Positions 1 to 64,000 of a DNA stretch of 64,000 bases are shown piece after piece. Location of the stretch: positions 1-64,000 of the forward strand of contig JAKPMO010000024.1 of NCBI GenBank assembly GCA_029548865.1. The letters run 5' to 3'. The DNA comes from Caldisericota bacterium (GTDB lineage: Bacteria; Caldisericota; Caldisericia; JAAYUI01). The position numbers and the translations under genes were made by a program. Under the pieces are notes generated by a model. The model was not told where the DNA came from, did no database searches, and saw nothing but the letters and a program-made list of their open reading frames with translations. Positions within the stretch are counted from its first letter, which is position 1. Each line of letters opens with the position of its first letter.

Positions 1-163
1 AAGTGCAGGCAAGAATTGACGATGGAGCGACACCAAGATCTTTTATGAGGTGCGCTATTCTATTGGTAATTACCCTTGTCTTTCCGGAGCCGGCGCACGC
101 GAAAACAGCAATTGCGCCCTCAGTTGTATTGACAGCCTCAAGCTGTCTTTCATTGAGCTTCAT
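1..163 (-). CDS. pcrA: UvrD/PcrA family DNA helicase, N-terminal part (runs off window)
   Basis: Not in the ORF track. Manual translation from ATG at 163 gives [40 protein letters not shown]..., i.e. the Q-motif and Walker A of SF1 helicases; directly downstream of rpoD. Confidence 0.9.
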
Positions 164-177
164 TGGATTTGACTGGC

Positions 178-1566
178 CTAGAAGATCCGCTGGTCCTTGA
201 ACCTTACCGACTGCCTAAGCTTTCTTATTGCCTTGGCCTCAATCTGGCGGATCCTCTCCCTGGTGACCTTGAATATCTGGCCGACCTCCTCCAGCGTGTG
301 CGGATATTCACTGTCCAGACCAAAACGGAGCTTTATTATCTCCCTCTCCCTCGGCGAAAGTATCGACAGGATGCTGTGCATCTGTTCCTTGAAATACTTG
401 TTTACTATCTGCTCTTCAGGGGAGGAAACCTTTTTGTCTTCAACAAAATCGCCAAGCCTGTTGTCCTTTTCTTCGCCAATCGGCGTTTCAAGCGAAAGTG
501 GTTCCTGGCTTATTTTGAAGTATTCCCTGATTTTTCTTGGAGTGGTGCCCATTTTTTCGGCAAGCTCGCGGTAGGTCGGCTCCCTGCCAAGGTCCTGGTA
601 AAGCTCTCTTGAGACCTTGGTCAATTTGTTGATGGATTCCACCATGTGGACTGGTACCCTGATGACTCTTGATTGATCGGCAAGCGCCCTCGTTATGGCC
701 TGCCTTATCCACCACGAAGCATAGGTCGAGAACCTGAAACCCTTTCTGTAATCAAACTTCTCGACAGCCCTTATAAGACCAATGTTCCCTTCCTGAACAA
801 GATCAAGGAACGAAAGACAATGGCCGGTGTATTTCTTGGCAATCGAGACAACGAGCCTGAGGTTTGCCTCGATCAGTTTTTTCTTTGCATCCTGATTGCC
901 TATTTCGACTCTTTTGGCAAGTGCTATTTCACCCTGCAATGTAAGGAGTGGTATTTTACCAATCTCTCTGAGGTACATTCTGATCGGGTCGGAGACTTCA
1001 CCCTCCTCCGAAATCTTTACTTCAGGGCCACTTTCATCTGCAGCGTCGGGGTGTACTTCCCCAAGCTTGTCTTCATCGCCAAACCTTATTCCAAGCTCGG
1101 TGAATATGTTGTAAACCTCATCGATCTGGTCGGCCGTGAGGTTCATCTGGCCCATCAGGTCCATTATTTCCTGATAGCTTACAACACTGGAATCCTTGTG
1201 TGCCCTTATCAAATCGACCAATTCTGGCATTTCGATGAGTTCTGCTCTTATCGAAGTGTCGTTTGGCCTGATATATAATTTTTTCTTCAGGTGTTCAAGA
1301 AACGCCGCATCAGAGGACTTTTGTGCGGCAGGCTGTTCCTGTGCAGATTTAACCGACTTTACCTTTTTTGGAGGGGTGTTATTTTTAGGCTCTGCCTTCG
1401 GTTGTTCCTTGACCTTTTTGGTCTTCTCTGGTACAGCTTGTTTGGCAACGGCTTTTTCTTTTTCTACAGTTTTTGCCCCAGCCTTTGCCTTTTGGGTTTT
1501 TGGCTGCGTGGTGGCCTTTTTTTCGGTCTTGCCAGTGGCCTCAACCTTGTCGTTCTTCTTTGTCAT
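178..1566 (-). CDS. rpoD: RNA polymerase primary sigma factor (sigma70/SigA) with long Lys/Ala-rich N-terminal extension
   Basis: [51 protein letters not shown]; follows dnaG; start placed at MTKK (ATG 1566, GAGG upstream). Confidence 0.97.
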
Positions 1567-3235
1567 TTTGTTCCTCTTGAACCTTGTGTCGCACCTTCTG
1601 CAACCTTGCCAATTCAGCAAGGTCATCCAGAGAAACACTGTCTGCTTTTTCCTTTCTTATCATCCTCTGTTTTTTTGCAGCCACGTCCCTCTTTACATCA
1701 ATAATTAATCCCTGGATGTCCTGTTCCTCATCCATAATGGCAAACCTGGAAAAAATGGAGGATAATTCTTCATTGTTTTCCAGTACGTATGACCAAGCAA
1801 TTTTACCAAAAGTTACCTTATTTTCCAACATCAAACAAAACGCTTTTTTACAAGAATCATCAACAAAGTAATCAGCAAAAAGGCAAGGCAGTAACAAATT
1901 TCTTGCCTGCTCATCAGAAAGGAGTGCCCTTATTATCCTGTTCTCATACAACAATCTCGAGGCTAAAATGTTTAACTTTTTATTCTTATTATTTTCGGTA
2001 TTCCCAATTGTCTTTTGTGAAGGGGTGATCCCAAATTTCTTCGCCACATAATTGGTGTACTGCTCACGTAATAGGAGATCTTGGGAGCTTTCCAACAATT
2101 CAAGGGTCTGCTTTGCTATCCTTACCCTGACCTGTGGCGAGGCTGGATCATCTTCCTGAGATTCGAGATAATTGATTGCAAAATCAACAGGGTCTTTCGC
2201 TTCGGCCAGTGTGGAATTGACAGCATCAGTTCCTATTCTTGCGAGATCATCCGGATCCTTGCCAACCGATTGCCTCACAATCTTGAATACAAGCCCTGCC
2301 TGAAAGCAAATCCTGATTGCCGAGAACGCTGCTTTTTCTCCCGCAGAGTCACCATCGAAGAAGAGAAACACATCGGCACCAAGCTTTCTCAGCATGAAAG
2401 CTTGATCGACTGTAAATGCTGTCCCCAATGATGCAACGGTCTCGGGAAAACCCGCTTTGTGCATCGAGATTGCGTCCATGTAGCCTTCAACAACAATTGC
2501 CCTGCCAAGTTTTGCAATGTGCGACCTTGCGATATTCAGTGCAAAAAGGTTTTTTCCTTTTTCAAATATCGGTGTTGCCGGCGAATTCAGGTATTTTGGT
2601 TCGGAGTTGTCAAGCACCCTGCCACCAAAAGCGATGAACCTGCCTCTGTTGTCAACTATCGGGAAGGTCACTCTTGCCCTCATGTATGAATGTAGTTCTT
2701 CTCTTGAAAGAACGCCAAGCACTTTTGCCCTTTCGACATCAAAACCTTTTGATTGCAGATACTTTGGGAGGAGCTTTCCGTCAGTTGGTGCAAAACCTAT
2801 CTGGAATTTGGATATGATGCACTGGTCCAAACCCCTTCTCTGCAGGTAGTCCTGGGGGAGAGGACTATGCTTGAGATTTTCCCTGAAAAATTCCTGGGTT
2901 GCAGACATCAACTCATAATCTGGAGAACGGTCAGGGCCTCTCTTGAATTCCGGGACATCTATCCCTGCTTCAGTGGCCAGCTTATCTAGTGCCTCCCTGA
3001 ACTCCAGCCCTTCAATCTTGGAGACAAAGGTGACAATATTGCCGCCGGTCCGGCACCCAAAACAATAGAACATTTGCTTGTCTGGGGAGACCGTAAAACT
3101 CGGCGTGCGCTCCGCATGAAAAGGACAAAGGCCGAGAAAATTTCTCCCGGCCTTTTTAAGTTTTACATAGCGCCCGACAACACTTACAATGTCGAGTTTG
3201 TTTGATATCTCCTCGACCAGCCGATCGAGGTCCAT
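1541..3235 (-). CDS. dnaG: DNA primase
   Basis: CPFH...CFGC zinc finger, FGGR, KYLNSP, EGYMD and DGDSAG TOPRIM motifs. Confidence 0.98.
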
Positions 3236-3239
3236 ATGC

Positions 3240-5882
3240 TTATTTGCTCCTCTTCTCCCTGATCACGGCCTGGGCTGCTGCAAGGCGCGCTATCGGCACC
3301 CTGTATGGCGAGCAGGAGACATAGTCTAGTCCGACTGTGTGACAGAACTCCACTGAGGATGGTTCTCCGCCATGCTCTCCACATATTCCACAGTGAAGGC
3401 CCGGTCTGGTCTTGCGGCACTTCTCGACCGCCATTCTGACAAGCTGGCCAACACCACGCTGGTCAAGAACCTGGAATGGGTCTTTCTCAAGAATGCCCTT
3501 ATCAATGTAGTCCCTGATGAACTTGCCAACGTCATCCCTTGAGAAACCGAAGGTCATCTGGGTGAGGTCGTTTGTTCCAAAGCTGAAGAATTCTGCTTCC
3601 TTGGCAACATCATCAGCAGTGAGGGCGCCCCTCGGCACTTCTATCATTGTGCCAACCTGGAAATCAACCCTGCAACCCATTGTCTTGAAGACTTCTTCGG
3701 CTGCTTCAAGAACAAGCTTTTTCTGGTTTGAAAGCTCATTGACATCACCAACGAGCGGGATCATGATTTCAGGATAGACTTCAACATTTTGCTGTTTGAG
3801 CTGGCATGCGGCCTCAAGAATGGCCCTTGCCTGCATTACTGTTATTTCCGGATATACAATCCCGAGCCTGCAACCCCTGTGGCCAAGCATCGGGTTTACT
3901 TCGTGAAGGGACTCGATCTTGTTGCGGAGCTTTTCTTCAGAAATACCCATATCGGCCGCAAGCTCTTTTATTTCTTCATCCTGGTGAGGGAGGAACTCGT
4001 GGAGCGGCGGATCGAGCGTCCTGATGGTTACATGATGGCCTCTCATTGCCTCAAGGATGCCAACAAAATCTTCTCTCTGGTACGGTAGGAGCTTTTCGAG
4101 TGCTTTTTTGCGACCACCAAGGTCATCAGCAAGGATCATCTCCCTCATTGCCTTGATGCGGTCTGGGGCAAAGAACATGTGTTCTGTTCTGCAGAGCCCG
4201 ATGCCATGGGCGCCAAAGTTTCTTGCCACTTTTGCATCAAACGGGGTGTCTGCATTGGTGCGGACTTCCAGTCTGCGAGTTTTATCTGCCCATTCCATAA
4301 ACTGGGTGAAATCGCTTGTAAATTCAGGGTCCTTGGTTTCAAGCTTTTCGCCATACACTTCGCCAGTGCTTCCATCCAGCGTTATCCAGTCACCCTCTTT
4401 ATATTTTTTGCCACCAACTTCAAAGAATTTACCTTCTGCGCTGACAGTTATTGCACCGCAGCCAACAACACAACATTTACCCATTCCTCTGCCAACAACT
4501 GCGGCATGTGATGTCATTCCGCCTGTTGCTGTGAGGATTCCCTGGCTCTTTGCCATGCCCATTACGTCTTCCGGAGAGGTTTCAGCCCTGACCAGGATGA
4601 CCTTCTTTTTCTGCTCGGACCACTCTATTGCGTCCTCTGCAGTAAAGACGGCTTGCCCAACTGCAGCACCTGGTGATGCCGGAAGGCCTTTTGCGATGGC
4701 TTTTGCCGACGCCTTGGATTTTGGATCAAGCCTCTTGTGGAGAAGCTGGTCAAGTTCTTGCGGATTGACCCTCATGAGGGCCTCTTCCTTGTCGATGATT
4801 CCTTCCGAAACCAGGTCAACTGCTATCTTGACGGCGGCCTGGGCGGCCCTTTTCCCGTTACGGGTTTGAAGGAGATACAGTTTTCCTCTTTCAATGGTGA
4901 ACTCTACGTCCTGCATGTCCCTGTAGTTTTTCTCGAGTCTCTCGAATGCTTCTGTGAGTTGCTTGTAGCATATTGGCATTTCCTGCTCGAGCTTTGCTAT
5001 TGGTGACGGGGTGCGTATGCCTGCAACGACGTCCTCTCCCTGGGCATTTGTAAGGTATTCGCCAAAATAGTGGCTGTCTCCCGTTGAAGGGTTCCTTGTA
5101 AAACATACGCCAGTGCCCGAATCATCGCCCATGTTTCCAAAAACCATGGTCTGGACATTGACTGCAGTTCCCCTGAGACCCCTGATGTCATAAAGCTGTC
5201 TGTAGGCATGAGCCCTTGGATTGTTCCATGATTTGAAGACTGCGATAATTGCAGCAAAGAGCTGTTCGTTTGGGTCCTGCGGGAATGGCTTTCCTGTTGC
5301 CTTGAGGACAACCTGCTTGTAGCCCTCGATGACTTTCTTGAGATCATCCGCTTTGAGATCCTGATCGGTCTTTGCGCCAGCAGATTCCTTAACGTGGTCA
5401 AGGACTTCTTCAAAATCGTCGTGATTGATCCCGAGGACAACGTTTCCAAACATCTGCATGAGCCTGCGATAGCAGTCAAAAGCAAACCTTTCGTTGTTTG
5501 TAAGCTTTGCAAATCCTGCAGCAGTCTCATCGTTGAGTCCAAGGTTCAGGATGGTATCCATCATGCCAGGCATTGAAACGGCGGCACCGGAACGAACTGA
5601 AACCAGTAGCGGGTTTCCTGGATTGCCAAACTTCTTGCCAGTCTTTGATTCGACGCCCTTTATGTGTTCGAGGATATCTTTTTTGAAATCCTCAGGGAGT
5701 TTTTCCTGCCATGGTCCATAATAATATTCACAACCAAATGTGACAATTGTGAAACCTGGGGGTACAGGCATCCCAATTGACGTCATTTTGGCCAGTCCGG
5801 CGCCTTTTCCTCCAAGGACTGCCTTCTGGTCTTTTTCAGACACTGCAATTGCATCTTCAAAGTGATAAATTAGCCTCTCCAT
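3240..5882 (-). CDS. ppdK: Pyruvate phosphate dikinase
   Basis: LGGKGAGL, VSVRSGAAVSMPGMMDT, GGMTSHAAVV (phospho-His), FSFGTNDL, GICGEHGG; 880 aa. Confidence 0.98.
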   Translation of the reverse strand: MERLIYHFEDAIAVSEKDQKAVLGGKGAGLAKMTSIGMPVPPGFTIVTFGCEYYYGPWQEKLPEDFKKDILEHIKGVESKTGKKFGNPGNPLLVSVRSGAAVSMPGMMDTILNLGLNDETAAGFAKLTNNERFAFDCYRRLMQMFGNVVLGINHDDFEEVLDHVKESAGAKTDQDLKADDLKKVIEGYKQVVLKATGKPFPQDPNEQLFAAIIAVFKSWNNPRAHAYRQLYDIRGLRGTAVNVQTMVFGNMGDDSGTGVCFTRNPSTGDSHYFGEYLTNAQGEDVVAGIRTPSPIAKLEQEMPICYKQLTEAFERLEKNYRDMQDVEFTIERGKLYLLQTRNGKRAAQAAVKIAVDLVSEGIIDKEEALMRVNPQELDQLLHKRLDPKSKASAKAIAKGLPASPGAAVGQAVFTAEDAIEWSEQKKKVILVRAETSPEDVMGMAKSQGILTATGGMTSHAAVVGRGMGKCCVVGCGAITVSAEGKFFEVGGKKYKEGDWITLDGSTGEVYGEKLETKDPEFTSDFTQFMEWADKTRRLEVRTNADTPFDAKVARNFGAHGIGLCRTEHMFFAPDRIKAMREMILADDLGGRKKALEKLLPYQREDFVGILEAMRGHHVTIRTLDPPLHEFLPHQDEEIKELAADMGISEEKLRNKIESLHEVNPMLGHRGCRLGIVYPEITVMQARAILEAACQLKQQNVEVYPEIMIPLVGDVNELSNQKKLVLEAAEEVFKTMGCRVDFQVGTMIEVPRGALTADDVAKEAEFFSFGTNDLTQMTFGFSRDDVGKFIRDYIDKGILEKDPFQVLDQRGVGQLVRMAVEKCRKTRPGLHCGICGEHGGEPSSVEFCHTVGLDYVSCSPYRVPIARLAAAQAVIREKRSK

Positions 5883-5964
5883 TGCACTCTCCAGTCGTAT
5901 TTTTTAACCCTTTGATTTTCCAACAGAAAGTGATTTATGTCAACAAAGCCAAATCCTTTCTTTA

Positions 5965-5994
5965 TTGACATTATGGTCACTGGATGGTTAGAAT
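5965..5994 (+). promoter_or_regulatory. sigma70-type promoter for rpmH operon
   Basis: TTGACA-18nt-TAGAAT upstream of GGAGG (6011) and the rpmH ATG; a second TTGACA on the minus strand at 5938-5943 probably serves ppdK. Confidence 0.7.
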
Positions 5995-6023
5995 CTAACG
6001 ACATTGTATTGGAGGTATTTATT

Positions 6024-6161
6024 ATGCGCACACATATGAGACCACACAATCGCAAGCGTCTTCGCGTCTCTGGCTTTAGAACTAGGATGAGAACGAGAGG
6101 TGGAAGGGCCGTTTTGGCTCGCAGGAGAGCCAGGGGTCGTTGGAGAATTGCCATTTCATGA
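6024..6161 (+). CDS. rpmH: 50S ribosomal protein L34
   Basis: 45 aa, Arg-rich: MRTHMRPHNRKRLRVSGFRTRMRTRGGRAVLARRRARGR; GGAGG RBS; precedes rnpA. Confidence 0.95.
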   Translation: MRTHMRPHNRKRLRVSGFRTRMRTRGGRAVLARRRARGRWRIAIS

Positions 6162-6607
6162 AACTCCCCCATCGCTTAACGGCGGGGCAGATCCACAATC
6201 TTTTTAAATCAGGTTCATCGGTGTACTCAAAGGCCCTCAGGATAGTTTATCTGGAGGGCCTTGAATCTGGTGGCGCAGTATCTTACATCTCACCAAAAAG
6301 TCTTGGGAAAGCACACACAAGAAACAGGGCAAGGAGACTTCTACGGGAGGCTTTTGTATTATCTGAAACATGTGTCGACAAAAACATTGGCATAGCAATA
6401 ATTGCAAGGACGTCAGTACTGGGGATGGACCCGACTCAACTATCTTCCGAAATATCAAAACTGATATCACAGATGCATTCAAAGAAGCATTATCAGTCCC
6501 ACTCCTGTTCTCCATATCAGTCTACCGGACGCTCATCTCACCAATCATCCCTTCACGCTGCATCTACACCCCAACATGCTCAAAATATGCCTATGACGCA
6601 ATTTTAA
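6158..6607 (+). CDS. rnpA: Ribonuclease P protein component, with about 40 aa C-terminal tail overlapping yidD
   Basis: KSLGKAHTRNRARRLLREAF (RNR motif); ATGA overlap with the rpmH stop. Confidence 0.9.
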   Translation: MKLPHRLTAGQIHNLFKSGSSVYSKALRIVYLEGLESGGAVSYISPKSLGKAHTRNRARRLLREAFVLSETCVDKNIGIAIIARTSVLGMDPTQLSSEISKLISQMHSKKHYQSHSCSPYQSTGRSSHQSSLHAASTPQHAQNMPMTQF

Positions 6608-6699
6608 AATATGGACCAATAAAGGGTGGCTTCCTAGCCATCAAAAGAATCCTAAGGTGCAGGCCAGGAATGCCAGGCGGATATGATCCGGTTCCTTAA
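6370..6699 (+). CDS. yidD: Membrane protein insertion efficiency factor YidD (start uncertain)
   Basis: YRTLISP...CIYTPTCSKYA..AILKYG...RILRCRP..PGGYDPVP; homology begins near 6487 but the only in-frame ATG is at 6370. Confidence 0.9.
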   Translation: MCRQKHWHSNNCKDVSTGDGPDSTIFRNIKTDITDAFKEALSVPLLFSISVYRTLISPIIPSRCIYTPTCSKYAYDAILKYGPIKGGFLAIKRILRCRPGMPGGYDPVP

Positions 6700-6711
6700 A
6701 AAGGAGTATTA

Positions 6712-8238
6712 ATGAAAAAGATAGCAGCAATATTGGCGATAACACTTCTGACCATCTGGCCGGTTGCCGGTTTGGTATCAGGAGCTCAACTCTCAGTCAA
6801 ATTCAGCACGTCTGTTGAGGCATTGGCAGGGAACAGCAGTATTGTTCCAGTAGAAGTAACAAACACCGGCAGCGAACCAATTGAAAACGCATTTGTTACA
6901 ATAGCTTCTTTTGATGGCAAACCGCTAGGTCTGGAGTCGGGTGCCAGGTTAGTACAAGGTTCGCAGGAAAAAATAGGCATCCAGAGAATTGATGCAGGCA
7001 GCACCGAGAAAATAAAATTTCAGATCGAATTTTTGTCATCCCTAAAATCTGGTATCAAAAAAATTACATTCTCTCTCGAGTCAAATGGCCAAACAGCCAC
7101 TGGCGAATCGGAAATCAATGTCAACGAAAACCTCAATCCGCCGAGCACCAAAAAAATTATTGTAAGCTCAGACGCCGAGAGCTATCCAAACAGCAATTTC
7201 ACTTATACGGTCAAGGTTGAAAATCCAAAAAGTGACAGTGACGGCGTAATGGACATGGTTGACCTGAAGGTCGAGCTTCTGTCGATAAATGGAAAACAAC
7301 TCAAGGAATTCACAGCGGAAGAAGCCAAAAAAGATAGTTTTTTCAGGCCAATTTTCAAAAGCTCGCTCGTGGTTTCACCAGACAACCCGGAAAGAAAGCT
7401 TGCCCCTGGTGATTCTTTCGAAGCAAAATTCATGCTCGCAACAGGACCAGACATTGAGCTTGGTTCATACAAGGCAAAAATAAAGATAACCTGGCAACCG
7501 GCAGATACAAAACTGCCAATGCAGACAAATGAGATCGAAGGAAACATAGAAGTCAAGCAGGTCACCTGGTACACATTTGCAGTCAGGTGGGTCATTGATG
7601 GTCTTGCAAAAACGGTTGGGTTTGGCAATTATGCAATTACAATAATCATCTTCGCATTGCTTGTTAAGCTGTGCTTCTGGCCGCTCTCAAATGCCCAATT
7701 TAAAAACATGGAAAAGATGGCCAAGATACAGCCACTTCTGAATGCACTCAAACAGAAATATCCAAGAAAAGAGGATGCACAGAAGCTCCAGGAAGAGACG
7801 ATGGCCATCTACAAGGAAAATAATGTCAATTTCCTTTCCGGGTGCCTCCCACTTCTAATCCAGCTCCCAATCGTCATGGCCCTCTATTCCGGAATAAGCG
7901 GATTTGCTCCACTCAACTATGCCAATTTTATCTGGCTTCCTTCGCTTGGTCTTGCAGATCCATTCTACATCATGCCAATCCTTCTTGCGGCTTCTACATG
8001 GCTCCAGCAAAAAGTTTCTACGATGCCAGGACAGGATCAGCAGAGTGCGTCATTCCAGATCATGTTCCCGGCAATGATGTTCCTCTTCGGCATCAATTTC
8101 CCATCAGGCATCTCTCTTTACTGGTTCATGTTCAACCTTGCCTCTATAATCCATCAAATGGTCTATAATAAAGGAGCCTTTGGAAAATTCATTCCAACAG
8201 GAATCATTAAACCAGTTTCAAAGGGAATAAAGAAATGA
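6712..8238 (+). CDS. yidC: Membrane protein insertase YidC with N-terminal signal and two Ig-like domains
   Basis: C-terminal core: KLCFWPL, KIQP, GCLPLLIQLPI, DPFYIMPIL, PSGISLYW; gene context. Confidence 0.93.
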   Translation: MKKIAAILAITLLTIWPVAGLVSGAQLSVKFSTSVEALAGNSSIVPVEVTNTGSEPIENAFVTIASFDGKPLGLESGARLVQGSQEKIGIQRIDAGSTEKIKFQIEFLSSLKSGIKKITFSLESNGQTATGESEINVNENLNPPSTKKIIVSSDAESYPNSNFTYTVKVENPKSDSDGVMDMVDLKVELLSINGKQLKEFTAEEAKKDSFFRPIFKSSLVVSPDNPERKLAPGDSFEAKFMLATGPDIELGSYKAKIKITWQPADTKLPMQTNEIEGNIEVKQVTWYTFAVRWVIDGLAKTVGFGNYAITIIIFALLVKLCFWPLSNAQFKNMEKMAKIQPLLNALKQKYPRKEDAQKLQEETMAIYKENNVNFLSGCLPLLIQLPIVMALYSGISGFAPLNYANFIWLPSLGLADPFYIMPILLAASTWLQQKVSTMPGQDQQSASFQIMFPAMMFLFGINFPSGISLYWFMFNLASIIHQMVYNKGAFGKFIPTGIIKPVSKGIKK

Positions 8239-8726
8239 GCAATGGCAATAACCAGAAAAACACAAAGATGCAGGAAGTCCAAGTAAAAGACTTCCTTATG
8301 GAATTCATCCCCGAACTCTTCAAAAATATGGGGGAAGATGCGCATGTTAGGGTATCAAAAGAAATAGACACCATGTTCGTTTCCGTCGAACTGGACGACC
8401 CTGCAGTGTACATCGGAAAATCCGGGGAGTGCCTCGCTTCCCTCCAGTTCATCATCAATATGATCCTCCAGCGCAAGGAGTGGAACGCAGTCAGAATCAC
8501 CCTTGATATTGGCGGATACAAAAGACGCCAGATTGACATCCTGAAAAACATTGCCCAGAATGCCGCCCTCAAAGTCAGGCGTTTCGGAAGACCGGTAGAA
8601 CTCCAGCCAATGTCAGCGTTTGCAAGGCGCATCATCCACACAACCCTGAAAGACAATCCCTCGGTATTCACACATTCAATTGATGAAGAGCCGAGACGAA
8701 GGGTTGTAGTCGACCTAAGGAAGTAA
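8235..8726 (+). CDS. jag: Jag/KhpB/EloR RNA-binding protein (KH + R3H only)
   Basis: IGKSG KH loop, LQPMSAFARRIIH R3H motif; downstream of yidC. Confidence 0.9.
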   Translation: MSNGNNQKNTKMQEVQVKDFLMEFIPELFKNMGEDAHVRVSKEIDTMFVSVELDDPAVYIGKSGECLASLQFIINMILQRKEWNAVRITLDIGGYKRRQIDILKNIAQNAALKVRRFGRPVELQPMSAFARRIIHTTLKDNPSVFTHSIDEEPRRRVVVDLRK

Positions 8727-9932
8727 TTGGAAACAATATTTGCCCAGGCAACAGCCCCGGTACCACAAGCAGTCGGAATAATAAGGATCTCCGGGGACAA
8801 TGCCTTTGATATAGCAGAAAAGATAATTCCCGCCGGGCTCCCTGATGCCGGTAAATTCGGCTTCAGGGATGTCACTAACGAAGATGGTGAAAAACTTGAT
8901 TCTGGGGTTGTGCTAGTATTCAAGTCACCCAATTCCTTCACCGGTGAGGATGTAGTAGAAATACAAGTTCACGGCAGTCAAGCAGTCATAAGCAAAATCC
9001 TTTTGATACTTGCACAATTGGGTGCAAGACAGGCCAAACCTGGTGAATTTTCAATGAGGGCTTTTATGAACGGAAAAGCTGGCCTTGCTGATCTTGAGCT
9101 TGCCAATGCCCTCGCTAACTCCACAGATGCCTCAAGAGGACTCCAGCCTCAACTCGAGGAAATAAGGAATGATCTTCTCTTTATTATTTCGTCTCTGGAG
9201 GCCTCCATCAGTTTTCCAAATGATGTCAGTAACGAGGACTCCGCAAAAAAGCAAACCACAAACCTTCTTTTCAAGATAAAATCCCTATTGGGCTCATGCT
9301 CAAAACCTGGATTACCAAGAGTTGTCCTCGCAGGACCTCAAAATGCTGGCAAATCAACGCTTTTTAATTTCATTCTTGGTTTTGAAAGAACAGTCACATC
9401 AGATACTGCAGGCACAACAAGGGATTGGGTGCCACAGACAACAAAGATTGCCAGTAGAACAGTCGAGCTTGTGGACGGGCCCGGTTTGAACGGCTCTTCG
9501 GATGCAGGACAATCATCTTTTAGAAAATTGTTTGATTCGGCTGACTGTATCGTCTGGCTTGACCCTTCCGCAGTAAGGCCAGAATTTGCCGATGGGAGAT
9601 TTTTAATGGTGCAATCACAATCTGACAGGGAAGGGTTCCCAGCTCAGCGAGGCTGGCTTCGTGTGTCAGGTAAATATGGTTTAGGAATAGAAGAGCTTTA
9701 TAAAAAGATACTGCAAGTCCTGGGTCAAAGACCTTTTGCTGCAACAGAGAGGCAGATGTCACTTCTTGCTATCATTGAGAATTCAGTTACATCAGCGCTT
9801 GAGTGCCAGACCGATGATGCGATGGCTTTTGAGCTTTCATCTGCTTTCCAGACAATGTCCGAGCTTGATGGCATCGGCGCATCACAGGAAGTCCTTGAAT
9901 CAATTTTTTCCAGTTTTTGTATCGGAAAATGA
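8727..9932 (+). CDS. mnmE: tRNA modification GTPase MnmE/TrmE (short, divergent)
   Basis: TIFAQAT, IIRISG, SFTGEDVVEI..HG, GEFSMRAFMNGK, GPQNAGKST, GTTRD, C-terminal FCIGK; TTG start. Confidence 0.9.
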   Translation: METIFAQATAPVPQAVGIIRISGDNAFDIAEKIIPAGLPDAGKFGFRDVTNEDGEKLDSGVVLVFKSPNSFTGEDVVEIQVHGSQAVISKILLILAQLGARQAKPGEFSMRAFMNGKAGLADLELANALANSTDASRGLQPQLEEIRNDLLFIISSLEASISFPNDVSNEDSAKKQTTNLLFKIKSLLGSCSKPGLPRVVLAGPQNAGKSTLFNFILGFERTVTSDTAGTTRDWVPQTTKIASRTVELVDGPGLNGSSDAGQSSFRKLFDSADCIVWLDPSAVRPEFADGRFLMVQSQSDREGFPAQRGWLRVSGKYGLGIEELYKKILQVLGQRPFAATERQMSLLAIIENSVTSALECQTDDAMAFELSSAFQTMSELDGIGASQEVLESIFSSFCIGK

Positions 9933-10925
9933 CCGGCTCGCATAAAAACCATTAGGGAGCTTTATTACAAGTCCTTTTATATCAAGAACCGTGATTATCC
10001 CCAACAACGCTTCCGCATTCAGGTCAGTCTTGTCACATATTTCATCAATCCTGCATGGTACCGCACAAGCCAGCAGAATAGCTTTTTCTGTTTCACTTAA
10101 AGATTCATCAGTATAAAGGGTTGTCTTTCCATACAAAGACAGAACATCTGAAGGTGAATCTACAAGCAAAGCACCATCTTTGATAAGCTTATTGCAACCC
10201 TCAAAATTCTGCATGCCAGGAAGTCCAGGACAAGCCAGTACATACCTTCCCAAATCCAGCGCATCCCTAGCTGTTATCAATGCACCGGATGACTTCGGAG
10301 CTTCGATAACAAGGCAAGCCTTTGAGAGGGCAGCAATTATTCTGTTTCTCCATGGGAAAGTCCATCTATCACCTGGAAAATTGGGTGGAAACTCTGAAAC
10401 AATGGCACCCTTTACTGAAATCCTCTTTTTGAGCTCCCTTTGCGTCGCACTTCTGGCCTGGTTTATCCCACACCCAAGAATAGCGATTGTAGGTTTGTCG
10501 GTATCAAGAGCTCCCCAGTGTGAAGCTGAATCAATCCCATCCGCCATCCCAGAAACCACGACAATCCCTGTTTTTGAAAACTCAAAAGCCATATTTCTGG
10601 CAATTCCTATTCCGTGTGGCGAGGCCTTTCTTGTCCCCACCATCGCAATAAGGTCCTGGGTTTCAGGAAGCCCACCAAAAACAAAGAGTGCCGCTGGTGG
10701 GCACTCTAGGTCAAAAAGGTTTTTTGGGTATCTCTCGTCATCCTGGCAAACAAATTCAATGCTCGATGACTTGATTTCAGAAAGACCGGTACTTATGGCT
10801 GTCTCAATCTCCTGCTTGCCAAAATCTTTCAGTATTTCCTCTGGCCCTTTCTCTTTCAATTTTCCCAGGGCCTGCGGTTTCGAGGCAAGCAAATAAGAGA
10901 TAGCCAGCCAGTAATTCCTTTCCAC
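9900..10925 (-). CDS. dprA: DNA-processing protein DprA
   Basis: AMVGTR, VSGMADGIDSASH, FPWRNRIIAALS, SGALITA, GCNKLIKDGA; start placed at GTG 10925 overlapping the upstream TAG. Confidence 0.95.
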   Translation of the reverse strand: MERNYWLAISYLLASKPQALGKLKEKGPEEILKDFGKQEIETAISTGLSEIKSSSIEFVCQDDERYPKNLFDLECPPAALFVFGGLPETQDLIAMVGTRKASPHGIGIARNMAFEFSKTGIVVVSGMADGIDSASHWGALDTDKPTIAILGCGINQARSATQRELKKRISVKGAIVSEFPPNFPGDRWTFPWRNRIIAALSKACLVIEAPKSSGALITARDALDLGRYVLACPGLPGMQNFEGCNKLIKDGALLVDSPSDVLSLYGKTTLYTDESLSETEKAILLACAVPCRIDEICDKTDLNAEALLGIITVLDIKGLVIKLPNGFYASRSFSDTKTGKN

Positions 10926-11182
10926 TAAAGTTTTTTCTGATAGTTGTATGTTAGAACGGCAAGGCCGGTAAACAGCAACATGGTGCCAAAAAGCACCACA
11001 ACCCATTGCTGGAGACCATTATATTTCAGGAGCGGCTTGAGACTTGATGCAAGCCCTACTTTGTCTATTCTTGCGGCACTCTGCATGCCATCAACCAGCT
11101 CGAGCGTCATTATCGCAAGAAAACAGCCAAGTGCAATAAGAACAAGCAGCACCATTACTGCGGTTATTTTCTCTTGCTTCAT
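10925..11182 (-). CDS. Small 2-TM membrane protein, possible accessory subunit of the Rieske/cytb-Flx complex
   Basis: 85 aa with two hydrophobic helices; ATGA overlap with the upstream gene and GGAG RBS. Confidence 0.7.
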   Translation of the reverse strand: MKQEKITAVMVLLVLIALGCFLAIMTLELVDGMQSAARIDKVGLASSLKPLLKYNGLQQWVVVLFGTMLLFTGLAVLTYNYQKKL

Positions 11183-11436
11183 TTTTTCTCCTTTGAGAGC
11201 CACTTGTCAAATAACTTTACTCTTTTGACTACCTTTCCCCTATGGTCTTCTGAGGCGTACATTCCAAAAACCAGAAGAAACATCATGGCCAAAAAGATGA
11301 GGCCAAAAGCGACAAGCTGGACAAAACCGAATGGACCCAGTTCTCCCAACACCTTTGCTGTCTGGACGAGTTGTGCAAGCGAAAGCACGCCAACCAGCAG
11401 GGCCAGGATAAAAATCAGGGTCCATTCATTTTTCAC
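11179..11436 (-). CDS. Small 2-TM membrane protein, possible accessory subunit of the Rieske/cytb-Flx complex
   Basis: 85 aa, two hydrophobic helices and basic C-terminus; GTGA overlap with the cytochrome b stop. Confidence 0.7.
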   Translation of the reverse strand: MKNEWTLIFILALLVGVLSLAQLVQTAKVLGELGPFGFVQLVAFGLIFLAMMFLLVFGMYASEDHRGKVVKRVKLFDKWLSKEKK

Positions 11437-12905
11437 AGACTTTTTACTCCAAGTGCAAGGGCCTTTTCAGCCTTCTTTTTTATAACCCTTCTCCTCCACA
11501 CATATTCAAGGAAGAAGGCAAGAGCAAACACAAACCCATTGAAGAGGAGTATAGTGTATATGTATATATTCCTGTCGGCATCCTTGAATGGTATCCAGTA
11601 AGACGCCAGAGAGCCTATTAGGAAGAAGGTGAGGCCACCAATCGCAAGCGTTGTGTAGGCCGGCCTTCCGGAGGCATTTCGTTGCTCCCTCCTGTCAATC
11701 CACGGAAGGGCAACAAGGAACACGATAAATAACACCGTCAGCAATGGCCCAATGGCACCAGGCAAGAACTTGAGATAGAAATAAACAAACAGAAAGTACC
11801 AGTCTGGCAAGATGTGGTCGGGTGTCTTGACTGTGTTTGGCGGTGGCTCACTGATTGCAGGCAAATACAATATTGCACCAATTATAACAATCGCCAATAT
11901 GGCAAACATGACCCAGTTGAGTTTCGGGCGTTTTTTCCTCGACCTGATAAAATACAACTCTGCGGCGAGGAACATGGCGATTGGCAACAGGTAATGCAAT
12001 ATATTGAACCTTAGAATTGTCGTCTGGCCAACCTGGTGTGCACCAAGACCAATAAACTTGAGCGCGGCACCCAAGCCCAAAGGACCAATACCAGGCAGAA
12101 GATCAACAGTATCAAGCATCTGCGTTCCTACTGTTGTTGCCCAATAAGACCTCTGGTCAAACGGAAGAAGGTAACCGGTTACACCCGAGAATGTTGAAAT
12201 GCAGACAACCAGCGTTGCAATTATCCAGGTTAGTTCTCCTGGTTTTTTGAATTCACCATTGAAATACATCCTAAGCCAGCGAAGCATGAGCAACGCGATG
12301 AAGCAATATGCACCATATCTGTGTATTCCTCTTATCGTTCTGGTTACTGGATTGCCAGAAATGTCTGCAACAGATATGTACGCTTTTGATACAATGACTC
12401 CAAGGTCAGCAACAATTTCTTCCGGGGTTTTGCCTTCCATGGCCAGTATATCCTTGCGCTGGCTGGTTATCGTTGCCCACTTGGTATCAACAAGAGCCTT
12501 TTCTGCATCTGTTGTAAGGGCGGCCTTTTCCTCGTCGCGCTGGGTAATCTCTTCCTGCGTGAGGAGCTCGTCCTCGGTCATCTCGCCAGCATCGATTTTT
12601 ACCCTGAATTCCTCTGCTTCCTTCATTGCCCCTTCAATCGTAAGTCCATGTCCATACATGACTTTTGAAGGATCAACTTTCTCAACAGGCGAGGTGTCAG
12701 GAACATAATAAAATGTCAGCACAATGCCAACGACCACCTGAAGGATGAGGAGGATGTAGAGCATGCCACCAATCCAGTAGAATGGATTTGATTTTTTCTT
12801 TTTTGGTGTCTCTTCATCGAAGATATTGACCTTGAGGCCTCTTATCTTCCACCATCTTGTCCACGATTTTGTCAAGCCGTCAAGCCAGTTTGCAAATTTG
12901 TCCAT
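11433..12905 (-). CDS. Cytochrome b of Rieske/cytb family (8 TM), Qo site retained, heme bH ligands lost, about 100 aa insertion
   Basis: NPFYWIGG, IRGIHRY, TGYLLPFDQRSYWATTVG, RFNILHYLLP, HILPDWYFL, LPWID; GGAGG RBS. Confidence 0.93.
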   Translation of the reverse strand: MDKFANWLDGLTKSWTRWWKIRGLKVNIFDEETPKKKKSNPFYWIGGMLYILLILQVVVGIVLTFYYVPDTSPVEKVDPSKVMYGHGLTIEGAMKEAEEFRVKIDAGEMTEDELLTQEEITQRDEEKAALTTDAEKALVDTKWATITSQRKDILAMEGKTPEEIVADLGVIVSKAYISVADISGNPVTRTIRGIHRYGAYCFIALLMLRWLRMYFNGEFKKPGELTWIIATLVVCISTFSGVTGYLLPFDQRSYWATTVGTQMLDTVDLLPGIGPLGLGAALKFIGLGAHQVGQTTILRFNILHYLLPIAMFLAAELYFIRSRKKRPKLNWVMFAILAIVIIGAILYLPAISEPPPNTVKTPDHILPDWYFLFVYFYLKFLPGAIGPLLTVLFIVFLVALPWIDRREQRNASGRPAYTTLAIGGLTFFLIGSLASYWIPFKDADRNIYIYTILLFNGFVFALAFFLEYVWRRRVIKKKAEKALALGVKSL

Positions 12906-12914
12906 TCTGGCCTC

Positions 12915-13763
12915 CTAAAAAGCCGCCGGCATTGCGGCGATCTGGGCTGATGTGAACACCGGGCCGTCCTGGCAGACGTAGTTGTGTCCAACATTGCATC
13001 TTCCACATTTTCCGCAACCGCAATTCATTCTGGCCTCAAGAGAAGCAAAAATCTTGTCTTTTGGGAACCCTATCTTGTCCAGACCAATGAGGGTGAACTT
13101 AATCATCACTGGTGGCCCTGATATTACAACTGCAGTGTTCTTGAAACCTGGGTCAATTTCAAACAGCAATTTTGACCTATTCTTGAAATTTGGATCATAA
13201 TACTGCCCGACAACACCAACATCTTCTTTCCATGTGCTGTCACCTTTGTCGCATGATCTCTTTACCTCAACATCTTTTACTTTTGCCCATTCAAAAATCT
13301 TGTTTTTAAAGACTTGATCGGCGGGTGTTTTCGCACCATAGAGTATCTCTATCTTGCCGTAGTCAGACCTTTTGTCGAGGGAATAGGTGAGCATGTTGCT
13401 GATGGCAGAGAAGCCAACGCCACCGGCCATATAGCTGATGTTCATTCCCTTAAGTGCGTCCTTCGGGAAGCCATTTCCATAAGGGCCCCTCAAAGTGACC
13501 CTGTCGCCAACTTTCATTCCGTGGAGCTTCTCGGTCACTGCGCCAACTTTCATGATGGTCAGCTCAAGGTGTTCCCTCTTTGTTGGAGTGTTGCCAATGG
13601 ATATCGAGCAGTCGCCAACACCTGGAATTCCAATTATGCAAAACTGGCCAGGGTTATAGTCAAAATTCCCGCCATCCCTTTTGATGTAGAAAGTTTTGAT
13701 ATTTGGCGTTTCCTGCTCGATTTTTTCAATTGTGGCCATCTCTGGCAGATACGGGTTCATCAC
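12915..13763 (-). CDS. FAD/NAD(P)-binding [2Fe-2S] oxidoreductase, FlxA/AsrB/HydG family
   Basis: PGQF, RGPYGNGF, AGGVG, LYGAK, GPPVM, MNCGCGKCGRC...VCQDGPVF. Confidence 0.92.
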   Translation of the reverse strand: MMNPYLPEMATIEKIEQETPNIKTFYIKRDGGNFDYNPGQFCIIGIPGVGDCSISIGNTPTKREHLELTIMKVGAVTEKLHGMKVGDRVTLRGPYGNGFPKDALKGMNISYMAGGVGFSAISNMLTYSLDKRSDYGKIEILYGAKTPADQVFKNKIFEWAKVKDVEVKRSCDKGDSTWKEDVGVVGQYYDPNFKNRSKLLFEIDPGFKNTAVVISGPPVMIKFTLIGLDKIGFPKDKIFASLEARMNCGCGKCGRCNVGHNYVCQDGPVFTSAQIAAMPAAF

Positions 13764-14785
13764 AGCGCACCTCCCAGGGTCTTTAGTGTTTCTGAAAGCG
13801 AGATTCCTGCTGGACAGAGGTCAGAACACCTTCCGCATCCAGTGCAGGCAATTTCTCCGTAGAGTGTCATGTGGTACTGGTACTTGTCCAGAATTTTGTT
13901 TCTGTAGCGCGCGGCAACATCGGGCCTTGGGTTGTGGCCAGAGGCCTCAAGCGAATAGACCGTGAAATGGCAAGAATCCCAACACTTGTCTTTGTTGCAG
14001 GAAGTAGCACCAGTTTTGCGGTCTCTCATTTCGAAGCAGTGGCAAGTTGGGCAGAAGAACGTGCACACGCCGCAGGAGATGCAACCCTGGCTCACCTTTT
14101 GCCAAATCGGGGATTCATAGAGTTTCATGTACTGGCCAGCTTTTGAGGTGTCCAGTTTGAAAATCATCATCGACTCGCAGGCCTTTTTGACTTTTTCCTG
14201 GGTCGCTTTGGCATCTCCACCATCTTCAAATACGGATTTGTTGGCCTCTATAAAAGATTTTCCCTTTTCAGTTGAAACAATGACCTGATAGGAATCACCT
14301 TCCGGAACCAGGAGAATGTCGGAGCCAGCTTCAGAGGCGGGGTGGATTCCAAGCGACGAGCAGGCACATGTTGAGAGCGGTTTTTCACAGGCAATCGCAA
14401 TGATGAGAGTTTTGTCCCTTTTGTCTTTCCAGTATGGGTCTTCAAACGGCTGTTTGCCACCATCCTTGCGGTCCCTTGCAAGGAAGAAATTGTCCAGTAT
14501 CTGGATGCCCCTGGCATCACATGGCCTGACCCCGAAAAGGATGGCCGGTTTTGAGGTATCTGCCTGATGAACCTTGTCGTCTTCTACTTTGTATATCAGT
14601 TCGGTTTGTGGAAAGATCACTTCTTTGGCTGGTGTTGCAGTCCTTATAGTTTTGAGGTCAATCGATTTTATATCTTCAATCCTCTTGAAGTTTGTGACCG
14701 CACCGTTTTTTTGTGGGGCATAAGCAACATGGGTCTTTCTCGATTCATCAATCAGGGAGAGCATTTTTTCTTTTTTGATTTTCAT
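13760..14785 (-). CDS. 4Fe-4S protein, FlxB/AsrA/HydB family
   Basis: FGVRPCDARG, CISCGVCTFFCPTCHC, CWDSC, CTGCGRCSDLCP; ATGA overlap and GGAGG RBS. Confidence 0.92.
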   Translation of the reverse strand: MKIKKEKMLSLIDESRKTHVAYAPQKNGAVTNFKRIEDIKSIDLKTIRTATPAKEVIFPQTELIYKVEDDKVHQADTSKPAILFGVRPCDARGIQILDNFFLARDRKDGGKQPFEDPYWKDKRDKTLIIAIACEKPLSTCACSSLGIHPASEAGSDILLVPEGDSYQVIVSTEKGKSFIEANKSVFEDGGDAKATQEKVKKACESMMIFKLDTSKAGQYMKLYESPIWQKVSQGCISCGVCTFFCPTCHCFEMRDRKTGATSCNKDKCWDSCHFTVYSLEASGHNPRPDVAARYRNKILDKYQYHMTLYGEIACTGCGRCSDLCPAGISLSETLKTLGGAL

Positions 14786-15777
14786 GCCCACCTCCCCAAC
14801 ACTTCTTCAACTTTATAAAGGGCCAGCGGTGTTTTTGCCTTGTCGCTGATTCCAGGTTCAAAGTCCCAAGTTGTTTTTGTCATATAGCCAATCTGTTCTG
14901 TTATTAGATTGAGCGGGATATTCTCAGGGCAGGCCCTTGCACATTCACCACAATTTGTGCATCTGTCAGAAAGGTGGAAATAATGGATGAAATGGTATGT
15001 CAAGATTGAGGCAAGAGAGGTTCCCTTCTGGAGATATGGTTCGGGTAACTTTGGATGGTCCATGATGCAGTTGGTATTGCAGTAACAACCCGGACAGGCA
15101 TCCCTGCAAGCAAAGCACATCGTGCACCTTGAAAGCTGGGAAATAATGTATGCTCTGCGCTCCTCAAAAGGCTTCTGGAGATAAGATTCCATCCACTTTT
15201 CCCAGTTCTTGGTAGGTTTTTTCGGCATGTCATCGGGTAGCAGTTCGTCAACCTCGAGTGCTGATGTATACGGGCAGCGAAGGCACCTTGGGTCATAGTA
15301 ATCTGATTTCACCAGATCGACTTTCTTGCCATCGAGCATTTCTACATGCAATGTTGTTCCGTCATCAGTAATATTTTTGATGTCAGAATCAAGGCCTGAC
15401 CTGACAAGATCAATATCAATGGTGCCGGGGCACTTTACGCCAATAACCCAGAGATTGTCTCTATCGACTTTGTTTTCTGCAACGTTGGCCAGAAGGTTCC
15501 TAGAATCACAGCCTTTGACCATGACACCGAACTTCTGCCCCTTTTTAAGCTCAGGGACATAAAAGGTTTTCCCACCAAGGAGTCTCGAAAGATTCTCTCT
15601 TGAGAAGGAGTTGAAAATCAGAAGGTCTGCTTCTTCATGGGTAGTAGCGACAAATGCTCTGGTTTTTCCAGGCATATCAGCGACTTCCCTCCAGCCGAGG
15701 AAACCAGCAATTTTCCCTGACTTTATGGCTTCTTTTACAATATTCCTGAAATAGGCGAGGGTTTTTTCTGTCATCAT
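14782..15777 (-). CDS. 4Fe-4S protein, FlxC / FdhB-FrhB-C-terminal-like family
   Basis: VKGCDSR, GVKCPG, CLRCP, CTMCFACRDACPGCYC...C, HLSDRCTNCGECARACP. Confidence 0.88.
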   Translation of the reverse strand: MMTEKTLAYFRNIVKEAIKSGKIAGFLGWREVADMPGKTRAFVATTHEEADLLIFNSFSRENLSRLLGGKTFYVPELKKGQKFGVMVKGCDSRNLLANVAENKVDRDNLWVIGVKCPGTIDIDLVRSGLDSDIKNITDDGTTLHVEMLDGKKVDLVKSDYYDPRCLRCPYTSALEVDELLPDDMPKKPTKNWEKWMESYLQKPFEERRAYIISQLSRCTMCFACRDACPGCYCNTNCIMDHPKLPEPYLQKGTSLASILTYHFIHYFHLSDRCTNCGECARACPENIPLNLITEQIGYMTKTTWDFEPGISDKAKTPLALYKVEEVLGRWA

Positions 15778-16181
15778 GCTTCCACCCCCATGCTGTCGAG
15801 TTTGCGCTTCATTGCAGAAATTTCTCTTGTCAAAACACCGTAATCAAGAGGATCTTTTTGAATATAGGAGAGCCTCTCTGGGTCAACACCGAGAGCCTCT
15901 GCAACTGACTGTGCTGCAAAAATCCTGCGCTTTGCGAACATGTTTCCATCAAAATTGTGGCAATCGTTGAGAGGGCAACCATAGATGATGATTGCTCCAA
16001 CACCTTCCACAAGGGCCTTGAAGGCAACAACAGGATTGAGTCTGCCTGTGCAGGAAAGCTTTACAAAGCCAACTTCAGGAAATTTGTCTTTGTGGTTTTC
16101 AAGGTCTTTGCCTTTCAGAGCCGATTCACAATGGAAAACTATTATTTTTCTTTTGATCGGGAGATCTTCTATTGAAGGCAT
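15774..16181 (-). CDS. MvhD/FlxD-like [2Fe-2S] protein
   Basis: IIVFHC, LSCTGR, GCPLNDCH..GN..AKRR, LGVDPERL; four Cys. Confidence 0.9.
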   Translation of the reverse strand: MPSIEDLPIKRKIIVFHCESALKGKDLENHKDKFPEVGFVKLSCTGRLNPVVAFKALVEGVGAIIIYGCPLNDCHNFDGNMFAKRRIFAAQSVAEALGVDPERLSYIQKDPLDYGVLTREISAMKRKLDSMGVEA

Positions 16182-17233
16182 AGGCCTTTTACCTCCTCGA
16201 GTATGACTTTGTTCTCGAAACCTTCTAAGTCAATGACCTGCGGTAAACAGCCAGCAACACAGATTCCACAAGCCTGGCATTTTTTTCTTACAACAAAAGC
16301 AACATCTTTTGTCTTGTTCCTGGATACATTGAATTTCTTTTGTGTTATCGCGTTCTTTGGGCAAAGCGTGATGCAGGTAAAGCACCCAGAACAACGGACA
16401 GGATCAACAACAGCGGCTGTTTTAATCTTCCTGCCAAAGAATGGCAACGCAATCAGAACTGCGATGAGGAACCCCCAGGCACTTGCTGCAATGGTGGGAC
16501 TGCCGAGTCGTATAGTGAACAGCCCTATCCAGTCGAAAACATATTTTCCAGCCTTGAGATCTGTTTTGCCAGCGATTGGGAACAAGCCAACAATCACGGC
16601 AAGAACTCCAAGGAAAATCAATGAGAGGGCAAATGTTGGGATAACTGGCGGTCTGGAAATCCTGGCAAAATGCCATACAAGAAGAGCGAAAACAAGGATT
16701 GGAGCTCCAATATGAAATGCCCTGTAAATGACAAGCAGGGCAACCTCCGTTATCTGGCCTCTTCCAAAAAATTTGAGTATTTCAGATGCTCTTCCATCCA
16801 TCGGAAGAATGTAGCCTGTTATGGTTATAAGTACTGTGAACACCAGCAATGCAACGCCGACAAACCATCCAACCGATCTGGTGCTTGTATGCCTCTGGGC
16901 AAAAAGTTTTCTGAGCATGTGTGCTGCAGCAAAGAGAATCATTGCATCAGCGGCATACCTATGGAGCGTCCTTATGAAAAGGCCATATGGTATTTTGTCC
17001 GACATGATATACATGATCGACTTTTGGGCCTGGTCCAGAGACGGCATATAGAAGAAACTCAGGACAAAACCTGTCAATATCTGGATGAACAGCAAAAGGA
17101 AGGTTATAGAGCCAAGGCTGTTGAGAATGTTGATCGATTCAAAACCTGCCTTTAGGACATCAAAAATTCCCAATGTCCCATTTATGAGAAAATTCAACGG
17201 CTTAAAAGGGCTATAGGATTTGCTTGGGCTCAT
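16169..17233 (-). CDS. Diheme cytochrome b fused to C-terminal 2x[4Fe-4S] ferredoxin; Qo site degenerate
   Basis: Four His (IRTLHRY, AAHML, AFHIG, VWHFA; two pairs 14 apart), TGYILP; CSGCFTCITLCP and CQACGICVAGCLP; start placed at MSPSK. Confidence 0.92.
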   Translation of the reverse strand: MSPSKSYSPFKPLNFLINGTLGIFDVLKAGFESINILNSLGSITFLLLFIQILTGFVLSFFYMPSLDQAQKSIMYIMSDKIPYGLFIRTLHRYAADAMILFAAAHMLRKLFAQRHTSTRSVGWFVGVALLVFTVLITITGYILPMDGRASEILKFFGRGQITEVALLVIYRAFHIGAPILVFALLVWHFARISRPPVIPTFALSLIFLGVLAVIVGLFPIAGKTDLKAGKYVFDWIGLFTIRLGSPTIAASAWGFLIAVLIALPFFGRKIKTAAVVDPVRCSGCFTCITLCPKNAITQKKFNVSRNKTKDVAFVVRKKCQACGICVAGCLPQVIDLEGFENKVILEEVKGLCLQ

Positions 17234-17235
17234 AG

Positions 17236-17793
17236 TCACACCTTTTCCACTGTTATTGCACCAGAACCTTGATCCCATTCCACTTTCCAGGGTTTAAGGG
17301 CTGATGGAGGCGGGCCTGCAATGACATTTGCGGTCACTGGGTCAAAGAAACCGTCATGACAACGACAGTGCCAGTTGTTCGAAACCGAGTCCCAGTAAAT
17401 AACGCATGCAAGATGGGTACATTTTGCATCCCAGGCGTGGAGTTTACCTTCCTTGTCCTTGATCAATATTCCTGGATTGCTGATCTTTACTGGTTTAGTT
17501 GGAATCGAAGTGTCGATAGTGACAATTTCAAATGAATAGCCAAGCATTTCTTTCATCGAGTTGTAGTTAGCTTCAACATCCGCAAAGCTTGTCCCGCCAC
17601 CGGCAAGCATTGGTTCTCTCATACTCGAGAGAACAACCCTCGCTACAGATGGTGGTGGAATTGCCAGACCAAGTTTACCAAAAGGCTTCAATAACCTTAG
17701 TACTGGTGAAATCGCCCCTGCGAGCAAGCCCAGGAGCGGCAAGCCTAGAAGGACCTTGAGCAATTCTCGTCTTGTAACCTCTTTTTGACTCAC
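17236..17793 (-). CDS. Rieske [2Fe-2S] protein with Tat-type membrane anchor
   Basis: TRRELLK plus hydrophobic helix, CTHLAC, CRCHDGFFD, GPPP; GTG start with GGAGGA RBS. Confidence 0.95.
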   Translation of the reverse strand: MSQKEVTRRELLKVLLGLPLLGLLAGAISPVLRLLKPFGKLGLAIPPPSVARVVLSSMREPMLAGGGTSFADVEANYNSMKEMLGYSFEIVTIDTSIPTKPVKISNPGILIKDKEGKLHAWDAKCTHLACVIYWDSVSNNWHCRCHDGFFDPVTANVIAGPPPSALKPWKVEWDQGSGAITVEKV

Positions 17794-17827
17794 GCTGTCC
17801 TCCGAATTGAGAATTTGCATAGACTCA

Positions 17828-17856
17828 AAGTTAATACGACAATTTGTTTAAGTCAA
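17828..17856 (-). promoter_or_regulatory. Putative sigma70 promoter of the Rieske/cytb-Flx operon
   Basis: TTGACT-17nt-TAACTT, about 35 nt upstream of the Rieske GTG. Confidence 0.55.
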
Positions 17857-18111
17857 ATTAGAGTTTATTTAACGATGCATTCAAAACAACACTGGTTTTT
17901 TGATGACTTCATAATTAAAGGTTAAAAAATTCGGTTAAGAAAGGTTTTTCCAAATAATTTGTCAACAACAAAGAAAACCAACTTCCAATACATTTTTTTG
18001 GACTACCCTAAAATATAAAAAGAGAACTATATTTTTATGCAAAGAATGAAATCCTGTTAAATACCACATTTAATTGTGGGGATAAGGAATGAATTCAGGT
18101 TTGAGAAAAAT

Positions 18112-18144
18112 AAAAAACCGGGGACTTTTTTGGCCCCCGGTTTT
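18112..18144 (-). terminator. Intrinsic terminator after groEL
   Basis: AAAACCGGGG...CCCCGGTTTT hairpin followed by a T-run on the minus strand. Confidence 0.85.
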
Positions 18145-18164
18145 CTGTTCCAAACTTGTCAAAA

Positions 18165-20088
<1,924 letters not shown>

Positions 20089-20109
20089 GCTATCCTCCTT
20101 GCATATTTT

Positions 20110-20136
20110 TTAGCAGTCTTATGACATAACTGCTAA
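20110..20136. promoter_or_regulatory. CIRCE element (HrcA operator)
   Basis: TTAGCAGTC-N9-AACTGCTAA versus consensus TTAGCACTC-N9-GAGTGCTAA, lying between the promoter and RBS of groES. Confidence 0.88.
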
Positions 20137-20146
20137 CCAAGGACAT

Positions 20147-20175
20147 TTTATATCAATGTCCCAAAGTTTTGTCAA
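20147..20175 (-). promoter_or_regulatory. sigma70 promoter of groESL
   Basis: TTGACA-17nt-TATAAA with TGn extension. Confidence 0.8.
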
Positions 20176-20290
20176 GTGCCAAAGGTTTCGCTTTCGCTTA
20201 ATCTAAACAACATACCAATGGTATTGGCTATGACTTCAATCACGACACTAATTGGCACTCGGAGTACATATTTGCAAACCTCATCGTTTC

Positions 20291-20319
20291 TTGACCTAAA
20301 GCAAAAGCAGAACTACAAT
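20291..20319 (+). promoter_or_regulatory. sigma70 promoter of the yitT-ftsEX...plsY run
   Basis: TTGACC-17nt-TACAAT, ending 11 nt before ATG 20331. Confidence 0.7.
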
Positions 20320-20330
20320 TATTTTTTGCG

Positions 20331-21215
20331 ATGAGCTACAATTTTAAACGTGAGATAAAACGATATGCTGGGATTGCGGCAGGAGTAATAATCGAGTCGC
20401 TTTCCTATGCCTTGTTCCTTGTACCAAACAAAATAGCACCTGGTGGAATGACAGCGGTTGCCATCATTGTCAATTCTTTAACAAATGGTTTTTTGCCGGT
20501 AGGCTTTTCATACTTCTTGCTCAATCTGCCATGGCTTGGTTTGGCATGGAAAAAAATGGGCCACAAATACATTACCAGGACCCTTGTGATATCTTTCATT
20601 TCGTTTGTTTTTACTGATTTGTTCATATTTCTTATCAATAAATATCTTCCCACAAAGCTCACATCCGATATGCTCCTTGCTTCGGTATTCGGCGGAATCC
20701 TCAATGGACTGGGGATAGGCCTGACATTCAAAAACAGGGCAAGTGCCGGCGGAACCGATCTTATATCGCAAGTAATCCACTACTACACCAAATTTCCATT
20801 CGGCCAAACTGTCCTGATTGTTGATTCGGTGGTTATAATAGGGCTCGCATTTTATTTCCAGAACGCAAACCTGTTTATATATGCCATGGTTGCCCTTGTC
20901 ATAAGCAGCTTCGTAATAGATGCTGTCCAGGAAGGCATCTCTTTTACAAAATGCATGAGCATTATCACAACAGAAACGGAACAAATAAGAGAAAATTTGA
21001 TATTGCACCTGGGCAGGGGATTCACGATAATAGACGTCAAGGGTGGATTCACTGGAGATGACAAAAAAATGCTGGTAATGGCCGTTCACAGGTCACAGCT
21101 TGCGGAGGCCAAAAAAATCATCCTTGAAACCGATCCAAAATCCTTTATCATGATCGGCCCCTTAAATGAAGTCTTGGGCGAGGGATTCAAGAACCCAAAA
21201 ATGGAGGAGTGGTAA
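20331..21215 (+). CDS. YitT (UPF0750) family membrane protein
   Basis: PNKIAPGG, NLP, GGTDLI, RGFT, DPKSF, EVLGEGF. Confidence 0.9.
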   Translation: MSYNFKREIKRYAGIAAGVIIESLSYALFLVPNKIAPGGMTAVAIIVNSLTNGFLPVGFSYFLLNLPWLGLAWKKMGHKYITRTLVISFISFVFTDLFIFLINKYLPTKLTSDMLLASVFGGILNGLGIGLTFKNRASAGGTDLISQVIHYYTKFPFGQTVLIVDSVVIIGLAFYFQNANLFIYAMVALVISSFVIDAVQEGISFTKCMSIITTETEQIRENLILHLGRGFTIIDVKGGFTGDDKKMLVMAVHRSQLAEAKKIILETDPKSFIMIGPLNEVLGEGFKNPKMEEW

Positions 21216-21884
21216 ATGCTCGATGTGATGTCGGTCACAAAGTCATACCCGGGTAAAATGGCACTTTCCAATGTATCTTTCGAACTAAAAAAAGGTGAAT
21301 TTGCTTTTCTCATGGGTTCATCTGGTTCTGGTAAAAGCACGCTTCTCAAACTCATCTACGCCGCAGAACAACCGACTTCAGGCAGGATCTTTCTAGAAAA
21401 CAAAGATGTATCGAAACTCTCACCATACAGAACTGCACTCCTGCGCAGAAGGATCGGCATAGTCTTCCAGGATTTCAAGCTCATCTCCACAAAAACAGTT
21501 TGGGAAAATGTTGCATTTGCCATGGAAGTGCAAGGAGCAGCAAGCAGGAACATAAAACACAAGGTCGCCGAAGTCCTTGGGTTCGTTGGCTTAAACCTGC
21601 GTTCAAGGGATTTTCCAAACATGCTTTCAGGCGGAGAGCAGCAAAGAATAGCTATTGCAAGAGCGCTAGTCAACGATCCTCCATTGCTTCTGGCAGACGA
21701 GCCAACCGGAAACCTCGACTACGAGAATTCACTTTCTGTGCTCGATCTCCTTCTCAAAATCAACACAAGAGGGACCTCCATCCTCATAGCCACTCACGAT
21801 AAAAACATGGTGGAGAACACCAAAAAGAGGATCATAAAACTGGATCACGGACAGAAAGTGAGCGACGCAAATGTTCTTTCGTGA
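21216..21884 (+). CDS. ftsE: Cell division ATP-binding protein FtsE
   Basis: GSSGSGKS, IGIVFQDFKL, LSGGEQQR, ADEPTGNLD; next to ftsX. Confidence 0.95.
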   Translation: MLDVMSVTKSYPGKMALSNVSFELKKGEFAFLMGSSGSGKSTLLKLIYAAEQPTSGRIFLENKDVSKLSPYRTALLRRRIGIVFQDFKLISTKTVWENVAFAMEVQGAASRNIKHKVAEVLGFVGLNLRSRDFPNMLSGGEQQRIAIARALVNDPPLLLADEPTGNLDYENSLSVLDLLLKINTRGTSILIATHDKNMVENTKKRIIKLDHGQKVSDANVLS

Positions 21885-22755
21885 GCTGGCCTGGGCATTT
21901 AAATCAATCTTCAGATCCAAAGCAAGGTCAACAGCTGCAATAGCTGTCACCGCAGTCACTATTTTTCTCATGAGCACAACCCTTCTCCTTGGAATAGCCG
22001 GGGCAAATTTTGGCAGAACTGCGCGCGAAAGGTTTACGCTCCCTGTTTATTTGAGCCCAAGTGCGGATTCCAACATCGCGGAAAACATGTCCGAGCAAAT
22101 AAAGCTCTTGCCAAATGTGAAGGACGTAAAAGTACTCACTCCGGATGACTTGCTGAAAAAAGAAGGTGAATCACTCCATCTTTCGCCAGAACAGATAATC
22201 CAGTCCATCTCATACAATCCGCTTCCATACAGCCTTGTTGTGGTTCCAGAAAACCCACAGAATATCGACGCTCTGGCAAAAAGAATCAAACAGTTCACAA
22301 TGGTTGAGGATGTTGATTACGAATCAGATGTCATAAACAAGTTTGTCAACCTTTTCGACTTATTCATCTGGATAGCTCTTGGTCTGGCAGTGCTTTCCAT
22401 TCTCGTCTCAAGTATTGTCATTGGATCAACCATATCGCTTTCAATTGCATCCAGGATTGAGGAAATCGAAGTGATGAGTTTCGTCGGTGCTTCTCCTGGC
22501 ACAATCCTCGGCCCTTTCATAATAGAAGGTGTTTTTTATGGATTGATTGGGGGTGGCATCTCGGCAGCTGGAATATATTTTGGCTGGAAATATCTCCAGA
22601 CAATTTTTCAAACAAACCTTCCCTGGTTTAATCTATCAATCGAGCAAACAGTTTTTTATTCAATTGTAGCTGGAACTGTCGTTTTTGGTTTCCTGACCGG
22701 TTTCATAACAAGCTGGCTTTCTTCCAGAAACACACTTAGGAGGATAAGAGCTTGA
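21871..22755 (+). CDS. ftsX: Cell division permease FtsX
   Basis: 4 TM, NPLP, EEIEVMSFVGA...PFIIEG. Confidence 0.92.
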   Translation: MFFRELAWAFKSIFRSKARSTAAIAVTAVTIFLMSTTLLLGIAGANFGRTARERFTLPVYLSPSADSNIAENMSEQIKLLPNVKDVKVLTPDDLLKKEGESLHLSPEQIIQSISYNPLPYSLVVVPENPQNIDALAKRIKQFTMVEDVDYESDVINKFVNLFDLFIWIALGLAVLSILVSSIVIGSTISLSIASRIEEIEVMSFVGASPGTILGPFIIEGVFYGLIGGGISAAGIYFGWKYLQTIFQTNLPWFNLSIEQTVFYSIVAGTVVFGFLTGFITSWLSSRNTLRRIRA

Positions 22756-23912
22756 AAAAAATTGTACCTGCACTTCTAGCGTGTCTGATTGCCTTTTCGA
22801 GCACACCACTGATAAAGGCTGGAAATCTCCAGGATGAGCTCAGGAGTATCAACAACCGCATCATCACAAACAAGAGAAGGCTCTCGGAAACAAAAAAATA
22901 TCAGGATGTGCTCGGTATCAAGGAAAAGTCAAAGCTCGATGAACAAGCAACAGTAAAAGGGCTCCTTGACGAGTACGAAACAAAAACCGCCAGTACCCAA
23001 CAAGAGATAGTTGAAACCGTAAAGAGGATTGAAGAAGCAAGAAAAAATATGGAGACAAAGGGAAGAGAACTGGACAAAAAGCGTGATGAGGTCGGGAAAC
23101 TGCTGACTTTTGTTCACAAGTTTTCCCAAAACAGGTTTATAGACTATGTTTTTTCTGCAGAGAGTTTCTCCGAGCTAACCGGAAGGGCAAGATTCACCAA
23201 CAAGATCTTGAACGGGACAGTAAAAGCAATAACTGATCTTCACCTGGAATCATCAAGGATAGAAACTGCAAGACAAAATCTCGAAAAAGACAAGCAGAGG
23301 CTTGCAGAGTTAAAAACCGAGTACAAAACCCTTGTCGAAAGATATGGGGGCCTCAAAAAAAAGAACGATCAAATTTTGAATGATATCAAAAACCAGAAAC
23401 AGTGGACAAAGGATGAACTGATAAGGATACAACGGCAACTTGATAACGATCAGGCCCAAGTAAAAATCATCCTCAAAAAAATTGCTGAAGAGGAAGAAAG
23501 ACGGAAAAGGGCGGCCTACAAAGGTGCTTACATTTGGCCAATACCGGTAAACGGTCCCATTGGTCCTTTCGGCATGAGAAAACACCCAATCTTTGGTGAT
23601 GTAAGGATGCACACCGGGATTGATATTGATGCAAAGATGGGTGCACCAATTATGGCTGCTGGAGATGGCTTTGTTGGATTTGTTGGTCAGCTTGGTGGAT
23701 ATGGCAATCTTGTTATTCTAAGCCATGGAAACGGCATAACAACATTTTACGCCCACATGTCAAGGTTTGGGTGCTCAAAGGGACAGCAGGTCAAAAAGGG
23801 CCAGGTCATTGGGTATATCGGCTCAACAGGCTGGAGCACCGGCCCACACCTTCATTTTGAGTATAGAATCAACGATAAACCCATGAATCCTTTGAGTTAT
23901 TTGCCAAGGTGA
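22752..23912 (+). CDS. Coiled-coil M23 peptidase (EnvC/CwlO-like FtsEX partner)
   Basis: Signal peptide, long coiled coil, intact HTGID and STGPHLHF zinc motifs. Confidence 0.92.
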   Translation: MKKIVPALLACLIAFSSTPLIKAGNLQDELRSINNRIITNKRRLSETKKYQDVLGIKEKSKLDEQATVKGLLDEYETKTASTQQEIVETVKRIEEARKNMETKGRELDKKRDEVGKLLTFVHKFSQNRFIDYVFSAESFSELTGRARFTNKILNGTVKAITDLHLESSRIETARQNLEKDKQRLAELKTEYKTLVERYGGLKKKNDQILNDIKNQKQWTKDELIRIQRQLDNDQAQVKIILKKIAEEEERRKRAAYKGAYIWPIPVNGPIGPFGMRKHPIFGDVRMHTGIDIDAKMGAPIMAAGDGFVGFVGQLGGYGNLVILSHGNGITTFYAHMSRFGCSKGQQVKKGQVIGYIGSTGWSTGPHLHFEYRINDKPMNPLSYLPR

Positions 23913-23916
23913 GACG

Positions 23917-25086
23917 ATGAGAGAAAACAGATACACATTTTGGGTAACAATCTCGACATTCCTGATAATCGTTTTTGGTTTGGGAATATTTTGTGGAGTG
24001 CTTGTAGGTTCCAGGGCAGCAAAATCCACGCAAACAAAGATAGACATCAACAACATGCCTTTGCTGAGCAAAACTGTTCAGGTGGTTATGGACAATTACT
24101 ACAGGGCTGACATGGTCACAGAAGAGAATCTTGCAAAAGCAATGCTTTTTGGCCTTGATCCATATTCCACGTTTTTTAATAAGGACGAATACAAACTTTT
24201 TCAGGATTCCACCGTCGGAAACTATGTCGGGATTGGTGTGACGATAGGCAATGACCAGTCAAAAAGGCATGTCATAGTTCTTCAGGTTTTCGACAAGTCC
24301 CCTGCCCTTAGGGCTGGTGTCGAAGAGGGCTGGGAAATTGTAAAAATAAACGGCTCAAAACTAAAAAGTACCGACATTGATTATGTTTCAAGCCTGTTGA
24401 AAGGCAAAGAAAACACAAGCATAAACCTCACTTTCCAACATGATGGCCTGTTTGTTGACAAAACAATTGCCAGAGAGCAGATAACGATCAATACAGTTTC
24501 CTCAAAAAATATAGATAAATACACATATATAAGGCTCAGCAATTTCATGCCACAGAGTTTTGAGGAAATGAAAAATGCTATAAACAATTTTGAGCTTTCA
24601 GGTTCTAAAGGCTTGATATTTGATTTGCGCAGAAACCCTGGAGGTTTTGTAAAATCGTGCATTGACATATCAAACCTATTCCTGGAGCCAGGGACACTCG
24701 CATTCACCAAAGACCAGGCGGGAAGAACGGAGGAAATCAAAACAAGCGGCATCAGATTTGAGAAACCACTTGTCGTTCTTGTCGATCACTTCACAGCATC
24801 AGCGTCTGAAGTTCTTACTGGAGCACTTCAAGACAGGGGTGTTGCAACAGTCATAGGAACAAGGACTTTTGGAAAAGGGCTCATACAAAACATCATACCG
24901 GTCCCTCCATTTGGCGTCATCAAACTAACAATACAAAGTTATCTGACCCCAAACAGGAACGAGGTTGATGTTGTCGGCATCAAGCCCGATATAGAGGTTT
25001 CAGAAGGTGTTGACAACTTCTATCCACTTGATCCAAAGGAAGACCCTTTTATCCAAAAAGCTATCGAAATCCTCAAGGAGAAATAA
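23917..25086 (+). CDS. ctpA: Carboxyl-terminal processing protease, S41 family
   Basis: LDPYS, PDZ GIGV, DLRRNPGG, TASASE, TFGKG. Confidence 0.93.
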   Translation: MRENRYTFWVTISTFLIIVFGLGIFCGVLVGSRAAKSTQTKIDINNMPLLSKTVQVVMDNYYRADMVTEENLAKAMLFGLDPYSTFFNKDEYKLFQDSTVGNYVGIGVTIGNDQSKRHVIVLQVFDKSPALRAGVEEGWEIVKINGSKLKSTDIDYVSSLLKGKENTSINLTFQHDGLFVDKTIAREQITINTVSSKNIDKYTYIRLSNFMPQSFEEMKNAINNFELSGSKGLIFDLRRNPGGFVKSCIDISNLFLEPGTLAFTKDQAGRTEEIKTSGIRFEKPLVVLVDHFTASASEVLTGALQDRGVATVIGTRTFGKGLIQNIIPVPPFGVIKLTIQSYLTPNRNEVDVVGIKPDIEVSEGVDNFYPLDPKEDPFIQKAIEILKEK

Positions 25087-25089
25087 AAC

Positions 25090-27681
25090 ATGAACTGGCA
25101 TAGTATTCCACTGGACGAAACCCTAAAAACAATCGATGCAACTCTCCAAGGTCTCAGCTCGAAAGATTCAAAAAACAGGCTTGAAAAGTATGGCCCCAAT
25201 GAAATATCTGCAAAAGAGCGTTCGTCAGTTCTCCAGATGATCGTTGAACAGTTCGTGTCGCCGCTTATCCTGATTCTTTTAGCTGCATGCATATTTTCAA
25301 TCATCCAGGGCGAATGGGTCGATGCCATAGCAATCATAACCGTTCTGGTGGCAAATGCGACCCTTGGAATAATCCAGCAATACAAATCCGAGGGGGCACT
25401 GGAAGCACTCAAAAAAATGTCTGCCCCAAAGGCCCACGTTTTCAGAGATGGCTCAATCCATGAAATACCATCATCTGAGGTAGTTCCTGGCGATCTAGTA
25501 ATACTTTCAGCAGGAGATCTTGTTCCCGCCGATCTAAGGCTTGTTGAAACAATTAACCTTGCATGCAACGAAGCGATCCTGACTGGGGAATCAAATCCAG
25601 TCCTCAAGGACTGGTGCATGACGGTTCACGAACAAGCAACCGTCGGCGACAGAGTGAATATGGCCTTCATGGGAACAGTCGTAACAACTGGTCGAGGCAA
25701 GGGAATTGCCGTTGCTACAGGCAAAGAAACCTCGATGGGCATGATAGCCACAAGCCTTTCGCAGGTCAAAAGGGAAAAAACGCCCCTTGAAATCCAGCTC
25801 AACCACCTTGGCAAGGTGTTGTCAATCGTATTCCTGGTTGTATGCGCTGCAGTATTTGTCCTTGGCTGGCTGGAAATGGGAAACCCTGGAGAACAGCTTC
25901 TCATGGCAGTTTCACTCGCCGTTGCTGCAATTCCTGAGGGTCTTCCAGCAGTTGTAACAATCGTTCTTTCGATAGGAACTACAAGGATGAGCAAACAGGG
26001 TGCCATCATCAGAAGGCTCTCTTCTGTGGAAACGCTTGGTTGCACAACCTATATCTGCACCGACAAAACAGGCACGCTTACAGAAAACAGGATGAAGGCC
26101 GTCAAGGTCTTCTATGGCATGAAGCATTTTGATATGTCCAATGCGCCAAAAGAAGAGTTTGGTCCCCTGGCAAAAGTTGCCCTCCATTGCAATGATGCCG
26201 CCTACAATGCAGATGGAAACCTCACTGGAGACCCTACGGAAACGGCTCTTATCGAATTTGCGGAAGAAGTTGGTCTTGACGCAAATTCTGTAAGCCCAAG
26301 AGTTGATGAAATACCATTTGATTCAGACAGAAAAGCCATGACAACTGTCCATAAAGAAAAGGAACAGACTGTTGCATACACAAAGGGCGCATTTGAGGTC
26401 GTTCTTCACATGTCCAATAAACTGTATCTGAATGGAAAAGTTGTTGATCTTGATAATGAAACCAGGAAAAAACTCTCTGAAGAAGGCTCTAAACTGACAA
26501 AAGAAGGCTACAGAACGCTTGGTTTTGCATTCAAGGTTGCCCCTGTACCAGAACCTGGCGATAAGGTTGAAGAACACAGCCTGGTTCTTGTTGGATATAT
26601 CGGTCTATACGATCCAATAAGGGCCGAGGTTCCACAGGCTGTTCAGGATTGTAAAGATGCAGGAATTGTACCAGTCATGGTAACTGGCGATCATCCTGAG
26701 ACGGCAATAATCTATGCCAGAAAACTCGGCATCGCGACCGAGGATGACAAACCCATCACAGGAAAAGATTTTGCAGAAAACAAACCGGGACTCGATGAAC
26801 TGATCCCAAAAACAAAGGTCTTTGCCAGGGTTTCCCCGCAAGACAAGCTCAGGATAGTTGAGGTTCTACAAAAGAATTCGCAAGTAGTTGCAATGACCGG
26901 TGATGGCGTCAATGATGCACCGGCTCTCAAAAAAGCCGATATAGGTGTCTCAATGGGCAAGTCGGGATCAGAAGTAGCCAAAGATGCCGCATCTTTGATC
27001 CTCGTTGATGATAGCTTTGGAACCATAGTCAAAGCGGTACACGAAGGAAGGGTCATCTACGATAATATCCTCAAATTTATATGGTACATGCTTGGCGCAA
27101 ACATCGGAGAGGTACTGGCAATAGCATTTTCATTGATATTTATGACTGGTTCTCCTCTTGCTCCAATACAATTACTCTGGATCAACCTGCTTACAGATGG
27201 TCTCCCAGCACTTGCCCTTGGCGTAGAGCCGCCAGAATCAGGAATAATGAAGCGCATGCCGAGAGACCCGAAACAGAAGTTTCTCAGCGGCAAAGTGCTT
27301 TGGGGAATTATATTTAGAGCTATAGCCTTTGGTATAGCTGTTTACGGCTCATACCTAATTGGTTCTGCAAGAGGTGGGCATATCCTAGGATCCACCTACG
27401 CTTTTGCAACAACCGTCATCACAGAACTTCTTGTCGGGTACACCTGTAGATCATTTACAAAAACGATTTTTGAAATGAAGCTCTGGGGCAATCCGCAGCT
27501 TCTTGGTGCCATAGCAGTGTCATTGGCAATGTTCTCTATAACATTCATACCATCACTCCAGCCAATCTTCAAAACAACCGGCATAAGCATGGTAGACCTT
27601 GGAATAATAATCCTCATGGCACTCATACCACCATTATTTGTCGATATCAGCAAGCTGTTTCTGAGGCGCTATGCAAAGTAG
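25090..27681 (+). CDS. Cation-transporting P-type ATPase, type IIA (Ca2+-like)
   Basis: TGES, IPEGL, DKTGTLT, TGDH, TGDGVNDAP, WINLLTDG. Confidence 0.96.
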   Translation: MNWHSIPLDETLKTIDATLQGLSSKDSKNRLEKYGPNEISAKERSSVLQMIVEQFVSPLILILLAACIFSIIQGEWVDAIAIITVLVANATLGIIQQYKSEGALEALKKMSAPKAHVFRDGSIHEIPSSEVVPGDLVILSAGDLVPADLRLVETINLACNEAILTGESNPVLKDWCMTVHEQATVGDRVNMAFMGTVVTTGRGKGIAVATGKETSMGMIATSLSQVKREKTPLEIQLNHLGKVLSIVFLVVCAAVFVLGWLEMGNPGEQLLMAVSLAVAAIPEGLPAVVTIVLSIGTTRMSKQGAIIRRLSSVETLGCTTYICTDKTGTLTENRMKAVKVFYGMKHFDMSNAPKEEFGPLAKVALHCNDAAYNADGNLTGDPTETALIEFAEEVGLDANSVSPRVDEIPFDSDRKAMTTVHKEKEQTVAYTKGAFEVVLHMSNKLYLNGKVVDLDNETRKKLSEEGSKLTKEGYRTLGFAFKVAPVPEPGDKVEEHSLVLVGYIGLYDPIRAEVPQAVQDCKDAGIVPVMVTGDHPETAIIYARKLGIATEDDKPITGKDFAENKPGLDELIPKTKVFARVSPQDKLRIVEVLQKNSQVVAMTGDGVNDAPALKKADIGVSMGKSGSEVAKDAASLILVDDSFGTIVKAVHEGRVIYDNILKFIWYMLGANIGEVLAIAFSLIFMTGSPLAPIQLLWINLLTDGLPALALGVEPPESGIMKRMPRDPKQKFLSGKVLWGIIFRAIAFGIAVYGSYLIGSARGGHILGSTYAFATTVITELLVGYTCRSFTKTIFEMKLWGNPQLLGAIAVSLAMFSITFIPSLQPIFKTTGISMVDLGIIILMALIPPLFVDISKLFLRRYAK

Positions 27682-28261
27682 CCTTTTTGTGTTGTCCGGC
27701 CCGTCTGGAGTTGGCAAGACCACAATAAGGCAGGAACTCGCAAGAATGATGCCAGAACTTTTCGTCTCGGTGTCTGCAACAACCAGGCAAAAAAGACCGG
27801 ATGAAGTGGATGGTAGGGATTATTTATTTCTGGGCAAAGAAAAATTTGATGTAATGCTTTCAGAAAACGGATTTTTCGAGTGGGCGAATGTCCATGGGAA
27901 TTTCTATGGCACTCCAACAAAACCAATTGAGGAAAAACTCGCATGTGGCAAGGATGCACTTCTAGTGATCGATGTTCAGGGTGCCTGCCAGGTGAGGACA
28001 AGAATGCCATCCTCGGCAATATTGATTTTTCTTCTTCCACCTAGCATAAATGAACTAGAATCAAGGCTTAATGGAAGAAAATCAGATAGCATCGAACAGG
28101 TAAAATTAAGACTTGAAAACGCAAAATCAGAGCTAAAATCTTTGTTGAATTATGACTACTCTGTGGTAAATCACACGATAGCCCAGGCGACCCATGATGT
28201 CGCAAGCATCATAAGATGGTGCAGTTACAGGAGGAAATATGATAGACAGGGCAAAAATTGA
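27671..28261 (+). CDS. gmk: Guanylate kinase
   Basis: SGPSGVGKT, SATTR, DGRDY, YGTP, IDVQG. Confidence 0.96.
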   Translation: MQSSLFVLSGPSGVGKTTIRQELARMMPELFVSVSATTRQKRPDEVDGRDYLFLGKEKFDVMLSENGFFEWANVHGNFYGTPTKPIEEKLACGKDALLVIDVQGACQVRTRMPSSAILIFLLPPSINELESRLNGRKSDSIEQVKLRLENAKSELKSLLNYDYSVVNHTIAQATHDVASIIRWCSYRRKYDRQGKN

Positions 28262-28496
28262 GCAATTTATCAAAAATATGGACGGTAACAAATATCTTGC
28301 CACCATTTATTTGATACGCAGGGTCACCGGCCTGCAAGAAAAATCCTCAAAGCTCATACCAGGATCACAAAGATTCATGATAGAGCAATCAATTGACGAG
28401 TTTCTTGAGGGAAAATCCAAGGTTTCCTTTGCAGAAGATGCAACCTGCGACATCCCAAAATTTGTAGAAACCCAGGAAGGCCCAAAAGATAAGTAA
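28239..28496 (+). CDS. rpoZ: RNA polymerase omega subunit (divergent)
   Basis: NKYLAT...RR and EFLEGK resemble omega; canonical position after gmk. Confidence 0.7.
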   Translation: MIDRAKIEQFIKNMDGNKYLATIYLIRRVTGLQEKSSKLIPGSQRFMIEQSIDEFLEGKSKVSFAEDATCDIPKFVETQEGPKDK

Positions 28497-29134
28497 TGAG
28501 GAGCATTGCGCTGCTCATCATTTTATCCTACCTGGCAGGCTCTTTTCCATCAGGCTATATCGTTGGCTGGCTTTTTGGGAAAGTAGACATAAGACGTGTT
28601 GGCTCAAGGCAAATAGGTGCTGCAAACGTAACCAGACAGCTCGGGATAAAGGTTGGAGCGCTTTCATTATCACTTGACCTGTTGAAAGGTCTCTTGCCAA
28701 TGTTTATTACCCACTATGTCCTTAAACAACCGATGTGGGTAACTTCAGTGTGTGGCATTGCAGCTGTGTTTGGCCACGATTTTTCGATATTTCTGTCGTT
28801 CAGGGGTGGCGAGGGCCTTGCAACATCAATGGCTGTAATATTCTTTCTTGCGCCATCAAGATTTCTGCTGATGGCGCCATTTGCCGTGATAACAGCGTTG
28901 AGCACTGGCTATGTGACCCTTGGAGGGATCGTACAGCTATGGGGATACGGCGTCACAACCTGGGTGACAGGATCACCGTTAGCATCAGTTTATTCTGTTA
29001 TATCACTGATCTTGCTTGGTCTAACCAAGCAAACCCCGTGGATCATGAAAAATCCGCCAACCCAGTTCATGCAACCTAGTTTTGTGGTTCCCCATTCTGA
29101 TCCCGTTTCAACATTCGAGCAAGACAATCAGTAA
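28496..29134 (+). CDS. plsY: Glycerol-3-phosphate acyltransferase PlsY
   Basis: YLAGSFP, DIRRVGS..IGAANV.R, DLLKG, GHDFSIF..FRGGEG. Confidence 0.9.
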   Translation: MRSIALLIILSYLAGSFPSGYIVGWLFGKVDIRRVGSRQIGAANVTRQLGIKVGALSLSLDLLKGLLPMFITHYVLKQPMWVTSVCGIAAVFGHDFSIFLSFRGGEGLATSMAVIFFLAPSRFLLMAPFAVITALSTGYVTLGGIVQLWGYGVTTWVTGSPLASVYSVISLILLGLTKQTPWIMKNPPTQFMQPSFVVPHSDPVSTFEQDNQ

Positions 29135-29876
29135 CAGGAATACCCGCACCGCCAAACCTAAGCAGTACGAGATATTCCCTGTTTCCATCAGCGCCTCTTA
29201 TGGGAGATTCGCAACAATCGATCACTGAAGCACCAATTGCTTGAATTCTGTCCAGCGCTTCAGTGATTGCCATTTCAAGAACATTGTCTTTTCTTATTAC
29301 CCCACCCTTGCCTACCTTGCCCGGCCCAGCTTCAAACTGGGGTTTTAGAAGCCACACGACAAGACCTGGTTCCCCAAGAAAGTTTTTAAGTGGTGCGATC
29401 ACTTTGTCGCCACTAATAAATGAGCAATCAACACATGCAAACTGAGGTCTCTCTGGGAACATCTCAGGCAAAAGGTTCCTGGCATTTGTCTCATCCATGA
29501 CGACAACTCTTGGATCACATGCCACCTTTTGCGCAAGCTGTGATCTGCCAACATCAACGGCATAGACTTTTTTTGCTCCCCTCTGTAAAAGGCAATCGGT
29601 AAAACCACCAGTTGAAGCGCCAACATCAATTGCAATCAACCCCTCAACGCTCAACCCAAATTTTTCCAGGGCATGCTCAAGTTTGTGGCCACCCCTACCT
29701 ACAAATTTTGGTGGTGCAGCAATTTCCAGGCATGAATCCTCAGGAACAAGCTCACCCGGTTTCATGACGGTCCTGCCCTTGACGCTCACCTTGCCCTCCA
29801 TTATCAAAAGCCTGGCTTGTGAACGAGTAATCGTGCCATCTTTGGATAAAAGCTCATCTGCTCTTATTTTTTTCAT
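29076..29876 (-). CDS. tlyA: TlyA family rRNA 2'-O-methyltransferase
   Basis: S4 domain, RGGHKL, DVGASTGGFTD, KPQFEAG, GNREY; start placed at MKKIR with GGAG RBS. Confidence 0.95.
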   Translation of the reverse strand: MKKIRADELLSKDGTITRSQARLLIMEGKVSVKGRTVMKPGELVPEDSCLEIAAPPKFVGRGGHKLEHALEKFGLSVEGLIAIDVGASTGGFTDCLLQRGAKKVYAVDVGRSQLAQKVACDPRVVVMDETNARNLLPEMFPERPQFACVDCSFISGDKVIAPLKNFLGEPGLVVWLLKPQFEAGPGKVGKGGVIRKDNVLEMAITEALDRIQAIGASVIDCCESPIRGADGNREYLVLLRFGGAGIPVTDCLARMLKRDQNGEPQN

Positions 29877-29894
29877 GCCAACTCCGTTAAAATA

Positions 29895-29923
29895 TTGACT
29901 TGTCTTACACTGCGTTATAATAT
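29895..29923 (+). promoter_or_regulatory. Putative promoter of mfd
   Basis: TTGACT-17nt-TAATAT (overlapping a TATAAT) in the 62-nt tlyA/mfd divergent gap. Confidence 0.55.
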
Positions 29924-29938
29924 CATATTTCTGGTTGA

Positions 29939-32900
29939 ATGAGAGAGTACATACCACTCCTGTCTTCGAAGAAGTTTCAAATTGCTACCCAGGCCCTCAA
30001 AGAGGGCAAGGTGAAATCTATTTTAACAGAAGGGCTCTCTGGGTCAGACCTTTCCATAAATCTCGCCAACATATCATCCATAGAGGACAAGTATGCCATA
30101 GTCTGTCCTGATGAACAGACTGCATTGAGGCTTTTCCAGGAGCTTGACTCAGTCCTTGAGGATGCTCCCATAAACAGATTGTTTTTCCCTGCAAGCGATG
30201 CACCACCACTCGACAAGACATCACCATCAACGTCAAGCATAAGCTGGCAAATTTCAACGCTGTACCAGATACTTGTAAATCCTGGTGCAACAGTCCTTGT
30301 TACAAGCCTGCAGGCCCTTTATGACTGCATTGTTCCACCAGACATACTACAAAATCAGGCGATGATTATTTCAAGGGGTGATTTGCTGTCTGTTCCAAAA
30401 CTAAAACAAAAACTTGTGGAACTCGGATACAAGATAGAAGCACAGGTCGAAAAAGTCGGAGACGCAGCACTTAGGGGTGGGATAATAGATTTTTTCAGCC
30501 CATCTTCTGATCTTCCATACAGGATCGAGTTCGATGTTGATGTAATAGACACAATCAGACAAGTGGACCCGGAAACGCAGCTGTCTGTCAAGCAGGTCGA
30601 ATCATGTCTGCTCCTGCCTGTGTCCCATATATTCCTGGACGAACAGATATCGCAGGAGGCAGTCTCAAGGATCGACATGTTTATGCTGACCGTCAGTCTT
30701 CAAAGCAGCGAGATGCGCGAAACCTTGAAAAAAGACAAGGACCACATAAGCAACCTTGTGCGCTTTACAGGTATGGAACACTATACGCCATTTTTCTATG
30801 GAAAGGCAACAAGGCTCCTTGATTACATAAAAGATTACATGGCTGTTTGGGTTGATCCAGATAGGATATCGGACGCATACGAGCGATTCAGGCGTGATAC
30901 GATGGACATCTATGTAAATGGTATCAAGAAAGGTGAACTCCTACCGCAAAAAGAACTTGATGACATCGAAAGGCTGGAGTTTCCGCACATAACCAGACAC
31001 AACCCATCAATGCTGATTTATAGCATGAAGGCCCCTGATTCACCCTTAAAAAACAAAGTGGTCACAATCCAGCATTCGCAACCAGACCCAATGGTCGGGA
31101 AGCTCCAGGATGTTGCATCATTTATATCTGGCAAAGTTCAAGGTGGTTACAAGATTGTCATCGCAACAAAACAGCCTGGCAGAGTCAGAGAACTTATAGA
31201 ACTCCAGGACGGACTTGTTCCCTCCAAACCGGAGAAATTGGACGAAGAATCAGCGCCTTTCTTTGATATAGTCAACATGTCACTGGAGAGGGGTTTTGAG
31301 GACAGAAGAAGGAAAGTCCTGCTCCTGACTGACAATGAGCTCTTTGGGTGGAGAAGAAGGATTGGCGCCACAAAAAGATACAGGGGTGGCTCACCAATCA
31401 AATCTGTTGATGAACTCCATCCAGGCGATCTTCTGGTCCATCTGACCTTTGGAATTGGCATTTACAGGGGGCTTAAAACCGTAACTGCGGCAGGAATCAC
31501 AAAAGAATATCTCCAGGTAGAATATGCAAAGGGAGACAAGCTCTACATACCACCTGAAAGACTTCCACTGATCCATAAATACCTTGGAAACCCCGAAACA
31601 GTAACAATCAACAAACTCGGCGGAAGGGAATGGCCAGAAGCACTCGCAAGGGTCGCAAGAGGGACAAAGGACATTGCCGCAGAGTTGATAAGGCTCTATG
31701 CCAGAAGAGAGATGTCCAAAGGTTATTCATTCGAGGAAGACACCATCTGGCAGCAGGAAATGGAGTCGGCCTTTCCGTATGAAGAAACAACTGACCAGCT
31801 CAAGGCCATCATGGAGGTCAAACGAGACCTCGAACGATCAAAACCAATGGACAGGCTTGTTTGTGGCGATGTTGGCTATGGAAAGACCGAGGTCGCAATA
31901 AGGGCCGCATTCAAGGTAATCGTGGCTGGGAAACAGGTAGCAATACTTGTCCCTACAACAATACTCGCACTCCAACATTACAATACTTTCAAGGAACGCT
32001 TTGCCCCGTTCCCGATAAAAGTGGAGCAACTTTCACGATTTAAGGGGAAAACCAGCCAGAAAAAAGTTGTGGAAGGCATCACCGATGGATCAATCGAAAT
32101 GGTCATTGGCACCCATCGCCTCCTGCAAAGTGACATCAAATTCAAGGATTTGGGGTTGCTAATAATTGACGAAGAGCAAAGGTTTGGCGTCGAGGACAAA
32201 GAGAAGATCAAAAGACTCAAAGAAAATATTGATGTCTTAACCCTCACCGCAACCCCAATCCCAAGGACGCTCGAAATGGCGCTGACTGGAGTGAGGGAGA
32301 TTTCGCAGATCAATTCTTCTCCAGAAGGCAGAAAACCAGTCAAGACATACGTTCAGGCATACTCGGAAACTGCCGCAAAAGAAGCCATTGAAATCGAGCT
32401 TGCAAGGGGCGGCCAGGTCTATTACGTCAACAACAGAATACAGGGCCTCGGTTCCATCATGTGGAAGCTCAAGAAGATTGTACCCAATGCAAGGATTGCC
32501 ATAGCACACGGGCAGATGGATAGCGACGAGCTTGAGGACATAATGCTCAGCTTCTACAAGGGCGAGATCGATGTGCTCCTGTGCACAACAATCATAGAAT
32601 CGGGCCTGGATATCCCAACTGCAAACACAATAATCGTAGAAAACGCACAAAACCTTGGCCTGGCGCAGATGTACCAGCTTAGGGGAAGGGTCGGAAGGTC
32701 AGAAAAAAGGGCCTACGCATACTTCTTCTACAACTCCGAAGAAGCCCTGACAGAAACAGCCAGAATGAGGCTTGAGGCAATAAGGGATTTTGTTGATCTC
32801 GGAGCGGGCCTCAAGATAGCAATGAGGGACCTCGAAATAAGGGGCGCAGGCAACATGCTTGGAGCAGAACAGTCCGGGCACATAGCCGCAGTTGGCTATG

Positions 32901-33415
32901 ACCTGTACCTTAGGTTGCTTGAGGACGCAAAAAAACAGCTCCAGAAATCACATGATGGAAAACCTATGAGACCGGAGGCACCACCGCAGGAATGCAATGT
33001 TGACCTCAGGGTTTCAGGTTTCATACCAGAACACTACGTTCCTGACGAAGCGCTAAGGATTGATTGCTACCAGAGGCTCGTGAGCGCTGAAACAATCGAT
33101 CAGGTGAAATCAATCGAACACGAGCTCCAGGACAGGTTCGGAAGACCACCGCCAGAGGTGGAATCACTTTATGAGCTTGTAAAAATAAGGGTTCTTGCCC
33201 AATCAATGGGAATAAACTCCATCGTTGAAGACAATCTGACACTAAACTTCCACTTTGGTCCAAATGTAAAACTCAGGGAAGACTTCCTGGACAGGCTAGT
33301 GGCAAGGTTTGGCGAGAGGACCACTGTCAGGCCAAACATGATTAGAATCAGAAAACAAAGAGACAACCCCGTAAAGCTGGCAAGAGAATTCATCGAGCTT
33401 GCCTGCGAGGATTAA
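29939..33415 (+). CDS. mfd: Transcription-repair coupling factor
   Basis: RGGIIDFF, MDRLVCGDVGYGKTEV, DEEQRFG, TATPIPRT, QLRGRVGR, DLEIRGAGN. Confidence 0.98.
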   Translation: MREYIPLLSSKKFQIATQALKEGKVKSILTEGLSGSDLSINLANISSIEDKYAIVCPDEQTALRLFQELDSVLEDAPINRLFFPASDAPPLDKTSPSTSSISWQISTLYQILVNPGATVLVTSLQALYDCIVPPDILQNQAMIISRGDLLSVPKLKQKLVELGYKIEAQVEKVGDAALRGGIIDFFSPSSDLPYRIEFDVDVIDTIRQVDPETQLSVKQVESCLLLPVSHIFLDEQISQEAVSRIDMFMLTVSLQSSEMRETLKKDKDHISNLVRFTGMEHYTPFFYGKATRLLDYIKDYMAVWVDPDRISDAYERFRRDTMDIYVNGIKKGELLPQKELDDIERLEFPHITRHNPSMLIYSMKAPDSPLKNKVVTIQHSQPDPMVGKLQDVASFISGKVQGGYKIVIATKQPGRVRELIELQDGLVPSKPEKLDEESAPFFDIVNMSLERGFEDRRRKVLLLTDNELFGWRRRIGATKRYRGGSPIKSVDELHPGDLLVHLTFGIGIYRGLKTVTAAGITKEYLQVEYAKGDKLYIPPERLPLIHKYLGNPETVTINKLGGREWPEALARVARGTKDIAAELIRLYARREMSKGYSFEEDTIWQQEMESAFPYEETTDQLKAIMEVKRDLERSKPMDRLVCGDVGYGKTEVAIRAAFKVIVAGKQVAILVPTTILALQHYNTFKERFAPFPIKVEQLSRFKGKTSQKKVVEGITDGSIEMVIGTHRLLQSDIKFKDLGLLIIDEEQRFGVEDKEKIKRLKENIDVLTLTATPIPRTLEMALTGVREISQINSSPEGRKPVKTYVQAYSETAAKEAIEIELARGGQVYYVNNRIQGLGSIMWKLKKIVPNARIAIAHGQMDSDELEDIMLSFYKGEIDVLLCTTIIESGLDIPTANTIIVENAQNLGLAQMYQLRGRVGRSEKRAYAYFFYNSEEALTETARMRLEAIRDFVDLGAGLKIAMRDLEIRGAGNMLGAEQSGHIAAVGYDLYLRLLEDAKKQLQKSHDGKPMRPEAPPQECNVDLRVSGFIPEHYVPDEALRIDCYQRLVSAETIDQVKSIEHELQDRFGRPPPEVESLYELVKIRVLAQSMGINSIVEDNLTLNFHFGPNVKLREDFLDRLVARFGERTTVRPNMIRIRKQRDNPVKLAREFIELACED

Positions 33416-33417
33416 AA

Positions 33418-34635
33418 ATGAACTTTTCCTGGATAATAGAGAAGGAGCTGATGATTTCATCAGCTCCAGAGAACATACAAATGCTTTCAAGGCTCAGAGA
33501 CACTGGCATAAAAGCTGTGGTTTCACTTTCCCAGTTACCATTCACCGATAAAGATTTTGAAGATCTGGGGCTTTTCAATCTCAAGCTCCAGATTCCGGAA
33601 GACAAACCACCAACACTTGAGCAGTTGAGGGAATTCATATTCTGGGCCGGATTTATGAAAAAACATGGATTGCCCCTGCTGATTCATTGCCAGGAAGGTT
33701 ATGAACGTTCTGCAACGCTGGCTGCATGCTATCTTGTAATATTTGAAAATATGACAGCAAACCAGGCAATCGAGGAAGTGCGTGCAATAAGAGGTGACAA
33801 CTCGGTTGCATTTCTCCACAATCAGGGATTTGTCAACGAGTGTGAGTATGTGAAGCCACTTTTGACAAACACTTCCGACATCTCTTTCTATGAAGCAAAG
33901 CTCCTCATTGATCTGCTCAGAAGGCACTGCCCCTGGGACAGGGAGCAGACCCCTAACAGCATGATGCAAAACCTTCTTGAAGAAACTTATGAGGTCTGGG
34001 AAGCAGTCAAACAGAAAGACATGGCCCACATAAAGGAAGAACTCGGAGACATCCTACTCCAGGTGCTGATGGTCTCGAGAATGCTCTCGGAAGAGCAATC
34101 ATTTAGCGTTGAAGATGTAATTGCCACAATGCAGGAAAAACTTGTTTACAGACATCCACATGTTTTTGGGGAGAGCAAGACAAAAACGGTTGACTCTGTT
34201 CTTGACCAGTGGAACAGCCTCAAAAAGCAGAATAAAAACAATGGGTCAATAAGGGATATCCCATCAAATCTCCCGCCACTCGGCAGGGCCGAAAGAATAA
34301 TGGCTCATGCAAAGGGCCTCGGGTTCGACTGGGACAAAACCGAAGGGGTCCTGGAAAAACTGGATGAAGAAATCCAAGAGCTCAAAGAAGCCATCCAGAC
34401 CAAAGACAAGGGCGAGGTTGAAAACGAACTTGGAGACGTTTTTTTTGTTTTATTAAATCTGGCCAGATTTCTTGATGTAGGCCCGGAAGTGGCACTTTCA
34501 AGAACATTGGACAAATTCATAAAAAGATTTGAAAAGATAGAGAACCATTCAAACGAGACCGGAAAACCAATTGGCCAGATGACTTTGGGAGAGATGGATG
34601 AAATCTGGAATAAGGCCAAAAAGGACCATCAATAA
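33418..34635 (+). CDS. mazG: Dual-specificity/PTP-like phosphatase domain fused to MazG NTP pyrophosphohydrolase
   Basis: N-terminal NFSW...GIKAVVSL...HCQEGYERS (CX5R); C-terminal CPWDREQT, EETYE, EELGD, RHPHVF, GFDW, ELGD, KFIKRF. Confidence 0.92.
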   Translation: MNFSWIIEKELMISSAPENIQMLSRLRDTGIKAVVSLSQLPFTDKDFEDLGLFNLKLQIPEDKPPTLEQLREFIFWAGFMKKHGLPLLIHCQEGYERSATLAACYLVIFENMTANQAIEEVRAIRGDNSVAFLHNQGFVNECEYVKPLLTNTSDISFYEAKLLIDLLRRHCPWDREQTPNSMMQNLLEETYEVWEAVKQKDMAHIKEELGDILLQVLMVSRMLSEEQSFSVEDVIATMQEKLVYRHPHVFGESKTKTVDSVLDQWNSLKKQNKNNGSIRDIPSNLPPLGRAERIMAHAKGLGFDWDKTEGVLEKLDEEIQELKEAIQTKDKGEVENELGDVFFVLLNLARFLDVGPEVALSRTLDKFIKRFEKIENHSNETGKPIGQMTLGEMDEIWNKAKKDHQ

Positions 34636-34660
34636 CAATTTCTCTCTGAGCCTCCCGTTC

Positions 34661-34689
34661 TTGAAAAACTACCTTAAAAAACCTAAAAT
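34661..34689 (+). promoter_or_regulatory. Promoter for a probably leaderless transcript
   Basis: TTGAAA-17nt-TAAAAT ending 6 nt before GTG 34696. Confidence 0.65.
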
Positions 34690-34695
34690 ATTAGT

Positions 34696-34890
34696 GTGAG
34701 CTGTAAAAAAACAAATAGCACCAAGTGCAATTGTACCCATGAACCGTGCGAGCGCAAATACAGATGCTGTGAATGTCTATCGTTCCACAAATCACAAAAT
34801 GAGCTCCCGGCCTGTTATTTTACTGTGGAGGAAGAAAAAACTTACGACCGTTCTATAAGTTTTTTCTGCAAAAACCATGTCAAAATTTAA
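34696..34890 (+). CDS. Small Cys-rich protein (DUF6485-like)
   Basis: [15 protein letters not shown]...H....ELPACYF...EKTYDRS pattern. Confidence 0.8.
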
Positions 34891-35593
34891 TCCCTCCCCC
34901 TCAATGAACGAGGGCACATTCGCATCAGAGATCATAAACAGGTCCCTCCTCTATGGAATTCTCGGCTATCTTCCAGAGGAAATCTGCAATGTTCTTGTCC
35001 TCGATGGACCAAAACAGACCCAGATGGCGCTCATCCTTGAAAATGCCGGCTACAAGGTGGCAAGAATATGCCCGCAAAAAGATGACGACCCAACATGTAT
35101 AGCCTCGACAACCGAAGGAATAGATGGAGAGAGCTTCGGGGTCGTAATTTGTCCTGGCTGGCTCTCTGACAATGAAGATCCGGAAAAAATTTCAAGAGAA
35201 GCAATGAGGCTCCTTGTGCAGGGTGGCTTCTTTTTTGGTAGTGTACCTGGAAGATTTGCGGCAGCAGTCGACTGCGTCCCCCAATCAACAAGCAATGCGT
35301 CAAGCATTGCAAACGGAATAGACGAAACCCAGTGGTGGGGTACCAAAGAACTTTTCACCCCAAACGACATCGCCTGTGAACTTGAGGCCATAGGATTTGA
35401 GGTCGTTGACCTGTATGGTTGGGAACACGCTCTGACAAAGCTGCCTGGCGAAAAACTATCTGCAACAGACTGGGACGAGGGCTTCTTTGAAGACTTTCTG
35501 GAGCTGGAATTCAGGCTTGCTCAGGAGAGATCAATCCTTGGCATGGCCCCAACAATCCAGTTTGTGGCAAAAAAACCAAACCCAGAGCCATAA
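34877..35593 (+). CDS. Class I SAM-methyltransferase-fold protein (degenerate motif I)
   Basis: [18 protein letters not shown]-terminal LELEFRLA...IQFVAKK resemble SmtA-like MTases; Gly-rich loop absent. Confidence 0.6.
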
Positions 35594-35610
35594 TTATTCA
35601 AGCTAAAACA

Positions 35611-35637
35611 AAAAAGGCCCTCCAATGGAGGGCCTTT
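35611..35637. terminator. Intrinsic terminator between convergent genes
   Basis: AAAGGCCCTCCA-A-TGGAGGGCCTTT; long T-tail on the minus strand after ymdB. Confidence 0.85.
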
Positions 35638-35657
35638 GCTATTTATTCAAAAAACGT

Positions 35658-36437
35658 TTATGGAACATTTATCATCATTCTTTCAATCTTTTTGCATTGC
35701 CCTGTTTCTCTGTCAATGTCGAGCAAAACGGCACAAAACCTTACATCACCCTCTGCAACCTCAAACCTTGCCCGTCTTGCACTAATCATTTTGGAGATCG
35801 GCGCGCTGGGTTCCATGCCGATAACTGATTCATGGGGGCCAGTCATTCCAACATCGGTGATGAAACCAGTCCCACCCTTGAGTATTCTCTCATCGGCCGT
35901 CTGGACATGTGTGTGGGTACCCAAAACCGCAGAGACTCTTCCATCAAGGTAGATGCCAAGGGCCTGTTTTTCGCTTGTTGCTTCGGCATGGAAGTCGATG
36001 AGGATAGCTTTTGTTGTGCTTCTCAGCTCTTCAACGATCTTGTCAGCGACCCTGAACGGGCAATCGATGGGTGTCATGAAGACCCTGCCCTGAAGGCTCA
36101 CCACTGCAAGCGTTCCAGCAAGCCCTTCCAGCACAAAATGCCCACTGCCCGGGTTTCCTGGAGGAAAATTGGCAGGCCTTGCCAGAAGACGCTCGTTTTC
36201 AAGCAATTCGTCAGCTTCTTTCTGGTCATAAAGATGGTTGCCAAGCGTTATTCCATGGATGCCAGCAGCTCTGAGTTTGTTTGAAATGTCAGGGGTAAGG
36301 CCAAACCCACCAGCTGCATTTTCACCATTTGCCACAACAAAGTCGACACCATATTGTTTTACAAGGCCTGGAACAACAGCTTCAATGGCCTTTCTTCCAG
36401 GCTTGCCAACTATGTCTCCAATGAAGAGGACTATCAT
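35658..36437 (-). CDS. ymdB: YmdB family 2',3'-cyclic nucleotide phosphodiesterase
   Basis: GDIVGKPG, NGENAAGG, GNH, DFHAEATSEK, GTHTHVQTAD; follows rny. Confidence 0.96.
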   Translation of the reverse strand: MIVLFIGDIVGKPGRKAIEAVVPGLVKQYGVDFVVANGENAAGGFGLTPDISNKLRAAGIHGITLGNHLYDQKEADELLENERLLARPANFPPGNPGSGHFVLEGLAGTLAVVSLQGRVFMTPIDCPFRVADKIVEELRSTTKAILIDFHAEATSEKQALGIYLDGRVSAVLGTHTHVQTADERILKGGTGFITDVGMTGPHESVIGMEPSAPISKMISARRARFEVAEGDVRFCAVLLDIDRETGQCKKIERMMINVP

Positions 36438-37978
36438 TTTGCGTTCTCAGTGTATCTGACTTCCCTTATGACCGTAACCTTTATGGTTCCTGGATATGTA
36501 AGCTCGTTCTCAATTCTAGCCGCAATGTCACGGGCCATCTGGTATGCAAGGACATCATCAATGTCCTTTGGTTTCACTATTACCCTTATTTCCCTGCCGG
36601 CCTGTATTGCATAGGTTTTTTCAACTCCCCTGAAGCTCTTTGCAATCGTCTCAAGTGATTCAAGGCGCTGGATGTAGGCCTCAAAGCTTTCGCGCCTTGC
36701 ACCTGGTCTTGATGCAGAAATGGCATCAGCTGCCTGCACAAGAACAGCATAGACGGATGTTGGGGCAATATCGCTGTGGTGGAGCCTGGCAGCTTCAATC
36801 ACTTCTATTGGCTCGCCATTCTTCCTCAGGATTTCGGCACCAAGCTCGTCATGCGAGCCTTCCCTTTCCCTGTCAACGGCTTTGCCGATGTCGTGGAAAA
36901 TGCCTGCTCTTTTGGCCTTCCTGGCATCAAGACCCAGTTCATTTGCCATGTGAGCTGATAACATTGCGACTTCAATCGAGTGGGCAAGGACATTCTGGCC
37001 ATAAGATGTCCTAAAACGGAGCCTTCCAAGAAGCTTCACCAGCTCAGGCTTGGCCTGTTGGAGGCCGACCTCAAGCAATGCCTGGTCGCCTTCCAGTTTT
37101 AGCCTGTCCTCGAATTCCCTTGTGGCCTGTTCTACAACCTCTTCAATCCTGCCTGGATGTATCCTGCCATCTGTTATCAGTTTTTCCAATGCCAGCTTTC
37201 CAATCTCGCGCCTGACAGGATCAAAACATGATATGGTGACAACCTCTGGGGTATCATCAACGAGAAGGTCAACGCCCGTCGCAGTTTCAAAAGTCCTGAT
37301 GTTGCGCCCTTCCCTGCCAATGATTTTTCCCTTTATCTCTTCGGATGGGAGCGGAACAGCAGAAACGGTCACCTCTGCCGTATACTCAGAAGCAATTCTC
37401 TGCACTGAGCCAAGAATAACTTCTCTGGCCTTTTGCAATGCTTTGTCTTTTGCTTCTTCTTCCATATTTTTTGCCTTTTGGGCAAGCTCGTAACTCATTT
37501 TCTGCCTCAGCTCATCAAGAATGATCTGTTTTGCAGTTTCCTGGTTTAATCCAGCAATTCTCTCAAGTTCTTTCCTCTGCTTGTCAACAATCTGGTCGGC
37601 CTGCTCGTGTTTTTCGTCAAGCTCTTTTTCTCTGGTTGTTATTGTATTTTCACGCTTGCCAACAGCTTCAGATCTTTGTTCAATCTTTTCTTCTCTCTGG
37701 GCTATTCTTCTTTCAATGTCTACCAGCTCCTGGCGTTGCTGTCTGAATTCTTTTTCTCTTTCTGCAACAAGCTTCATCGCCTCGTCCTTGGCGTTAACAA
37801 GGATTTCTTTCTTCTGCGTTTCCGCTTCGTCCTTGGCTTGCGAAACAATCCTCTTGCACTCTTCTTCGGCCCTTCGTATCTTGCCATCCGCAGATTTGGC
37901 GGAAGCATTCATGGCATAGAAAAAAGCCACTGCGGCACCGAGTGCCAACCCTAGCAATCCAACAATGGTTTCAATCAT
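36434..37978 (-). CDS. rny: Ribonuclease Y
   Basis: N-terminal TM and coiled coil, KGKIIGREGRNIR KH, RTSYGQN, HDIGK, ADAISASRPGAR. Confidence 0.98.
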   Translation of the reverse strand: MIETIVGLLGLALGAAVAFFYAMNASAKSADGKIRRAEEECKRIVSQAKDEAETQKKEILVNAKDEAMKLVAEREKEFRQQRQELVDIERRIAQREEKIEQRSEAVGKRENTITTREKELDEKHEQADQIVDKQRKELERIAGLNQETAKQIILDELRQKMSYELAQKAKNMEEEAKDKALQKAREVILGSVQRIASEYTAEVTVSAVPLPSEEIKGKIIGREGRNIRTFETATGVDLLVDDTPEVVTISCFDPVRREIGKLALEKLITDGRIHPGRIEEVVEQATREFEDRLKLEGDQALLEVGLQQAKPELVKLLGRLRFRTSYGQNVLAHSIEVAMLSAHMANELGLDARKAKRAGIFHDIGKAVDREREGSHDELGAEILRKNGEPIEVIEAARLHHSDIAPTSVYAVLVQAADAISASRPGARRESFEAYIQRLESLETIAKSFRGVEKTYAIQAGREIRVIVKPKDIDDVLAYQMARDIAARIENELTYPGTIKVTVIREVRYTENAK

Positions 37979-38432
37979 CTTGTTCCTCGCACTTCATTTC
38001 CGATTTTATTAGGTCTGACGGGAAACCGAGCCTGGAAAGTTTTGAATACAGCTTTCTTTTTTCGAGACCCTTGTTTGACTTTACAAGCTTTTTCAAAGGT
38101 TCTCTCCAGTCTGTTTGCCTGATTTCTGCGTCGGCATCACTTTTTTGTATTCCCAAGGCCACAAGCCCAAGCTTGACTTTCAAAGGCCCCCAATGCCTGG
38201 CTCTTTTGACCCTGACATACTCTTTTATGAATTTTTTTTCATCAAGAAGGCCGAGTTTTCTGAGTTTCTTAACAGCTTCTTCGGCCTCTTTCTCTAAAAA
38301 TCCTTTCTTTGCAAGCTTTTCCCTTATTTCAAGCTCTGCCCTGTCTCTTGCCGCAAGCAACCTGAGTGAGTAGGTAAAAGCCTTGCTGTTATTTTTCTTC
38401 GCTATGGGGCTGTCCCTGCGGGGCCATTCCAT
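37971..38432 (-). CDS. recX: Regulatory protein RecX
   Basis: [32 protein letters not shown]; after recA; ATG 38432 with GGAG RBS. Confidence 0.88.
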
Positions 38433-39429
38433 AAGCGCTCCTGATCCTCTTTTCAATCTCGGCCATCATTTCTGGCTTCTGGGATATGGTCATCTTGGCG
38501 TTGTCACGTCCCTGGCCAAGTCTTTCCCCATCAAACGAGAACCAAGTTCCGGATTTTTCAATAATGTTCAGATTGACTCCCATGTCCAACAACTGGGATT
38601 CCCTTGATACACCCTGACCAAAAACAATCTCGAAGTCCCCAGACAGATATGGTGGGGCAACCTTATTTTTCACGACTTTGCATTTCACCATCGTTCCAAC
38701 AATTCTGTCGCCGTCTTTTTGGCTCTCGCCCTTCCTTACTTCCACCCTGACAGAAGAGTAGAACTTCAATGCCCTCCCACCAGTGGTTGTTTCAGGGTTC
38801 CCAAACATCACGCCTATCTTTTCCCTGAGCTGATTGATAAATATGCCACAAGTCCTGCTCTTGCCCATTACACCGGCCAGTTTCCTCATGGCTTGTGACA
38901 TGAGCCTTGCCTGAAGGCCAACAACAGAGTCACCCATTTCGCCCTCAAGCTCTGCCCTCGGCACAAGTGCCGCGACAGAGTCCACCACAAACAGGTCAAT
39001 TGCTCCTGATCTTGTAAGTATTTCTGCTATTTCAAGGGCCTGCTCACCTGAATCTGGCTGGGATATGATGATGTCCTGGAGGTTGACGCCAAGGCGCTCG
39101 GCATAAGAAGGATCAAGCGCATGCTCTGCATCAATAAATACTGCCTTCCCACCCATCTTTTGCACTGAAGCAATAGTTGTGAGTGCGATGGTTGTCTTTC
39201 CAGAGCCTTCCGCGCCATATATTTCAATTATTCTACCTCTCGGGAACCCGCCGACGCCAAGGGCGATGTCCATCGATAAAATGCCGGTTGGAATGGCCTC
39301 TACGGCCATTCTTCCATGGCCATCACCCAGCTTCATTACGGTGCCTTTTCCAAACTGCTTTTCTATGGAGGCTATTGCCGAGTCTAAAGCTTTGTCCCTT
39401 TCGGTTTTTTCAGGTATCTTTTCGCTCAT
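38389..39429 (-). CDS. recA: Recombinase A
   Basis: [40 protein letters not shown]. Confidence 0.99.
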
Positions 39430-39968
39430 CCCAGCTCCTTTGACCAGAGAGGCTCGTATGTTGGCCCCGAATTTGAAAGAATTGACTTAAAAAATACCAC
39501 ATTTTTAAAAAAAAGCTCGCCTTGCGGCGGTGGTGGAAGTTCTACAACAGTTTTCACAAAATCAAACGACTCCCTGATCCTGCCCAAAGTCAGGTGTGGC
39601 ACAAACATCCTCTCTTCAAGCGGAAAACCAAATTTGTTGCAAACAGCATCTATTTTTTGCGCAACCTCAATACACATTGGGCTTTCAAGACCAACCCAGA
39701 GAACCCTGGGTTTCCTGAGGTTTGGAAAACCACCAAATCTGGAAAGCCTGTACGGGATTTTTTGAAAAACCATTCCTTCAAGTTCAACAGATATTTTCTG
39801 CGCAATACTCTCTTCAGTGTCTCCAAGAAATTTCAATGTAAGATGAAAATTTCCTTTTCTTGTCCAGCTTGCGCTTGCGCCAGAGCTCTTGAGCACAGGC
39901 ATTATTTTATCAATATACTCCAGGATTGAAGCATCAAGTCCGAGGGCAATAAATGTTCTAATGGCCAA
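39426..39968 (-). CDS. thpR: RNA 2',3'-cyclic phosphodiesterase (2H family)
   Basis: RTFIAL and two HxT motifs ([15 protein letters not shown]). Confidence 0.93.
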
Positions 39969-41265
39969 CTTTCACACCTCCAAGATCATAAGGCGAGAAA
40001 GAATTTACCTTGACGTTTACAACATCACCCCTCTTGATGTTTGCGCCTTTCACTGAAACTGTCCCGTCAATCTCAGGGGCATCAGCCATAGATCTCCCGA
40101 TTGCCGTGTCCTTGCCGATGCCATCAATGATCACAGGTAACATCTGTCCCTTAAGCCTTGAGTTGTTTTCAAGCGATATCTCGCTTTGAAGGGCCATCAG
40201 GGTGTTCCAGCGATAGCTTGCAACCCTCGAAGAAATCTGTTTCATTTTGTAAGAGAGGGTGTTTTCTTCTGGCGAATACTTGAAAACCCCGAGCCTGTCA
40301 AACATTGTTTCCCTAACAAAAGAGGCGAGTTCATCAAAATCCTGCCTGCCTTCACCAGGGAAACCGACAATGATTGATGACCTCAAAATGGCATTCTTGA
40401 ATGAACCCCTGATCGTTTTAATGAGTAGGCGAATGTCGTCTTTTCCTGGACTGAGTCTTCCCATTGCCGAAAGAATCTTGTCGTTTATGTGCTGGAACGG
40501 GATATCAAAATATGGAAGCACTTTTTTAACAGTAAAGGCCGCAAGGACATTTTCCGTAAGGTGCATCGGGTTCAGGTACATCACCCTTATCCACTCAATG
40601 CCACCAATTTGCGAGAGCTCCTCCATCAATTTCTTCAAATCATAAGGGTCTTTGGCGTCAAGCCCGACAATGGAGGTGTCTTGTGCAATGATGATGATTT
40701 CCTTGACGCCAATTGAAGCAAGCGCCCTTGCCTCAAGAACGAGGTCTTTAAGTTCAAAACTGTGGTAGGGGCCCCTTATTGAAGGAATAGTGCAAAAAGA
40801 GCATTTATGGGAGCACCCCTCGGCAATCCTTAGATATGCCACATGGGGCAGTGTCAGCTGGAGTCTTGGGAGCGGTGAGCCCTGTGGCGCATGGACAGCA
40901 GATCTTTCAAATGCAAGTGATCCATTGGCCGCCAGTGCAGCAAGGTCGTTCTTGCCAGTGCCGAGAAAAGCATCAATTCCCTTATATTTTTCCTTTATCT
41001 GTTCCCCAACAAGCTGGGGAAGACAGCCAGTCACAACAATACGCTTTATTTTGCCGGCCCTTTTGAGCTTGATAGCATTTTTGATCGTTTGTTCAGATTC
41101 TTCCCTTGCGTCTCCAATAAAAGAGCATGTATTTATGAAAAGAATGTCGCAATCCTGATCGCCAAGGACTATCTCATAGCCCTCTTTTGCAAGAGAGGCC
41201 ATCATCTGTTCGGAATCCACCAGGGCCTTTGGGCAACCAAGACTGACAAGCCCGACCCTCGTCAC
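39958..41265 (-). CDS. rimO: Ribosomal protein S12 methylthiotransferase
   Basis: SLGCPKALVDSE, NTCSFI, EGCSHKCSFC radical SAM motif, APEIDG. Confidence 0.95.
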   Translation of the reverse strand: MTRVGLVSLGCPKALVDSEQMMASLAKEGYEIVLGDQDCDILFINTCSFIGDAREESEQTIKNAIKLKRAGKIKRIVVTGCLPQLVGEQIKEKYKGIDAFLGTGKNDLAALAANGSLAFERSAVHAPQGSPLPRLQLTLPHVAYLRIAEGCSHKCSFCTIPSIRGPYHSFELKDLVLEARALASIGVKEIIIIAQDTSIVGLDAKDPYDLKKLMEELSQIGGIEWIRVMYLNPMHLTENVLAAFTVKKVLPYFDIPFQHINDKILSAMGRLSPGKDDIRLLIKTIRGSFKNAILRSSIIVGFPGEGRQDFDELASFVRETMFDRLGVFKYSPEENTLSYKMKQISSRVASYRWNTLMALQSEISLENNSRLKGQMLPVIIDGIGKDTAIGRSMADAPEIDGTVSVKGANIKRGDVVNVKVNSFSPYDLGGVKVGH

Positions 41266-43619
41266 TTCTTCCTCCGCGGGGTTTGGTGCTTTATGGCAAT
41301 TTTGATGACGTCAAAAACATTTTCCACAAAAACTATTTTTATCTCGGAGAGCACATCCGCCGGTATTTTTTTACTGTCAGCTTCATTGTCTTTTGGCAAG
41401 ATGACAGTTTTAATACCATAACGGTGTGCGGCCAGGACTTTTTCTTTCACTCCACCAATTGGAAGAACAGAACCTCTCAGGGTTATCTCTCCGGTCATTG
41501 CAACATCTGATCTGACAGGCAAACCTGAAATTGCAGAAACAAGCGAGGTTATTATTCCGATTCCTGCGGACGGGCCATCCTTGGGGATAGCACCTTCAGG
41601 GAAATGTATGTGTATATCGGTTTTGTCAGCGCTGTAAGATTCTGGAAGGCCAAGCTCTTTCCTGTGGCTCCTCACAAATGACATGGCGGCTGTTGCAGAT
41701 TCTTTCATTACATCGCCAAGCTGGCCAGTGAGTATCAGCTTTCCTGAGCCCTCCATCAGTGTGCATTCGATGAAGAGGACTTCACCGCCATTTTCTGTAA
41801 CGGCTAGTCCCGTGGCAATTCCAACTTCGTCCTTCTTGAGCTGGACATCGGACTTGAATATCGGAACATCAAGATAATCTGAAAGATTCTCTGGGAGTAT
41901 TGTTGTTTTCTCCAATTTACCAGTTTCAACCTTGTTTTTAGCCACCTTGCGCATGATCGAAGCAATCCTGCGTTCGAGAGTCCTGAGGCCAGCTTCCCTG
42001 GTGTAAAGTCTTATCACACCGTCTATTGTTTCATCCGGCAATTCTACATCATCTGCAGTAAGGCCATTTTCCTTTAGCTGCTTTGGTATGAGGAACTTCT
42101 TTGCAATATGGATTTTGTCATACTGGGTGTAACCAGGGATTGTGATGAGCTCCATCCTGTCGAAAAGAGCTCTGGGAATGGTGTGGGAAACATTGGCAGT
42201 TGTCACAAAAAGCACGCCTGACAAATCATAGGGAATTTCCAGGTAATGGTCGGAAAATGCAGTATTTTGTTCAGGGTCAAGTGCCTCAAGTAACGCCGCT
42301 GTAGGATCTCCCCTGAAATCCAGCCCTACCTTGTCAATTTCGTCCAGCAAAAAAACTGGGTTTGAGGAACCTGCAAGCTTTATCCCCTGGATTATTCTGC
42401 CTGGCAAGGCACCAACATAAGTGCGCCTGTGTCCTCTTATCTCGGCCTCATCCTTTATTCCACCAAGAGAAACTCTTACAAATTTCCTGCCCATTGCCCT
42501 GGCAATTGACTTTCCAAGCGAGGTCTTCCCGACACCTGGAGGGCCAACAAGGCAAAGAATGGGGCTTTTTGCTTTTGGGGACAACTTTCTGACTGCGAGG
42601 TACTCGAGAATCCTTTCCTTGACCTCATCAAGGTCATAATGGTCTTCATCAAGTATCTGTTTTGCCTGCTTGATGTCTATGCAGTCCTCGGTTTTTACTT
42701 CCCAGGGGAGCGAGAAAATCCAATCCAGATAGTTTCTTACAACAGCTGCTTCTGCCACCATTGAGGGCATTTTCTCAAGTTTGTCCAACTGCTCATTTAC
42801 GGCTTCTACAACATAGGTGGGAAGATTTGGTCTTCCTTCAAGCTTCTTTTTGAGTTCGGATATGTCATTTGAAAATTCGGAGCTGGACTCTCCAAGTTCT
42901 TTCTGGATGGCTTTGAGCTGTTCCCGTAGGTAAAATTCCTTTTGGGTTTTGTCTATCTTGTTGCGTACTTCAGATTCTATCTTGTTCTGGATATTGAGGA
43001 CTTCAAGCTCGGAGCTGACAAGATCAATGAGTCTGGAGAGCCTGTCTCTGGTTGGCTCTATGGAGAGAATTTCCTGCTTTTCTGATATTGAAAGCCCGAT
43101 GTTGGCGGCAACTATGTCAGCCATCTGGTTTGGTTCTTCAATTTCGGAGAGGCCAAGGAGCATCTCCGGGAGGAGCCTCTTGTTTATCCTGAAATATTCA
43201 TCAAACTTTCCGGTAAGCACCCTCATGAGCGCCTTGATTTCCGGGGTCATTTCAAAAGTTTCAATAAAAGGCTCAACTACAGCTTTTGTAAATTTTTCGC
43301 CATCAACAAATTTCTTGATTTTTACTCTTCTAATGCCTTCTGCAATGACCCTGAGGTTTCCATCCGGCATTTTTTGCTGGAGCTGCAATATTTCACAGCC
43401 AACACCAACATCATAAAGATCGCTGGCGCCAGGTTCATCAACCATTTCAGATTTTTGCGTACAAACCACAATCATCCTGTCATTGGCATAGGCCTCTTCA
43501 ACCGCGGCCACTGATCTTTCCCTTCCAATAATCAAAGGGACGGTCATTCCGGGGAACATGACGAGGTTCCTCAGTGGTACAAAAGGAGCTTCAGTAAGCT
43601 CCCATTTTGACCCAGGCAT
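41262..43619 (-). CDS. lon: ATP-dependent Lon protease
   Basis: [34 protein letters not shown]. Confidence 0.98.
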
Positions 43620-44869
43620 CAGGCTGTCCTCTCAAGAGACATCTCTGCCCCATCAGAGTCAATTAGAATGGGTGATTTTATTCCTTTTGCCGCATTGGCA
43701 TCAACAATGCACTTTGCAACTGTTTTCATTGAGGGCAAAGAGTAGAGCACATCAAGCATGATGTTTTCAAAAATTCCCCTCAGCGCCCTGGCGCCTGTTC
43801 CAAGCTTTTTTGCCCTCTCGGCAATCGCCAGCAAGGCATCCGGAGTAACAACAAGCTGGGCACCCTCTGCTGCAAGAATTGTTTCGTACTGCTTTACTAG
43901 GGAATTTCTTGGCTCCACAAGTATCCTTGCAAGTTCATCAGTGCTGAGATCTGAAACACTCGTTACAATCGGAAAGCGGCCAACAAATTCCGGTATCATG
44001 CCAAACTTGATCAAGTCGTCAGGAGTGACCTGGGAAAGCAGTGATGATTCCTCAATCTGTTCAACCGGTTGCCTGTTATATCCTACTTGCCTTTTGCCAA
44101 GCCTATTGGCGATTATTTTTGGGAGTGATTCGAACATCCCGCCAATAATGAAGAGTATCTTTGTTGTATCAACCTGTATAAACTGCTGTTGGGGATGTTT
44201 TCTTCCACCCTGCGGTGGAACATTGCAAACGGTCCCTTCAACCATTTTCAAAAGTGCTTGCTGAACGCCTTCGCCAGAAACGTCTCTTGTTATTGAAGGG
44301 TTCTCAGATTTTCTTCCTATCTTGTCTATCTCGTCTATATAAACAATGCCGACCTGTGCAGCATCAACGTCCCAGTCCGCCGACCTGAGGAGTCCAAGAA
44401 GGACGTTTTCGACATCTTCGCCAACATAGCCAGCTTCGGTGAGTGTTGTTGCGTCTGCGATTGCAAAAGGAACGTTGAGAATTTTTGCAAGTGTTTTTGC
44501 TATCAAGGTCTTTCCTGAGCCAGTTGGTCCAATGAGCATAATATTGGATTTTTCAACCTCAACGCCGGTTGATTTGAAGCCAAGCACAGAACGGTAATGT
44601 TTGTAAACTCCAACAGATATGACTTTTTTGGCCTGGTCCTGGCCAATGATGTGGCTGTCGAGTTTTTTGTGTATCTCCTCTGGAGGAGGAACATGACCAA
44701 TGCGCCTTTTTATTTTGCGGGTCGACTCGTCCTGCAAAAGCTTTGAGCCAAGATTGATGCAATTTTCACATATCAGGGCACCATTGCCCTCCATCCCGCG
44801 AACACCAATAGACAATGGCTGTCCACAGAAAGAACAGATTTGTTGCTTATCTTTTTCTTCTTCAGACAT
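43619..44869 (-). CDS. clpX: Clp protease ATP-binding subunit ClpX
   Basis: CSFC..CENC zinc finger, [28 protein letters not shown]. Confidence 0.98.
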
Positions 44870-45461
44870 TTTGCTTGCCAACTGACTCTATGACCTTGTC
44901 AACGAGCCCGTACTCTACGGCTTCCTGTGACTCCATGAAGAAGTCCCTTTCGGTGTCTGCCTGGATTTTGTCCAATGGCTGGCCTGTATGTCTGGCAAGA
45001 ATTTCGTTGACAGCCTTCTTCATCCTGAGCATTTCTTTTGCCTGTATTTCAATGTCTGTTGCCTGGCCCTGCGCACCACCTGCGGGCTGATGGATCATTA
45101 TTCTGGAATGTGGAAGAGCAAAACGCTTCCCTTTGGCGCCTGAAGCCAGGAGAATAGCTCCCATCGAGGCAGCTTGGCCAATGCAGATCGTTGATACTGG
45201 TGCAGAAATGTATTGCATGGTGTCATAAATGGCAAGGCCAGATGTTATCACACCGCCAGGAGAGTTGATGTAAAGGCTGATTTCTTTTTTGGGATCTTCG
45301 GCATCGAGATAGAGCAACTGGGCCACTACAGAATTGGCTGTTGCATCTTCGATCATTTCGCCGCCAAGAAAAATTATGCGGTCTTTAAGGAGTCTGCTGT
45401 AAATGTCATATTGACGCTCACCGTAACCGGTTTGCTCAATAACCCACGGAACAAGATTCAT
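44862..45461 (-). CDS. clpP: Clp protease proteolytic subunit
   Basis: [31 protein letters not shown]. Confidence 0.98.
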
Positions 45462-45469
45462 GGTTCACC

Positions 45470-46738
45470 TCACTGTTTTTCTGTGAGCTGAACCTTCCCC
45501 ATCAAATACTCGACGGTTTTTCTTCTTCTGATAATTCTGGCGAGGTTTTTCCTGACCTGCTCATCGTTTTGGTCTATGGCCGGTCTTCTCGCATCCTTCA
45601 TTGCCTTTGAGATTGCTGCAATTTCCTGGTCAATCTCTTCTTTTGAAACTTCAATGGAATTTTCTTTTGAATAGTCGTCGAGTATAACATCCAACTTGGC
45701 TTGGTTTGTTGCTTTTGGGGTTAGTTCAGCCCTGAGCTGCTCCTCATTGATAGCTCTTTTTTCCATGTACATTTCAAGTGTGATGTTCTTTTTTGAAAGG
45801 TCCCTGGCGAGCTTTTCAATTTCATCATCAACAGATGATTCAACGAGGTTTTCTGGCAACTCAATATTTGTCTTTTCAAGTAAGGCCTTGGCTATCATGG
45901 ACTCAATATACTCCTCTTTGGCGTCCTTTGCCTGTTCAAGAAGCTCATTTTTTACAATGTCCTTCAAGGCCTCAACGTTTTCAACATGTAGTGTCTTGGC
46001 GAAATCATCATCAAGATTTGGCAATATTCTTTCTTTTATTTCGCCTATATTAATCTCAATTTCAACAGGTTCTTGCCCAGAAGAAATCTCGGCCATGACT
46101 CTTTTTGTATCACCCGATTTTACACCGACAAGATTTTTGTCAAAATCTTTGACAAAATCTTCCATCCCGACTTCTACAAGTTCTTCTTTTTTCCTGTCAG
46201 ATGCTCTTCCATCTGTGATAACAGACCACTTGAAATAAACAAAATCACCCTTTTTGGCTTTTCTGTCCACAGGGGCCATTGAAGCGTATCTGCCTCTGAT
46301 GTTATCGATGGCTTTTGTCATATCTGTATCGGTAACATCAAATTTTGGAACTTCAATAGCAACTTTGGAAGGGTCTGCAAGCTCATAATCCGGGATAAAA
46401 AAGATTTTTATTGTAAGATTGAGTGGGCCATCACCTTCAAAAGAATCAACTTCAAAAGTTGGACTTCCAACAACTCTGATTGTTTTTCCTGAAAGCATTT
46501 CTTTGAGAGCTTGCCTTGCAGCAATCTCCGTGAAATCTTCTTTCATTGACTCAATGCCAACGTGCGTGGCGAAAATCTTAAAAGGGGCTTTGCCAGGTCT
46601 GAATCCGGGGATCTTTATCCTTGAGACATTATCTTTGTATACCTGTTCAAACCCTTGACTCACCTCATCAGGGGTGAAGGTGGCCTTTCCAACTAGAGTT
46701 GTCCGGCCCTCTGGATTTGTTGTTATTTGCATGTTCAC
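45470..46738 (-). CDS. tig: Trigger factor
   Basis: IPGFRPGKAP, LDDDFAK; upstream of clpPX (start GTG 46738 or ATG 46732). Confidence 0.95.
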   Translation of the reverse strand: MNMQITTNPEGRTTLVGKATFTPDEVSQGFEQVYKDNVSRIKIPGFRPGKAPFKIFATHVGIESMKEDFTEIAARQALKEMLSGKTIRVVGSPTFEVDSFEGDGPLNLTIKIFFIPDYELADPSKVAIEVPKFDVTDTDMTKAIDNIRGRYASMAPVDRKAKKGDFVYFKWSVITDGRASDRKKEELVEVGMEDFVKDFDKNLVGVKSGDTKRVMAEISSGQEPVEIEINIGEIKERILPNLDDDFAKTLHVENVEALKDIVKNELLEQAKDAKEEYIESMIAKALLEKTNIELPENLVESSVDDEIEKLARDLSKKNITLEMYMEKRAINEEQLRAELTPKATNQAKLDVILDDYSKENSIEVSKEEIDQEIAAISKAMKDARRPAIDQNDEQVRKNLARIIRRRKTVEYLMGKVQLTEKQ

Positions 46739-46747
46739 CTAAAACTT

Positions 46748-46822
46748 TGGAGCGGAAGACGGGACTTGAACCCGCGACATCCACCTTGGCAAGGTGGCGC
46801 TCTACCGCTGAGCTACTTCCGC
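46748..46822 (-). tRNA. tRNA-Gly(GCC)
   Basis: Cloverleaf GCGGAAG...CCACC-TTGCCAA-GGTGG...GTTCAA...CTTCCGC-T-CCA. Confidence 0.97.
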
Positions 46823-46834
46823 GCCGCTATTTTT

Positions 46835-46920
46835 TGGTGCGAAGGGCGGGACTTGAACCCGCACAGGTTTAACCCTACTGGATCCTAAGTCCAGCGCGTC
46901 TGCCATTCCGCCACCCTCGC
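46835..46920 (-). tRNA. tRNA-Leu(TAG)
   Basis: CTGGA-CTTAGGA-TCCAG anticodon arm, long variable arm, encoded CCA. Confidence 0.97.
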
Positions 46921-46953
46921 GCACGAACCTTACTTTCAAACTACGAGTTTGGT

Positions 46954-46981
46954 AGTATAGCAACAAAAGTTAACGAATCAA
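46954..46981 (-). promoter_or_regulatory. Putative promoter for tRNA-Leu/Gly-tig-clp operon
   Basis: TTGATT-16nt-TATACT with TGn extended -10. Confidence 0.6.
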
Positions 46982-47943
46982 GGGGTGCTTGATGCAACTT
47001 TTTCGGAAAGAGAGGACCAGGCGTCATCGCTGGCAAGCAAGATTGCATCTGGTTTGAAGAAGGCCTGAACCAATCCAAGATTACTAAAAATCCTTATTTC
47101 CTCGCCCTTGAACATGGGGACTGTTGTTCTTATTGTTTTTACTTCTTTTTTAATAAAACCGGACAATGACGAATGGACAAGTTTTGCCATTATTTCGGCA
47201 GATTTGGGAATTGGCATGCAACCGAGTGCAAGAATTTCCCCATACTCTCCTCTATCAATCGCAAGAACTGCACCAGCAAGTCTGTTGCCCCTCAATGCCA
47301 TAAATGAAATTGAGCCATCAACCTTGCCACCAGAGGTCTCTTTTTGCTCTAGAAGCCACCTATATCGTGGTTCCCTCTCAGGAAGTTCTTTGACTATTTC
47401 CAAGTCTCCGAGATCTGATGTTGCAATGACCTGGGAAGCCTCATTTTCAAACTCTTCTCTCCAGGGGGAGATAGTTATTCCATCTATATTTGGAACTTGA
47501 GGAAGCTCACCTTTTGCCCATATCATTTCAATTTGTGGCTGGACCATAAACCCAAGAGAAATCAGCGGCCTGGAAATATAATCTTCTTTACCAAAACAGA
47601 TTGACTTAAATTCGATCACTTCAAGGGGGGACTGTTTGACAAGCTCGCGATAACACTCACGAACCATTTCACTTACAATTAATCCTCTTTCAGGATCATC
47701 CACGATCAACGTCGAAACGATGGAGCCAACTGTTTCTTTCCTGCTAACGCACATATATCCGACAAGTTTTGGGCCTTGTATTGCAGTTATTACGATATCA
47801 ACAGATTTGATTGGCTCGCGGACACTCTGCTCAATTATCTCGTTTATCTCACCCGAAAATGAAAGATCTGAAAGTTCCCTGTGGGCAAAATCGAGAATCC
47901 TTCTTTTATTCCCGTCCCAAACTGATATTTGTGTTTGTTTCAT
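46978..47943 (-). CDS. Tandem GNAT-fold protein (divergent)
   Basis: Two repeats of GNAT-like strands (KLVGYM, RLAGAVL) ending in SLGF / NLGL; 321 aa. Confidence 0.6.
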   Translation of the reverse strand: MKQTQISVWDGNKRRILDFAHRELSDLSFSGEINEIIEQSVREPIKSVDIVITAIQGPKLVGYMCVSRKETVGSIVSTLIVDDPERGLIVSEMVRECYRELVKQSPLEVIEFKSICFGKEDYISRPLISLGFMVQPQIEMIWAKGELPQVPNIDGITISPWREEFENEASQVIATSDLGDLEIVKELPEREPRYRWLLEQKETSGGKVDGSISFMALRGNRLAGAVLAIDRGEYGEILALGCMPIPKSAEIMAKLVHSSLSGFIKKEVKTIRTTVPMFKGEEIRIFSNLGLVQAFFKPDAILLASDDAWSSLSEKVASSTP

Positions 47944-47951
47944 CTAATTTT

Positions 47952-48027
47952 TGGTGGGATGCACAGGACTCGAACCTGTAACCGCCTGATTAAGAGTCAG
48001 ATGCTCTACCAATTGAGCTAGCATCCC
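47952..48027 (-). tRNA. tRNA-Lys(CTT)
   Basis: CTGA-CTCTTAA-TCAG anticodon arm, GTTCGA, encoded CCA. Confidence 0.97.
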
Positions 48028-48038
48028 GTTTTGGTTCT

Positions 48039-48112
48039 CGCGCCTAGCAGGAGTCGAACCCGCAACCTTCGGATCCGAAGTCCGTCGCTCTATCCAGTTG
48101 AGCTATAGGCGC
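48039..48112 (-). tRNA. tRNA-Arg(TCG)
   Basis: CGGA-CTTCGGA-TCCG anticodon arm; no encoded CCA. Confidence 0.95.
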
Positions 48113-48118
48113 AACAAG

Positions 48119-48192
48119 TGGGCCTAACAGGATTTGAACCTGTGACCTACGGTTTAGGAAACCGTCGCTCTATCCAACTGAGCTATAGGCCC
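48119..48192 (-). tRNA. tRNA-Arg(CCT)
   Basis: ACGGT-TTCCTAA-ACCGT anticodon arm; no encoded CCA. Confidence 0.95.
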
Positions 48193-48210
48193 GTTTGTAC
48201 AATTTTCAAC

Positions 48211-48284
<74 letters not shown>

Positions 48285-48293
48285 ATACATAAA

Positions 48294-48370
48294 TGGTCGG
48301 GGCGAGAGGATTCGAACCTCTGACCTTTTGGTCCCAAACCAAACGCGCTACCAAACTACGCCACGCCCCG
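48294..48370 (-). tRNA. tRNA-Pro(TGG)
   Basis: CGGGGCG acceptor stem, TTTGG-TTTGGGA-CCAAA anticodon arm, encoded CCA. Confidence 0.96.
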
Positions 48371-48405
48371 ATGTCCCGGTTGCAAAGTTCCGCAACAAGA
48401 AAAGA

Positions 48406-48433
48406 ATTATAATTGTCTAATGTTTAATTTCAA
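48406..48433 (-). promoter_or_regulatory. Promoter of the tRNA Pro-Arg-Arg-Arg-Lys cluster
   Basis: TTGAAA-16nt-TATAAT, about 35 nt upstream of tRNA-Pro. Confidence 0.65.
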
Positions 48434-48435
48434 GT

Positions 48436-49152
48436 CTATAAGCCTAAGCGTTCCTTTATCGTCTTTTCAAGTGCGTTTGTTTCAGGATCGGACGCGTCAA
48501 GCATGCCAACTTTCTCAACAATCTGGTTTCCCTTGTCATCGAGTAAGGTAAAATTGGGGATACCCTGTTGAACAAAGACACCACCGACTTTCCCACCACT
48601 GTTGTCCCAGAAAACATTATATCCTATTCCTTCTTCTGTGGCGAAAGTTCTTGCCTTTTCAAGATTTTCTTCTGAATCTATATTGATTCCAATAATCACA
48701 AGCCCCTTGTCGCCGTATTTCTTCTGCCAATCAAGAAGCACAGGAGTCGAAGCACGACATGGTGAACACCACTGTGCCCAAACGTCTATGAGATAAAGTT
48801 TACCACCGAGTGAGGTTAGTTCCTTTTCAAAACCTTTCTCATCAAACCAAACTACGCTTTTTGACAAGCCGTCAGTTTTTGCCAATGAGACTGGAGAAAA
48901 CCAGTATGAATTTTGAGTCTTGGCACCAGATGGCTTTGCAAGATCGATTATTTCTTTCGGGTTTAAACCCTGGTTTTTATCTATATCTGTCTGATTCTGG
49001 TCAGATTGTTTTTCTTCCTGGTTGTTTTTAGGGAGTTGTTGTTCTTGCTGTGCTGGCATCTCATCGATAATAATCTCTCTCTGCGGACCACAAGAAGCAG
49101 CAAAAAAGACCGCCACAAAAAGGGCGATTATCATAGCTATATTTTTTCTCAT
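48436..49152 (-). CDS. TlpA/ResA family thiol-disulfide oxidoreductase lipoprotein
   Basis: Lipobox FAASC, DVWAQWCSPC, GIP cis-Pro loop. Confidence 0.9.
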   Translation of the reverse strand: MRKNIAMIIALFVAVFFAASCGPQREIIIDEMPAQQEQQLPKNNQEEKQSDQNQTDIDKNQGLNPKEIIDLAKPSGAKTQNSYWFSPVSLAKTDGLSKSVVWFDEKGFEKELTSLGGKLYLIDVWAQWCSPCRASTPVLLDWQKKYGDKGLVIIGINIDSEENLEKARTFATEEGIGYNVFWDNSGGKVGGVFVQQGIPNFTLLDDKGNQIVEKVGMLDASDPETNALEKTIKERLGL

Positions 49153-50402
49153 TTTTTCACCTCAATCGTTTTTGTCTTATCATCGTAAGATATTTGTGCG
49201 CCAAGCATTTCGGAAACAAATCTCAAAGGCACCATTGTTACACCATTACACATTATTTGTGGAGGCACCGAAGATGGCATGAGTTTTCTTTTTCCGTCAA
49301 CGGTGGCGTAAGGATCACCTATTACCATTTCAATCACCTTTGGTCCTGTATAGGAAATGGTGACCTTTCTTTTGGTCGCATCCCAGGAGGTCCTGCCTCC
49401 AAGTGGCTCAACTATTTCCTTTACAGGAACAATCGTCCTGCCATTTTCAATCTTTGTAGGACAACGCAGTTTTGTGCCAACTCCATCCACATAACCAACA
49501 TAGCTGCCAATTGTAAAAATGATGACCTTTTCTTTCTTTGGATTGGCAGCATTTGTTACTTTTTTCTGGAGTTTCCCCAAATAGTCGTATGCAGACAGTG
49601 TTCCACCATCGGATGACGAAGAAACAATCACCCAATCCTTATCCTGATTGACACAAAGAGAACAGGAGGAAGCGCCAACGGCAAATTTCCTCAAATAATT
49701 CCCATCTTTGTCAAACACTTTGACGTTTTGGCCATCCAGAACAAAGAAAATATCTTCATTTCTTGAGGCATCTATTGCAATCGGTGAATTTAATATCTCA
49801 CTCTGAAAGCTCGAAAGATACGACCCAGAAGTAGAATATTTTTTGATGCTTTGTGAGTCTACCGCATAGATTTGCTTTGATGTTGAGAAATAACATGCCT
49901 TGGGCGAAGAGAGACCCATTATCTCGTATCTAAACTTTCCATAGTCATCAACCACAGCAATCTTCTTAAGTTGAGGATCCACAATAGCCACCCAATAATC
50001 GTCATTTGAACGCAAATAAACAATTTCTGAAGGATTTTTTGTTTGTCCCTTGGCTACACCCACAGGCAATATATTTCTTTTAAAAACATAGTTACTTTTG
50101 GGATCAATCTCAAACATTTTGGTTTGGGATGTTGAAGATGAAACAAAAGAGATTTCGCCAGCACACCAGCAAACAGTGATTGAGCTTGCCCTCATTTGCT
50201 GTAGTTGTGATTGCGAGATGATAGTTTGCTGGTAATTAAGGTTTTTATCAAACTTCAGGACTTTTTGACCTGAAATATCCAATACGAAGGTGTTTCCGTA
50301 AGCATCACAACTTGAATCCAGTGGTTGGGATGATATACCCATGGTGGGTATAGGCATCATAATCAAGGAAAATATTACAACAAACGACAACCACTTTTTC
50401 AT
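49149..50402 (-). CDS. Secreted NHL/beta-propeller protein with C-terminal copper amine oxidase-like stalk domain
   Basis: Signal peptide MKKWLSF..., NHL-like repeats, GRTIVPV...WD and TMVPLRFVSEMLGA..YD stalk motifs. Confidence 0.85.
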   Translation of the reverse strand: MKKWLSFVVIFSLIMMPIPTMGISSQPLDSSCDAYGNTFVLDISGQKVLKFDKNLNYQQTIISQSQLQQMRASSITVCWCAGEISFVSSSTSQTKMFEIDPKSNYVFKRNILPVGVAKGQTKNPSEIVYLRSNDDYWVAIVDPQLKKIAVVDDYGKFRYEIMGLSSPKACYFSTSKQIYAVDSQSIKKYSTSGSYLSSFQSEILNSPIAIDASRNEDIFFVLDGQNVKVFDKDGNYLRKFAVGASSCSLCVNQDKDWVIVSSSSDGGTLSAYDYLGKLQKKVTNAANPKKEKVIIFTIGSYVGYVDGVGTKLRCPTKIENGRTIVPVKEIVEPLGGRTSWDATKRKVTISYTGPKVIEMVIGDPYATVDGKRKLMPSSVPPQIMCNGVTMVPLRFVSEMLGAQISYDDKTKTIEVKK

Positions 50403-50460
50403 ATTTAATTTTTTATCCTCTTTGAATATTTTTGTCAAGAGCCAAATGGGGGGGTATATA

Positions 50461-50489
50461 AAAAAAGGCCCCTAAAAAGGGGCCTTTTT
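50461..50489 (-). terminator. Intrinsic terminator after argF
   Basis: AAAAAGGCCCCT-AAAA-AGGGGCCTTTTT. Confidence 0.85.
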
Positions 50490-50503
50490 GTTGAAAATGG
50501 TTA

Positions 50504-51439
50504 TCAGAGGACAAGCGCCAAAACTGCTTTTTGAACATGCAGCCTGTTTTCTGCCTCGTCAAAAACGATTGAGTATGGGGCATCAACAACCTCATCGACA
50601 ACTTCTTCACCCCTGTGCGCTGGCAGGCAGTGCATGAAGAGGGCTCCACCGCTCACTTCCATGAGTTTTGGTGTTACCTGATACGGCATCATCCTCTTGA
50701 CTCTCTCGGCATGCTCAGCTTCCTGGCCCATTGAGGCCCAGACATCAGAGTAGATAACATCAGAATTCTGAACGGCTTCGATTGGATCATGGCTGACTTC
50801 GATGGTTGCACCGGTGAGCTCTGCATCCTGAAGTGCATTGTCCCAGATAGTTTTATCAGGAAGATCGCCCTTTGGTGTGCAGATAACACAATCCATTCCA
50901 ACTTTTGCGCAACCTTCGATAAGGCTATTTGCCATGTTGTTGGCGCCATCGCCCATATAGACGAGCTTTCTGCCACAGAACGAGCCAAATTTTTCCCTTA
51001 CCGTGAAAAGGTCGGCAAGCACCTGGCATGGGTGAAGAAGATCAGAAAGGCCGTTGACCACTGGAACTGAGCCGTATCTTGCAAGGTCAACAAGTTTTTG
51101 GTGCTGGAAAACCCTGGCCATAATTCCATGAACATACCTTGAAAGAACTTTTGCAGTGTCAGCGATAGATTCGCCACGGGCAAGCTGAAGGTCATTTGAG
51201 GAGAGATATATCGGGTGGCCACCAAGCTCATGCATGGCAATGTCAAAAGATAATCTGGTACGCGTGGAGGGCTTTTCAAAAATCATTGCAAGGGTTTTGC
51301 CTGCAAGGATTGGATTGATGAGCTTTCCAACCATTCTTTCAAGTTTGAGTGTGCGGGCAACATCAAATATCTGTTCGACTTCTTCGATGGTGAGATCGTG
51401 AATGGAAAGAACTGACTTTCCTTTCATGTTTATTGCCAT
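50504..51439 (-). CDS. argF: Ornithine carbamoyltransferase
   Basis: FEKPSTRT, HPCQ, DVWASMG, HCLPAHRG, EAENRLH. Confidence 0.97.
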   Translation of the reverse strand: MAINMKGKSVLSIHDLTIEEVEQIFDVARTLKLERMVGKLINPILAGKTLAMIFEKPSTRTRLSFDIAMHELGGHPIYLSSNDLQLARGESIADTAKVLSRYVHGIMARVFQHQKLVDLARYGSVPVVNGLSDLLHPCQVLADLFTVREKFGSFCGRKLVYMGDGANNMANSLIEGCAKVGMDCVICTPKGDLPDKTIWDNALQDAELTGATIEVSHDPIEAVQNSDVIYSDVWASMGQEAEHAERVKRMMPYQVTPKLMEVSGGALFMHCLPAHRGEEVVDEVVDAPYSIVFDEAENRLHVQKAVLALVL

Positions 51440-52749
51440 CAGAATTTCCCCTTGATGATTTCTTCGAGGGTCGGCTTTCCAAACACGCCAAGCTCATATC
51501 CTACTCTGACAATTGGTTTATTGGTTTTGAGGACCCTGGTTATATCGATTGGCGTTGCAGAGACAACAACATCGCATGGCACTGCATCGATAGTCTCTTT
51601 GAGGTCCTTGATCTGTTCTGGTGAATAACCCATTGCTGGAAGTACATTTTCAACGTGGCAGTACTTTTCGAATGTTGCAGCGATAGAACCAACTGCAAAT
51701 GGCTTCGGTGCGATTATTTCTCCGGCTCCTGCTTTTCTTGCGGCGACGAATCCTGCGCCGAAAGTCATTTCGCCATGAGTGAGTGTTGGGCCATCTTCGA
51801 CAACCAAGACCCTCTTGCCCTTAATCAATTCTGGTTTTTCAACAAAAACTGGTGAGGTTGCTTCAACAATCATGGCCTTTGGATTGCGCTGGAAGATGTT
51901 GCTTCTGACGATTTCAACGTCCTCTGGGTATGCCGAGTCGATCTTGTTGATTACGACAGTATCGGCAATCAGAAGGTTTGCCTCTCCGGGATGATAGGAT
52001 ATTTCATGGCCTGGCCTGAGTGGATCAACTACCACGATGGCAAGATTCGGCATGATGAATGGCAGATCATTGTTTCCACCGTCCCAGATAACGATATCAG
52101 CTTCTTTTTCTGCTTCCTTGAGAATGGCGCCATAATCAACGCCAGAGTAGATTACTGCTCCAAGATCGATGTGTGGCTCGTATTCTTCTCTCTCTTCAAT
52201 GGTACATTTGTGGGTATCAAGATCAGCATAAGTTGCAAATCTCTGGACAGCCTGCTTTGCAAGGTCGCCGTAAGGCATTGGATGTCTTATTGAAACAACC
52301 TTTTTGCCCATACCACGGAGGACTTCAATAACAGCTCTGGTGGTCTGACTCTTGCCACAACCAGTCCTGACGGCAGTAACCGAGATGACCGGCTTTGAAG
52401 ACTTGAGGGCGGTCTTTTGCCATCCAGCGAGCACAAAATCTGCTCCATTGGCAATGACCATCGAGCCCTTGTTCATGACAACTTCGTGTGGCTGGTCTGA
52501 GTAGGCGAACATGACTTCATCGGCCTTGAGGTCTTTTATGAGGCGTGGAAGCTCCGATTCGTCATAAATCGGTATTCCATTTGGATAAAGCTTACCTGTA
52601 AGTTCAACCGGATATTTTCTTCCAGCTATGTCCGGGATTTGTGTGGCCGTAAAAGCAACAACTTCATAATCCGGATTGTCTCTAAAGAGCATATTGAAGT
52701 TGTGGAAATCTCTTCCAGCGGCACCCATGATGATTACTTTTCTAGCCAT
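51439..52749 (-). CDS. cDPG-synthetase-like P-loop ligase; probable arginine synthetase (ArcE-like)
   Basis: MGAAGRDFHNFN, AVRTGCGKSQT, RHPMPYG, EEREEYE, WDGGNND, EDGPT; 1-nt overlap with OTC. Confidence 0.8.
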   Translation of the reverse strand: MARKVIIMGAAGRDFHNFNMLFRDNPDYEVVAFTATQIPDIAGRKYPVELTGKLYPNGIPIYDESELPRLIKDLKADEVMFAYSDQPHEVVMNKGSMVIANGADFVLAGWQKTALKSSKPVISVTAVRTGCGKSQTTRAVIEVLRGMGKKVVSIRHPMPYGDLAKQAVQRFATYADLDTHKCTIEEREEYEPHIDLGAVIYSGVDYGAILKEAEKEADIVIWDGGNNDLPFIMPNLAIVVVDPLRPGHEISYHPGEANLLIADTVVINKIDSAYPEDVEIVRSNIFQRNPKAMIVEATSPVFVEKPELIKGKRVLVVEDGPTLTHGEMTFGAGFVAARKAGAGEIIAPKPFAVGSIAATFEKYCHVENVLPAMGYSPEQIKDLKETIDAVPCDVVVSATPIDITRVLKTNKPIVRVGYELGVFGKPTLEEIIKGKF

Positions 52750-52754
52750 TGTTA

Positions 52755-53069
52755 TTATGCCTCCACTATTTCTTTAATTTTAAGCTGCGTGTATTCCTGG
52801 CGATGGCCTTTCCTCCTGCGATGATTGGTCTTGTGCCTGTAGAAAAACACGACGAGCTTTCTTCCTTTACCATGGCTCATCACTTGGGCAACAACCTTGG
52901 CATTATTGATGAACGGCTTGCCAACATTTATGTTGCCATTGTTTTCGATGAGCGTTACCTGATCGAGGGCGTAATCCTCGCCAACTTTGGCATCCAGATG
53001 CTCGACCTTTATTGTGTCGCCTGCAGCGACTTTATACTGTTTTCCACCTGTTTTAATAATTGCGTACAT
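52755..53069 (-). CDS. rplU: 50S ribosomal protein L21
   Basis: MYAIIKTGGKQYKV...GHRQ; GGAGG RBS. Confidence 0.98.
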   Translation of the reverse strand: MYAIIKTGGKQYKVAAGDTIKVEHLDAKVGEDYALDQVTLIENNGNINVGKPFINNAKVVAQVMSHGKGRKLVVFFYRHKTNHRRRKGHRQEYTQLKIKEIVEA

Positions 53070-53147
53070 GGGTCCTCCATTTCAATAGTTCCAACTTAAT
53101 AAGGCTATCTGATAGGTAATTCTTGTCAAGAAAAAAGGTTTGATAAT

Positions 53148-55619
53148 TTACCAGTCGTCGGGATATTTTGGGCGTTGTCCAAAACAACTCAATCTGTGAT
53201 CTGTTGTTGCGACCAAAACACATACAAAACCATTGTCATACACAGATGGCGATGCAACCACTGACCCTGTAAGTTTTTCAGACCAGAGTGGTTTGCCTGT
53301 TTTGGCGTCAACCATAAAAAACATCCCCGAATCAGAACCTGCAAAGATCACTGGTAACTGGGCGCAATTTATAAGTATGGGGCTCGACCTCATTGATTCA
53401 TCAATTTTCAAGCTCCACTGAAGACTGTTTTTGAAAGAATATATCCAGCCTGATCTTCCTTCGTAAATGACTCTGCAACCAGTCTGGTCAAGAATGGCCG
53501 ATGAAGTAAGCTGGTGTTCGGTGCTTTGTTTAAAAAAGACGTATGGTTTCTGCCCCCAGGCAAAAAAGTGCAAACCATAAAAATTGCCATCCTTGGCTCC
53601 AGTCATAACTGTTGCTCCATCACAAACCGGGGTGGCCTCAATTGATGATTCAGTTTTGAATTCTGACAGTATTTGCCCTGTCGAGCATTGCACACACAAA
53701 ATCCTGTTGTTGGAAACGCCAACATACAGCACTTTTTGCACTGGTTCCTGGTCGCTGTATCTTACAAACTGGTTGTAATCTACGGTTGGTGCACCATAAG
53801 ACCACCCACCAAGATCAATTGTCCATTTTATCATTGGTGCGAGAGACAGGGCATTGAACATATAAAGTTTTCTGTCTCCAGAACCTATCACAACACAACC
53901 ATAATGGTCGGTGTCTGACTGGAAAACTGTTGGTGAACCATCAATCGGACCCGCTGTTTGGTATTCCCATATCACTTGGCCTGTATTTGTATCCATACAG
54001 TAAAATTTGCCATTCTGATCACCAAAAAATAGTCTTTCTCTGTAGATTGCCGGCGAAGATCTTATTTTACCGGATGTTTTGAATTTCCATACAAGAGAGC
54101 CATCACTCACGGCTATCTTGTACATGCTGCCATCATCACAACCAATATAGGCATAACCATTTTTTGAGAAACATGGCGTTGAGTATACCGCTTCTTTCAG
54201 ATCAACCTGCCACTGCAAGATAAATGGGAATTTGTCAATGGGTTTAATGTCCATGGCTGACGTCCCATTGTGTTTTTGATCTCCCCGGAACATCGTCCAG
54301 ACTTTCTTCTCCTGATACCCATAAAAAACCTGCTCTGGCGATTCCCGTGGAAAACTGAGGCAAGTTCCCCATATCGATACTTCCTCATCATCCTGGGACA
54401 GTTGATCTTCCCATACAATAAAATCACCGTAGATCCTTGGATTTCTTTGATCACCTATACCTTTTGCAACACAATATGTCTGGCCAGTGGACAGATTGAA
54501 GGCCATTATGTCAGAACCGAACCTGTCAGATCCAGTAATCACCTCATAAATAACATACTGCCCGTCTGCACAGACATTCCTGTAATTGCCTGGCTCCGTT
54601 GTTACCGTTATCATCTTACTTGTCAACACATCATAACCCTTAATAATCGGTCTGATTACACCAGCAAAGTTGGGCTCGGTGTCCTCATACCAGAAAACAT
54701 ACCTGTCGGCACCAATCACAAGGCCATACTCCCTGTTCAGATTTGTAGAGATTGTAAGGGTCTTTTTCGTCGCTATGTTGTAACCGTAAATATCGGTCTG
54801 CCTCGAATCTGGGGTTTCCTGCGAATTCCTATTGTCTAACCATACAACAACGTCTCTTACCATTTTGGGAGTGATTTGGTCGCCAAAATCATTACAGACT
54901 GGGATTATTTTTTTATTCGAACAGTTAAAAAGCTGAATATCCCAGTCGCCTCTTGGATTTTTTACGGTCATCGCAACAAAATTGCCAAAGAGTTCACCTG
55001 TCCCAGGGGTATCAAATTGTTTTACGAGGAACTCCTCGCCACCTTCAGAAGGTAGACCATAAATGGCAAAAGACATTGAATTTTCGTTGCCTTTAGGAAC
55101 ATCCCTCCAGTCTCTCCAGATTACAAAATTTTCAGAAATCTGGGGATTGTCCTGCTTATTTTTTTCCTTGCACACATAGTCAGTAGTGCCCTTTTTGAAA
55201 TCAAAAATCTTTATGTCGTAGTTGTCAACCCTCAGTCTGTCAGTATTCTCCGCCCAGACAAGCCTGTTTCTGTACTGTGCCCTAGCCCCAGATTTTTTTG
55301 CGTAATTTGGTGTTGCTTTTTCTTCACCACGGACCAGATCCATCATGTAGATACGAGGCATTATCTTGCCCTCGCGATCATGCAGTCTGGTATCGAGCCA
55401 GCTCATATAACCACCATGAATCAGCGGAGCATTCTGCGTATGCTCGTAGTTTGTCAGCTTTCTGGGTTGGAAATTTGAATATATCATCCTCTTCGTGATA
55501 CCAGCATTAGAGTTCGGTATTGTCCAGAAATCATGAGGAGAAATTAAAATTGCCATCAAAAAGAAAATAAGCCAGCACAAGGCCGGCCTGTTACTTAAAT
55601 GGCGATTGCAGGATGGCAT
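53148..55619 (-). CDS. Secreted double beta-propeller protein (TolB-like repeats plus PQQ/BamB-like repeats)
   Basis: Repeated Q..P.I.G..VW.D.R in the N-half; WTMFRGD and repeated W.F.T.G.I.SSP in the C-half. Confidence 0.85.
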   Translation of the reverse strand: MPSCNRHLSNRPALCWLIFFLMAILISPHDFWTIPNSNAGITKRMIYSNFQPRKLTNYEHTQNAPLIHGGYMSWLDTRLHDREGKIMPRIYMMDLVRGEEKATPNYAKKSGARAQYRNRLVWAENTDRLRVDNYDIKIFDFKKGTTDYVCKEKNKQDNPQISENFVIWRDWRDVPKGNENSMSFAIYGLPSEGGEEFLVKQFDTPGTGELFGNFVAMTVKNPRGDWDIQLFNCSNKKIIPVCNDFGDQITPKMVRDVVVWLDNRNSQETPDSRQTDIYGYNIATKKTLTISTNLNREYGLVIGADRYVFWYEDTEPNFAGVIRPIIKGYDVLTSKMITVTTEPGNYRNVCADGQYVIYEVITGSDRFGSDIMAFNLSTGQTYCVAKGIGDQRNPRIYGDFIVWEDQLSQDDEEVSIWGTCLSFPRESPEQVFYGYQEKKVWTMFRGDQKHNGTSAMDIKPIDKFPFILQWQVDLKEAVYSTPCFSKNGYAYIGCDDGSMYKIAVSDGSLVWKFKTSGKIRSSPAIYRERLFFGDQNGKFYCMDTNTGQVIWEYQTAGPIDGSPTVFQSDTDHYGCVVIGSGDRKLYMFNALSLAPMIKWTIDLGGWSYGAPTVDYNQFVRYSDQEPVQKVLYVGVSNNRILCVQCSTGQILSEFKTESSIEATPVCDGATVMTGAKDGNFYGLHFFAWGQKPYVFFKQSTEHQLTSSAILDQTGCRVIYEGRSGWIYSFKNSLQWSLKIDESMRSSPILINCAQLPVIFAGSDSGMFFMVDAKTGKPLWSEKLTGSVVASPSVYDNGFVCVLVATTDHRLSCFGQRPKYPDDW

Positions 55620-55673
55620 TTAATTACTAATTTTAGATACTGGAGTTCAATAATGCAATAGCTCCAATGTTTC

Positions 55674-57167
55674 TTAGACCCTCGCTCTTTTCCAGCTGCC
55701 TTTTCGAACCAGGAAGGTGTTAGTGATTGTGGACATAATTGCGGAAAATATGCCAATATAGAATATCCACACATAACCCTGATCGAAAACTTTTACTGCC
55801 AGATAGACAAGGAGAATATTAAACAGCCAGTTGTTCACTTGGCCAAATATTGACGGCCACATTGTGTATCCTGACCCTTCAAATACAGCCCAGAGCATCC
55901 ATTGTGCGGCATTTATCATATTCCCAATCATAGAAAGCGCAAAAACACTTTTTCCAACCGCAATTACTGCTGGGTCTTTATTAAATACCCAAAAAATCTG
56001 TGGGGCAAAAAAATACCCGACAACAACCATTACAAAACCAAGGCAAACTCCTATTAGTACAGAATACCAGCCAGTCTTTTCCGACCTTTCCGGCTTTTTT
56101 GCGCCCAGGTTCTGACCAACCAAGGCCGAGGTCGCCTGCTGGAGACCAAGCAATGGAAGATTTACCAGCCCCGCAACTTTTCCACCTATTCCAAAAGCGG
56201 TAACTACACTCTGGCCGAAATTTGAAATAAGATTCATGAAAATTATCTGCGAGCTTGAACCAACAAATTGCGTAACAGTAGGCGTAAAACCAATCCTTAG
56301 ATAATTTATCAATATCTGGAAGTCCGGTTTAAACAATCTCCCAAAAACAATTTTTATTCCACCTTTTTCAAAATGGAACTTCCAATATGGTATTCTGATG
56401 AAATATTTGTAGTAATCACCTTTCTTGTATGGCAACGCGAGGAATGTAAATCTTGATATTTTGAATTTTAAGCCATTGCAAAGCATATATATTCCGATTG
56501 TCACAGCATAGACATACGCAAGAACTGTCGCCAATGCGGCACCAACAATTCCCATTTTGGGTATCGGACCAAAACCATGAATAAAAAGGGGATCAATTAC
56601 AATGTTGACAAGCGAAGACGTGGCAATAACAAACATGCTTGATTCAGCATCAGAACAACACCTAAAAATTGTATTTATCGTGTAGTAAACGAAGATTAGT
56701 GGCAACGCAGCTACAATAAACCATCCGTATAACAAGGCCAAGTCAAAAGTGCTACAAGCACAACCGACAACAAGATCAGTTTGTGCACCAGCAAATCTCA
56801 CAAGATAGGGAAGAGTAAACAAACTTATGATCGTACCAGCCAGACCAGCTAAAAATTTATAAAGGATTGTTTGTTCAGAAGCCCATGCAGCCTTTTCATA
56901 ATCCTTGGCTCCCCAAAACCTCGAAATGACCGTTATAGATCCAGGCCCAAAAATCGAATTCAACATTTGCATAAATGAATTGGCGACATTAAAAAAGAGT
57001 ATCCCTGCCTGGGCCTGTGTGGCCAGCACTCCACCAAGCGTGCCTATCCAGAACATGTCTACTACATCATAAAGGTTTTCGAAGAGTCTCCCGAGAGCAC
57101 CTGGCCATGATAGTTTTACTAAGTTTTTGAAAATGCTGCCCTCAGTGAGGTCGTGGCTTGGGTCCAT
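55674..57167 (-). CDS. MATE family efflux transporter
   Basis: DLTEGSI, VDMFWIG, NIVIDPLFI.G, MGIVGAALAT, VGQNLGA; about 12 TM. Confidence 0.93.
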   Translation of the reverse strand: MDPSHDLTEGSIFKNLVKLSWPGALGRLFENLYDVVDMFWIGTLGGVLATQAQAGILFFNVANSFMQMLNSIFGPGSITVISRFWGAKDYEKAAWASEQTILYKFLAGLAGTIISLFTLPYLVRFAGAQTDLVVGCACSTFDLALLYGWFIVAALPLIFVYYTINTIFRCCSDAESSMFVIATSSLVNIVIDPLFIHGFGPIPKMGIVGAALATVLAYVYAVTIGIYMLCNGLKFKISRFTFLALPYKKGDYYKYFIRIPYWKFHFEKGGIKIVFGRLFKPDFQILINYLRIGFTPTVTQFVGSSSQIIFMNLISNFGQSVVTAFGIGGKVAGLVNLPLLGLQQATSALVGQNLGAKKPERSEKTGWYSVLIGVCLGFVMVVVGYFFAPQIFWVFNKDPAVIAVGKSVFALSMIGNMINAAQWMLWAVFEGSGYTMWPSIFGQVNNWLFNILLVYLAVKVFDQGYVWIFYIGIFSAIMSTITNTFLVRKGSWKRARV

Positions 57168-57299
57168 AATAGAGAGAGATTTTATGCAGTTTGGACAATG
57201 CTAACAAGGAACCCTAAAAAGATAATGTTAAAAGAGTGTTTTCAGTTTGTGATTTTTTCATGTCTGGATTAGAGAAGAATGTTTCTATATAATGAAATT

Positions 57300-57653
57300 G
57301 TGCATGAACTTGGTATAGCAAGAAACGTCCTCGAGATAATAATAGGCGAAGCCGACCAGAGAGGCAGAAGAGCAAAATCTGTCTTTTTGAAAATTGGCCA
57401 GATATCCGGCATTGTGCCAGAATCACTCGAATTCCTGATGAAATGCCTTTCTGAAGGAACTCCAGTAGAGGGCCTCGAGGTAAAAATCGATATCGTCAAA
57501 CCAGTGATGGTTTGCAAGTCATGCGGCGAGAAATTCACCGTAGAGGAGCTTTCATTCTATTGCCCCAAGTGCGGGGGTGGCGATTGTGAAACCATTGAGG
57601 GCAAGGATCTTGTAATAGAAACAATTACACTGGAGGGCGACAATGGACCTTGA
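57300..57653 (+). CDS. hypA: Hydrogenase maturation nickel chaperone HypA
   Basis: GTG start gives MHELGI; CKSC...CPKC zinc site. Confidence 0.95.
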   Translation: MHELGIARNVLEIIIGEADQRGRRAKSVFLKIGQISGIVPESLEFLMKCLSEGTPVEGLEVKIDIVKPVMVCKSCGEKFTVEELSFYCPKCGGGDCETIEGKDLVIETITLEGDNGP

Positions 57654-58329
57654 ACTATCAAGAAAAGTTGACTTCAGGCACGAAGAAATAGCTTCAAGGA
57701 TAAAAGAAAAGCTCTATAAAAATGGCACCCTCTGCCTCAATTTTATAAGTTCTCCGGGTTCAGGAAAAACCTCGCTACTTGAAAGAACACTGGATGCGCT
57801 CAAGGAAACATACAATCTGGCAGTCATAGAGGGTGATCCTGAGACAGACAGGGACGCAAGGAGGCTGGAAAAACTCCATGTGCCAGTGATACTCATCAAC
57901 ACATCCGGAACCGGGGCGTCTTGTCATCTTTCTCCGGCTGAAATTGAGCAAGCAATAGACGATCTCCTCCTTGAAACACCACCACCAGACATAATCTTCA
58001 TCGAGAACGTCGGTAACCTTGTCTGTCCCGCCGCTTACGATCTGGGGGAACATCACAAAGTTTTGTTGTTTTCAGTACCTGAGGGTTGTGATAAACCAGC
58101 AAAATACCCGGTGGCTTTCAGGGAGTCAGACCTCGTGCTGATAAATAAGATGGACCTTGCCCCATACTGTGACTTTGACCTTGAATCCTTGAAGAAAGAT
58201 GCCCTGTCTGTTAACCCTTCACTCGAATTTATTACAATGTCGATAAAAAAAGGTGATGGCCTTTCAGAGTGGTTTTCATGGATTGAGAAAAAACTTGGTG
58301 AAGTAAGAAAACGCACCAATAGTAAATAA
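57643..58329 (+). CDS. hypB: Hydrogenase nickel incorporation GTPase HypB
   Basis: SSPGSGKT, CHL, ENVGNLVCPA, NKMD. Confidence 0.96.
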   Translation: MDLELSRKVDFRHEEIASRIKEKLYKNGTLCLNFISSPGSGKTSLLERTLDALKETYNLAVIEGDPETDRDARRLEKLHVPVILINTSGTGASCHLSPAEIEQAIDDLLLETPPPDIIFIENVGNLVCPAAYDLGEHHKVLLFSVPEGCDKPAKYPVAFRESDLVLINKMDLAPYCDFDLESLKKDALSVNPSLEFITMSIKKGDGLSEWFSWIEKKLGEVRKRTNSK

Positions 58330-58356
58330 AAAAAGGCCCCTTTGAGGGGCCTTTTT
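58328..58356. terminator. Bidirectional terminator between hypB and hutU
   Basis: AAAAAGGCCCCT-TTG-AGGGGCCTTTTT. Confidence 0.88.
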
Positions 58357-58376
58357 GATAGTCTGTATCTTTTTTA

Positions 58377-60074
58377 TCAGATTTCCCACATGGGGATCCT
58401 GACACCTTTTTTCTTTGCCACCTCGATTGCTTCCTCGTATCCGGCATCAACATGCCTAATGACACCCATCCCAGGATCAGCAATCAAAACTCTGTTCAAT
58501 CTCTTTGCCGCGGCATCAGTTCCATCAGCAACAGTCACCTGCCCAGCATGGACAGAGAAGCCTATACCAACCCCTCCGCCACCATGAACGGAGACCCATG
58601 AGGCACCGCAGGATGTGCTTGTCAAAGCATTAAGGATCGCCCAGTCGGCGACTGCATCGCTGCCATCTTTCATTCCCTCAGTTTCCCTGTTAGGAGAGGC
58701 TACTGAGCCACAGTCCAGATGGTCCCTTCCAAAAACTATCGGGGCCGAGATGATACCTTTTTTTACCATCTCGTTGACTGCAACACCAAACCTGTTTCTC
58801 TCGCCATATCCAAGCCAGCATATTCTTGAAGGGAGGCCTGGAATGTTTTTAAAATTGAGCTTTTCCCTGACCATCTTTATCCATCTGACAAGTGATTTGT
58901 CATCTTTGTACATGTTGAGAACGAGTTCATCCGTCCTGTAGATGTCTTCAGGGTCACCTGAAAGCGCGGCCCATCTGAACGGGCCCTTGCCTTCACAAAA
59001 TAACGGCCTGATGTAAGCTGGGACAAAACCCTTAAAAGAAAAAGCCTTCTCATAGGCAAGACCGGATTTTACAGCCTGCTGTCTTATGTTGTTTCCATAA
59101 TCGAAAGTTATTGATCCCATTCTCATGAGATCGGTCATTGCTTCAACATGCTTTCTGGCAGTCTGATAGGAAAACTCAAGATACTTCTTCGGATCAGAGG
59201 CCCTTAGTTTTAATGCTTCGCTGTAAGGCATGCCATTCGGAACATATCCTCCAAGCATGTCATGCGCAGAAGTTTGGTCTGTAAGCACTTCTGGGACGAA
59301 ATTTCTCTTGACAAACTCTGGCAGGACATCGGCACAGTTTGCAACAAGGCCAATGGAAACAGCCCTTCCTTCTTCCTTTGCCTTTTTGGCCATTGCAACA
59401 GCTTCATCAAGACTGTTGGTTTTACAGTCAAGATAACCTTCATTGATGCGCTGGTCTATCATTCCCTCGTCAACGTCAACAATGAGGCAGACACCCTCGT
59501 TCATGGTCACAGCAAGTGGCTGGGCACCACCCATCTGCCCGCATCCACCAGTCACCGTTATTGTACCCTTGAGTGTCCCACCAAAGTGTTTCTCGGCAAC
59601 AGCGGCAAGGGTATTGTATGTGCCCTGCAATATTCCCTGGGTACCTATGTAAATCCATGAGCCTGCAGTCATCTGGCCATACATCATCAGACCTTTTCTT
59701 TCAAGCTCGTCAAATTTTTCCTGTGTGCTCCAAAATGGAACAATCATCGAATTGGAGATGAGGACTCTTGGTGCATCCTCGTGTGTTTTGAATATGCCAA
59801 CCGGCTTTCCGGACTGGACAAGCAATGTTTCATCATTCTCAAGGCGCATGAGGGCCTTTACGATTGCGTCGTAGGCCTGCCAGCCTCTTGCTGCCCTTCC
59901 GGTCCCGCCATAGACAATGAGCTCTCTCCATTTTGTGGTCTGCTCCAGGTTGTTCTGGAGCATTCTCAATGCGGCTTCCTGGACCCAGCCCTTACATACA
60001 AGCTCTTTTCCCCTTCTTGCCTTTATCTGTTCGGCGGGCGCATCTTTTTCATAGGAAATATTGTATTGCGGCAT
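58377..60074 (-). CDS. hutU: Urocanate hydratase
   Basis: [49 protein letters not shown]. Confidence 0.97.
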
Positions 60075-60076
60075 TA

Positions 60077-61393
60077 TCAGATCACCTTTTTCTTGCATAC
60101 ATAAGCAAAATCGCTTTGAGTGAATTCAATTTTTGTGTTCCCAAGGACAATGATGTCACCGTTTTTCAGCAGCACCGGGCCACTGATTTTTTTGTCATTT
60201 ACAAAAGTCCCGGAATCCGATTTCAGGTCGACAATAACAAAACCATCTCCAGTTTCACTTATTCTGGCATGTTCAGGTGAGACAGTCTCATCATCAATCA
60301 TGAAGTCGGCATCTTTTTTCGTTCCAAGCACAACGGAGCTTGTTCTGATCCTATAATGCTCAGTGTCTGACCCATAGAGGTTTATCCACGCTATGTAATG
60401 GACTTCACCTTCCTTGCGCTTCTTGACGACCTTCTCCCCAGGTTTGACTTTGTGTCTTAGCGCCCACATCAAAACAAAAACCAATGCAAAAACAAGCAGA
60501 ATGCCAAGCAAGATCCAAACCCAGAGAAGATTGACAGAACCCTTTATTTCAATCTGTTTTTTCTGTTCCAGAACATCTGGGCCAACAATACACTTTAGCG
60601 TTAGCTCAACCATCGAGCCCGGTTTTGCTTCTGGCAAGCTCCTAAAAGTCACAAGGTACGAATTTCCGAGGTCACCCCTGATTTGCCCAATAAAAGGAAC
60701 AATTTTTACAGTGTCAAAATCTGGAAGAAAGAGACCATTTGTCTGCTGGGCAAGATTTCTCAGATAAACAATGTCAATCCCGCCAGCAGGCGCAACGGTC
60801 ACAACAGGAAAATCCGGTTTTGTTGGCTTGTTGATGCTTTCGATATCATTCCCGTCAGATATGAGGAATATTATTCCTTTCTCTGAGTCAGGCCTCGAAT
60901 GCAACAGGTCGTTGCATTCAATTATTGCATCATTGATCCTGCTTATCTGCCCTTGGGCCCTCAACTTGCCCATCTGCAAAGCCGCTTCGGCTGGATTGCT
61001 GGAGAATTTTATGAGTGGCTCAATTTTTTCTGCAAAGGCCACGAGTGAGAATGTATCATTCTTTGTGAACAGGCCAGCTATTTTTGACAGCTGAATTTGC
61101 ATGGCCGGGAAGTTGTAATCAAGAGAGCCCGAAATATCAACACAAAACATGACATTTATTCTTGGCCCTTCTGATTCAAACGCCCTGGTTTCTGAAGATG
61201 AGTACACCTGGTTGTCATACTGGAGGCTGAATGCTGGTTGTTGCTGGTCCAGATTGAAAACTGTGCATTTGACATCAACAGCGGGCCATGAGGATGTATC
61301 AACCGAGTCAATAACAAGGCTGGGTTTGGCAAAGGCGGAAGGAATAGTGGCAAGAAGGACCACAAATAGGCAAGCCGCCAAAAATTTTTTCAT
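60077..61393 (-). CDS. Membrane protein: extracellular vWA domain, TM helix, cytoplasmic FHA domain
   Basis: Signal peptide, [24 protein letters not shown]..., VSPEHA...DLKS..GTFVN. Confidence 0.88.
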
Positions 61394-62592
61394 CAATCCC
61401 TCCTGACCAGCCTCACATATCTTCTCTTGCCAACTTTTATCAGAACGGGTTTTTTGGGTTCATGTATTTCTTTTGTAGGGTCATCTATCAACTCTTCGTC
61501 AATCTTCACTGCGTTTGACTGCACCAACCTTCTGGCTTCAGAGGTTGAGGGGACGAGCTCAAGTTTTGTCAAAAGCTTTGCAATCTGTATCGGGTAGTCC
61601 TCATGCTCAAGTGCTATATCCGGGATGTCGGAAGGCAGGGAGTGCTCCGAGAAAACCCTCAAGAATTCTTCCCTGCAGGATTTTCCAGCACCTTCACCAT
61701 GCCAGATGTCCACAACTTTTTCGGCCATCATCAGTTTTATGTCTCTGGGATTGACAACGCCACCTTCAAAATCTTTTGTTGCTTGTTCTATTGTGGATGG
61801 ATCGGCAAATGCGGCGTACTGAAGATAATTAACAATGAGGCTGTCTGGAATGCTCATCAGCTTACCGAACATGTTCGTGGGTTCGTCAAGCAGATCGACA
61901 GTGTTCCCGATGGATTTACTCATCTTTATGACGCCATCGGTACCAGGCAGTATTGGCATGGTCATCATGACCTGGGGCTCCATGCCCATTTCTTTCTGGA
62001 GTTCCCTTGCGGCAAGGAAGTTGAACTTTTGGTCTGTGCCGCCAATTTCCACATCTGCCTTGATTGCCACTGAATCAAACGCCTGAAAGACCACATAAAG
62101 CAGCTCGTGAAGATATATCGGCGCCTCGGCCTTCATTCTTTTTGTAAAATCATCACGTTCCAAGACTCTGGCAACAGTAAATTTTGCAAGGAGCTTTACT
62201 ATGTCCCTTCCTTCAAGTTTGCTAAGCCATTCGGAGTTGAACCTGACCATTCCACTTTGTGGTTCGAGAACCCTGATCACTTGATCAATATATGTCCTTG
62301 CGCTGTCCTTTATTTGCTCTTCAGAAAGTGGTTTCCTGGTTTCTTTGCGACCGGATGGATCACCAATCATTGCTGTGTAATCACCAATAACAAAAATAAC
62401 CTTGTGTCCCATATCCTGGAACTGACGAAGTTTTTTTAGTACTACAGCATGTCCAAGGTGAAGATGTGGCGCAGTTGGATCAGCTCCAAGCTTGATTATG
62501 AGCGGCCTGCCAAGTTTTAGCTTCTGTTCGAGACCGTCTTCGGGGATAATCTCGGCACAACCATATTTCAACAACTCCAGTTCTCTAGTCAT
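61393..62592 (-). CDS. tyrS: Tyrosine--tRNA ligase
   Basis: GADPTAPHLHLGH, GGTDQKFN, KMSKS, C-terminal S4 domain. Confidence 0.98.
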   Translation of the reverse strand: MTRELELLKYGCAEIIPEDGLEQKLKLGRPLIIKLGADPTAPHLHLGHAVVLKKLRQFQDMGHKVIFVIGDYTAMIGDPSGRKETRKPLSEEQIKDSARTYIDQVIRVLEPQSGMVRFNSEWLSKLEGRDIVKLLAKFTVARVLERDDFTKRMKAEAPIYLHELLYVVFQAFDSVAIKADVEIGGTDQKFNFLAARELQKEMGMEPQVMMTMPILPGTDGVIKMSKSIGNTVDLLDEPTNMFGKLMSIPDSLIVNYLQYAAFADPSTIEQATKDFEGGVVNPRDIKLMMAEKVVDIWHGEGAGKSCREEFLRVFSEHSLPSDIPDIALEHEDYPIQIAKLLTKLELVPSTSEARRLVQSNAVKIDEELIDDPTKEIHEPKKPVLIKVGKRRYVRLVRRD

Positions 62593-63223
62593 AGTTCACC
62601 CATGTATATGAGAATGTGGCGATGCCGATCAGGTAGAGAAACAATGATCCGGCCACCGCAGGGTTCCCGACGCCAAAAAGAAGCATGAGGGAACCTAAAA
62701 CAATAAAAGAAAAAGAAACTGAGCTATAAGCCTCGTATAGTTTGACCCTTGAATTTATAAAACCAAGGAAAAATGAGAGGAAGATCCCCGCCGAGGCAAA
62801 TGAGTTTAGAATTAGAAAAACATTGTTTATCAAACTGTTGTCAACCACAGTATTAGTCGATGAGGCGGCAAGGAAGATCATTCCAGACAAAAATGGTATT
62901 GCAGAAATAACAACTGACGTGGCTCTTTTTGAGAAAGAAGGGCTAGAGTTGTCAAATGCCATCGCATGGATAATACCAACACTAAAGCTGGCAAAAGCCA
63001 CAAAACCTACAACCATATAAGTATGGTTCTTTGTGATTGCCCAAAACAGGAACATAACAGAACCAAACAGCAAATCACAAAAAGCAAGAAACCATGCAAA
63101 AATGGCAAAATCATTCCTTCTATAGAGATATTTTCTGAGGCAATCCTGGGTAAGAAAGACGGCAAAAATTGAGGTCGCCGCAGAACATATCGCTGTCAGG
63201 AGGGTATACGAGAGCTGGTTCAT
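62585..63223 (-). CDS. Hypothetical polytopic membrane protein (about 7 TM)
   Basis: 212 aa with 6-7 hydrophobic segments; overlaps both neighbours. Confidence 0.7.
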   Translation of the reverse strand: MNQLSYTLLTAICSAATSIFAVFLTQDCLRKYLYRRNDFAIFAWFLAFCDLLFGSVMFLFWAITKNHTYMVVGFVAFASFSVGIIHAMAFDNSSPSFSKRATSVVISAIPFLSGMIFLAASSTNTVVDNSLINNVFLILNSFASAGIFLSFFLGFINSRVKLYEAYSSVSFSFIVLGSLMLLFGVGNPAVAGSLFLYLIGIATFSYTWVNYD

Positions 63224-64000
63224 TTTGAATCACCGATTGATGCCTTTTCCAGCGGAATATTGTTTCCCTTGGCATCAACCAGCGATATCAGCCCCTGTCT
63301 GTAGAGTTGTGTTATGACGATAGAAATGCGCTTCTGATCAAGATGAAGCCTCGCGGTAATTCTTTCAAGTGTATTGTGGCCATCGATTTGTTGGTACACA
63401 AGGTCCTGCATGGCAGTCTCTACGCCAACTTTTGGCGAAGCTATCCTGTTTTTTGGTACAAAAAGCGATTGCCCCCTATGCGGCTGTGGGATCAGTGTCA
63501 AATCAATAAGTTTGTATTTCAGCGAAGTGATTATCCCTGCCGATTTCAATGCAAACAGTATCCTGTATGTCGAGAGGTAACCAAGGCCAGATTTTTCTGC
63601 AATCTGCCTAGCATTGAGTTTTCCATCAACGAGTCTGAGGGTTTTCCAGTCATCAGGCTTCATGGTGAAATCTGATGAAGCCTCCTGTATATTGTCCTGC
63701 ACCTCAAAAACTTCGTCTTCAAAGAAGCCTTGCGATTTTATTACTTTCCATTCCTCAAGGAGTCTTGAACCCTGAATGAGAAGGGAATCAATCGGTTCAT
63801 AGATCGTCCTGAGGTCTATCCTCCCACGTTCATCGAACATAAATTCGCCTTCATCCCATATTAAAAGCTCAAAAAATGCTGCACTGCCAGTCAGTTTGGC
63901 AATGGAGCAATGGTAAAGCCTGCCAGCTTGGAAATAGCATTTGGCCTGCCTTTCACCATCATCAATCTTAAGGGCACCAGACTTGCCCTCCATGGTGATG
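63220..64000 (-). CDS. DUF4388 (PATAN-like) domain protein with two winged-helix-like segments; N-terminus outside window
   Basis: Frame open to the window edge; ITMEGKSGAL...YFQAG...W.EGEF.F...LL..G.R.LEEW; LVDG and QIDG...GLI repeats. Confidence 0.8.
   Translation of the reverse strand, partial: ITMEGKSGALKIDDGERQAKCYFQAGRLYHCSIAKLTGSAAFFELLIWDEGEFMFDERGRIDLRTIYEPIDSLLIQGSRLLEEWKVIKSQGFFEDEVFEVQDNIQEASSDFTMKPDDWKTLRLVDGKLNARQIAEKSGLGYLSTYRILFALKSAGIITSLKYKLIDLTLIPQPHRGQSLFVPKNRIASPKVGVETAMQDLVYQQIDGHNTLERITARLHLDQKRISIVITQLYRQGLISLVDAKGNNIPLEKASIGDSK

Follow-up and report, generated by a model that had tools for sequence, protein, structure and literature searches.

Which electron donors and acceptors are connected by a Rieske/cytochrome b complex whose genes enclose those for a soluble NAD(H)-binding module? 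The question is raised by an operon in an uncultured anaerobic Caldisericia bacterium (genome G000), which appears to build a complex III around an unequal pair of cytochromes b. The window, which is the whole stretch of DNA that was analysed, has a length of 64,000 nucleotides. Very probably, the gene products form one membrane complex based on a cytochrome b heterodimer, which is wired via MvhD, FlxC, FlxB and FlxA to FAD and NAD(H).

Gene order and conservation

Nine ORFs follow each other on the minus strand (10925-17793), with intergenic gaps of -13 to +9 nt (Table 1). Gene families were assigned from Pfam/NCBIfam profiles. The first part of the operon matches Rieske, cytochrome b plus 2x[4Fe-4S], and FlpD/MvhD; the remainder matches Fe-S proteins, a HydB/AsrA-like protein, a HydG/AsrB-like FAD/NAD protein and a full cytochrome b. 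Neither of the small proteins matched a Pfam/NCBIfam family. This bears out an earlier note, made from the sequence alone, which had described nine adjoining or overlapping genes of these families. The four soluble genes (MvhD, FlxC, FlxB and FlxA) are located between both cytochrome b genes, and the note's view that this is not a case of two operons side by side agrees with the layout and with the order in relatives. A gene-neighbourhood check of 19 related genomes found the seven core genes in the same order in 14; in the other five, contig ends interrupt the operon, and the visible part agrees. The gene order is not due to chance.

Table 1. Features of the Rieske/cytochrome b operon in the window.
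Feature	Position	Strand	Remarks
Rieske [2Fe-2S] subunit	17236..17793	-	185 aa from GTG start
cytochrome b-1	16169..17233	-	354 aa; C-terminal 2x[4Fe-4S] domain
MvhD/FlxD-like [2Fe-2S] adaptor	15774..16181	-	Cys 18, 44, 69, 74 kept
FlxC-like Fe-S protein (FdhB-related)	14782..15774	-	two [4Fe-4S] motifs
FlxB-like Fe-S protein	13760..14785	-	HydB/AsrA family
FlxA-like FAD/[2Fe-2S]/NAD-binding subunit	12915..13760	-	HydG/AsrB/PyrK family
cytochrome b-2	11433..12905	-	490 aa; PDWY at 367-370
small hydrophobic subunit 1	11179..11436	-	85 aa; without conserved His
small hydrophobic subunit 2	10925..11182	-	85 aa from ATG with ribosome-binding site upstream; open frame from 11203
upstream intergenic region, presumed promoter region	17794..18111	-	between groEL-side hairpin and Rieske gene

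A strong terminator-like hairpin (18112-18146) is located behind groEL. The promoter scan upstream of the Rieske gene gave 8 matches compared to 10.1 in shuffles, which is chance level. Most of the operon is covered by contigs from three metatranscriptomes, one of which spans 10727-13285, with DNA carry-over being possible. A plasmid search returned only ordinary cytochromes b (ca. 25% identity).

The 490-aa cytochrome b was matched in 25 of the 93 genomes of the phylum. Three families carry the operon (f1, f5 and f6, with 24 genomes), f5 and f6 being sister families. Checking the genomes for menaquinone synthesis and Tat export, as the note had suggested, showed that MenA-like genes track the operon (f1 10/10, f5 11/11, f6 1/2; 0/37 genomes without the operon) and that tatAC is encoded in G000. 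CcmF-family genes also track it (f1 10/10, f5 10/11, f6 2/2; 0/37 genomes without the operon); in f5/f6, this is a lone CcmF-like gene. NapH-like proteins were rejected as quinone partners because they occur in families devoid of MenA (f2 11/14, f3 8/9, f4 5/14).

The cytochromes b and the Rieske protein

Judging by their residues, each cytochrome b is a half-functional copy that complements the other. Cytochrome b-1 has all four heme-ligating His (91, 105, 174 and 188), which are found in 17/17 Caldisericia copies. Its cd loop is shortened, and P(D/E)WY is absent, again in 17/17 copies. Cytochrome b-2 has an intact cd loop and the outer-heme ligands His195 and His304. The positions of the inner-heme ligands are occupied by Arg209 and Tyr318, and Glu316 is invariant; the Arg, the Glu and PDWY are found in all 19 Caldisericia copies. 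Hence, the Qo-bearing copy has only two of the four heme His, and the four-His copy lacks the Qo motif. As to Qi markers, b-1 contains no CxGG, no His five residues past the last heme ligand and no Lys-Asp where helix E begins, the latter two corresponding to Qi residues of bc1. The C-terminal ferredoxin domain of b-1 has HdrA residues 551-649 as its best non-cytochrome PDB match.

The b-2 protein of a relative has the bc1 cytochrome b fold (TM-score ca. 0.7; AlphaFold with 31 sequences, pLDDT 88.0). This copy provides the fold evidence, the model of the window's own b-2, built with 8 sequences, having a pLDDT of 52.6. An acidic insertion of ca. 100 aa is located between helices A and B of b-2, on the outer side by homology. 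It was rejected as a built-in cytochrome c, given that five long relatives have no CxxCH and that the insertion is absent in f5/f6.

Experiments on cross-inactivated bc1 proved that electrons can pass from one outer heme of a dimer to the other (PMC7908018). The same review calls the purpose of inter-monomer electron transfer in complex III unclear. In the Caldisericia operon, such transfer may be obligatory, as its sequence suggests. A heterodimer devoid of a Qi site, if true, would be the natural counterpart of these laboratory constructs.

The Rieske protein has a twin-arginine anchor (TRRELL), the boxes CTHLAC and CRCHDGFF, and both extra disulfide-type Cys; cluster ligands and extra Cys are kept in 17/17 Caldisericia copies. 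All 17 have the low-potential G-F signature, whereas S-Y or S-F is found in 44/44 copies at other loci. The G-F signature corresponds to about +150 mV (PMC4122944). A simple Tat-motif scan of 1600 called G000 genes gave three matches, the Rieske protein being the only plausible one. For f5/f6, a twin-arginine motif was found in 0/9 Rieske proteins (one being cut at its start) and TatC in 0/13 genomes, so that an outside-facing Rieske protein is unexplained in these families. A single TatA match in f5 lies on a contig of 3.7 kb, which does not carry tatC.

The Flx module and known relatives of the membrane core

The genes mvhD-flxC-flxB-flxA follow the cytochrome b-ferredoxin gene in the same order as they follow hdrA in canonical hdrCBA-flxDCBA operons. 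This order, the HdrA-like domain and the occurrence of fused cytochrome b-ferredoxin-MvhD proteins in other organisms lend weight to the proposal of the earlier note that HdrABC may be replaced by a membrane arm. The PDB relatives of the FlxC-like protein are FdhB subunits. In FlxA, a conserved Asp aligns with an Asp of NAD-using PyrK, while NADPH-type HydG has an Arg there; the Asp may be a mark of NAD(H) preference. No catalytic NiFe or siroheme subunit is encoded in the operon beside the HydB/HydG-like pair. Elsewhere in G000 (contig C20), a complete hydBGDA set has its own HydB/HydG pair.

Four relatives have separate canonical hdr-flx operons. In one of these (G014), the two Flx sets are 28-33% identical, and its Hdr-linked FlxC is 31% identical to FlxC of the operon in G000. 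Judged by sequence, the Flx set of the operon is a dedicated paralogue. The FlxB tree neither supports nor contradicts a single origin of the Rieske-linked copies. MvhD of the operon groups with Hdr-type MvhD in a tree that is short and has long branches.

The statement that HdrABC and cytochrome c are lacking holds for the operon, which has no linked c-type cytochrome and no C-family oxygen reductase, but fails for the genome. G000 codes for hdrCB...hdrA-mvhDGA (C19:227-238 kb, separate from the operon), for ccmABCEF (C9:25-29.6 kb) and for three secreted single-CxxCH proteins (C19:51.4-54.8 kb).

The anammox complexes had been named as the closest concept. By their genes, the closest relative is instead the Melainabacteria-type two-cytochrome-b complex III-IV operon, for which Soo et al. 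2017 is reportedly the source (bioRxiv 10.1101/531145). Both share Rieske, a cytochrome b devoid of the inner heme, small membrane genes, a cytochrome b-ferredoxin protein and MvhD. Small subunit 1 is homologous to a small gene in the equivalent position of Melainabacteria-type operons (BLAST E 8e-7 and 1e-7; a third has E 0.13). The Melainabacteria-type operons differ by diheme cytochromes c, a high-potential S-Y or S-F Rieske protein, SDWY and the absence of Flx genes, while the Caldisericia operon has no oxidase or linked cytochrome c, a G-F Rieske protein, PDWY, an inserted FlxDCBA and a different gene order. The part of PMC6349859 that covers the Melainabacteria/Vampirovibrionia operon lists petB, petB and petC adjoining a C-family oxidase and mentions neither missing heme ligands nor MvhD.

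The core is widespread. Among 80 metagenome loci, 46/46 partner cytochromes b have Arg or Lys in combination with Glu, and these form one clade with Caldisericia b-2 (support 96/91, ligand columns dropped). Database names among these loci include Melainabacteria, Cyanobacteriota and Holophagaceae, and 16 of the 80 have a CcoN-like gene. The FlxDCBA insert is found in 0/80 of them (36 with at least 3 kb visible beyond MvhD). Caldisericia and the Melainabacteria complex III-IV operon have this membrane core in common, and FlxDCBA was observed in Caldisericia only. The NAD(H) module would be the first cytoplasmic partner, among the loci examined, for this uncharacterised two-cytochrome-b core, the gene cluster of which has been described in non-photosynthetic relatives of cyanobacteria. 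A cytochrome b survey discarded sequences missing any of the four His (PMC4122944), and this filter would have hidden the b-2 family. The idea that b-2 is Caldisericia-specific was abandoned: a word-indexed search gave the Arg pattern in 21 close relatives among the 120 matches listed, and the wider family was found later. Clade G' of PMC5600118 was rejected as the b-2 family, all of its Fig. S1 entries having four His, with no His-Arg-His-Glu row.

Other systems are more distant. FlxABCD-HdrABC, reportedly described by Ramos et al. 2015, shares the protein families; there too, flxD, C, B and A come in this order after a gene whose product has an HdrA-type ferredoxin domain at its end. The Caldisericia operon has no HdrA flavin domain, HdrB or HdrC, the ferredoxin domain being fused to cytochrome b. 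The PDWF-FeS clade (PMC4122944), or subfamily H (PMC5600118), consists of cytochromes b that carry 4Fe-4S and MvhD domains in the same polypeptide; it is reported without linked Rieske protein and with unknown function (PMC4122944, PMC5600118). Its domain string equals b-1 plus MvhD, here split over two genes. In the tree, b-1 is outside these fused forms, so that the architecture is common to both while direct orthology has no support. Canonical bc1/b6f complexes share the fold, the Qo motif and a bc-type Rieske protein, but each is a homodimer in which every cytochrome b has four His and every monomer a Qi site, and cytochrome c1 or f is linked. The anammox complexes (Kuste4569-74 and Kustd1480-85; Rieske potentials +303 and +335 mV) are homodimers in which a short b6 is paired with subunit IV; they also contain heme cn, a single large oxidoreductase and multiheme c (PMC12954380). 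A Rieske/cytochrome b unit with a cytoplasmic Fe-S/FAD NAD(P) module and a doubtful Qi site is common to both; the Caldisericia complex differs by two unequal long cytochromes b, no CxGG, a Flx-type module and a low-potential Rieske signature. Next to anammox, it is a second, low-potential test case for the possible wiring of a Qo site to NAD(H). A literature search found no earlier description of an NADH-wired asymmetric cytochrome b design, in agreement with the note, which knew of no version built on Flx.

Direction of electron flow

In the proposed complex, quinol would be oxidised at a single Qo site, which b-2 would provide together with one outer heme. Both hemes of b-1 would be present, and its cytoplasmic ferredoxin domain may dock MvhD as HdrA does. 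MvhD-FlxC-FlxB-FlxA would extend the chain to FAD and NAD(H), and the paired outer hemes would be the electron crossing point between b-1 and b-2.

We tentatively prefer, at somewhat less than even confidence, an NADH-fed asymmetric Q-cycle from which electrons leave via the Rieske protein. From NADH, electrons would reach the b-1 inner heme by way of FlxABC, MvhD and the ferredoxin domain; a putative, perhaps unconventional Qi site there would reduce menaquinone with protons from the cytoplasm. The Qo site of b-2 would oxidise menaquinol, one electron going to the low-potential Rieske protein and the other back across the dimer. From the Rieske protein, electrons would reach an outside acceptor via c-type cytochromes encoded elsewhere. 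The net activity would be that of a proton-translocating NADH:external-acceptor oxidoreductase in a fermenter without an NADH-accepting complex I (the complex I operon of G000 lacks nuoEFG, giving an 11-subunit Nuo, and no molybdopterin/NuoG-family match was found in this genome).

The NADH-fed direction is favoured because of the G-F Rieske signature, the lower acceptor need of the Q-cycle and the lack of an f5/f6 quinol source among those searched. With assumed potentials, the acceptor for the Qo step is estimated at +10 to +76 mV in the Q-cycle, and at +180 to +322 mV if NAD+ is reduced. The sister families keep the operon and MenA but have no tested quinone reductase (NuoA 0/13, FixC 0/13, GlcD-type 3/13 with weak matches, NarI-type 0/3), so that no other quinol source was found there among these four families.

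Several points speak against the Q-cycle. No Qi residues are recognisable in b-1, each of the 24 genomes in the three families encodes HdrA, and free NADH:quinone activity in G000 would presumably short-circuit FixABCX. It has been argued that to replenish the quinol pool with NAD(P)H electrons at such a site is a waste of energy (PMC12954380). No terminal reductase was found in G000: heme-copper oxidase, bd oxidase, molybdo-reductase and NarI-type anchor all gave negative results, and the COX1 family was found in 0/5 genomes. Its c-type cytochrome domains were matched only in f1, and the f5/f6 Rieske proteins have no twin-arginine motif. In two f5 genomes, a CxxCH search at the DNA level gave 105 and 176 matches of undefined reading frame, an uninformative result. 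A 900-aa gene adjoining the f5/f6 operon was rejected as acceptor because it has no CxxCH.

Rather unlikely, though the strongest competitor, is quinol:NAD+ bifurcation in a heterodimer with one Qo and no Qi site. Menaquinol oxidation would send one electron via hemes, ferredoxin domain, MvhD and the captured Flx module to NAD+ and the other via the Rieske protein to cytochromes at the surface. The host would be a strict anaerobe that lacks any oxidase. This would fit one linear chain from Qo to FAD, the lack of recognisable Qi residues in b-1 and the several likely menaquinone reductases of G000 (11-subunit Nuo, FixABCX and two GlcDF-like pairs), for which no other quinol oxidase was found there. 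The logic is as proposed for anammox, where the scheme depends on Rieske potentials above +300 mV (PMC12954380). The Caldisericia Rieske signature is a low-potential one, and no acceptor in the estimated range was identified. Net quinol:NAD(P)+ bifurcation, as put forward in the earlier note, is thus weakened by the G-F signature, by the lack of an oxidase or reductase in G000 and by the results for f5/f6. If true, the Rieske protein of the sister families would have to reach its site without Tat.

The reverse direction, in which NADH and an outside electron arriving via cytochrome c and the Rieske protein jointly reduce menaquinone at Qo, is improbable. The wiring would be identical, and the Rieske protein would presumably rest reduced in strongly reducing surroundings. 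Complex I or Fix, running backwards, would drain the quinol; both exist in f1 but not in f5/f6, for which the analysis gave no quinol sink. Such operation would likely cost an electron-rich heterotroph membrane potential and redox energy.

Quite improbable is a degenerate complex with a structural or regulatory Rieske protein, acting only as membrane-anchored NADH:menaquinone or NADH:ferredoxin oxidoreductase. The lack of TatC and twin-arginine motif in f5/f6 and of a terminal acceptor enzyme would fit, but the complete conservation of Rieske ligands, extra Cys and PDWY, and a G000 Rieske protein that is the only plausible Tat-scan match beside a retained tatAC, argue otherwise.

Least probable is a separable module, with FlxABC serving HdrABC-Mvh elsewhere and the membrane arm using MvhD and free ferredoxin: the arm must work so in lineages without linked Flx (80/80 other loci), HdrA is confined to operon-bearing families (0/37 others), and the sole FlxC of G000 is the operon copy, its Hdr locus having none, but the Flx genes are kept inside the operon in three families at 26-39% identity, relatives hold a second set beside hdrA, and two MvhD genes and a hydrogenase already belong to the Hdr locus of G000.

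The preferred NADH-fed Q-cycle implies that these fermenters may respire with an outside acceptor. Their sequences occur in sludge samples.

The operon and its conservation

Nine minus-strand ORFs code, in this order, for a Rieske protein, a 354-aa cytochrome b that carries two [4Fe-4S] motifs (b-1), MvhD/FlpD, an Fe-S protein related to FdhB, a member of the HydB/AsrA family, an FAD/NAD protein of the HydG/AsrB family, a complete 490-aa cytochrome b (b-2) and two small hydrophobic proteins without family assignment. Judged from the sequences, the complex appears to be a new, conserved Rieske/cytochrome b variant, in which a captured Flx module would be joined to a heterodimeric core that is widespread and uncharacterised. 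Its predicted working is like that of a complex III to which an NAD(H) arm is added on the cytoplasmic side, and it is outside the canonical, anammox and Flx-Hdr families on the features tested.

The window is the beginning of contig C17 of the source genome (1.8 Mb, 93% complete). A b-2 match is found in 23 of 61 relatives and in 25 of 93 genomes across the phylum: in Caldisericia families f1 (11/11, source genome included), f5 (13/13) and f6 (1/2), with 0/67 in the other four families. The locus was fetched for 19 of the 22 relatives with a b-2 match (set of 61 relatives). In 14 of these loci, the seven core genes adjoin one another in an identical order, and the visible part of the other five, which are cut by contig ends, agrees. 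The arrangement claimed in the earlier note is thus real. The pair of small hydrophobic ORFs follows b-2 in each of the 8 f1 loci and 8/8 inspected f5/f6 loci. The flanking genes vary between families, and we therefore consider the nine genes to be the unit.

On its upstream side, the operon is bordered by groEL and a terminator-like hairpin. It continues straight into dprA, which directly follows it, and adjoins an rpmH-rnpA-yidC-jag-trmE block; in f5, it sits beside dnaN-recF. Both groups of genes are usually located near the replication origin. The YidC next to the operon has a long N-terminal extension. In three metatranscriptome runs, 55-72% of the sampled words of the operon were found and run contigs span most of it, which indicates presence in RNA libraries only.

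Coordinates of the operon and of associated loci (G, genome, with G000 the source genome; C, contig; L, fetched locus)
Feature	Location	Remarks
Nine-gene operon	window 10925-17793, minus	intergenic gaps -13 to +9 nt
b-2 gene	window 11433-12905	acidic helical insertion at residues about 70-175
rpmH-rnpA-yidC-jag-trmE block and dprA	window 5937-9932 and 9900-10926	
HdrABC-Mvh cluster	G000:C19:227878-238470 (L060)	hdrC-hdrB, NADH-oxidoreductase-like, 4Fe-4S, MvhD-like, 1014-aa HdrA, mvhD, mvhG, mvhA, protease gene
Secreted single-CxxCH proteins	G000:C19:51417-54785 (L059)	copper-amine-oxidase-type surface domain; beside dnaN-recF
691-aa Ig-repeat protein	G000:C28:611-2686 (L107)	related surface domain at its start
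11-subunit complex I	G000:C16:172395-182123 (L062)	
FixABCX	G000:C23:30438-33908 (L201)	
Fumarate-hydratase-like clusters (G014, G049)	L194:4336-13339, L199:1591-11049	with hdrA, hdrC, hdrB and a flavoprotein/Fe-S pair
f5/f6 Rieske genes	L039:11393-11926, L040, L042-L045, L047, L048, L050	
Lone f5/f6 CcmF-like genes	L098:7770-10010, L099:9384-11546, L100:4047-6260, L101:8951-11125	about 720-750 aa; no ccmC or ccmE neighbour in the four loci inspected
TatA match, f5	L097 (G022:C181)	3.7-kb contig without tatC
Divergent CcoN-like gene, wider family	L112:10736-12130, L113, L158	downstream, not upstream, of MvhD

Two unequal cytochromes b and the Flx insert

In b-2, the cd loop, PDWY and both ligands of the outer heme (His195, His304) are retained. 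In all 19 Caldisericia copies, the inner-heme His of helix B is replaced by Arg, while the inner-heme position of helix D holds Tyr in 17 and Phe in 2; the residue two places ahead of it is always Glu. For a relative's b-2, the predicted structure (pLDDT 88) shows the fold of bc1 cytochrome b. b-1 keeps the four heme His (17/17 Caldisericia copies), has a shortened cd loop and is devoid of P(D/E)WY and CxGG. The top non-cytochrome PDB match of its C-terminal domain is HdrA 551-649, the segment ahead of MvhD in HdrA-MvhD fusions (NF040770 matches). From these residues, we infer a putative b-1/b-2 heterodimer, which would have a single Qo site, three hemes and obligatory electron crossing between the outer hemes. 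Such crossing was proven using cross-inactivated bc1, according to excerpts of PMC7908018.

The acidic insertion of b-2 lies between helices A and B. Its length is about 100 aa here; other f1 genera have about 300 aa, f5/f6 lack it, and it is the best-modelled stretch of an otherwise poor b-2 structure model.

Canonical hdrCBA-flxDCBA operons share the order mvhD-flxC-flxB-flxA and occur in four of the nine HdrA loci obtained from relatives (G014, G026, G042, G049). The Rieske-linked and Hdr-linked Flx sets of G014 are 28-33% identical, and the Rieske-linked set is therefore a dedicated paralogue. In a tree of MvhD (56 rows, 134 columns), that of the operon groups with Hdr-type and not cytochrome-b-linked MvhD (99/97, long branches), a position that is weakly consistent with capture of the entire flxDCBA cassette. 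FlxA has a conserved Asp, aligned with the Asp of NAD-using PyrK, which may mark NAD(H) preference.

A profile search with b-1 matched 249 clusters (E up to 1e-30). Among the best 150 of these 249, 149 have the four His and one has P(D/E)W(F/Y); six of seven long b-1-like proteins scanned have a fused MvhD domain. Metagenomes were scanned with 14 non-Caldisericia b-1-like proteins as queries, and of the 418 stretches confirmed, the best 80 were analysed. These 80 loci contain MvhD in 69 cases, a second cytochrome b in 46 and Rieske in 44; Flx A, B or C was found in none (36 loci have at least 3 kb beyond MvhD). In each of the 46 second cytochromes b, the Glu is accompanied by Arg (42) or Lys (4), and SDWY is present. 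A single clade unites them with the b-2 of Caldisericia (96/91; tree of 51 rows and 161 columns, without the ligand columns; metagenome rows from the best 80 of 418). In the same tree, Caldisericia b-1 is apart from the other b-1-like proteins, which counts against a simple common origin of the core.

Operons of this wider family usually code for diheme cytochromes c, and 16 of the best 80 of 418 loci have a CcoN-like gene. The divergent CcoN-like genes (see table) score about 100 bits vs 280-310 for the others. Database names of the relatives include Melainabacteria, Cyanobacteriota and Holophagaceae. The operons correspond to the complex III-IV cluster 'petB, petB, petC' in excerpts of PMC6349859, also quoted, and credited to Soo et al. 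2017, in bioRxiv 10.1101/531145. The examined parts of both texts mention neither the missing heme ligands nor MvhD. The available part of PMC5600118 assigns four-His proteins without Qo to subfamily H, with function unassigned there, and has no His-Arg-His-Glu row, including the text of its Fig. S1. PMC4122944, in the parts available, describes a fused PDWF-FeS clade and excluded sequences without any one of the four His. The earlier note knew of no Flx-based complex of this type, and the literature searched has no description of one (subscription papers may hold more); a search for Caldisericia with Rieske retrieved no paper.

Direction of electron flow

The Rieske signature after CxCH is G-F in 17/17 Caldisericia copies; in the other loci (best 80 of 418 metagenome stretches), it is S-Y (39) or S-F (5). 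Excerpts of PMC4122944 give about +150 mV for G-F and above +260 mV for S-Y. With assumed potentials (quinone -74 to -124 mV, NAD -280 to -320 mV, membrane potential 120-150 mV), we estimate that quinol-to-NAD+ bifurcation needs an acceptor of +180 to +322 mV and the Qo step of a Q-cycle one of +10 to +76 mV. Among the quinone reductase families searched in f5/f6, there was no match for NuoA, FixC or NarI-type anchors, and GlcD-type matches were sparse and weak. MenA is retained despite this, which would be explicable if the complex both reduces and oxidises its own quinone. The low-potential signature, the acceptor estimate and the MenA pattern therefore favour an asymmetric Q-cycle fed by NADH over NAD+ reduction. 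We tentatively prefer this Q-cycle, in which the same complex would reduce and oxidise its quinone. Its main weakness, as far as residues tell, is b-1, where no recognisable Qi residues were found.

NAD+ reduction by quinol-to-NAD+ bifurcation, proposed in the earlier note, is unlikely. The complementary heme-ligand and Qo losses of b-1 and b-2 fit it and the NADH-fed Q-cycle alike, but the potential of the G-F signature stands against the acceptor it would need. The anammox NAD(P)H proposal is based on Rieske potentials of +303 and +335 mV (PMC12954380, in part). Confurcation is improbable, a non-bifurcating wire is slightly more so, and separable modules are the least probable reading.

Genome context

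The absence of HdrABC and cytochrome c holds for the operon but not for the genome, which has an HdrABC-Mvh locus that includes two further MvhD genes, ccmABCEF and, at C19:51.4-54.8 kb, three secreted proteins that each have one CxxCH, with domains of cell-surface type, kept in f1 (9/10 and 10/10). Those of C19 and C28 are candidate surface cytochromes, conserved in f1. As for menaquinone and Tat export, menA, menG and tatAC are present. For heme synthesis, ALAD was found in 0/5 genomes, including the source genome, which has an AhbD-like gene matching below cut-off. Heme is probably obtained by scavenging. Heme-copper oxidase and NarI-type anchors were each found in 0/5 genomes; bd oxidase is positive in one of five, not the source genome, where molybdopterin enzymes and RnfD were not found either. 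The source genome codes for an 11-subunit Nuo adjoining an F-type ATPase, FixABCX, two GlcDF-like pairs and a group 3b hydrogenase.

Among 60 relatives, MenA-like genes (f1 10/10, f5 11/11, f6 1/2), CcmF-family genes (10/10, 10/11, 2/2) and HdrA (10/10, 11/11, 2/2) are each found in 0/37 relatives outside these families; this co-occurrence with the operon compares three families with three, and kin are not independent. For MenA, only 3 of 61 exceed the curated cut-off. NuoA (10/10), FixC (9/10) and TatC (9/10) were found in f1 alone. Complex I and FixABCX accompany the lack of RnfD in two f1 genomes tested; three tested f5/f6 genomes have RnfD and neither of the former. Fix plus Nuo could substitute for Rnf via the quinone pool. 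The fumarate-hydratase-like clusters of G014 and G049 look, by inspection, like a putative soluble thiol-linked fumarate reduction module.

The f5/f6 Rieske proteins keep every ligand and both extra Cys. A twin-arginine motif is present in 0/9 (one cut at the start); in f1, it is present in 8/8. TatC was found in 0/13 f5/f6 genomes vs 9/10 in f1, and the sole TatA match in f5 may be a binning error.

Follow-up and report, generated by a model that had tools for sequence, protein, structure and literature searches.

Co-encoded cytochromes b with complementary heme and quinol-site residues suggest an asymmetric Rieske/cytochrome b heterodimer

An operon of a Caldisericota bacterium encodes two cytochromes b that complement each other. 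One, cytb-A, keeps the quinol-oxidation (Qo) residues and the ligands of heme bL and has lost those of heme bH; the other, cytb-B, keeps all four heme histidines and has lost the Qo motif. The pattern is conserved across the aligned A and B sequences, and the two genes are linked to each other and to a Rieske gene. A preliminary description of this DNA had read the pair as two paralogues undergoing complementary degeneration. The complementarity is invariant (69/69 A and 39/39 B sequences), but B is no mere degenerated twin: it groups with stand-alone cytochrome b–FeS fusions. On this residue pattern, the product of the operon is probably an asymmetric A/B heterodimer in which electrons follow the path Qo(A)–bL(A)–bL(B)–bH(B)–FeS without a Q-cycle. 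If so, nature would have arrived at the arrangement that has been engineered in cross-inactivated bc1 dimers. We found no account of this heme asymmetry in the literature.

Operon composition and distribution

The window analysed is a stretch of 64,000 nucleotides, and all genes of the operon lie on its minus strand. The Rieske [2Fe-2S] protein (17236..17820, 194 residues), which has a twin-arginine leader and one TM helix, is the sole Rieske match in the genome. It is followed by cytb-B (16169..17233, 354 residues), an MvhD/FlxD-type [2Fe-2S] protein (15774..16181, 135 residues), an FlxC-like 2[4Fe-4S] protein (14782..15777, 331 residues; labelled by gene order, Pfam giving Fer4 domains only), an FlxB/AsrA/HydB-like polyferredoxin (13760..14791, 343 residues; scores under the curated cut-offs of the named NCBIfam models) and an FlxA/AsrB/HydG-like FAD/NAD(P)-binding [2Fe-2S] protein (12915..13763, 282 residues). 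Then come cytb-A (11433..12905, 490 residues), a long-type cytochrome b, and two small two-helix membrane proteins with no family match, sm1 (11179..11436, 85 residues) and sm2 (10925..11203, 92 residues); sm1-like genes come after cytb-A in other lineages too. The window operon co-encodes a cytochrome b fold and a Rieske [2Fe-2S] subunit with an Flx-like NAD(P) module and without an oxidase. Within it there is no gene for a cytochrome c1/f-type acceptor and no Hdr gene; HdrABC sits on a different contig, beside an Mvh-type hydrogenase.

The operon, with its FlxABC-like NAD(P) module, is present in 25 of 93 Caldisericota genomes. A wider form occurs in 37 metagenome loci labelled Melainabacteria, Holophagaceae and Armatimonadetes, with a cbb3 oxidase, diheme cytochromes c and a high-potential-type Rieske. 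Among the metagenome loci, B comes after A in 23 of the 24 whose downstream sequence is 1.5 kb or longer, the FeS domain of B and MvhD are present in 20 of the 21 with 2.6 kb or more downstream, the Rieske gene in 31 of 31, and CcoN in all 16 with 5 kb or more upstream. There are two exceptions: in L162, B is cut before its FeS domain and MvhD is absent; in L169, A is truncated and there is no B. A and B are co-encoded in several lineages, and at the level of aligned residues the complementary pattern is found in several groups of mostly uncultured bacteria.

cytb-A keeps bL and Qo and has lost the bH site

The bL ligands of cytb-A, His195 in helix B (12321..12323) and His304 in helix D (11994..11996), are kept in 69/69 clade sequences, as are Q251, W255 and the DWY of the Qo motif (PDWY at 11796..11807; SDWY outside Caldisericota). 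Alignment to solved cytochrome b6 places Arg209 (CGC, 12279..12281) and Tyr318 (TAT, 11952..11954) on the two bH/bn ligand positions, of helix B and helix D, respectively. Position 209 is Arg in 54 sequences, Lys in 15 and His in none (0/69); position 318 is Tyr in 42, Arg in 14, His in 10 and Phe in 3. The 69 pairs at 209/318 are Arg/Tyr (28), Arg/Arg (14), Lys/Tyr (14), Arg/His (9), Arg/Phe (3) and Lys/His (1). Caldisericota sequences have Arg209 throughout (25/25) and, among the 24 covering position 318, Tyr in 21 and Phe in 3. The preliminary description, whose codons for both proteins were all confirmed, was therefore right about the retained Qo machinery and bL histidines and about the replaced bH ligands; orthologues do not restore the bH histidines, and the 69 sequences offer no conserved alternative pair of ligands.

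Two points count against the proposed wiring: histidine survives at position 318 in 10 of the 69 A sequences, and Tyr, Lys and Glu are also able to ligate heme.

Other changes surround the site. Glu316 (11958..11960) is invariant in clade A and absent among the residues listed for B or control sequences. The helix-C glycine that packs against bH, at position 230 and here Ala230 (12216..12218), is found in 3/69 A sequences versus 39/39 B and 162/162 control sequences; as a sequence feature, its loss is a second sign of bH loss in cytb-A. The bH pocket, presumably empty of heme, is probably filled by a buried Arg/Lys209–Glu316 pair together with aromatic residues, and the vacated pocket with this invariant pair may serve as a structural plug or an ion path. 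The cytochrome b fold was confirmed on a cytb-A orthologue from family f6, whose model (pLDDT 87) matches solved cytochromes b with a TM score of about 0.7. An ab-loop insertion of about 100 residues without Cys (12396..12698) reaches about 300 residues in two sister genera and is absent from families f5 and f6.

Strain-specific decay or sequencing error was also considered as the origin of the changed codons, and its probability is practically nil. An independent contig has zero differing letters over 10727–13285 and a second run agrees at both bH codons, which rules out sequencing error, as the preliminary description had argued from the loss of both ligands. The pattern is moreover kept in 69/69 clade sequences from several lineages, with a gained invariant residue. 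Nothing spoke in favour of decay or error, and the explanation is refuted.

cytb-B keeps four histidines and has no Qo motif

As first described, cytb-B has four heme histidines, His91 (16961–16963), His105 (16919–16921), His174 (16712–16714) and His188 (16670–16672), and they are kept in 39/39 B sequences (20/20 from Caldisericota). Its C terminus carries two CxxCxxCxxxC motifs, forming a 2[4Fe-4S] domain similar to part of HdrA. B sequences lack Q251, W255 and the P..Y of the Qo motif. The cd-loop deletion claimed for B holds in Caldisericota, where the loop has 33–38 residues in 18/18 sequences versus the usual 52 (14–19 residues lost), but not in the other 21 B sequences (49–52). Similarly, the Qo motif is indeed lost in B, but VFDWI is not unique; it is one version of an xDW[F/I] motif spanning B-type proteins. 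Outside Caldisericota B has the full-length loop and xDWF, and families f5 and f6 have no motif. In a tree, cytb-B groups with cytochrome b–FeS–MvhD and cytochrome b–FNR fusions (support 99/93), and A and B with their relatives fall on one side versus canonical cytochromes b (94/86, a node that is not starred). Both proteins are unsplit, with a helix-D His spacing of 14 in 69/69 A and 39/39 B sequences.

The stretch between helix D and the Qo motif, which we take to hold the Qi loop, is shorter in A and B (median 51 residues) than in controls (median 76); because the control range overlaps, reaching down to 50, its shortness does not by itself prove Qi loss. The heme-ci Cys is found in 0/39 B sequences and in none of the A sequences listed (64 of 69), and cytb-A of the window has Trp in its place. 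At the position that precedes the helix-D bL His by three residues, presumably at the dimer axis like R. capsulatus F195, A has Asn (Asn301, 12003..12005) and B has Arg (Arg171, 16721–16723) in 8 of 38 pairs, all from family f1; the other 30 are aromatic or aliphatic. A B/B dimer would set Arg against Arg at this position. The paired Asn/Arg change arose only once, in a single lineage.

Proposed electron path

In the heterodimer that we propose, cytb-A and cytb-B would pair through the usual dimer surface, a pairing to which we give reasonable confidence. A would contribute the sole Qo site and one heme, bL, and B would contribute bL and bH; this heme content is very likely. The cytoplasmic-side end would be the two [4Fe-4S] clusters, leading to MvhD. 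Quinol would be oxidized at Qo(A) and its two electrons split, the first passing via the single Rieske protein to c-type cytochromes (and the cbb3 oxidase in aerobic relatives), the second passing through bL(A), bL(B), bH(B) and the FeS clusters to MvhD and, in Caldisericota, from MvhD to the Flx-like NAD(P) module. There would be no Q-cycle because no quinone would be re-reduced on the cytoplasmic side. When one half of a fused bc1 dimer has no bH and the Qo site of the second half is blocked, the enzyme still turns over, by way of bL–bL, whereas a symmetric bH knockout has no Qo–Qi connection (PMC4330944).

More broadly, we lean slightly towards viewing these operons as a multi-phylum family of naturally cross-inactivated heterodimeric complex III, with the bL–bL bridge as the only exit. 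Qo bifurcation would then be a module that supplies or takes up low-potential electrons in the cytoplasm. Its partner would be a cbb3 oxidase in microaerobes; in digester anaerobes it would work with an Flx NAD(P) module and with cytochromes c anchored at the cell surface.

Alternative arrangements

The same wiring would arise if A were an ordinary homodimer with two Rieske proteins and B docked alongside (A2B2 or similar), taking the electron from bL(A) over a new surface and leaving the natural dimer bridge unused. All bc1 and b6f complexes characterized so far are homodimers with intertwined Rieske proteins (PMC7908018), most A sequences keep the aromatic residue after the bL His, and the two small membrane proteins of the operon could form the new interface. 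We nevertheless regard docking as unlikely: the bL–bL contact at the dimer axis is the only known short heme–heme distance between cytochrome b chains (PMC7908018), the Asn/Arg co-change lies on the dimer-axis surface, and the shared tree side of A and B is what is expected of a duplicated dimer partner. A decidedly improbable arrangement is that A and B act apart, A and Rieske oxidizing quinol without a transmembrane branch (bL being a temporary store and both electrons leaving through Rieske) and B serving on its own as a PDWF-FeS-type quinone:FeS module that has a separate quinone site. B-type proteins may indeed work without A, because their nearest fusion relatives are reported without a Rieske gene in the cluster (PMC4122944), and B outside Caldisericota retains loop and motif. 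However, the shortened loop of Caldisericota B, with the motif also missing in f5 and f6, leaves no evident quinone site, bc1 bH knockouts fail to sustain normal turnover (PMC4330944), and A occurs without B in just 1 of 24 informative loci, where that A is truncated.

A might also bind a second heme through Tyr318, Glu316, His318 or Lys209, giving it a transmembrane route of its own. The invariance of Glu316, the prevalence of Tyr or His at 318, the conservation of Gly46 and Arg212 (69/69) and the precedent of a glutamate that ligates heme cN in related complexes (PMC12954380) fit this reading. It is contradicted by the Arg/Arg and Arg/Phe sequences (14 and 3), in which neither position offers a ligand, by the loss of Gly230, by Tyr or Trp at position 50 in 68/69 sequences and by the lack of Cys at the heme-ci position of window A, and we consider it very unlikely.

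Energetics and direction

The proposed A/B heterodimer could run in either direction. The Qo-to-FeS direction originally suggested fits the cbb3-linked relatives well, and there we consider it likely; in the window organism, an anaerobe whose own Rieske motif is of the low-potential type, it is energetically doubtful, and we favour it only slightly. The Rieske signature is of the low-potential type (G-F) in 20/20 Caldisericota sequences and S-Y in 33/33 among the cbb3-linked sequences listed. With a G-F Rieske at about +150 mV, the low branch is calculated to reach only about −290 mV; across an assumed membrane potential of 150 mV this becomes about −140 mV, so that forward reduction of NAD+ (−320 mV) falls about 180 mV short under these assumptions.

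Reversed operation in Caldisericota, to which we assign a little less than an even chance, would start from NAD(P)H or ferredoxin, whose electrons would flow by way of Flx and B to bL(A) and, together with the Rieske electron, reduce menaquinone at Qo; it concerns direction only and is compatible with the heterodimer architecture. Besides the G-F signature and the energy shortfall, it is favoured by the absence of COX1 family members from the operon-bearing Caldisericota genomes (0/25) and by the fact that complex I and FixC were not found in f5 and f6 with the queries used; nor, with these queries, were the f1 c-type cytochromes. Against it, f1 has two other quinone-reducing systems, no other clear quinol sink was found, and motif-derived potentials can mislead: an anammox Rieske protein without one H-bond residue was measured at +335 mV (PMC12954380). 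The genome that holds the window encodes MenA- and MenG-like proteins together with an 11-subunit-type complex I and FixABC, whereas searches for COX1, bd, molybdopterin, NrfD, NarI and fumarate reductase gave no match. The Rieske/cytochrome b complex is therefore the only clear quinol-oxidizing candidate found, although quinone could also be a substrate of three NapH-like membrane FeS proteins. Cytochrome c maturation, which also speaks against reversal, tracks the operon (25 of the 93 Caldisericota genomes, 24 shared), and a periplasmic partner therefore exists in either direction. Secreted CxxCH proteins are encoded away from the operon in f1 genomes.

Comparison with known systems

We take FlxABCD of Desulfovibrio to combine, in one operon as here, NAD(P)-binding FNR-like, AsrA-like and MvhD-like subunits, and to be joined to HdrABC; here the place of HdrA is taken by a membrane cytochrome b whose ferredoxin domain is HdrA-like. 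The marks of cytochrome b6f (split b6 and subunit IV, the heme-ci Cys and a 15-residue helix-D His spacing) are absent from A and B. The four heme histidines have been treated as invariable in cytochrome b, and sequences without them removed (PMC4122944); here the Qo-bearing chain A lacks the bH pair, and B, which has all four, lacks the Qo residues.

A two-petB and oxidase operon is already on record in Melainabacteria, whose complex III/IV operon has petB, petB, petC and a type C heme-copper oxidase (PMC6349859). In gene content it matches the wider form here (a pair of cytochrome b genes, a single Rieske gene, an oxidase of the cbb3 type), and the two are very probably the same family because the 90%-identity cluster of the cytb-B at locus L171 includes a record named Candidatus Melainabacteria. 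The accessible sections of PMC6349859 call the proteins b6f subunits and do not mention lost ligands, a heterodimer or an FeS/MvhD exit. The window operon shares the two cytochromes b and Rieske with that operon, but has the Flx-like module in place of the oxidase.

For the Rieske/cytochrome b complexes of anammox bacteria that include an NAD(P) oxidoreductase (Kuenenia Kuste4569-74 and Kustd1480-85), a similar proposal has been made, in which Qo bifurcation serves NAD(P)H production and replaces the Q-cycle. Those complexes are modelled as homodimers whose b6-type cytochrome b is split and carries both hemes as well as heme cN; their Rieske potentials lie above +300 mV, and their reductase subunit differs from that of the window (PMC12954380). 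Natural loss of a bH/bn His ligand, as in cytb-A, is known from a Pyrobaculum cytochrome b and cyanobacterial subfamily K cytochrome b, but one ligand is lost there, and the accessible text leaves the function unexplained and describes no complementary partner (PMC4122944, PMC5600118).

PDWF-FeS cytochromes b resemble cytb-B in their four histidines, xDWF-type motif, short helix D–E stretch and FeS and MvhD parts (PMC4122944), a match based on domain architecture. They carry fused 4Fe-4S and MvhD, or ferredoxin and flavin reductase, and are described without a clustered Rieske gene or a partner that lacks bH (PMC4122944); here the Rieske gene is adjacent, MvhD is a separate gene, and the motif is FDWI (none in f5 and f6). 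Another parallel to the proposed heterodimer is the engineered bc1 fusion dimer, with an identical cofactor pattern and an obligatory Qo > bL > bL > bH path; those dimers are artificial and end at the Qi quinone, whereas the path proposed here would end in a fused ferredoxin domain (PMC4330944).

Two cytochromes b encoded in one operon

The operon is a minus-strand run of nine genes, which code for a Rieske protein, cytb-B (16169..17233, 354 residues; B), an MvhD/FlxD protein, three Flx/Asr/Hyd-like subunits, cytb-A (11433..12905, 490 residues; A) and two small membrane proteins. Each of the heme-ligand and Qo codons cited for the two cytochromes in the preliminary description proved correct on re-reading the sequence. 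Aligned to solved cytochrome b6, Arg209 and Tyr318 (cytb-A numbering throughout) fall on both ligands of the high-potential heme, bH. The loss had been argued not to be a sequencing error; an assembly error is excluded, because an independent contig spanning 10727-13285 shows zero differing letters. A model of the cytb-A orthologue from Caldisericota family f6 (pLDDT 87) matches solved cytochromes b, and cytb-A is predicted to have an intact fold. An earlier model of the cytb-A type, from a 20-row alignment (pLDDT 52), was discarded.

The ab loop of cytb-A carries an acidic, Cys-free insertion (12396-12698, minus strand) of about 100 residues, which grows to about 300 residues in two sister genera and is absent from families f5 and f6; it could serve as a docking site for a periplasmic partner. 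A promoter scan gave 8 sites against 9.4 expected. At a threshold of ≥0.9, the first small membrane protein after cytb-A had no match in the ESM Atlas, where cytb-A falls in general cytochrome b clusters only. Contigs from three metatranscriptome runs cover the operon patchily; coverage of this kind is no proof of transcription.

Distribution within and beyond Caldisericota

The nearest named records to the window are Caldisericales/Caldisericia metagenome-assembled genomes. The cytb-A gene occurs in 25 of 93 genomes of the phylum: in all 11 of f1, the family with which the window operon belongs, in one of two of f5, in all 13 of f6 and in none of four other families. Gene order is identical wherever contigs are long enough. 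In these orthologues position 209 is Arg (25/25 rows); of the 24 rows that reach position 318, 21 have Tyr and 3 have Phe. All 20 B rows keep the four His. These rows are kin, so that the counts are not independent events. The loss of the bH histidines in A and their retention in B hold across these orthologues. UbiA-family prenyltransferase matches are found in 23 of the 25 operon-bearing genomes and also in family f2; 25 of 93 genomes have cytochrome c maturation matches, and 24 of these also carry the operon. A genome-collection scan with a window protein placed at least eight Caldisericota loci among the 80 matches listed, the remainder being weak (36-44% over short stretches) and mostly labelled Actinomycetota; one of these, L108, was inspected.

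Homologue searches also returned proteins from beyond Caldisericota with Lys or Arg at position 209. In a profile search of 1.84 billion representatives, 18 clusters scored above 315 bits (the next match scored 225), all with Arg or Lys at 209. A metagenome scan confirmed 328 loci, and among the best 80, which were listed, at least 37 (L141-L177) carry Arg or Lys at 209; seven of the other 43 were inspected and all encode ordinary four-His cytochromes b. The gene order in the 37 loci is cbb3-type CcoN, CcoO-cytochrome c, diheme cytochrome c, Rieske, A, small membrane proteins, B with a ferredoxin domain, and MvhD. Among the matches listed, sufficiently long loci have CcoN in 16/16, CcoO in 21/21, Rieske in 31/31, B in 23/24 and the B-FeS protein with MvhD in 20/21 cases; genes of the FlxABC-like NAD(P) module are found in 0/37. 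Two loci depart from this pattern: in L162 (11961-12896) B ends before the ferredoxin domain and MvhD is missing, and L169 has a truncated A and no B; these are either true losses or assembly chimeras. Armatimonadetes, Holophagaceae and Candidatus Melainabacteria are among the source labels of records that cluster with this wider family. The asymmetry of the cytochrome b pair is real and much more widespread than the window. The searches also returned P0131, an A-like cytochrome b that is divergent but has Arg at 209 and the motif ADWY, and many fusions of the cytochrome b-ferredoxin-MvhD and cytochrome b-ferredoxin-FNR types (P0334-P0402). Locus L183 (1608-16146) encodes two sets of Rieske/cytochrome b proteins, accompanied by several multiheme cytochromes c that carry 8-11 CxxCH motifs; a Rieske-like domain is fused to one of these cytochromes.

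Residue conservation and phylogeny

The column comparison covers 69 rows of A, 68 of them distinct, with 39 of B and, as controls, 162 further cytochromes b. Before counting, we dropped short rows (at most 200 residues), A and B rows that were fragments or nearly identical to others, and six non-His control rows (five apparent A-clade fragments and one divergent A-like protein); the control figure for His at 209 is thus partly by construction, having been 126/132 prior to row removal. In A, the bL ligands His195 and His304, together with Gln251, Trp255, the DWY of the Qo motif, Arg212 and Glu316, are each present in 69/69 rows. Position 209 is Arg (54) or Lys (15); position 318 is Tyr (42), Arg (14), His (10) or Phe (3). 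B keeps all four His in 39/39 rows and has lost Gln251, Trp255 and, from the Qo motif, Pro and Tyr. A conserved second heme in A is unlikely, because 17 A rows (Arg/Arg or Arg/Phe) have no ligand at either bH position. Gly230 is retained in just 3 of 69 A rows versus 39/39 B and 162/162 control rows, and position 50 of A is Tyr or Trp in 68 of 69. By bovine numbering, we take Gly230, Tyr50 and Glu316 to belong to the packing around bH or to the wall of the Qi pocket, from which we infer a buried Arg/Lys209-Glu316 pair in A. A His five residues past the bH ligand was rejected as a marker of Qi, being uninformative (present in just 21 of 162 controls).

The cd loop of B had been described as largely deleted. 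That description stands for Caldisericota, in which the loop measures 33-38 residues in 18/18 rows, but does not extend to the other 21 B rows, with 49-52 residues; the shortened loop is specific to Caldisericota. B is related to the cytochrome b-ferredoxin-MvhD and cytochrome b-FNR fusions. In an unrooted tree from a single search (79 rows, 175 columns from helices A-D), A forms one group (support 100/99), a branch (99/93) sets off B together with the fusions, and another (94/86, not starred) sets off the 34 sampled controls. This topology fits an old duplication and gives no order of events. Kao and Hunte assign fusions of this kind to a PDWF-FeS clade that is without Rieske genes (PMC4122944).

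A putative heterodimer with a bL-bL bridge

The simplest reading of these patterns would be that A and B form a heterodimer, joined by a single Rieske protein and holding three b hemes. A would provide an entry site and no route across the membrane; B would provide the route and no evident entry site. The stretch of the Qi loop has a median of 51 residues in A and B versus 76 in controls, with overlapping ranges, and no B row has the Cys of heme ci. In known dimers, the two bL hemes are the one heme pair that comes close together across the cytochrome b chains (PMC7908018). An engineered dimer in which one half lacks bH and the other has a blocked Qo site turns over by way of the bL-bL bridge, and in the symmetric bH knockout Qo is not connected to Qi (PMC4330944). 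The preliminary description had proposed just such an obligatory bL-bL route; we consider an A/B heterodimer using it moderately probable. Three residues before the helix-D bL His, at a position presumably on the dimer axis, Asn of A is matched by Arg of B in f1, which accounts for 8 of 38 pairs and a single event; all remaining pairs are aromatic or aliphatic. The Asn/Arg pair would agree weakly with a heterodimer. In a complex prediction designed as a competition, with two copies of f6 cytb-A (residues 8-370) and the membrane part of f6 cytb-B, ipSAE was 0.27 and 0.24 against a mark of 0.32; run without controls, it counts neither for nor against binding.

Direction of electron flow and possible partners

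The Rieske signature is of the high-potential type (S-Y) in 33/33 cbb3-linked proteins among the matches listed and of the low-potential type (G-F) in 20/20 Caldisericota proteins, which have been read as above +260 mV and about +150 mV, respectively (PMC4122944). Taking menaquinone at -70 mV and the symmetry rule applied to anammox complexes (PMC12954380), the computed low branch lies at -400 to -440 mV for S-Y and -290 mV for G-F, or at -250 to -290 mV and -140 mV, respectively, less an assumed membrane potential of 150 mV. Forward bifurcation to a cytoplasmic FeS chain is therefore plausible with O2 as the sink, and forward bifurcation to NAD+ in the window organism is doubtful. Against this doubt we counted the content of the window genome (93% complete), which has MenA- and MenG-like genes (adjoining each other on contig C27), FixABC and a complex I cluster without NuoEFG genes in it, and no match for COX1, bd oxidase, molybdopterin enzyme, NrfD, NarI or fumarate reductase. 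COX1 was found in 0/24 other operon-bearing genomes. On balance we lean slightly towards forward flow in the window organism. An FAD protein on contig C19 was rejected as fumarate reductase, being NadB. Three NapH/MauN-like membrane FeS proteins (L251:11370-12194, L252:6519-7337 and L253:5192-5971) occur in the window genome, which has no nitrate reductase match.

Candidate Rieske partners are three secreted single-CxxCH proteins with a copper-amine-oxidase N-terminal-type domain (G000:C19:51417-54785; L133:7421-10786), which might also be surface cytochromes for extracellular electron transfer. The proteins are kept across f1 with CxxCH conserved; two are related to the GEGP diheme family, and a 700-residue relative lies on contig C28. 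With the queries used, such proteins, complex I and FixC were not found in f5 or f6. A ccm cytochrome c maturation cluster is present (contig C9; L228:8067-12600) and a HemB match was not found in the genome, which suggests heme uptake. Elsewhere, loci L134:5882-16471, L137:6681-11029 and L131:10851-12794 hold HdrABC with Mvh-type hydrogenase, a group 3b-like hydrogenase cluster and an archaeal-type GatE-like gene.

Comparison with known systems

Loss of one bH ligand is reported for cytochromes b of Pyrobaculum and cyanobacterial subfamily K (PMC4122944, PMC5600118). The full-text literature, with subscription papers and the PMC6349859 supplements partly covered, describes neither a natural heterodimer nor a heme loss complemented by loss of Qo, and passages of PMC6037941, PMC4451040, PMC11304991, PMC3903129, PMC3509893, PMC4683180 and bioRxiv 2024.09.16.613360 contain nothing on heme asymmetry. 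A large survey of cytochrome b removed sequences without four histidines (PMC4122944), which may be why the A clade was overlooked.

A 2021 review (PMC7908018) calls the physiological meaning of bL-bL transfer in bc1/b6f dimers unclear; its demonstration is so far confined to engineered dimers. If the heterodimer is real, a natural enzyme would depend on this bridge, and the open question of what the dimer is for could be put to direct experiment. Such an enzyme would also add a second, independent design of quinone-based bifurcation to NAD(P)H or ferredoxin, proposed before for anammox complexes only. Soo et al. (Science, 2017) reportedly describe an operon in which complexes III and IV are fused and which encodes two cytochrome bc-related proteins; that paper or its supplement may say more. 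In Melainabacteria, petB, petB and petC beside a type C oxidase are annotated as b6f (PMC6349859, including supplement file 11). This complex III/IV operon, used in arguments on the origin of respiration in the lineage of Cyanobacteria, would then be read differently. The complex works like a Rieske/cytochrome b enzyme at Qo, yet its Qo-bearing chain is without the four His typical of such enzymes; nor does the A/B family conform to cytochrome b6f, since A and B are both unsplit and the His spacing in helix D is 14.

Follow-up and report, generated by a model that had tools for sequence, protein, structure and literature searches.

The gene cytbB, found in a 64,000-nucleotide stretch of DNA from a Caldisericota bacterium (the window), encodes a six-helix cytochrome b that continues into a 2x[4Fe-4S] ferredoxin domain, whose assignment to the HdrA C-terminal type is supported by sequence comparison. 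The gene for an MvhD-like [2Fe-2S] protein follows, and the same operon contains a second cytochrome b, cytbA, in which the heme bH ligands are lost and the quinol motif that is eroded in cytbB is kept. This asymmetric A/B pair is likely a lopsided version of complex III that links menaquinone to NAD(H). The best explanation of the operon as a whole, which we consider probable, is that the HdrA-type ferredoxin joins heme bH of cytbB to MvhD, the Flx proteins, and NAD(H), and that cytbB pairs with cytbA.

Architecture of cytbB

The start of cytbB at position 17233 was selected from a ribosome-binding site and from relatives of 354 residues, and gives a product of 354 residues (Table 1). Following the LPFFG motif (residues 263–267), the translation continues into CSGCFTCITLCP and then CQACGICVAGCLP, a region that comprises two CxxCxxCxxxC motifs and a terminal helix, with MvhD encoded next. 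Numbered from this start, the two ligand sets are Cys281/284/287/291 and Cys319/322/325/329. Pfam places Cytochrome_B at residues 33–146 (E 1e-24) and the 4Fe-4S dicluster family Fer4_9 at residues 280–330, above the cut-off. The four heme His and the eight Cys are invariant in 16/16 Caldisericia rows, the window included, which rules out a frameshift and a chance motif as the origin of the fusion, and the linker between the helix-F Pro and the first Cys is 17 residues in 24/24 Caldisericia rows.

The AlphaFold2 model of cytbB, calculated from a 133-row alignment (pLDDT 86.7, pTM 0.84), displays helices A–F, a ferredoxin fold with a β-hairpin insert, and a terminal helix at residues 341–353; helices G and H are missing. 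Residues 35–268 of the model superpose on residues 28–309 of mouse cytochrome b (Z 21.6, rmsd 3.0, 229 aligned), and residue 309 of the latter lies, in bc1 topology, at the matrix-side end of helix F. Lys and Arg are more numerous in the predicted N-side loops than in the P-side loops in 131/133 alignment rows, the margin in the window's own protein being 1. Together, the superposition and the charge bias predict a cytoplasmic location of the ferredoxin domain, as the first-pass annotation of this DNA had proposed, and rule out the P side. That annotation had also described a 2x[4Fe-4S] domain in place of the last helices of cytochrome b, on which translation, Pfam, and AlphaFold2 agree, and a 13-nt overlap between the cytbB stop and the mvhD start, which is exactly 13 nt on re-reading. 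Its span for the domain, 16169–16440, needs correction: the domain is present, but position 16440 falls within the end of helix F, and the domain proper occupies approximately 16172–16432.

Table 1. Features of the cytbB operon (positions in the window)
Feature	Position	Strand	Remarks
Rieske [2Fe-2S] protein	17236..17820	-	twin-arginine signal TRRELLK; G-F (predicted low-potential) signature
cytbB	16169..17233	-	six-helix cytochrome b (A–F), His91/105/174/188, fused to ferredoxin
2x[4Fe-4S] ferredoxin domain with terminal helix, HdrA C-terminal type (supported by sequence)	16169..16432	-	cytbB residues 268–354
MvhD/FlxD-like [2Fe-2S] protein	15774..16181	-	Cys18/44/69/74 kept; start overlaps cytbB stop by 13 nt
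FlxC-like Fe-S protein	14782..15777	-	331 aa, 15 Cys; putative FlxC, labeled by position and nomenclature
FlxB-like / AsrA / sulfhydrogenase-beta Fe-S protein	13760..14791	-
FlxA-like / AsrB FAD- and NAD-binding protein with [2Fe-2S] motif	12915..13763	-
cytbA, full-length cytochrome b	11433..12905	-	PDWY motif, intact cd1 helix, acidic A–B loop insertion
85-aa two-helix membrane protein	11179..11436	-	conserved after cytbA; no Pfam or NCBIfam match
85–92-aa two-helix membrane protein	10925..11203	-	only in the window's family; no Pfam or NCBIfam match

The HdrA-type ferredoxin and its link to MvhD

Several comparisons support the first-pass assignment of the cytbB ferredoxin to the HdrA C-terminal type. 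The NCBIfam HdrA2-MvhD model aligns in register, at scores far below its cut-off, with both proteins: cytbB residues 273–349 correspond to profile positions 571–638 and MvhD residues 12–133 to positions 649–773. In a profile built from 35 natural fusions, positions 276–372 match residues 557–651 of 654 of HdrA (5odc_A), its last 95 residues, and positions 378–501, which begin six positions past the HdrA match, correspond to residues 5–130 of MvhD (5odc_D). HdrA tails in Caldisericia end 25–28 residues past the last Cys and display the same IDLxGF-helix pattern as cytbB. With three cytb-ferredoxin profiles, 17 HdrA C-terminal domains reach median scores of 61–67 bits, versus 22–28 for 12 other ferredoxins. 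In a phmmer search of the PDB, polyferredoxins outrank HdrA on summed score, and the best single stretch is HdrA, with 33 bits versus at most 25.6 for the others in the alignments shown.

Other analyses were less discriminating. A tree of 96 ferredoxin domains, built on 84 columns and with long branches flagged, leaves an open polytomy (90/82) of several HdrA groups and the two cytb-borne clades, one of which is that of Caldisericia; this topology is compatible both with inheritance of the Caldisericia domain and with its re-grafting from a local HdrA. The Caldisericia ferredoxin profile scores HdrA higher (median 61 versus 49), in conflict with the class II profile, which scores Caldisericia higher (72 versus 61); one row labeled class II (L060) is a Caldisericia-like locus. 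In fold searches with the entire cytbB model as the query, most matches were to the membrane domain; those listed did not include HdrA, and the ferredoxins among them were generic (best Z 8.7, rmsd 1.2, 55 aligned).

In the window, the MvhD domain is the product of a separate gene, and its four Cys are invariant in 55/55 split proteins. Natural single-chain fusions are common: cytochrome b, Fer4, and FlpD annotations occur in one chain in 14 of 97 matches, and all three were found in one chain in 13/14 of the long relatives scanned. Single-chain fusions are also the top matches in a profile search of 50%-identity representatives, which returned 981 matches of mixed type at E<=1e-30. One such cytb-ferredoxin-MvhD fusion of 527 residues folds as one unit in AlphaFold2 (pLDDT 94.2, pTM 0.92), a prediction that suggests a fixed arrangement of the three parts. 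Covariation between cytbB and MvhD (APC-corrected mutual information, 225 paired rows, effective 147) yielded top pairs that are gap and lineage artefacts.

The operon and its conservation in Caldisericia

The operon consists of nine minus-strand genes, neighbors overlapping or lying at most 9 nt apart, in the order Rieske, cytbB, MvhD, 15-Cys Fe-S protein, AsrA-like protein, AsrB-like FAD/NAD protein, cytbA, and two small membrane proteins, with the Rieske gene 2 nt upstream of cytbB. MvhD/FlxD, two Fe-S subunits, and an FAD/NAD subunit thereby share one operon. The three soluble genes are putatively named FlxC, FlxB, and FlxA here, after the nomenclature of hdr-flx operons, in which the gene order is D-C-B-A. 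An HdrA flavin domain, HdrB, and HdrC were absent from the genes of the operon. The host genome also has an hdr-mvh locus elsewhere, on contig C19. Scanning for promoters yielded no signal, with 10 sites found and 11.0 expected.

Full-length cytbB matches are present in 23 of 93 genomes of the phylum: 11/11 in the window's family, 1/2 and 11/13 in two other families (f5 and f6), and 0/67 elsewhere. Comparison of 16 operon regions from 15 of these 23 genomes shows that the seven-gene order Rieske-cytbB-MvhD-FlxC-FlxB-FlxA-cytbA is kept in 14/14 single-contig regions from two families; in the fifteenth genome, from the third family, it is spread over two contigs. The order is kept in distant operons at 24–44% identity. 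None of these operons contains a cytochrome c gene, and a cytochrome c concealed in the cytbA insertion or near the assembly genes was ruled out by the lack of CxxCH.

Complementary losses in cytbA and cytbB

The two cytochromes b of the operon have lost different elements. In cytbA, the bL ligands His195 and His304 are kept, and the positions of the bH ligands, which align opposite His100 and His202 of cytochrome b6, are occupied by Arg209 and Tyr318 in the window and by Arg and Tyr/Phe, with no His, in 16/16 Caldisericia rows. The bH His are likewise absent from all 50 cytbA-labeled metagenome ORFs, of which 5 and 3 are gapped at the two positions. In cytbB, the Qo motif reads FDWI in the window and FDW in its family and is absent from the f5 and f6 rows. 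Caldisericia cytbB has a cd segment of 33–38 residues, compared with 60 in cytbA and mostly 52 in other B proteins. CytbB also lacks the heme ci Cys, and its short D–E linker is without the His/Asp pair of bc1-type Qi sites. No single cytochrome b in the operon has the Qo motif, bL, and bH; these are split over cytbA and cytbB.

Considered alone, cytbA has no exit for the bL electron and cytbB has no good quinol site, so a cytbA/cytbB heterodimer with transfer between the two bL hemes would be the simplest reading. A and B cytochromes also occur together at 35/36 split metagenome loci with room (among the best 80 of 425 loci), and all 19 cytbA proteins form one clade (97% SH-aLRT) in a quick tree of the membrane domains (95 rows, ferredoxin cut off, midpoint root, no bootstrap).

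Relatives outside Caldisericia

The metagenome scan covered the best 80 of 425 confirmed loci, many of them near-copies, with 77 loci beyond the three closest. Within this set, a separate mvhD gene is present at 53/54 split loci with room, and a Rieske gene and a di-heme cytochrome c gene at 29/30 non-fused loci with room. Neither FlxB nor FlxC was found at any of the 35 non-Caldisericia loci with at least 3 kb downstream (among the best 80 of 425 loci), and the one Flx-like match at these loci (1/35) is an NAD-binding fragment beside a fused protein. Single-chain cytb-ferredoxin-MvhD proteins are also found in settings lacking Rieske and cytbA genes, beside COX1-family and SCO genes. In the membrane-domain tree, the 57 ferredoxin-bearing cytochromes b all lie on one side of a 99% SH-aLRT branch. 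Because most relatives among the best 80 of 425 loci carry the ferredoxin graft with no Flx genes nearby and the ferredoxin-bearing cytochromes b share one side of the tree, a Flx-specific graft is rejected; the cytb-ferredoxin-MvhD socket and the A/B pair look common to several lineages, and Flx looks like a plug-in specific to Caldisericia. The first-pass annotation had regarded the HdrA-type ferredoxin/MvhD junction as grafted onto cytochrome b as the adaptor to Flx. The HdrA type and, through the natural fusions, the link to MvhD stand, but the specificity for Flx does not.

The Rieske protein and the host genome

The Rieske proteins of the window's family have a Tat signal and intact cluster ligands; those of f5 and f6 lack a twin-arginine motif, and TatC was found in 0/15 of their genomes. 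The Rieske signature is G-F in 16/16 Caldisericia proteins and S-Y or S-F, the high-potential form, in 38/38 proteins from Flx-less loci. G-F is associated with approximately +150 mV and the other signatures with 260 mV or more, according to the accessible text of PMC4122944, and the low potential of the Caldisericia proteins is accordingly a prediction from the motif. By our own arithmetic, from menaquinone at -70 mV and a symmetry rule quoted in the accessible part of PMC12954380, bL would lie near -290 mV; the same source suggests -475 mV for bL of the anammox complexes and gives measured potentials above +300 mV for their Rieske proteins.

The host genome contains TatC, cytochrome c assembly genes, and MenA- and MenG-like genes. 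A MenA-like gene is present in 23/26 genomes of the three operon families and in 1/67 others, the latter a weak match, and cytochrome c assembly genes are present in 25/26 versus 0/67. As these genomes are kin rather than independent, this tracking represents three lineages at most. The host nuo cluster, its gene names read by eye, lacks NuoEFG, the NADH module, within that cluster. Searches for cytochrome bd, COX1, and a molybdopterin enzyme found none in the 93%-complete host genome, nor was hemB found there. Candidates for the outside acceptor are three secreted proteins encoded on contig C19 at 51–55 kb, each with a single CxxCH; one of them is present in 10/11 genomes of the window's family.

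A proposed electron path and its alternatives

In the reading that we favor, the ferredoxin domain of cytbB likely binds the MvhD protein of the adjoining gene in the cytoplasm and likely carries electrons between heme bH and a FlxC-FlxB-FlxA chain that would end at NAD(H). Hemes bL and bH would be housed in cytbB, which has no proper quinol site, and the quinol site and bL in its likely partner cytbA, which has no bH; given these losses, the only route in such a pair would lead from one bL heme to the other. The complete path would run from NAD(H) through FlxA, FlxB, FlxC, the [2Fe-2S] cluster of MvhD, the 2x[4Fe-4S] clusters, bH(B), bL(B), and bL(A) to the menaquinol site of A, the Rieske protein, and an outside carrier. 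Of the two electrons that menaquinol gives up at A, one would go to the Rieske protein and the other across to bH(B); the re-reduction of menaquinone near bH(B) would take its second electron from NADH. Such an NADH-fed half Q-cycle would export electrons and build proton-motive force. It needs a quinone-reducing site at bH(B), and no canonical Qi site is visible in cytbB. The full version of this proposal, a heterodimeric complex III with obligatory bL-to-bL crossing and a dehydrogenase-fed Q-cycle in which NADH feeds the inner heme through an Hdr-derived ferredoxin-MvhD-Flx wire, is put forward tentatively, as a possibility that falls short of an even chance.

With bL near -290 mV, reduction of NAD+ (-320 mV) against the membrane potential would be uphill, which favors NADH as the donor; within the A/B-pair reading, NADH oxidation is thus slightly preferred over NADH formation. 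If the direction were reversed, menaquinol from complex I (11-subunit) would be bifurcated at cytbA, with one electron leaving via the Rieske protein and the other passing via bL(A), bL(B), bH(B), the ferredoxin, MvhD, and Flx to NAD+. The lack of a recognizable Qi site in cytbB and of NuoEFG in the nuo cluster fits this reversed flow, as do the anammox complexes, for which a comparable scheme has been published as a proposal (accessible part of PMC12954380), and it suits the Flx-less relatives with their high-potential Rieske signature (38/38) and di-heme cytochrome c. The low-potential signature of the Caldisericia Rieske proteins (16/16) argues against it, the anammox proteins lying above +300 mV, as does the failure to find an enzyme for a high-potential acceptor in the 93%-complete genome, and we judge the reversed flow rather unlikely in Caldisericia.

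Two further possibilities dispense with parts of the path. The operon could encode two modules, with cytbB-MvhD-Flx as an NADH:menaquinone oxidoreductase and cytbA-Rieske as a one-heme quinol oxidase, and no heterodimer; the existence of single-chain cytb-ferredoxin-MvhD proteins with neither Rieske nor cytbA indicates that the B module is able to exist alone. This division is improbable, given that the bL electron has no way out of cytbA on its own, that A and B are found together at 35/36 split loci (among the best 80 of 425), that the cytbA proteins form one clade (97% SH-aLRT), and that Caldisericia cytbB lacks the P-side quinone elements kept by the stand-alone fusions. Alternatively, the ferredoxin domain might serve chiefly as an arm for docking or shuttling, like its HdrA counterpart, with its clusters off-line from bH and electrons entering the membrane otherwise, from MvhD or from soluble ferredoxin. 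In solved Hdr complexes, the C-terminal domain of HdrA and MvhD move jointly as one mobile arm, according to the accessible text of PMC12350162 and PMC13580544. MvhD of Hdr complexes, through its [2Fe-2S] cluster, is described as passing electrons to flavin, so the C-terminal clusters need not lie on the MvhD path; the lack of Flx in most relatives (among the best 80 of 425 loci) would also agree with a docking role. All eight Cys are kept, however, the 17-residue linker from helix F is constant (24/24 Caldisericia rows), and the high pTM values (0.84, 0.92) suggest fixed packing on the membrane domain, so that we give a mere docking role very little credence. The tentative full version of the favored reading would, if true, describe a one-piece NADH:outside-acceptor oxidoreductase in an anaerobe that lives by fermentation and has no known terminal oxidase, and one plug-in among a wider family in which a ferredoxin-MvhD socket couples quinone bifurcation to various cytoplasmic carriers.

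It has long been asked whether electrons pass from one bL heme to the other within the bc1 dimer, and by what means the inner side of b6f-type complexes receives electrons from reductants in the cytoplasm. The window encodes what appears to be an asymmetric construct made by evolution, in which one protomer has the quinol site and the other has bH and a fused Fe-S exit. NAD(H) would provide a water-soluble handle on the cytbA/cytbB system that is easy to assay. Two fields would be joined in it, the Hdr/Flx arm of flavin-based bifurcation being placed on a quinone-bifurcating core.

Comparison with known systems

Similar to canonical bc1 and b6f complexes, the operon encodes the fold of helices A–F, a Rieske subunit, and, in cytbA, PDWY. 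It differs from them in that helices G–H of cytbB are replaced, a cytochrome c1/f gene is lacking, and the Qo motif and bH reside in separate proteins.

The anammox complexes Kuste4569-4574 and Kustd1480-1485, as described in the accessible part of PMC12954380, share with the window a Rieske/cytochrome b complex, a putative cytoplasmic NAD(P) oxidoreductase, and a menaquinone context. They comprise a four-helix b6 with subunit IV, heme cN, multiheme cytochromes c, and a high-potential Rieske protein (PMC12954380), whereas the window has two different long cytochromes b, a fused ferredoxin, an MvhD-Flx wire, a low-potential signature, and no cytochrome c in the operon.

FlxABCD-HdrABC has been described, with FlxA as a predicted NADH dehydrogenase, in the accessible text of PMC4759654. 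In HdrABC-FlxABCD (Ramos et al. 2015, via PMC4759654) and in the HdrA-MvhD arms of methanogens, as in the window, an HdrA-type ferredoxin is combined with MvhD, Fe-S proteins, and an FAD/NAD protein. In the window operon, the HdrA flavin domain, HdrB, and HdrC are missing and are replaced by a membrane cytochrome b, so that bifurcation, if there is any, would be based on quinone.

Another close match, in architecture, is a group of cytochromes b that has already been described. In Magnetospirillum magneticum and Turneriella parva, cytochromes b that include both a 4Fe-4S and an MvhD domain constitute the PDWF-FeS clade of Kao & Hunte (2014), whose gene clusters are described, in the accessible text, as having no Rieske gene (PMC4122944). 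The proteins of the same organisms form subfamily H of Dibrova et al. (2017), with four His in all and, in the part of that paper that is accessible, a function given as not established (PMC5600118). Like cytbB, members of the PDWF-FeS clade or subfamily H are four-His cytochromes b fused to a non-Rieske 4Fe-4S domain with MvhD next. The membrane domain of cytbB groups with cytb-FeS-MvhD fusions, the clade match being one of architecture, as the named members are not in the tree. Searches of the openly available literature found no account of Flx genes in a Rieske/cytochrome b operon, nor of a pair in which one cytochrome b lacks bH and the other Qo. The cytb-4Fe-4S-MvhD fusion itself was already published in 2014, uncharacterized, so it is the operon that is of interest, more than the domain by itself. 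Relative to the PDWF-FeS clade, the Caldisericia operon has a separate mvhD gene, a Rieske gene, and an eroded Qo motif in which PDWF/PDWY is lost, and it adds a bH-less second cytochrome b and FlxC-B-A.

The Ferredoxin-MvhD Junction and Longer Fusions

The ferredoxin-MvhD arrangement of the operon recurs in the hdr-mvh locus of the window's own genome (G000), where a second MvhD-like gene directly follows a polyferredoxin gene. The tail of this polyferredoxin, ahead of the MvhD-like gene, indicates that the junction is used three times in G000. Many ~690-aa proteins in which cytochrome b, ferredoxin and MvhD form a single chain carry an extra C-terminal helix and an additional domain (P0103, P0111, P0119 and similar). 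An HM...C motif is conserved in this domain, which matches no Pfam family. Genes of the COX1 family and SCO genes adjoin fused genes. Elsewhere in G000, as read by eye, a nuo cluster without NuoEFG directly adjoins the F-type ATP synthase genes.

Membrane Proteins of the Operon

In CytbA, the second cytochrome b of the operon, the loop between helices A and B contains an acidic insertion of 123 residues. The corresponding insertion comprises 288-321 residues in other genera of the same family and 27-28 residues in f5 and f6, the two other Caldisericia families carrying the operon. The insertion lacks a CxxCH motif and is possibly a docking stalk for an outside partner. The operon ends with two small membrane proteins, neither of which has a family match; in some related metagenome loci lacking Flx genes, small membrane ORFs lie between cytbA and cytbB. 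The two-helix proteins may substitute for helices G-H of CytbB, the ferredoxin-fused cytochrome b. A strong hairpin was located upstream of the operon and a weak one within it, and they constitute weak evidence, since the scan found 16 sites versus 10.0 expected.

Locations of features in the window and in contigs of G000
Feature	Location	Description
Nuo and ATP synthase genes	G000 contig C16, ~167-182 kb	
221-aa polyferredoxin, hdr-mvh locus	L139:5368-6827, G000 contig C19	HdrA-type tail at end, same as in CytbB
Three adjacent secreted proteins	L138:5418-8786, G000 contig C19	each has one CxxCH in addition to a copper-amine-oxidase N-terminal-like domain
Pair of small membrane proteins with two helices each	window 10925-11436	last genes of operon
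CytbA A-B loop acidic insertion	window 12340-12710	predicted outer side
Weak hairpin and T run	window 12923-12940	overlaps flxA end, just before cytbA
Strong terminator-like hairpin	window 18112-18146	after groEL, upstream of operon

Cytochrome c and Rieske Proteins

Among CxxCH ORFs of at least 100 aa, the members of the secreted trio are the most plausible cytochrome c candidates. Families f5 and f6 mostly have a single CcmF-like gene (L162-L164, L167, L169, L170), the neighboring ccm genes of the window's family being missing; one guess is that this lone gene has a role in heme trafficking. TatC is found in 0 of 15 f5/f6 genomes versus 10 of 11 genomes of the window's family. None of the eight f5/f6 Rieske N termini examined (L044-L051) has a twin-arginine motif, although the cluster ligands of these proteins are intact.
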